The notes under the pieces were generated by a model. The model was not told the origin of the DNA, did no database searches, and was given only the letters and a program-made list of their open reading frames with translations. From Calditrichaceae bacterium (GTDB lineage: Bacteria > Calditrichota > Calditrichia > Calditrichales > JBFXGD01), in assembly GCA_050178385.1 (NCBI GenBank), contig JBFXGD010000070.1:1-15831 (forward strand): 15,831 nt of DNA, in the 5' to 3' direction. The translations under genes and the position numbers were made by a program. Of this stretch, positions 1 to 15,831 are shown piece after piece (positions within the stretch are counted from its first letter, which is position 1; the number at the start of each line of letters is the position of its first letter).

Positions 1-486
1 AAGGAGATGGTTGAAGAAATTATTTCGGAAGGGCACAAGGTATTGATTTTCAGTCAGTTCGTACAGATGCTTCAGATTATTAAACGATTCATTGATGCCG
101 AAAATATACCATATTCCTATCTCGACGGATCCACAAAAGACCGCGAAGCGCCGGTAAAGCAGTTTCAGGAAGATGACAATATCCGGACATTCCTGATCAG
201 TCTTAAGGCGGGAGGAACCGGTTTAAATCTGACAGCCGCGGATTATGTTATCCATTATGATCCCTGGTGGAATCCGGCGGTTGAAATGCAGGCGACAGAC
301 CGCGCTTACCGGATTGGGCAGACCAGAAAAGTTTTTGCCTATAAACTCATTTCTAAAGACAGCGTGGAAGAAAAAATTGTTAAACTGCAGAATCAGAAAC
401 GTGAACTGGTTGAATCTTTGATATCCACCGAAGAGTCGTTCTTTAAATCACTTTCGAAAACAGATATCATCGAATTGTTTGAATAG
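1..486 (+). CDS. SNF2/DEAD-box family helicase, C-terminal helicase domain (5'-truncated by window edge)
   Basis: Frame is open from base 1. SNF2 C-terminal motifs KVLIFSQF, YLDGST, FLISLKAGGTGLNLTAADYVIHYDPWWNPAVEMQATDRAYRIGQ. Confidence 0.95.
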   Translation, partial: KEMVEEIISEGHKVLIFSQFVQMLQIIKRFIDAENIPYSYLDGSTKDREAPVKQFQEDDNIRTFLISLKAGGTGLNLTAADYVIHYDPWWNPAVEMQATDRAYRIGQTRKVFAYKLISKDSVEEKIVKLQNQKRELVESLISTEESFFKSLSKTDIIELFE

Positions 487-515
487 ATTACAGGAAATGA
501 TGGTCGAAGAATACG

Positions 516-544
516 AAAAGCAGTCTGACAGGCTGCTTTTTTTT
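516..544. terminator. Probable bidirectional intrinsic terminator between convergent genes
   Basis: AAAAGCAGTC-TGACA-GGCTGCTTTT hairpin followed by a T run, between the helicase (+) and HD-GYP (-) stops. Confidence 0.75.
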
Positions 545-556
545 AGGATATATAAA

Positions 557-1861
557 TCAGTGACGATATTTTCTTGAGTAATAGCGATTAAAAATATGTT
601 CAATTTCCGCGTTTTCCGCCGATTTCTGTGAAGGATTGGTATTCATGATATTTATGAGATCTTTTAGTGTGTAGTCTTTTAATTTATCGAGATCCCCGCT
701 ATCAAGATTTCTCTGATGCCCGAATTCAAGAACCTGAACTAATTTATGAAGACGGATGTTCTTGAAGTGATAAACGACAAATGGTTCAAAAGATGTACCG
801 GTTTCCTGATCGAGCAGCAAAATCACTTTGTCAAAATCCAAACGGTCATTATAGTGGCGTCTTGATGTCAAAGCATCAAATACATCGCATATGGATAAGA
901 TTTTTCCGCCGAGCGGGATTTCCTGACCGGTGAGTCCTGCCGGGTAGCCGGAGCCGTCTATTTTTTCATGATGGGTAGCGGCAATTTGGGGAATTTCCGA
1001 AAATTTCTTTTGAAACTGGATTTTACTAAGGATACTTTTGGTGATATTCGCGTGCCGTTTGATGATCTCGTATTCATCTTCGGTCAGCTGTTTATTTTTA
1101 AAAAGAACCATCTCCGGGACGCCTATTTTCCCGATATCGTGGAGCAGGGAGGCGTATCGGATGGTATTGATTTCATCCGGAGTCAACTCCATCAGTTTTG
1201 CGATTTCCACCGCATATAGGGTTACGCGTCTTGAATGGCCGGAAGTAATGTAATCACGCGCGTCCAGGGTTGTTGAGAGGGTTTCTATAAAGCTTTCAAA
1301 TGATTTTTTCTGCTCCTCATGCAGCCGGACATTTTCAACGGCATGGACGGTCATTTGAGAAATCGATTCCAGCAGCCGCGCCTGGATTTGGCTAAAGGGG
1401 CCAAAATTTTGGTTTAAGGCCAGAATAACCCCGATAATTTCATCGCTGTTGTTTTTAAGCGCTGTGGCAAGAATGTTTTTTACCGGGTAGCCTTCTTCAA
1501 TATCATATTTCGGACTAAAGCGCTCATCCTTAAATGCATCCGGAATATTAAGAGTCACACCTTCTTCCGCCACATAACCGGTGATTCCGGCCTTCATCGG
1601 GATACGAAGTTCGCGTCTGTCGCCCCCGGCGGATTTAGATCTGAGTTCCTGCTTTTCTTTATCTATGAGGTATAAATACGCCCGGTCGGCCTTTAAAATC
1701 TCACAAACAACTTCTGATGTCACGCGATAAAGCGCATCCTGATTTATAACGGCGATAAGAGTTTCTGATATTTTGAGGAGGGATTGAAGGTAATTATTCT
1801 CTTCCTGAAGTTTGAGAATTTCATTAGGGAGTTCAGTACCGGGAGATCCTGTGTTTCTCAT
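557..1861 (-). CDS. GAF + HD-GYP domain protein (putative cyclic-dinucleotide phosphodiesterase)
   Basis: GAF domain (GITGYVAEEGVTLNIPDAFKDERF), then GHSRRV, LLHDIGKIG, HHEKIDGSGYP, CDVFDALTSRR. Start placed at ATG 1861 to avoid overlap with the upstream small ORF; the ORF track gives 1894. Confidence 0.9.
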   Translation of the reverse strand: MRNTGSPGTELPNEILKLQEENNYLQSLLKISETLIAVINQDALYRVTSEVVCEILKADRAYLYLIDKEKQELRSKSAGGDRRELRIPMKAGITGYVAEEGVTLNIPDAFKDERFSPKYDIEEGYPVKNILATALKNNSDEIIGVILALNQNFGPFSQIQARLLESISQMTVHAVENVRLHEEQKKSFESFIETLSTTLDARDYITSGHSRRVTLYAVEIAKLMELTPDEINTIRYASLLHDIGKIGVPEMVLFKNKQLTEDEYEIIKRHANITKSILSKIQFQKKFSEIPQIAATHHEKIDGSGYPAGLTGQEIPLGGKILSICDVFDALTSRRHYNDRLDFDKVILLLDQETGTSFEPFVVYHFKNIRLHKLVQVLEFGHQRNLDSGDLDKLKDYTLKDLINIMNTNPSQKSAENAEIEHIFNRYYSRKYRH

Positions 1862-1865
1862 TTCA

Positions 1866-2048
1866 TCATTCAATTTCTTCATAATCCGCATCATCTATTT
1901 TATTTCGATAACGTTTTTGAAAATCGTCTTTTGTTTTAACATCCCGGCTCTTTTTTGTTCCGGGGCCAGAACTAAATCCTGCCAGAAGACGCTTGATATA
2001 TCGGTATGAAAGATAAGCGATTATAAATAATATAATAAATCGCAGCAT
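1866..2048 (-). CDS. Small single-pass membrane protein (60 aa)
   Basis: Hydrophobic N-terminus, basic linker, acidic C-terminal IDDADYEEIE. Fills the operon gap exactly and has a GAGG RBS-like sequence upstream. Confidence 0.75.
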   Translation of the reverse strand: MLRFIILFIIAYLSYRYIKRLLAGFSSGPGTKKSRDVKTKDDFQKRYRNKIDDADYEEIE

Positions 2049-2057
2049 AGTCAGCCT

Positions 2058-2702
2058 CTATTTCTTTTTTGAAACAAAATATCGTGTCCCCGTTGGATGA
2101 TGCCGGATTTCTCTGAGTATATCCTCATAATCCCGATTCTCATTCAGAAAGTCGAGTTCATCCGTATTGATAATCAACAGAGGCGTTTTATTGTATCTTA
2201 GAAAGAACGAATTGTATAACTCGTTTAACTCGGCAATATAATCCTGGGCCATATTTTTTTCGTATGAACGCCCACGTTTTTGAATATTATCCATCAGGTG
2301 ATTTGTCGATGCCTGAAGGTAAATAACCAGATCGGGTACGGGAATTTCACGTTCCATTAAACGGGCGATACCGTCATATAGTTTCATTTCCTTGTCAGAG
2401 AGATTGAGCGTGGCGAATATGCGGTCTTTTTCGAACATATAATCGCTGACAATCTGTTTCCTGAACAAATCAAGCTGTCTCAGGTTTTCCTGCTGCCGGA
2501 AGCGGCTGAGCAGAAAGAAGATCTGAGTCTGAAAGGAAAAACGGACCGGATCGTTATAAAATTCTTCCAGGAAGGGATTCTGTTCAAATTCTTCCAGGAC
2601 AAGTTCTGCCTGCAGGGTTTCACAAAGCATATTCGCCAGAGTGGTTTTCCCGGCCCCGATAACACCTTCGATTGCAATATAACGGAGTTTTTCAAAAGAC
2701 AT
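2058..2702 (-). CDS. Deoxynucleoside kinase (dCK/dGK family)
   Basis: P-loop IEGVIGAGKTT; NPFLEEFY, QIFFLLSR, PDLVIYL, RGRSYE motifs. Confidence 0.93.
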   Translation of the reverse strand: MSFEKLRYIAIEGVIGAGKTTLANMLCETLQAELVLEEFEQNPFLEEFYNDPVRFSFQTQIFFLLSRFRQQENLRQLDLFRKQIVSDYMFEKDRIFATLNLSDKEMKLYDGIARLMEREIPVPDLVIYLQASTNHLMDNIQKRGRSYEKNMAQDYIAELNELYNSFFLRYNKTPLLIINTDELDFLNENRDYEDILREIRHHPTGTRYFVSKKK

Positions 2703-2705
2703 TTT

Positions 2706-3188
2706 TTACCACTGATCTTTGTATGCCCTTATTTCACTTCTATCCGGGCAGTTCTCTATTAGTTGCTTAATTGTTAGTTGACTGCGGTTTTTATAATCCG
2801 GTAAAATTTCACGAAGCGGCAGAAGGACGAATTTTCTCAGTTCCATCTGTTGGTGCGGAATCTCCAGTATTGGAGTACAGATCCGCCCGCCATCCCAATC
2901 GATAATATCGATATCAATAACCCTGGAACCCCATCTTTGAGTACGCACACGCCCTGAAGCTGTTTCGATACTCTTCAGTTTTCTTAAAAGACGGAACGGC
3001 CCAAGGCCGGTTTCAAATAAACAGATTATGTTTAGAAAATCTGCCTGATTCTTAATGCCGACCGGTTCGGTCTTGTATATTCCCGATCTTTTTTCGATCC
3101 TGCCAAATTGATGAAGTTTGTTTACCGCCTTGTCCAAAGACTGTTCTCTTGATCCGGTATTGGCACCCAGGGATAATATATATTTCAT
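2706..3188 (-). CDS. folK: 2-amino-4-hydroxy-6-hydroxymethyldihydropteridine diphosphokinase (HPPK)
   Basis: LSLGAN, YKTEP, FLN, IE..GR, RWGSRVIDIDII, IPH, RKFVLLPL motifs; adjacent to folB. Confidence 0.96.
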   Translation of the reverse strand: MKYILSLGANTGSREQSLDKAVNKLHQFGRIEKRSGIYKTEPVGIKNQADFLNIICLFETGLGPFRLLRKLKSIETASGRVRTQRWGSRVIDIDIIDWDGGRICTPILEIPHQQMELRKFVLLPLREILPDYKNRSQLTIKQLIENCPDRSEIRAYKDQW

Positions 3189-3196
3189 CTATAATC

Positions 3197-3553
3197 TTAA
3201 TTTTTACGAAAAATTTCGATTTCCACATAATCGAGAAGCCCATTCATCGGGACATGCGGTTTCCTGACCCGAATCAAAACAGTGTGGATACCCGGTATAG
3301 GGAGAATTCTTCCGGCAATTTTTTCGGCCACAGTTTCGATAAGCTTAAATTTATAATTTTCAAAGGTCTCTTTGGCGATCTGATAAATCGCCCGGTAATC
3401 GATTGTTTTTTTTAGATCATCATCGCTGGATGCCGGGTTCAGATCACATTCGACTTCGATATCGACTTCAAATTTTTGACCAAGTTCGCGCTCCGCCTCG
3501 TAGTATCCGTGATGAGCGTAAAAGGTCATATTTTTTAAGCGGATAATATCCAA
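3197..3553 (-). CDS. folB: Dihydroneopterin aldolase
   Basis: FYAHHG..EAERELGQKFEVD, DDLKKTIDY, LIETVAE, VRKP motifs; TTG start. Confidence 0.96.
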   Translation of the reverse strand: MDIIRLKNMTFYAHHGYYEAERELGQKFEVDIEVECDLNPASSDDDLKKTIDYRAIYQIAKETFENYKFKLIETVAEKIAGRILPIPGIHTVLIRVRKPHVPMNGLLDYVEIEIFRKN

Positions 3554-3656
3554 AATAATCCCTGCTGTTCCTTTTTACCCCATTGTGATTAAATCAAATT
3601 ATTTACTTTCTAAATCCTGGCATTGATCAGGTCTATTATCAGAAAGTTTAATTTCA

Positions 3657-3685
3657 AATATAGTCAGATTGCCAATTTGAGTCAA
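3657..3685 (-). promoter_or_regulatory. Putative sigma70-type promoter of the folB operon
   Basis: Minus strand TTGACT (3685-3680), 17 bp, TATATT (3662-3657). Confidence 0.6.
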
Positions 3686-3711
3686 TAAAAAAGGGGGAAC
3701 ATGTATCAGAC

Positions 3712-3749
3712 AAAAAAAAACGGGATATACAGTGAATATATCCCGTTTT
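3712..3749 (-). terminator. Intrinsic terminator of groEL
   Basis: AAAACGGGATATA / TATATCCCGTTTT inverted repeat, 7-nt loop, 9-T run on the minus strand, just after the groEL stop. Confidence 0.88.
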
Positions 3750-3768
3750 AAATTTTAAAAGCAATTTT

Positions 3769-5430
<1,662 letters not shown>

Positions 5431-5520
5431 TTATTTATATTTTAATTGCCTCTTTAGATTAAAAATGTAACCCGGAGTTACAATTTTTTCTCAATACAAG
5501 TCATTTAATAGTTTAATGTG

Positions 5521-5547
5521 ATAGCACTCTCGCGTAAAGAGTGCTAA
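5521..5547 (-). promoter_or_regulatory. CIRCE element (HrcA operator)
   Basis: Minus strand TTAGCACTC-N9-GAGTGCTAT, one mismatch to the consensus TTAGCACTC-N9-GAGTGCTAA, upstream of groEL. Confidence 0.95.
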
Positions 5548-5574
5548 TATAAAAACAATATGATTTTTTTTCAA
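5546..5574 (-). promoter_or_regulatory. Putative sigma70-type promoter of groEL abutting CIRCE
   Basis: Minus strand TTGAAA (5574-5569), 17 bp, TATATT (5551-5546). CIRCE covers the predicted start site. Confidence 0.7.
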
Positions 5575-5592
5575 GCGAAAGATTGAAATTAA

Positions 5593-5621
5593 TTGCTCCT
5601 TTGTTTCTAAATGTCTATATT
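5593..5621 (+). promoter_or_regulatory. Putative promoter of the nucleotidyltransferase gene, divergent from groEL
   Basis: TTGCTC (5593-5598), 17 bp, TATATT (5616-5621). Confidence 0.5.
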
Positions 5622-5697
5622 TTTATTCTATATAAAAAATTGTTTTTCTAAAAAAGTGAATAACCTGATTCTTTCGTTTAAAAAGAGGACTGATTTG

Positions 5698-6762
5698 ATG
5701 AAGGCATTAATCACCAGCGGCGGCAGGGGAAGTCGGCTGCGCCCTTTGACCCATACTCAAAACAAACATCTGATTCCGATTGCCAATAAACCCATTCTGC
5801 ATTATGCCATCGAATATGCCGCGGAAGCAGGTATCAAAGAAATCGGTATCGTTTACAGCGCGGACTCAACGGCCGTTCCCGATGCGATCGGAGACGGTTC
5901 GAACTGGGGGGTAAATATTACTTATATCGCGCAGGAAGCACCGCTTGGGCTGGCGCATGTGGTTAAAATATCTCAGGATTTTATCGGCGATGATCCGTTT
6001 GTGTTTTATCTTGGTGATAATATGGTCGTGGGTGGTCTGAAACGGTTTATAGACGCTTTTCAGAAGAACGCGAGCAGCTGTCACCTGACTCTGGCAAAAG
6101 TTCAGGATCCGGAACGTTTTGGCGTGCCTGAGATTGCCGGGGACCGGATTGTAAGAATCGAAGAGAAACCAAAAGTCCCAAAAAGCAATTTCGCCGTATC
6201 CGGCATTTATATCTATGACAAGCATATCTTTGAAGCTGTAAATAACATTCAACCGAGCGCCCGGGGCGAACTTGAGATATCGGATGCCCATCAGTACCTT
6301 CTGGATAAGGGGTATAAAGTGACCTACTCGGAGATAACCGGGTGGTGGAAGGATACCGGTAAACCCTATGATTTGCTGGAAGCGAACCGGCTGATTCTTG
6401 ATAATATTATCGGGTATATCAAGGGAACTGTTGATGATAAAAGTTTTGTAACGGGAAAAGTGATTATTGAAGATGGCGCGAAAATTATCAATTCGACAGT
6501 GCGTGGACCCGCAATCATCGGTAAAAACACCATCATTGAAAACAGTTATGTGGGACCGTTTACATCTATAAATGATGATTGCCGCATCCATAACAGTGAA
6601 GTTGAATTCAGTATCCTGCTGAAAGAATGCAAGATTACCAATGTCGATATCCGGATTGAGCACAGTCTGCTTGGTCATGATGTGGAGATTGTAAAAGCCG
6701 GCAGCCGGCCAAGAACGCACCGGTTTTTAATCGGCGATCAAAGCCGTGTGGAGTTAATATAA
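5698..6762 (+). CDS. Glucose-1-phosphate thymidylyltransferase, long form (RmlA-long/StrD-like, C-terminal left-handed beta-helix)
   Basis: GGRGSRLRPLT..NKHLIPIANKP, PLGLAH, YLGDN, RFGV, EEKP, PSARGELEISDA, WWKDTG, hexapeptide tail. Start at ATG 5698 with a GAGG RBS. Confidence 0.9.
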   Translation: MKALITSGGRGSRLRPLTHTQNKHLIPIANKPILHYAIEYAAEAGIKEIGIVYSADSTAVPDAIGDGSNWGVNITYIAQEAPLGLAHVVKISQDFIGDDPFVFYLGDNMVVGGLKRFIDAFQKNASSCHLTLAKVQDPERFGVPEIAGDRIVRIEEKPKVPKSNFAVSGIYIYDKHIFEAVNNIQPSARGELEISDAHQYLLDKGYKVTYSEITGWWKDTGKPYDLLEANRLILDNIIGYIKGTVDDKSFVTGKVIIEDGAKIINSTVRGPAIIGKNTIIENSYVGPFTSINDDCRIHNSEVEFSILLKECKITNVDIRIEHSLLGHDVEIVKAGSRPRTHRFLIGDQSRVELI

Positions 6763-6924
6763 TCCGGTCGCGGTAATCAAACAATCCCGTTAAATTATCG
6801 ATAATGAATAACGTGTCAAATTCATCAGCCCTGAATATTTGATCCGTGTCGCCAACAGAGTTCATTCAAAAATATCTGATTCAATTTACCATCCAATAAA
6901 AGACTATCTTTATAAGGAGGCGTC

Positions 6925-7707
6925 ATGTCTTATAAAAACATCATAGTTGAAATAAATCCCCCTGTCGCAACCATTTTGATCAACAGACCCGAGAAATTAA
7001 ATGCCCTAAACGTGGAAACCGTCACAGAATTAGCGGGGGCATTCCGTAAATTAACTGCTAATGACTCTGTCGGAGGTGTTTTACTGACCGGCGCGGGTGA
7101 AAAAGCCTTTGTCGCGGGAGCGGATATCTCCGAAATTCAGAATTTAAATGAAAGTAAGGGCCGGGAATTCGCAAAGGCGGGACAGGCGGCTTTTAATTTG
7201 ATCGAACAGCTCGGCAAGCCGGTTATCGCGCTTGTAAACGGTTACGCGCTCGGCGGTGGATGTGAGCTTGCCATGGCGTGCCATTTGCGGATCGCAAGTG
7301 AAGAAGCAAAGTTTGGTCAGCCGGAAGTGAATCTTGGAATTATTCCCGGATACGGCGGCACTCAGCGGATGCCGAGAATCATTGGCAGCGGACTTGCGAT
7401 ACAGTACCTATTATCGGGAGAGATGATCAACGCTCAACGCGCCTATGAAATTGGTCTTGTCAATAAGGTTGTTCCATTTGCGGAGCTGAAAGAAGCGGGA
7501 CAGAAAATGCTGGGACAGATTTTATCAAAAGGACCGCTGGCTGTCCGTTATGTTCTCAGCGCTGTTAATGAAGGCCTGAACACAAATCTTGAAAACGCGT
7601 TAAATATTGAAGCGTCATACTTCGGGAAGGCCTGCGAGACAGATGATATGAAAGAAGGGACTTCGGCTTTTCTCGAAAAACGTAAGGCGAATTTTAGAGG
7701 AAAATAA
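6925..7707 (+). CDS. Enoyl-CoA hydratase (crotonase family)
   Basis: NRPEKLNALN, AFVAGADI, NGYALGGGCELAMAC, FGQPEVNLGIIPGYGGTQR; strong AAGGAGG RBS. Confidence 0.95.
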   Translation: MSYKNIIVEINPPVATILINRPEKLNALNVETVTELAGAFRKLTANDSVGGVLLTGAGEKAFVAGADISEIQNLNESKGREFAKAGQAAFNLIEQLGKPVIALVNGYALGGGCELAMACHLRIASEEAKFGQPEVNLGIIPGYGGTQRMPRIIGSGLAIQYLLSGEMINAQRAYEIGLVNKVVPFAELKEAGQKMLGQILSKGPLAVRYVLSAVNEGLNTNLENALNIEASYFGKACETDDMKEGTSAFLEKRKANFRGK

Positions 7708-7708
7708 G

Positions 7709-8782
7709 TTGGATCCGTCAAAGCCTCTGGTTTTAATTTTTAATCATACACAGTCCGAATTCGTGAAGCTGATTGTGGAACAATTCGAAAAATATCAGAT
7801 AAGTGTCCGGGTTGATGACAGCATTGACCAATTCCGCGATTCTTTGCTGAAAGAAAGTTATGACATCATCATATTCTTTGCTGATCCTTCACGCAAAGCC
7901 ATAAAATCTCTGATTGAACAAATTTCCGGAGATTTACTTATGGCTCTGTCGTGCTGTTTTTATCCCAAAGTTGCCGAGAATAACGATAATTTTGATTTTA
8001 ATTTATCGGAGAATGATTTACGGAACAAGGAGACGGTGGCAAGATTGTTTCCCGGTTTCATCAAAATCGCGGGCAGAAGGAAATCTCAGACGGAACTTTC
8101 CGCGATGATTATTCATGATCTCCGTTCTCCTATGCAGAGTATCCTTGGGTATCTGGAGCTTCTGAAGGACGAGGTGTTCGGCTCCATAAATGAAGGGCAG
8201 AATCAGATTCTCCACAACGCGATTACTCTCGGAGATAATACTACAGATTTATTGGATGAACTCAGCCGTGTTTATCAGTATGAATCAAGACATCTTCAAA
8301 TCTCGAAAGATCCGGTAAAACTTAAAAATTTCATAGAAGAAACCGTTCGTTCTTTATGGATCCAGGCGGATAAAAAGGATATAAAATTTAAACTTCTGAT
8401 TGATTCAAATCTCCCTGAAATTCGTTTGGATCAGCGGGCGATACAACGCGTATTTATCAACATCGTAACCAACGCGATCAGACACAGCCCGCCGAAAGGG
8501 GTGGTCCGCATTGAGGTTCAGACGGTTAAACTTTCTTCAAACGATCCTGTGATACAATTCCTGGTGAAAGACTCCGGACCCGGTATTTCAGGTGAAGAAA
8601 TGAATTATCTGTTTAAAAAATATTACCGCAGTAAAAAGGAAAAGAACCGCAACGGATTCGGACTCGGTCTGTACGTCTCGAAACTGATCATTGACGCGCA
8701 TGAGGGAAATATCGGTTTCTATAATAACAGGGAAGGCGGGAGCACATTCTACTTCACTTTACCGATTCAATCCACCAAATAA
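7709..8782 (+). CDS. Cytoplasmic sensor histidine kinase (degenerate receiver-like N-terminus, HisKA, HATPase_c)
   Basis: H box HDLRSPM, N box NIVTNAIRHS, G1 DSGPGI, F box, G2 GFGLGL, GSTFYFTLP. No transmembrane segment; TTG start 1 nt after the crotonase stop. Confidence 0.9.
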   Translation: MDPSKPLVLIFNHTQSEFVKLIVEQFEKYQISVRVDDSIDQFRDSLLKESYDIIIFFADPSRKAIKSLIEQISGDLLMALSCCFYPKVAENNDNFDFNLSENDLRNKETVARLFPGFIKIAGRRKSQTELSAMIIHDLRSPMQSILGYLELLKDEVFGSINEGQNQILHNAITLGDNTTDLLDELSRVYQYESRHLQISKDPVKLKNFIEETVRSLWIQADKKDIKFKLLIDSNLPEIRLDQRAIQRVFINIVTNAIRHSPPKGVVRIEVQTVKLSSNDPVIQFLVKDSGPGISGEEMNYLFKKYYRSKKEKNRNGFGLGLYVSKLIIDAHEGNIGFYNNREGGSTFYFTLPIQSTK

Positions 8783-8825
8783 TTTTTCGGAAATATATTT
8801 TATCCATTAAAAAGCTGATTGAAAT

Positions 8826-8861
8826 AAAAATAGCCGTCTTTACAAGTAAAAACGGCTATTT
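8826..8861. terminator. Terminator-like hairpin, U tail on the minus strand
   Basis: AAATAGCCGT...ACGGCTATTT inverted repeat preceded by an A run. Confidence 0.6.
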
Positions 8862-9196
8862 GGAGGAGTGTGGATGTTCTTATGCAACTTTCAATCATTA
8901 ATCAATAATAAGCCAATCGTTCTTATTGTTGATTTATAAACTTTAATTCATCGCCAGAAATATTGTTCCATTTTTTGTAAAACTTTTTAATAGAATCGAA
9001 TATTTGAAACAGAATCCTAAAATTCGCCATAATCCCCGCTGTTTTAATAAAAATAATACGCAATACTTGCTTTGTATATGAAATTGTGAATATTTTAATT
9101 AATCACAGCTCCGGCCGCGAACCAGATACGCGCCCGGGAATTAAACCAAAAATTGGCCGGATTTTTACGGAAACCGCTACTAAACATGAGGTACTT

Positions 9197-10570
9197 ATGG
9201 GAAGATTGAATATCGATTTTTCCGAGCTTACAAACGGACATAATATTGAATTTATTGATCTCAAGGTCACGGATTTGCAGGGACGGCTGCATCACCTGAC
9301 ATTGCCCTATAGTGAAGATACTCTAAAAGGGTTGATGAAAGACGGGGTCGGGTTTGACGGATCAAGTTATGGATTCCAGAAGGTTGAAAACAGCGATATG
9401 ATCATGAAACCTGATCTGAAAACCGCCATGATTGACCCGTTCAGAGAGTCTCCCACACTGAGTTTTTTCACGCGGGTATTTAACACCGATGATAAAAACA
9501 CGCCTTTTCAGTTTGATTTAAGAAACATGGCTGAAGCGACTGAAGGTTTGCTCAAAAAATACGGTGTGGCCGATCATTCCATGTGGGGACCGGAATTTGA
9601 ATTCTATATATTTAAAGACGCGAAATTTAAATCGACCGCGCAGCACAGTTTTTACAGTATTGATTCCGAAGAAGGATTTCTGTCCAACGGGTATCACATA
9701 GCCAATCCTCTGGATGAATATGATGATTTCCGTGATGAAGCGTCCAAATTACTCATGGATGCCGGAATTTCAGTCAAATACCATCATCATGAGGTGGGGA
9801 ATCTTGGCCAGCAGGAAATTGAAGTCAATTTTGACCGATTACCGGCAACCGCCGATAAGATTGTCATTGCCAAATATATTCTCCATAATCTGGCTCGCAA
9901 GAAGGGCCTGCGTCTGACCTTTATGCCGAAACCCGTTTTTAAACAGGCCGGCTCGGGGATGCATGTTCATCATTATCTCATGAAAAACGGGAAAAACGGA
10001 TTCTATGAAAAAGGGTCTTACGCCAATTTGAATAAGACCGCCCTCTATTATATAGGCGGAATTCTGAAACATTCTCAGGCGCTTTGCGCGTTTACCAACC
10101 CTTCCACCAATTCGTACAAACGGCTGGTTCCCGGGGTGGAAGCGCCCACGGCCATCAATTTCGGGCAGGCGAACAGGGCTTCGTGTGTACGCATCCCGAG
10201 ATATATCAAGGATGCTCAGAAGACCCGCTTTGAATATCGCCCGCCGGACGCGACAGCCAATCCATACCTGGCGCTTGTGACCATTATGCTGGCCGGTCTT
10301 GACGGGGTGATCAATAAAATCGATCCGGTAAAGGAAGGATTCGGTCCTTATGAAGCGGAAGGTTTTGATCCGAATATCGAAATGAATTATTTACCATTCA
10401 CGCTGAATTCGGCTCTTGAGGCGCTAAAGGCGGATTATAAATTTCTACTCCGTGATAATATTTTTAGTGAACGACTGATTGGTCACTGGTTATCTGTGAA
10501 GGAACTCGAATTCAATCAGGTCTCGAACTGGCCAAGCCCGGTGGAGTATTCACTCTATTTTGATTTATAA
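9197..10570 (+). CDS. glnA: Glutamine synthetase type I
   Basis: FDGSS, SDM, GPEFEFY, HHHEV, QQEI, TFMPKP, GSGMHVH, NSYKRLVPG, NRASCVRIP, RFEYRPPD..NPYL. Start placed at ATG 9197 (GAGGT RBS); the ORF track gives 9086. Confidence 0.96.
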   Translation: MGRLNIDFSELTNGHNIEFIDLKVTDLQGRLHHLTLPYSEDTLKGLMKDGVGFDGSSYGFQKVENSDMIMKPDLKTAMIDPFRESPTLSFFTRVFNTDDKNTPFQFDLRNMAEATEGLLKKYGVADHSMWGPEFEFYIFKDAKFKSTAQHSFYSIDSEEGFLSNGYHIANPLDEYDDFRDEASKLLMDAGISVKYHHHEVGNLGQQEIEVNFDRLPATADKIVIAKYILHNLARKKGLRLTFMPKPVFKQAGSGMHVHHYLMKNGKNGFYEKGSYANLNKTALYYIGGILKHSQALCAFTNPSTNSYKRLVPGVEAPTAINFGQANRASCVRIPRYIKDAQKTRFEYRPPDATANPYLALVTIMLAGLDGVINKIDPVKEGFGPYEAEGFDPNIEMNYLPFTLNSALEALKADYKFLLRDNIFSERLIGHWLSVKELEFNQVSNWPSPVEYSLYFDL

Positions 10571-10607
10571 TCACACCATAGGTTAAATGATATCATTTTT
10601 TAGCGAC

Positions 10608-10632
10608 GGCGGGAATATCCCGCCTTTTTTTT
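10608..10632 (+). terminator. Intrinsic terminator of glnA
   Basis: GGCGGGA-ATA-TCCCGCC followed by 8 T. Confidence 0.88.
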
Positions 10633-10683
10633 TGTTTATTTCAGTAGATTTTATTGATCTGTTTTTTGAAAGCGGGAGAAAAA

Positions 10684-11187
10684 ATGCGTTTTGCAATATT
10701 ATGGACTTTTTCAATACTGACTTTAATGAGTTGTTCTGAAAAATCGGCTTATCTGGTAAAAGGGGATGCCGTTCCCGATATAGAGTTCCGCGCCGTGGAT
10801 GGCGAGTCGTTGACATTTAATGAGTTCAAGGGGAAGACGATATTAATTCATTTTTGGGCGGACTGGTGTTCGGAATGCCGCGCGGAGTTTCCAAAACTCG
10901 AACAAGCGTATCAGAAATACAGGGCGGATGGGTTTGAAATTTTAGCTGTTAATGTGGCGCAATCCCAATCCCATGTTCAGTCATTTAAAGACGAGTATGG
11001 TTTGAATTTCCCGATGCTGATGGATGAAAATTCAGCCATCGCGAAAAAATTCGGAATCCGCGGCCTGCCCACTAATTATTTCATCGGTAAGGAGGGCAGG
11101 GTGGAAAGGGTGATTATCGGCTGGGTTGATGAGGAGCAGATCTCCCTGGTGTTAAATAATATCAATTCAAAAGGAGTTTATGAATGA
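10684..11187 (+). CDS. TlpA/ResA-like thiol:disulfide oxidoreductase lipoprotein
   Basis: Lipobox LMSC, HFWADWCSECRAEFP (CxxC), cis-Pro GLPTNYFI. Start at ATG 10684 with a GGGAG RBS. Confidence 0.9.
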   Translation: MRFAILWTFSILTLMSCSEKSAYLVKGDAVPDIEFRAVDGESLTFNEFKGKTILIHFWADWCSECRAEFPKLEQAYQKYRADGFEILAVNVAQSQSHVQSFKDEYGLNFPMLMDENSAIAKKFGIRGLPTNYFIGKEGRVERVIIGWVDEEQISLVLNNINSKGVYE

Positions 11188-11678
11188 GAAATATTTTGAT
11201 CTTTGTGGCGGGTATAATTTTAATGGTCACGGCGTGTTCAAAAAAGGAAGAGCCCAAAATACAAAGTCTTTCAAAAGAGGCGGTTGCAGAAACACATCAT
11301 TGCGCCAATTGCGGAATGATAACCAATGAATATCCCGTTTGGGAAAAAACAATGGTTTCCGCTGACCACGGAACAGAATACTTTGACAGCGCGAAATGTA
11401 TGTTCATGGTAATTCTGGATTCCGCAAAAGCTCCGGGGCAGATCTCTGAAATTATCACAAAGGACTTTATCACTTCCAATGAACTAGACGCCAGAGATGC
11501 GTATTATGTTATGGGATCCGATGTGATGGGTCCGATGGGTAAAGATTTGGTCTCATTTGGATCACGGAACGCGGCGCAAACGTTTGTTTCGGAGCATGGC
11601 GGGGACGAAGTCCTGGAGTTTAGTGACATCAATATGGCGGTCATACAAAAATTAAACGGTAAAATGATGATGAAATAA
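11184..11678 (+). CDS. NosL-family metal-binding lipoprotein
   Basis: Lipobox VTAC, CANCGM, FDSAKCM, AYYVMGSDVMGPMG, F...HGG. ATGA overlap with the upstream gene. Confidence 0.85.
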   Translation: MRNILIFVAGIILMVTACSKKEEPKIQSLSKEAVAETHHCANCGMITNEYPVWEKTMVSADHGTEYFDSAKCMFMVILDSAKAPGQISEIITKDFITSNELDARDAYYVMGSDVMGPMGKDLVSFGSRNAAQTFVSEHGGDEVLEFSDINMAVIQKLNGKMMMK

Positions 11679-11700
11679 TGCTGATGAGGCATAAACTCAT

Positions 11701-11729
11701 TTGACTTTTAAATTTAAAATGATTATTTT
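11701..11729 (+). promoter_or_regulatory. Putative tRNA promoter
   Basis: TTGACT (11701-11706), 17 bp, TATTTT (11724-11729). Confidence 0.6.
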
Positions 11730-11751
11730 TTCGAACTCAAAATTTGAGGCT

Positions 11752-11836
11752 GCCGGAGTGGTGGAATTGGTAGACGCGCTGGACTCAAAATCCAGTGAGG
11801 GTTGACCTCGTGTCGGTTCGAGCCCGACCTCCGGTA
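11752..11836 (+). tRNA. tRNA-Leu (anticodon CAA)
   Basis: Acceptor GCCGGAG/CTCCGGT, D arm GTGGAATTGGTAGACGC, anticodon arm CTGGA-CTCAAAA-TCCAG, long variable arm, T arm GTCGG-TTCGAGC-CCGAC, discriminator A; followed by CCG rather than CCA. Confidence 0.97.
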
Positions 11837-11847
11837 CCGGAAAGATT

Positions 11848-11890
11848 AAGGGTTTACAGAACTGAGGAAATTTCTGTAAACCCTTTTTTT
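11848..11890 (+). terminator. Intrinsic terminator after tRNA-Leu
   Basis: AAGGGTTTACAGAA / TTCTGTAAACCCTT 14-bp stem followed by a T run. Confidence 0.88.
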
Positions 11891-12310
11891 ATGGCATCCG
11901 CGCCGGACAAATCTATTTGTAACGGATTCAACAATACATCGGCGTGATTTTTTCCTTCCAGCGTAGTTCTTCAGCTAACAATGATCTTGATATTCTCCTC
12001 ATTTAAAGTATTATTCTGTTTTCGTTGATTACAGAATACTATTTATTGTTCAATCCGTTAGGTTTTTATTTTTTTTATTGCTATGGATCAGGACAGACAT
12101 TATGTTTTTAACATCATAGGAATTGGCCTCTTAATTAAGCATTCGTAACAAAAACAGGATATTGACCAGATAATCGAGTATGTAAGTCACGTGGCGGAGC
12201 TTTATTCATGTAAATATAAAAATGCCTATTAGTTTATAGTAGTAGTAGAGTATGACTTGATATAGAACGTGTGAATAAACACTAAATTATTCTGATATCA
12301 AACGATTCTG

Positions 12311-12373
12311 TTTTTCTAATATTAGAAAAAAATGTCTATATTTAGAAAACCTTTTCCAATATTAGAAAAAAAT
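12311..12373. repeat. Three palindromic units at 20-bp period (putative operators or recombinase accessory sites)
   Basis: TTTTTCTAATATTAGAAAAA (perfect palindrome, 12311-12330), AATGTCTATATTTAGAAAAC (12331-12350), CTTTTCCAATATTAGAAAAA (12351-12370). Confidence 0.85.
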
Positions 12374-12389
12374 CAGCCGCCTAATGGGC

Positions 12390-12409
12390 GGCTAATAACT
12401 ATGATAGGA
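12390..12409 (+). mobile_element. attI-like site at the head of the cassette array
   Basis: GGCTAAT-AACTAT-G/ATAGGA resembles the inverted L box, spacer and R core of attI sites (cf. attI1 CCCTAAA-ACAAA-G/TT). Identity with the downstream repeat copy starts exactly at this G. Confidence 0.5.
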
Positions 12410-12552
12410 CCGACCTAAACGGTCGGTCCTATCGTAGCGGCGGCTTTTCAATCCGCCTTCCCGGCCGCCCTTGGCGGCCTATCAGGCGAATCGAACCGAC
12501 AAGTCCTTTTGAGCGCAAGCGCTCAAGGCCTTGCGGCTCATCCGCCGCTACG
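12403..12552 (+). repeat. Gene-less, GC-rich multi-hairpin cassette, copy 1 (~149 bp), ending in an atypical attC (12477-12558)
   Basis: 123/126 identity with 15706-15831. Hairpins at 12403-12433, 12463-12479 and 12509-12526; 12434-12443 pairs with 12542-12551; R''-like GCCTATC, L'' AATCGAAC, L' GCTCATC, R' GTTAGAC. Confidence 0.85.
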
Positions 12553-12586
12553 TTAGACCGCTAAAAAAGTATTAGTGGAGGACTGA

Positions 12587-13117
12587 ATGCAAAAACCATC
12601 AGAAAAAGTATCAAAACACAAATCATTTTTCTTTACAATGCCTGGTGCGATAATATTGGCGGCTGTAATTACCGCTGTATTTGGGATAATTGGTGTAATG
12701 ATAGTACATGATAATCAGCCAATTATCGCTGTTCAACAAGAAGGTTCTCAACAAAGTCAGAATTCTATCTTATCACCAATTAATAATGAGATTGTGATAA
12801 ATCCAATACGTGTTGAAGGTACATTGTCATCATATTCCGAAGAATCTTTTTTCTGGTTAGCTGTTCAAGTTGGTAATCTACTTTGGCCAAAAGTGGAAAT
12901 AAGGTCTACCGAATTCGAATGGACAAAATATGTTAATGAAAGAGAACAACCAGGGAAAAGATTCGGCATAGTCCTAATCAGGATAGATACAGAAGGTCAA
13001 CGGATTGTTAAAAATTGGTTCCAGGAAGGTGATGCAAGTGGTCATTATCCTGGTTTTGAGATTGTCCCAAACAGTGAGACCTTAGATATTGTTAAAGTAA
13101 TGTTTGATGAGCAATAA
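12587..13117 (+). CDS. Hypothetical membrane-anchored protein (cassette 1)
   Basis: GGAGG RBS, one N-terminal hydrophobic helix, Q/S linker, beta-strand-rich C-terminal domain; fills the cassette. Confidence 0.8.
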   Translation: MQKPSEKVSKHKSFFFTMPGAIILAAVITAVFGIIGVMIVHDNQPIIAVQQEGSQQSQNSILSPINNEIVINPIRVEGTLSSYSEESFFWLAVQVGNLLWPKVEIRSTEFEWTKYVNEREQPGKRFGIVLIRIDTEGQRIVKNWFQEGDASGHYPGFEIVPNSETLDIVKVMFDEQ

Positions 13118-13140
13118 TGTAAATTATTCATTACAAAGCG

Positions 13141-13231
13141 GTCTAACCATGTGCTGCAGTGGACGCCTTCAGCTGTGGCATGAGCAATGTCATTGGTAAA
13201 ATCCGGCGCCACTGAGCACTGGCCGATAGCT
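13141..13231 (+). mobile_element. attC site of cassette 1
   Basis: R'' GTCTAAC, 5-nt spacer, L'' GCTGCAGT with one extrahelical base, L' ACTGAGC, 7-nt spacer, R' GATAGCT. Confidence 0.88.
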
Positions 13232-13246
13232 TTTGGGTAAAGTTTT

Positions 13247-14134
13247 ATGAATTTATATAAATACGTTGTAGCTGATAGATTTGATATTTTACAGAACAAA
13301 CAAATACGTTTTACTCAACCTACATCTTTTAATGATCCTTTCGAACTTCAACCCTTTTTGTCTTCTGTTGCAAGTCCTACGTATTTTTCAGATTTAATGA
13401 AATCTGATGGTTTTAAGAAAGATTATAATGAAAAATTATTAGAACTAATTGAAAAAAATCTTCCACAAAATATGCATACTTACAAAGACCAATTACTTAG
13501 TCTTGCAAGAGAAATAAACCTCGATAATTTTGTAACTCCCCTTTTAGATCAAATAAATCCGATTTTTAGATCAACAATGTTCGAAGGAATAAATAACTCA
13601 ATTGGAATATTAAGTTTATGTGAAAATCCAGACAGCTTATTAATGTGGGCTCACTATTCTAACTCACATACAGGCTTTGTTATTGAGTTTGATATGAACC
13701 ACAACTTTTTCTCCGAAAGACTATCTTCAGAAAATTCATTACATGGGCTAAAAAAAATAATTTATTGCCATAGTCGTCCTGCCCTCATATTGATGGACGA
13801 TGTCACAGAAGCTATCAAAACTGATGAAGGCAAATTTATCAATGATATCTTTTTTACTAAAAGTTCTGAATGGAAATATGAAAAAGAATGGAGAATGTTA
13901 AATCCATTAAAAGATGCTACTACAACATTTAACAATAACGGGGAAGATATTTTTTTATTTGATATTGAACCGAAATGTATAAAACGGATTATATTTGGTT
14001 GCAGAACTGAAGAGCCTACGGAAATCAAAATTAAAAAAATAATAAATGAATCGACTGAATTTTCGCATATAAAAACTTGTAAGTCGTTAATTGACCAAAA
14101 AGAATTTAAGTTAAATATAGTGGAAAAAAGCTAA
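13247..14134 (+). CDS. DUF2971-family protein (cassette 2)
   Basis: LYKY, FNDPFE, LLMWAHYSNSHTGFVIEFD, FTKSSEWKYEKEWR, IIFG motifs; the stop codon lies inside the attC R'' box. Confidence 0.87.
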   Translation: MNLYKYVVADRFDILQNKQIRFTQPTSFNDPFELQPFLSSVASPTYFSDLMKSDGFKKDYNEKLLELIEKNLPQNMHTYKDQLLSLAREINLDNFVTPLLDQINPIFRSTMFEGINNSIGILSLCENPDSLLMWAHYSNSHTGFVIEFDMNHNFFSERLSSENSLHGLKKIIYCHSRPALILMDDVTEAIKTDEGKFINDIFFTKSSEWKYEKEWRMLNPLKDATTTFNNNGEDIFLFDIEPKCIKRIIFGCRTEEPTEIKIKKIINESTEFSHIKTCKSLIDQKEFKLNIVEKS

Positions 14135-14224
14135 CACAAGGTTCAAGGTGAATTTGTTCGTCGGAGCATGATTCAGGGTTCGAGTAATTTACAATCGCAA
14201 ATCACCTTAACCTCATGGTTATAT
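14129..14224 (+). mobile_element. attC site of cassette 2
   Basis: R'' AGCTAAC, 5 nt, L'' GTTCAAGG (extra C, i.e. extrahelical G on the bottom strand), L' CCTTAAC, 6 nt, R' GTTATAT; fully canonical. Confidence 0.92.
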
Positions 14225-14291
14225 GGGTATTTGATAAACGATGAAAGTGTGCAGAAGATTATTGATCTGCGATACTAAAAGGAAAAGAATA

Positions 14292-15551
14292 ATGAAAAAA
14301 GAAAAGATATTTTTTTTGTTACTATTTTTTTTGTTGAGTTGTTTTAATTCACAAGCTCAACAAAGTGAAAAATTAGAACCTTATATAAATACTTTGAAAG
14401 AAAAAGGCGATGAACCAATTCATTTTATCCTTGATAAATTGGATAATTACGGTCTTATTCTTTTTGACGACGCATTACATACGGCTGTTGAACCTTTTGA
14501 ATTTTACCAGAATTTGATCAAAAATGTGGGTTTCCAAAAAAAGGTCAAATATATCTTTCTCGAGGCTATTTCTGTTAATGAGCAGCCTGCCCTGGATGCT
14601 TACTTTAATTCAGAAATCGATGATTTAAAGCTTTCGTATCCTGCCTTTCAAAACGATTTTAGCGGAACCGGTTGGCCCTACAAAACCTATTTTGATTTAC
14701 TACAAACCATTTGGAAAACAAATTCAACGCTACCGGTTCAAGATCGATTTAAGGTGGTTGCAGTGAATGCGCCCACTTATTGGAAAGAAATAGATACACA
14801 GAAAGATTTGGATTTATTCCGACTTTCACTTGTGGGAAATGATTATACAATGTACAAGATCATTCTTTCATATTTGGATAATTTTAAATCTGAGGAAAAA
14901 GGTATATTTTTAACCAATACACGCCATGCCTACAAGGGAATTAAAAACCAGGAAAATAAATATTACTGGAATTGTGGAACATTTTTTTACTTACACAATC
15001 AGGGAAAAACCTATTCTGTGCGTTTCCATAACATTAATTTAAGTTTCGAAGAGAAAAAAGAAGTGGATCCTAAAACTCCCAAAACCACAGAAGGGCTTGA
15101 AGATGTAATTGTCAAGTGGGTGCGGATGGAAAAAGGATTATGGGATAGTGCATTTGAAGCATTTGGAAATATGCCTAGTGCGTTTGATTTAAAAGGTACA
15201 CCATTTGGCAATACCGGATATATTGGTAACCACATGTTTAATGTGGCATCGGGTCAAACAATGTATGATGCTTACGACGCGCTGATTTTTTTAGCACCTG
15301 TTGAGAAACTTCACCAGACAGCTATGGTTGATTTCATATACACGGATGAATATAAACATGAGTTGGAAAGGCGGTCAAATTTTCTTTACAATGGAGAACA
15401 AATAAATAAAATTTTAACCGATAAAGGTTTAAAATCTTTAAGAGAATTTATAGATACCTATTTTATTTACAAGCCTGAAATATTGCAGCCACTGGCAAAA
15501 GAGATTGGTCCTATTGATGCATGGAAAACCAAAAATAATCAAAATCATTAA
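14292..15551 (+). CDS. Exported hypothetical protein, possibly EreA/ChaN-like fold (cassette 3)
   Basis: Signal peptide MKKEKIFFLLLFFLLSCFNSQA; LILFDDALH, YIFLE, NTRHA and C-terminal YDALIFL resemble EreA/ChaN-superfamily motifs. Start at 14292 with an AAGGA RBS; the ORF track gives 14241. Confidence 0.7.
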   Translation: MKKEKIFFLLLFFLLSCFNSQAQQSEKLEPYINTLKEKGDEPIHFILDKLDNYGLILFDDALHTAVEPFEFYQNLIKNVGFQKKVKYIFLEAISVNEQPALDAYFNSEIDDLKLSYPAFQNDFSGTGWPYKTYFDLLQTIWKTNSTLPVQDRFKVVAVNAPTYWKEIDTQKDLDLFRLSLVGNDYTMYKIILSYLDNFKSEEKGIFLTNTRHAYKGIKNQENKYYWNCGTFFYLHNQGKTYSVRFHNINLSFEEKKEVDPKTPKTTEGLEDVIVKWVRMEKGLWDSAFEAFGNMPSAFDLKGTPFGNTGYIGNHMFNVASGQTMYDAYDALIFLAPVEKLHQTAMVDFIYTDEYKHELERRSNFLYNGEQINKILTDKGLKSLREFIDTYFIYKPEILQPLAKEIGPIDAWKTKNNQNH

Positions 15552-15580
15552 TGCAAAGAGCAGTCTATGGTATGATTAAC

Positions 15581-15712
15581 AAATAACAATTGGCTGCACT
15601 TGAAGGCGAGGGCTATAAGATTTTAGGGAATTTGTAGATTTACTCATGTTTTGTTTGCTTCTTGAAGTTTTGTGCTAATCCATCCCGCCGCAAGTGAGCC
15701 ATACCGATAGGA
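15581..15712 (+). mobile_element. attC site of cassette 3
   Basis: R'' AAATAAC, 5 nt, L'' GCTGCACT, L' AGTGAGC, 6 nt, R' GATAGGA. Confidence 0.88.
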
Positions 15713-15831
15713 CCGACCTAAACGGTCGGCCCTATCGTAGCGGCGGCTTTTCAATCCGCCTTCCCGGCCGCCCTTGGCGGCCTATCAGGCGAATCGAACC
15801 GACAAGCCCTTTTGAGCGCAAACGCTCAAGG
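15706..15831 (+). repeat. Gene-less multi-hairpin cassette, copy 2 (truncated by the window end)
   Basis: Differs from 12403-12528 only at 15730, 15807 and 15822; starts exactly at the R' G of the preceding attC. Confidence 0.9.

Follow-up and report, generated by a model that had tools for sequence, protein, structure and literature searches.

Gene-less integron cassettes that occur in many copies have been described from Vibrio, where the idea that they are selfish elements was proposed (Boucher et al. 2006, PMC1382264), and in V. vulnificus CMCP6 such cassettes are reported to reach up to 45 copies per array. Since at least 2006 it has been asked whether cassettes without genes are selfish or of use (PMC1382264), and one gene-less cassette is reported to give an sRNA, sRNA-Xcc1 (PMC6557892). 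Copy-and-paste has been documented for ordinary cassettes (PMC8024014), as has one-step excision from single strands (PMC12614218). For the integrase IntI1, attC sites whose central spacer is paired and which lack extra bases are reported to recombine 8.5x10^4-fold worse, the loss being 27-fold when the paired spacer is the only change (PMC2727003); a 6-bp spacing between the extra bases is that for efficient recombination (PMC5027507), and GWT is accepted at genomic target sites (10.1101/2022.09.11.507474).

The window, i.e., the whole stretch of 15,831 nucleotides analysed here, is an entire contig carrying a cassette array that comes after a tRNA-Leu gene and begins with an empty unit of 149 bp. 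We propose, with moderate confidence, that this unit is a minimal gene-less integron cassette without any product, a selfish passenger of the integron that is multiplied by IntI copy-and-paste and imposes some cost on the array. The layout is as follows (a slash within a core marks the crossover; G and L numbers are our handles for genomes and loci, G000 being the genome of the window).

11752..11838, + strand: tRNA-Leu(CAA), adjoining the integron platform (same position in G001)
12311..12370, unstranded: palindromic repeats before attI, a platform remnant without intI (88% over 59 nt to repeats of G003)
12391..12409, + strand: attI core, crossover after G12403 (the homologous attI is followed by G/TT in G001 and by the unit in L074)
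12403..12551, + strand: empty cassette copy 1, 149 bp, first position, bounded by G/ cores
12552..13224, + strand: gene cassette 1, ORF 12587-13117 (176 aa), attC 13141-13225
13225..14217, + strand: gene cassette 2, DUF2971 ORF 13247-14134, attC 14129-14218
14218..15705, + strand: gene cassette 3, ORF 14241-15551 (436 aa), attC 15581-15706
15706..15831, + strand: empty cassette copy 2, immediately 3' of the attC of gene cassette 3, cut by the contig end

The original prediction had described a gene-less, GC-rich unit of ~149 bp at the array head that recurs 3303 bp further on, with identity starting at the core G in both places, and the alignment agrees. Copy 1 (62% GC; next core G at 12552) and the truncated copy 2 differ by 3 substitutions in 126 bp (unit positions 25, 102, and 117), and between them lie three gene cassettes with ordinary attC sites. 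The longest closed ORF of the unit has 29 codons in a frame that differs between copies, which vary by indels of 1 to 2 nt, and no conserved ORF was found across the copies compared. In run X1, a 3208-nt unitig extends from the end of copy 1 through the three cassettes and into copy 2; copy 2 is therefore real. A separate unitig in this run has two of the copy-2 alleles. Run X1 is possibly the source sample itself, so that its support is not independent, but the unitigs together with the relatives that carry the unit rule out the assembly artefact that the original prediction had named as a way to be wrong. Unitig depth mixes unit copy number with the signal of a co-occurring relative, and no circle or tandem junction was found among the joints listed from four contig sets, a form of data in which rare forms are lost. 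Since the contig ends within copy 2, no other contig of G000 has a unit or a unit 3' tail, and a strict attC scan of that genome found sites in the window only, the rest of the array is unassembled.

No integron integrase was found assembled in G000 or in the same-genus genome G001, the matches in G000 being XerC/D-like only. Genome G001 retains a small ORF that adjoins intI in other genomes of the class. This ORF (e.g., L026:2801-3151, minus strand) is present in 20 of 86 class genomes, often adjoining intI and preceding attI, and belongs to no NCBIfam family; it persists in G001 without intI, and the window has lost both. The G003 repeats matched by 12311-12370 lie between the intI-linked small ORF and attI, with weaker matches in 4 more of 11 loci. 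The repeated palindromic TTCTAATATTAGAA-type boxes of this segment are conserved before attI in platforms of the same type, and TTCTAATATTAGAA-type boxes are candidate accessory binding sites for IntI or for the small-ORF product. The attI L box (12391-12397) was placed by its expected spacing, and a 10-bp hairpin at 12372-12396, called as a minus-strand terminator and absent from the G001 attI, overlaps it. The ORF of gene cassette 1 matches no Pfam or NCBIfam family. Elsewhere in the window, calling ORFs of at least 50 aa placed no groES immediately before the groEL gene at 3769-5397, and a second groEL (77%) is present in G001:C12.

What the earlier reading overlooked is that the 3' half of the unit is itself an attC, masked by the 5' half. 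The unit is made up of a body of ~74 bp and a 76-bp attC, with the following elements.

12403..12433, - strand: hairpin 1, R' (GAT core) with outer R'' (ATC core), 13 bp, 5-nt loop
12434..12551, - strand: outer stem P1 (12434-12443 paired to 12542-12551), which closes a three-way junction
12447..12495, - strand: P2 arm with hairpin 2 (12463-12479)
12477..12552, + strand: embedded attC with G/TT at 12552 (from sequence and alignment)

Judged by sequence, the 3' half is an attC with an L box and extrahelical bases, and the 5' half mirrors the attC arms. The embedded attC runs from the inner R'' (12477-12483) through 5 nt to L'' (12489-12496, with the extra base C12492), then through a second extra base (A12499) and a terminal hairpin to L' (12536-12542), 9 nt, and G/TT. 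Its L''/L' box (12489-12499 with 12536-12542) has the extrahelical bases on the R'' arm, 6 bp apart in sequence type A; the second one is missing in most type-B copies. A gene-cassette attC in L083 has an L box like that of the unit. In the 5' half, hairpin 1 arises where R' closes on a second R'', and the two attC arms recur in inverted form and contribute to P1 and P2, with 12447-12458 being an inverted copy of the L'' arm that masks L''. Because the 5' half mirrors the attC arms in this way, the bottom strand folds flush from the first to the last base, with base 1 pairing with 31 and base 32 with 149.

The fold is very stable, with z values of -11 for the bottom strand as DNA and -12 for the top strand as RNA; all four stems named in the original prediction are present, and 0 of 200 shuffled sequences were equally stable. 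In hairpin 1, 171 of 180 pair cells over 15 copies are Watson-Crick, and in P1 98% of cells are paired, two pairs showing two-sided changes among 15 related rows and G016 and G018 adding further compensated variants. The R'' box is complementary to the unit's own R', GATAGG with CCTATC and GATAAG with CTTATC covarying (pair 5-27). The covariation test that had been suggested as a check yielded 47 two-sided cells versus 18.0 +/- 3.2 in shuffles, which overstate the contrast in these 15 related rows. The perfect 18-bp inverted repeat that the original prediction had seen across the circle junction is the outer stem plus hairpin 1, which in circular form run together into a single stem of 23 bp; this stem is free of mismatches in copy 1 only, because position 25 is C in copy 2 and in 6 of 7 aligned type-A copies.

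The lowest-energy fold is not that of a canonical attC. The conserved AAC and GTT triplets are absent, ATC and GAT standing in their place, and an unpaired central spacer of 5 to 6 nt per arm is absent from the preferred fold, in which P1 pairs the spacer. The spacer from L' to the core G is 9 nt in the unit versus 5 to 8 nt in 38 of 39 attC scanner calls, with one real 9-nt case recognized by eye. Ordinary attC sites in L025, L027, L028, L030, L086, and L088 often have 7 to 8 nt (once 9) from L' to the crossover rather than 6. The canonical fold through the inner R'' is predicted to be disfavoured by 13 to 25 kcal/mol in all 14 copies tested, and the L box is predicted to form by branch migration, P1 remaining paired, at a cost of 1.9 to 8.5 kcal/mol. 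The bottom-strand L stem, which we take to resemble domain V of an intron, was considered as such a domain and set aside, the attC L box explaining the likeness.

The original prediction had also offered a structured RNA or a transcriptional insulator for downstream cassettes. An RNA of this kind, or an effect on the transcription or mRNA stability of downstream cassettes like that of sRNA-Xcc1 or of promoter cassettes, would account for the strong RNA fold, the covariation above shuffles, and the conserved unpaired motifs. Other gene-less cassettes are reported to bear promoters or an sRNA (PMC11014356, PMC6557892), and first-position cassettes to shape downstream expression (PMC11511950). 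However, in all 15 copies compared, which are related to one another, the bottom strand folds more stably than the top strand (the Pc-sense one) under both RNA and DNA parameters, and wobble cells favour the bottom strand by 20 to 2, although these fall at distinct positions numbering just 4 versus 2. A consensus scan called no promoter-like site and no plus-strand terminator in the unit, no Rfam family reached threshold there, and the helices coincide with the att boxes. We therefore regard an RNA or transcriptional role as very unlikely.

To delimit the family, 86 genomes of the class and phylum were searched with BLAST, two covariance models, and sequence patterns, and metagenomes were searched by pattern, 13 of 16 hits being the unit and representing 11 distinct loci. 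By-eye tally gave 36 copies or relics, comprising 24 in 8 of the 86 genomes and 12 in metagenome contigs. All 36 lie in cassette arrays in array orientation, so that the original description of a non-autonomous element spreading through attI and attC cores has held up. Of the 24 intact 5' ends, 18 immediately follow a complete attC, 1 follows a truncated site, and 5 stand at attI or in a first position that resembles it; 23 of the 24 start with G/AT, as the check on a core G following attC or attI had anticipated, and the remaining one lacks the A. The 5' hairpin is missing in 12 cases, once because the contig ends there and 11 times through deletion or through fusion with the attC upstream, and the 3' end reads C G/TT in 32 of 36, with 2 cut by contig ends and 2 decayed. 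Pairs of empty and filled attI sites (G054 versus G052:C20; G001 versus L074) and similar pairs of attC sites place the insertion point at the integrase crossover and confirm that the head of the array is attI. The attI assignments are based on such pairs for G052:C20 and L074, on homology for the window, on an adjacent intI remnant for L079, and on appearance for L076. In G052:C20 the unit stands first behind a frameshifted intI (46596-47539), in L079 first behind a co-oriented 3' remnant of intI (1100-1293), and intI is missing or broken in G000, G001, G052, and L079.

The copy number per genome reaches seven in G052 (over three contigs), and six copies occur within 9 kb of G010, three full ones being 97 to 99% identical in a stretch where no gene cassette is repeated. 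No tandem copies were found among the 36. A recent duplication, as had been proposed, fits the two copies in the window, but the family itself is older, falling into three sequence types with ~69% identity between A and B. These types cut across host families (A in f1 and f3, C in f3 and f2, B in f6), and units of G000 and G010 share 88 to 90% identity versus 75% for groEL, the corresponding values for G000 and G052 being 69% and 73%. We read this mismatch as horizontal spread, with slower evolution under constraint as the alternative. All named genomes carrying the unit are Calditrichota. In a pattern search of named genomes for occurrence outside the phylum, 28 hits resolved into 20 chance matches (by their flanks) and 8 Calditrichota loci, with an exact pattern that can miss diverged relatives; 3 pattern hits in viral contigs included none matching the model, and plasmids and phages gave no match. 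In L083 (126-273, array orientation) the part between the P1 arms is inverted, the hairpin-1 loop keeping its usual direction; this single case may be a real inversion or a library chimera. Immediately 3' of the unit, L085 (1688-2292) and L025 (7840-8471) have two-gene cassettes in array orientation that by eye resemble toxin-antitoxin pairs.

These ends and contexts bear on whether the unit is instead a repeat of the REP or MITE kind whose movement depends on a different enzyme, such as a transposase, an IS110/IS1111 recombinase, or a group II intron. The GC-rich palindromes are of the kind expected for such repeats, and IS1111 elements that target attC exist. Group IIC introns that target attC are also on record (PMC3001079). 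On the other hand, G000 has just 2 copies, none of them intergenic outside the array; insertion occurs at both attI and attC, exactly at the crossover and without target duplication; and an Rfam search of the window returned only the tRNA near threshold and no group II intron. The scattered intergenic copies with variable ends that were to speak for an ordinary repeat family are absent among the 36, and the identity of the unit as a REP or MITE is largely refuted, leaving it a scarcely credible reading.

The unit is very probably an att-site-specific cassette, and we infer that it is excised and inserted by IntI. The comparisons indicate that it enters arrays at the integrase crossover, at attI or behind attC and always in array orientation, and that it multiplies within arrays and moves between families. 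They also point to three routes of decay, namely deletions inside the unit, fusion with the attC in front of it, and loss that is nearly precise. Going by what is known of integrons, IntI would excise the unit from the bottom strand, working in trans wherever the array has lost its own intI; the other daughter copy would stay whole and the circle would reinsert at attI, amounting to copy and paste, after which later cassettes would push the unit down the array. Up to 7 copies per genome, 88 to 90% identity across families, minis formed by deletion, and G/AT footprints are consistent with a selfish cassette. An I2-less recombinase was considered as the partner and set aside, as the intact integrases beside unit-bearing arrays (G016, G018, and G054) pass the TIGR02249 cut-off.

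Whether the flush fold itself aids mobility is a more tentative matter, which we consider somewhat less probable than not having such a role. In the model, bases 1-31 and 32-149 pair flush, and this would let the bottom strand of an integrated unit combine with the attC upstream to form the four-way junction of IntI strand exchange, which would favour excision; the excised circle would be a closed, almost wholly paired rod, in which the L box with its extra bases would form by branch migration while P1 stays paired. The main counter-evidence to the selfish-cassette reading as a whole is that a paired spacer without extra bases cripples recombination by IntI1 and that the predicted lowest-energy fold of the unit is of this poor kind, that there are no tandem copies, and that template switching alone, without selection, can produce compensated changes and keep the stems matched; in addition, no integrase is assembled in the unit's own genome.

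A rival reading is that the unit is a passive by-product, an accident of attC fold-back that moves at the rate of ordinary cassettes and drifts, its stems matched by template switching and its flush fold having no role in mobility. The 5' half does read as inverted attC arms, palindrome-perfecting changes are seen in L081 and copy 1, and the masked fold is expected to be a poor IntI substrate. Weakly folded gene-less cassettes also reach high copy (16 starts in 40 kb of G003 and several families in G049). However, hairpin 1 and P1 are flush with both crossover points in all three sequence types, the unpaired linkers TTTT, CTCAT, and CTATC are nearly invariant at ~69% overall identity, and among minis of 36 to 59 nt two retain exactly hairpin 1 and P1. 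A 93-nt variant in G010, which lacks the masking arms and is nearly reduced to an attC with a hairpin closing it, may be ancestral or a deletion product. On balance, a purely passive origin appears unlikely.

The unit may also affect its neighbours. Hairpin 1 is predicted to take R' of the upstream attC, whose R-box pairing probability is 0.83 to 0.97 at 6 sites without the unit but no higher than 0.009 at 6 unit-bearing sites of matching attC types (40 nt of downstream context), and pairing of the upstream R'' with the unit's own R' is at most 0.06 in 11 of 11 contexts. With a complete unit in place, an alternative partner for the upstream R'' is the G/TT beyond the unit, giving a predicted four-way junction of the R box, P1, hairpin 1, and the upstream L stem, which would be the geometry expected after one IntI strand exchange. 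In 11 contexts (L083 and G018 left out), the probability of this junction was 0.50 to 0.92 in 3 and weak or absent elsewhere; shuffled units gave means of 0.01 to 0.32, the unit being clearly above the shuffled mean in 4 of 11. Support for the junction is thus modest, being strong in 3 of 11 contexts and mixed against shuffles.

By taking the upstream R box, the unit could act as a domesticated lock that blocks lone excision of the upstream cassette and so stabilises useful cassettes or makes gene and unit move together. The predicted loss of upstream pairing points this way, as do 11 relics without the 5' part, mostly fused to a truncated upstream attC, and of 9 type-B units 7 follow a single attC type, versus 4 of 16 ordinary junctions (Fisher p = 0.017, for related loci and a partial control list). 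Yet five copies at attI have nothing upstream to lock, an IntI match is present in 45 of 86 genomes but the unit in only 8, older copies decay, and the composite fold may leave the upstream cassette excisable. We judge a locking function quite improbable.

Possible traces of loss were found as gene cassettes starting with G/AT within a family that starts with G/TT, at window position 13225 and at four sites in G052:C17. Gene cassette 2 of the window starts with G/AT though its own R'' ends in AAC, likely the footprint of a lost unit. One combination of attC type upstream and cassette downstream encloses a mini unit in G052:C27 and the T-to-A trace alone in G052:C17. Scanner calls gave GAT starts for 2 of 25 gene cassettes in unit-bearing arrays versus 0 of 84 in unit-free arrays (84 of 84 GTT; p = 0.051), a count from which three more from a motif search were kept apart and in which the G052 arrays also have other decayed cores. 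The G/AT starts look like traces of unit loss through slippage or a shifted crossover, and replication slippage fits the T-to-A footprints better than clean integrase excision.

A stronger form of the selfish-cassette proposal, possible but doubtful, is that the unit is a parasite of the integron integrase whose single-stranded circle would be a closed paired rod and whose integrated form would pre-fold with the neighbouring attC into a recombination intermediate. If so, it would outcopy gene cassettes, disable the upstream attC, take up attI, pass from family to family, and perhaps favour arrays that have lost intI, making it the integron counterpart of a MITE and one of the smallest mobile elements. 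If the unit does disable the upstream attC, this would be a new route for cassette arrays to freeze and decay. The selfish model is directly testable, as units this short can be synthesised and leave hardly any space to encode a product. With a symmetric junction stem and a fixed orientation, the unit is a natural test of whether excised cassettes stay single-stranded, and likewise of the tolerance of IntI for GAT cores and a paired spacer.

Compared with described systems, the unit behaves as a gene-less cassette in the features of membership that can be compared, lying in arrays whose cassettes end in attC and which are tied to an IntI platform (intI being missing at the locus in G000 and G001), and its site lacks two defining features of canonical attC. 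With canonical attC as characterized by Nivina et al. 2016 (PMC5027507) and Bouvier et al. 2009 (PMC2727003), it shares the order R''-5 nt-L''...L'-spacer-R', an extra base at L'' position 4 with a second 6 bp further on (type A), and a bottom-strand bias; it differs in that ATC replaces AAC, the right spacer measures 9 nt, there are two R''-like boxes, and the fold of lowest energy leaves no central spacer unpaired. As in the IntI1 copy-and-paste reported by Souque et al. 2021 (PMC8024014), a duplicate in the window sits at attI and the original stays downstream, but the duplicate in that report is a selected resistance gene, whereas the unit encodes nothing.

Like the Vibrio non-coding cassettes described in PMC1382264, the unit has no ORF, is restricted to a lineage, occurs in several copies per array, and is conserved between species. 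The Vibrio cassettes reported as tested by Blanco et al. 2024 are 491 to 666 bp and act as promoters (PMC11014356), in contrast to 149 bp and 62% GC here, and the unit has GAT and ATC for GTT and AAC and a whole body complementary to its own attC. The "empty" repeated cassette and sRNA-Xcc1 of Xanthomonas (10.1101/2025.06.18.660453, PMC6557892), compared by their descriptions rather than by size or structure, are also gene-less and can recur in one array; a promoter or sRNA has been proposed or shown for them, and the unit has no Rfam match. In the open papers, taken without supplements whose cassette tables could hold similar ones, we found no described equivalent of a 149-bp GAT/ATC cassette that masks its own attC. 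Multi-copy gene-less cassettes as such are known already.

Closer to hand, two unit-free genomes carry repeated gene-less cassettes of their own, so that multiplicity alone is ordinary in this class. In G003 (C1:4866000-4905999; L150, L161) a 370-bp cassette has 16 starts within 40 kb and is found both in tandem runs and first at attI, with a longest ORF of 36 codons, canonical GTT and AAC, and weak folding. In G049 (C1:2799100-2819099; L153) 39 attC calls fall within 20 kb, and related AT-rich cassettes of 320 to 375 bp with longest ORFs of 48 to 76 codons are repeated up to 8 times. These 320- to 370-bp cassettes share with the unit their phylum, their multiple copies, and (in G003) the first position. 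Unlike it, they do not match the unit models, have GTT and AAC cores, form tandem runs, belong to a class 2 to 4 times longer, and fold at -0.07 to -0.12 kcal/mol per base, compared with -0.40 for the unit.

Follow-up and report, generated by a model that had tools for sequence, protein, structure and literature searches.

A gene-less, highly structured element with a paired GAT/ATC core at cassette junctions of Calditrichota integron arrays

Background

The GTT/AAC triplet is treated as an invariant signature of integron recombination sites, and programs that locate attC sites rely on it. These sites (59-base elements) are imperfect palindromes at the 3' end of a cassette, which fold as the bottom strand, are crossed over at G|TT and have R'' and R' boxes that are complementary in the excised circle. 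The available part of the report by Frumerie et al. (2010, PMC2811028) states that all integrons then characterised shared one conserved triplet, and also that IntI1 tolerates changes at its second position: T2 to A2 together with the complementary change raises attC x attI1 recombination, GAT is a preferred secondary site of the enzyme, and a non-complementary GTT/ATC site performs about 370-fold worse. Those mutants were laboratory derivatives of attCaadA7 and VCR, tested with IntI1.

Gene-less cassettes are known from Vibrio, where a selfish element or a function were raised as the options (Boucher et al. 2006, PMC1382264) and where most of those tested are promoters (Blanco et al. 2024, PMC11014356). 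As described in the portions of these two papers at hand, they have cassette bounds and no ORF, occur as near-identical copies per array, are conserved between related species and are restricted to one lineage. Clusters of attC sites that are devoid of an integron integrase form the CALIN class of IntegronFinder, and one such cluster is listed for Caldithrix abyssi in the part of PMC10295459 consulted. A literature search of partial coverage, by literal matching, returned nothing on natural GAT attC sites or a natural GAT/ATC cassette family, and a single table entry on Calditrichota integrons.

A cassette array next to a tRNA-Leu gene

The window, i.e. the entire 15,831-nt stretch of DNA analysed here, is contig C70 of a Calditrichaceae genome (G000). 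An earlier note on it had placed five junction cores, GATAGGA (12403), GTTAGAC (12552), GATAGCT (13225), GTTATAT (14218) and GATAGGA (15706), together with CTATC boxes at 12429-12433 and 12479-12483. Direct reading of the sequence finds every one of these at its position, and folding and attC modelling confirm that the heptamers sit at integron-type cassette junctions. All features of the array lie on the forward strand, downstream of a chromosomal landmark, a tRNA-Leu (CAA) gene at 11752..11838. The first is an attI-like leader (12271..12403) with palindromic repeats at 12312-12333 and 12352-12373 and a hairpin at 12372-12396, which ends in ...CTAATAACTATG at the crossover G, 12403. It is followed by a gene-less cassette of 149 nt (12404..12552), hereafter element E, and by three cassettes with ORFs. 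Cassette 1 (12553..13225) combines an ORF without a Pfam match (12587-13117, 176 aa) with attC1 (13141-13231), and its start, TTAGACC, matches its own inverse core GGTCTAAC. Cassette 2 (13226..14218) encodes a DUF2971 protein (13247-14134) and carries attC2 (14129-14224), while cassette 3 (14219..15706) has an ORF of 436 aa (14241-15551) with a weak ChaN/Tiki-like match, and attC3 (15581-15712) with the inverse core AAATAAC. A second copy of E (15707..15831) is cut by the contig end and is 98% identical to the first (12403-12528 against 15706-15831); G000 has these two copies only, both in the window array.

At each of the three attC positions an imperfect hairpin with bulged bases can be folded, and a covariance model of the attC sites of the lineage, its base pairs derived from column complementarity, scores them at 60.2, 52.5 and 22.1 bits respectively, two of the three having been in the model seed. 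Like a CALIN, the array thus has three clustered attC hairpins on one strand, each after one ORF, and no integron integrase in its vicinity: a search with TIGR02249 gave no match on the window contig, and the best scores in G000 were 87.7 and 77.6 bits (both on C164; cut-off 265), although an assembly that is 94% complete in 320 contigs could leave an intI gene unassembled. In contrast to a CALIN, it retains a conserved attI-like leader at the tRNA-Leu locus. That locus recurs in a related genome (G001) and in a metagenome locus (L089), and the leader is kept there in all three, in front of different first cassettes. The window leader (12271-12373) is 86% identical to the other two, which end in ...TCTAATCAATATG and are themselves 98.5% identical over 400 nt up to the G; beyond it, L089 continues into element E and G001 into GTT and an ORF cassette, so that these close relatives differ in what occupies the site.

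The explanation that we consider likely as a whole has three parts: the region is an integron cassette array of the sedentary kind that lacks an integrase and consists of an attI-like leader, two copies of E and three ORF cassettes whose attC sites are ordinary; E is a gene-less mini-cassette moved by integron integrases; and the GAT at 13225 arose separately.

Boundaries and fold of element E

Across the 15 full copies of E, from 12 loci, the boundaries are uniform: the left edge always follows the crossover G (G|AT), and the right edge is always G|TT (12 GTTAG, two GTTAT and one GTTGG), with no target duplication in any copy. Some copies are preceded by an attI-like leader and the others by the 3' half of an attC that is unrelated; downstream, the last base of E is the G preceding the TTRRRY of the next cassette, which in copy 1 is G12552 of GTTAGAC. 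The start of E is also complementary to its own inverse core, with ATAGGACCGACC pairing with GGTCGGyCCTAT. By its bounds and by this match E behaves as a gene-less cassette. Because ATAGGA... at its start can pair with ...TCCTATC in the inverse core, the R box of an excised circle would be fully paired as GAT/ATC, with GAT as the predicted R'.

E is nearly all structure. GATAGGACCGACC (12403-12415) pairs perfectly with GGTCGGTCCTATC (12421-12433) to give a 13-bp hairpin, P1, that contains the GAT/ATC pair; a 10-bp stem, P2 (12434-12443 with 12542-12551), abuts P1 and closes a three-way junction, and bulges are confined to the inner stem P4. P1 covaries between clades (GG/CC versus AG/CT), five of its 12 pairs changing on both sides. 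Over the whole of E, two-sided changes are seen at 15 of 52 pairs, a number reached by none of 500 shuffles and compared with 0-4 in slid controls; the alignment was fitted to the model, and the shuffle control overstates the support because the copies are related. Of 18 aligned rows, 17 keep the middle A:T pair of GAT/ATC and none has T:A in its place; the pairs next to it covary. For this repeated element, the compensation between GAT and ATC proposed in the earlier note therefore stands. Non-Watson-Crick cells on the top strand are A.C in 27 cases and G.T in four, an excess that fits E folding as the bottom strand, albeit as an indirect hint.

E thus resembles attC sites in being palindromic at the 3' end of a cassette, in its crossover point, in the predicted complementarity of R'' and R' in the circle and, as far as the wobble bias indicates, in the folded strand. 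It departs from them in several ways: both members of the triplet pair have an altered middle base (13 of the 15 full copies show ATC as R'', the other two ATT), the R box runs straight into a perfect 10-bp stem where attC has an unpaired spacer, no clear extrahelical bases are seen beside it in the folds, and a three-way junction serves as the terminal structure. Minimum-energy and constrained folds agree that P1 and P2 abut as perfect helices. Over the loci, the canonical attC model does not match E at E<=1; with filters off it assigns 7.1 bits to the inner segment (12474-12561), which is faintly attC-like with the second CTATC box (12479-12483) as its inverse core. A divergent copy on contig C122 of G016 starts with GAATAGG.

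No ORF is present in E. At 149 nt, without an ORF over 150 bp, multicopy, and found only in Calditrichota among the genomes searched, it has the properties of gene-less paralogous cassettes. It is far smaller than those of Vibrio, consisting in essence of a folded recombination site and some 17 further nt, and its core is GAT/ATC; altered cores are unmentioned for the Vibrio cassettes in the available portions of PMC1382264 and PMC11014356. In contrast to the Vibrio promoter cassettes, a sigma-70 consensus scan of 12403-12552 detects no promoter-like site, though such promoters are reported, in the part of PMC11014356 at hand, to be unpredictable in silico.

The departures from attC raise the alternative that E is not an IntI substrate at all, but a structured mobile element in its own right, or an RNA gene, that reaches the R' box of attC or attI by a different mechanism, with the GAT...ATC hairpin as its own terminal structure. 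Consistent with this are the lack of a spacer and of clear extrahelical bases, the near-failure of the attC model to detect it and the strongly conserved, covarying three-way junction, which resembles functional RNA or ssDNA. One copy, in L092, also lies outside a cassette context, beside a non-cassette operon, in opposite orientation and with an inverted interior. Against it, E is devoid of ORFs and, in the loci read, is accompanied by neither a recombinase nor a reverse transcriptase. A scan of the whole window with Rfam 15 returned the tRNA and, on E, a chance-level sRNA match (CcsR1, 21.1 bits against a gathering score of 65.3), with no other family at E<=1. Moreover, all 15 full copies have both bounds exactly at the crossover G of integrons, without target duplication, and the start matches the inverse core as in real cassettes. 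We therefore regard an independent element as unlikely, and an integrase-moved mini-cassette as the better account. A stem on the bottom strand of E (GAGCCG...CGGTTC) has what we take to be a resemblance to domain V of group II introns; part of such an intron was considered as the identity of E and dropped, there being no Rfam match and the stem being too long.

Distribution and multiplication of element E

E is present in seven of the 86 genomes of the class (G000, G001, G010, G016, G018, G052 and G054) and in nine metagenome loci, and among the 50 loci listed by an 18-mer scan of species genomes only seven, all of Calditrichota, carry it. Integron integrases well above the cut-off of 265 bits are encoded in some of the E-carrying genomes (477 bits on G054:C229 and 446 bits on G018:C130), and on G052:C20 an intI gene with a frameshift is found about 275 bp away from a copy of E; in G000 and G001 no integrase passes the cut-off, the best scores being 87.7 and 87.6 bits. 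Whereas the window has two copies, G010 has four to five, with four consecutive units of ORF cassette, attC and E at the array end nearest the contig end. The three full-length copies of G010 are 97-99% alike, 85-90% identical to those of G000 and G001, and identities fall to 60-74% between clades. In the public run X1, E reaches a word depth of 66-141 and its flanks 9.5, and differing sequences follow E. Among the contigs of four public runs (of X2, X3 and X6 a small share, in pieces only) there is no joint that skips E or a cassette, and no empty-site read. A search for filled versus empty sites likewise gave no cassette pair that occurs both with E and without it; its yield was shared attC families and the one shared attI-like leader with different first cassettes.

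The G010 units could also suggest that E is not separately mobile, and that an ordinary attC and E together make one composite, over-long recombination site, the more so as fused forms exist in which the left half of an attC passes straight into the inner part of E (L030:3997-4150 and L027:5917-6037). However, E also follows attI-like leaders without an attC in the window, L028 and L089, the same attC family is found both with and without E, and 32 of the 43 attC sites in the same arrays have no E after them. The fused forms themselves are read, from their sequence, as deletions between short repeats. A composite site is accordingly highly improbable, and separate movement of E as a cassette is preferred. 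In a further locus, L093, the ORFs upstream of E have no Pfam match and the leader is only a putative attI.

Predicted mobilization and its possible consequences

An integron integrase would move E by the usual exchange of single strands, with the bottom strand folded, and E would insert at attI and at attC R' sites and multiply within arrays. Once placed among GTT/AAC cassettes, it would create a middle-base mismatch on both flanks, with AAC facing GAT on the upstream side and ATC facing GTT on the downstream side. Since a non-complementary GTT/ATC site is so poor a substrate for IntI1 (PMC2811028, in the part available), inserted copies may be poor substrates as well. The mutants of that study parallel E closely, the T2-to-A2 change with its complement corresponding to the predicted circle and the GTT/ATC mismatch to the sites flanking an inserted copy; the difference is that E would be a natural family.

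On this basis we raise, as a tentative suggestion with a modest chance of being correct, that E is a selfish 'ratchet' cassette, which takes advantage of the only base in the integron core that is free to vary. To judge from the IntI1 data, circular E with its perfectly paired GAT/ATC would recombine at least as well as wild type, while the mismatched middle base at both sites flanking an inserted copy would lower recombination. Entering easily and leaving rarely, E would thus accumulate, and would also lock neighbouring cassettes in place. If true, this would explain the runs of cassette plus E in G010 and the frequent first position of E by attI, and would constitute a natural experiment on why GTT is conserved. 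More generally, the mismatched R boxes on both flanks of an insertion could tune array stability. Through a natural, conserved and multiplying GAT/ATC family, the laboratory finding of a free second position, with A perhaps even better, would be seen to apply in nature. The family is also relevant to the question of what conserves the triplet, chemistry or cassette exchangeability. In practice, E makes junctions look like over-long or degenerate attC sites, and annotation pipelines would therefore miss units of this type.

Core triplets across the arrays and the GAT at 13225

An energy-based attC scan was noisy outside arrays, with many hits at -9 to -12 kcal/mol, and served only to place sites inside them. 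Among 43 array-strand attC sites of the window and its relatives, GAT occurs 12 times, 11 of them followed by E, and the association of GAT with E is beyond chance. The 32 junctions without a following E comprise 28 GTT, two GTA, one GTG and a single GAT, that at 13225, and ATC is absent from all 43 inverse cores. The caution in the earlier note that its three GAT junctions amount to two independent cases was correct, two of the three being left edges of E.

The same note had proposed a variant specificity of the cognate integrase, such that GAT/ATC would be a normal core of this lineage alongside GTT/AAC. Three GAT junctions within one 3.3-kb array, the conservation of GAT/ATC in E across three families and an ORF cassette with a compensated GTC/GAC core in a second array of G000 (C90), by which compensated non-GTT cores recur in the lineage, speak in its favour. 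The junction counts above do not: outside E the cores are overwhelmingly GTT, the lone GAT is uncompensated and ATC is absent from the inverse cores. Inspection of the contact residues, for which the integrase of a relative (G054) was compared with VchIntIA (2A3V; 329.7 bits), shows the cleavage-site contacts unchanged, with K160, G161, T22, Y26, H271, H293 and Y302 all kept. Nor is a variant specificity required, because wild-type IntI1 already recombines GAT/ATC, according to the available part of PMC2811028. A shifted specificity is thus very unlikely.

Simple decay, which the earlier note had named, with uniform GTT elsewhere and GAT sites inactive in assays, as the refuting case, would make all GAT cores mutations that arose in the array after integrase loss. 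G000 and G001 have no IntI, odd cores occur in relatives (the GTG and two GTA noted above) and the GAT at 13225 is uncompensated. For E this fails: its GAT is paired with ATC across copies, including those in genomes with an intact IntI, and the hairpin appears to be under selection because neighbouring pairs covary. As an account of all GAT cores decay has hardly any probability, and it holds only for 13225.

Cassette 2 starts with ATAGCTTTT and has AAAAGCTAAC as its own inverse core (AGCTAAC, 14129-14135); the inverse core upstream reads GTCTAAC (13141-13147). Owing to the mismatch between start and own inverse core, the GAT at 13225 is uncompensated, and the compensation posited in the earlier note fails here. 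It looks like decay or a point change, for this site the refuting case of that note, and would represent a single T-to-A change, separate from E, in the array of an integrase-less genome. That it is instead the scar of a lost E, from crossover in the shared TAG of GATAGG and GTTAGC, was set aside as a minor possibility: excision by IntI in the canonical manner would give back GTT, and GAT is absent from the other 31 junctions without E. Relatives of cassette 2 were sought for the ancestral 5' end, and the best match in the 86 genomes is 36% identical. The A at 13226 recurs in an independent contig of run X1, probably the source sample, with no difference listed.

A cassette array behind an attI-like leader

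The window comprises the whole of contig C70 in a 3.89-Mb genome of 320 contigs and 41.8% G+C. The elements of its array are all read on one strand: a tRNA-Leu(CAA) gene (11752-11838) is followed by ~560 bp of non-coding DNA and then by three ORFs, which are succeeded in turn by imperfect hairpins with bulged bases at 13141-13231, 14129-14224 and 15581-15712. An earlier note had described GAT cores at three junctions, and direct reading of the sequence confirmed this observation: GATAGGA (12403), GTTAGAC (12552), GATAGCT (13225), GTTATAT (14218) and GATAGGA (15706) are all in place, as are the CTATC boxes at 12429-12433 and 12479-12483. Cassettes 1 and 3 follow the usual cassette logic, the former starting with TTAGACC and carrying GGTCTAAC, the latter starting with TTATAT and carrying AAATAAC. 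An attC covariance model, R2, built on an alignment (A2) of 17 sites from the window and its relatives, scored the three window attC sites at 60.2, 52.5 and 22.1 bits, with the first two being part of the model seed. The genome yielded no integron integrase: TIGR02249, with its cut-off of 265 bits, peaked at 87.7 and 77.6 bits, both on a contig other than the window. Hence, the array is of the CALIN type; a CALIN is also listed for Caldithrix abyssi in a table of PMC10295459.

The array retains an attI-like leader: positions 12271-12373 show 86% identity to leaders at the same tRNA-Leu locus in G001, a genome of the same genus, and in the metagenome locus L089. The 3' ends read ...CTAATAACTATG| in the window and ...TCTAATCAATATG| in the other two, where the bar marks the crossover point. 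The palindromic repeat TTCTAATATTAGAA is present in two copies in the window leader (12312-12333 and 12352-12373) and in four in that of G001 (locus L026, reverse strand, ~9190-9340); these may be operator or accessory integrase-binding sites. A terminator-like hairpin with a T run is found on the minus strand at 12372-12396, immediately upstream of the crossover G. In G001, the tRNA-Leu gene and the leader are separated by ~360 nt of coding-looking sequence (L026, reverse strand, ~8840-9200) that has no counterpart in the window and contains a 74-aa ORF with no Pfam match.

Structure of the gene-less mini-cassette

The first and last GAT cores each open a copy of a gene-less mini-cassette, here termed E. 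This repeat was first seen as 158 nt and occurs in exactly two copies in the genome, both in the window, with the second running from 15707 to the contig end. Its real limits are 12404-12552 (149 nt), and its last base is the G of GTTAGAC. E starts with a perfect 13-bp hairpin, P1 (GATAGGACCGACC / GGTCGGTCCTATC), directly followed by a 10-bp stem, P2 (GTAGCGGCGG / CCGCCGCTAC), which closes a three-way junction. Given this anatomy and the terminal G, a circular E would have a GAT/ATC R box, which would sit within a continuous 23-bp helix. Unlike a textbook attC, E has neither an unpaired spacer near the R box nor clear extrahelical bases. The attC model matched the inner segment alone (12474-12561, 7.1 bits), with the second CTATC box as the inverse core, and either of the two CTATC boxes could be the R'' of E.

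Base pairs were counted in an alignment of 18 rows, fitted to R3, a covariance model of E; 89.5% of the alignment cells pair. As this alignment leans to the model and its rows are related, the 15 of 52 pairs that change on both sides are to be taken as support for the fold and not as proof; none of 500 control shuffles reached 15 two-sided changes, and sliding the partners by 1-3 columns yielded 0-4. The G:C and A:T pairs of GAT/ATC are invariant, with the latter being A:U in 17 of the 18 rows and the one remaining row being that without P1, while the pairs next to them covary (e.g. GC in nine rows and AU in seven). On the top strand, A.C cells (27) exceed G.T cells (4) among the non-Watson-Crick ones, a pattern that folding of the bottom strand would leave.

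Distribution and genomic contexts of E

BLAST and R3 recovered E in seven of 86 genomes of the class (that of the window, G001, G010, G016, G018, G052 and G054), which span three families, and also in nine metagenome loci. Among the 50 loci listed for an 18-mer of E in a species-genome collection, seven contain E, all from Calditrichota; the others match by chance. In each of the 15 full copies, the boundaries read G|AT on the left and G|TT on the right. The GAT start is also kept in truncated or internally deleted copies (window 15706, L097, L119 and L027:9205), the exceptions being a degenerate copy in L029, which starts GTAGG, and a divergent one in G016, which starts GAATAGG.

E is preceded by the 3' halves of unrelated attC sites or, in the window, G052:C20 and L089, by an attI-like leader; the sequence upstream of the L090 and L093 copies may be another such leader. 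E is associated with true integrons: in G052:C20 it is ~275 bp from a frameshifted intI, and the leaders of this locus (...CCACTTAATTATATG|AT) and of the intact integron G054:C229 (...CCACTTAATTATATG|TTAGAT) match. Further, occupancy of one attI-like site differs between relatives: L089 and G001 are 98.5% identical over 400 nt of leader up to the G, which is followed by E in L089 and by an ORF cassette in G001. Thus, the first position turned over between close relatives.

G010 carries four successive units of ORF cassette, attC and E on the array side nearest the contig end. Its three full-length copies are 97-99% identical among themselves and 85-90% identical to those of the window genome and G001, with identity falling to 60-74% between clades. 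In contigs of the public sequencing run X1, probably the source sample, words of E reach a depth of 66-141 versus 9.5 for the flanks, and at least two other sequences were found behind E. Fused forms, with a left attC half continuing into the inner part of E (L030:3997-4150 and L027:5917-6037), are read as deletions.

Several copies show individual peculiarities. Mini derivatives of ~45-70 nt (L119:1501-1565, L029:3227-3296 and L027:9190-9260) comprise scarcely more than P1 and P2 and keep the G|AT and G|TT bounds, except for the GTAGG start in L029. The copy at L092:2483-2645 adjoins a three-gene lipoprotein-like operon instead of cassettes, with its interior oriented opposite to the operon genes, and may have arisen by insertion at a secondary site or through lost strand selectivity. 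Immediately downstream of one E copy, at L093:313-917, is a cassette encoding a Phd/ParE toxin-antitoxin pair, behind which comes an ordinary attC.

Core triplets in the lineage

From the GAT cores the earlier note had proposed a variant specificity of the integron integrase. Across 19 sources, R2 matched 50 sites, from which four opposite-strand, two internal partial and one contig-end-cut match were left out, leaving 43 array-strand attC sites from the window and relatives, 17 of them from the R2 seed. Their R' cores are GTT in 28, GAT in 12, GTA in two and GTG in one, and their R'' ends AAC in 41, GAC in two and ATC in none. In 11 of the 12 GAT sites E comes next, the remaining one being window 13225; therefore, GAT belongs to E and not to lineage cassettes generally. 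The proposal is thus partly supported: the GAT/ATC match holds and is conserved in E, while a variant specificity of the lineage's integrase is not supported. E forms a naturally occurring family of gene-less mini-cassettes with GAT/ATC as its core, a variant among gene-less paralogous integron cassettes. Such cassettes are known from Vibrio, where they have been discussed as selfish or functional (PMC1382264), and many act as promoters (PMC11014356). Literal matching in the literature searched found no natural GAT/ATC attC family.

The GATAGCT at 13225 is the only GAT among 32 junctions not followed by E. It mismatches both the upstream GTCTAAC and the AAAAGCTAAC of cassette 2 itself, and 9 of 10 bases of core and inverse core are complementary, with the A alone not being so. 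The simplest account is a T-to-A change in an integrase-less array. The scar of a lost E copy is only a minor possibility; canonical excision would restore GTT, so this origin would need an off-register event.

Integrase and predicted mobility

Intact integrases score 477 bits in G054:C229 and 446 bits in G018:C130. When the former (L030:22-981) was aligned to VchIntIA (2A3V; 329.7 bits), W157 was found to be replaced by H and W219 to be retained; these tryptophans presumably hold an extrahelical base in VchIntIA. Counted from the same alignment, K160, G161, T22, Y26, H271, H293 and Y302 are retained, residues that PMC2811028 names as cleavage-site contacts or catalytic. There is no sign of altered triplet recognition.

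For IntI1, Frumerie et al. 2010 (PMC2811028) state that only the first core base must match between partner sites, that the second is 'quite tolerant', with T2->A2 plus its complement raising recombination, and that GAT is a preferred secondary site; in a non-complementary GTT/ATC attC recombination falls from 2.2e-3 to 6e-6. IntI would move E as a folded bottom strand, with attI and the R' sites of attCs as its targets, and insertion would leave the flanking sites mismatched at the middle base. Speculatively, entry would be easy and exit hard, so that E would act as a ratchet and stabilise its neighbours as well.

Other attC-like sites in the window genome

A second attI-like leader is present on contig C90 (locus L101) at 4235-4303, within C90:4235-5826, and shares 85% identity with the leader of G001 and L089 over 67 nt. 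Two cassettes come after it. The attC of the first (5156-5255) ends in GTCAGGC; the second opens with G|TCAGGCAG and contains CTGCCTGAC, so that its GTC/GAC core is compensated. Hence, compensated cores other than GTT also occur outside E, which agrees with the relaxed requirements known for IntI1. On C243, a 4.4-kb contig of small ORFs in pairs, R2 scores a lone attC-like site, GGCCAAC ... GTTGTGT, at 34.6 bits (2229-2294).
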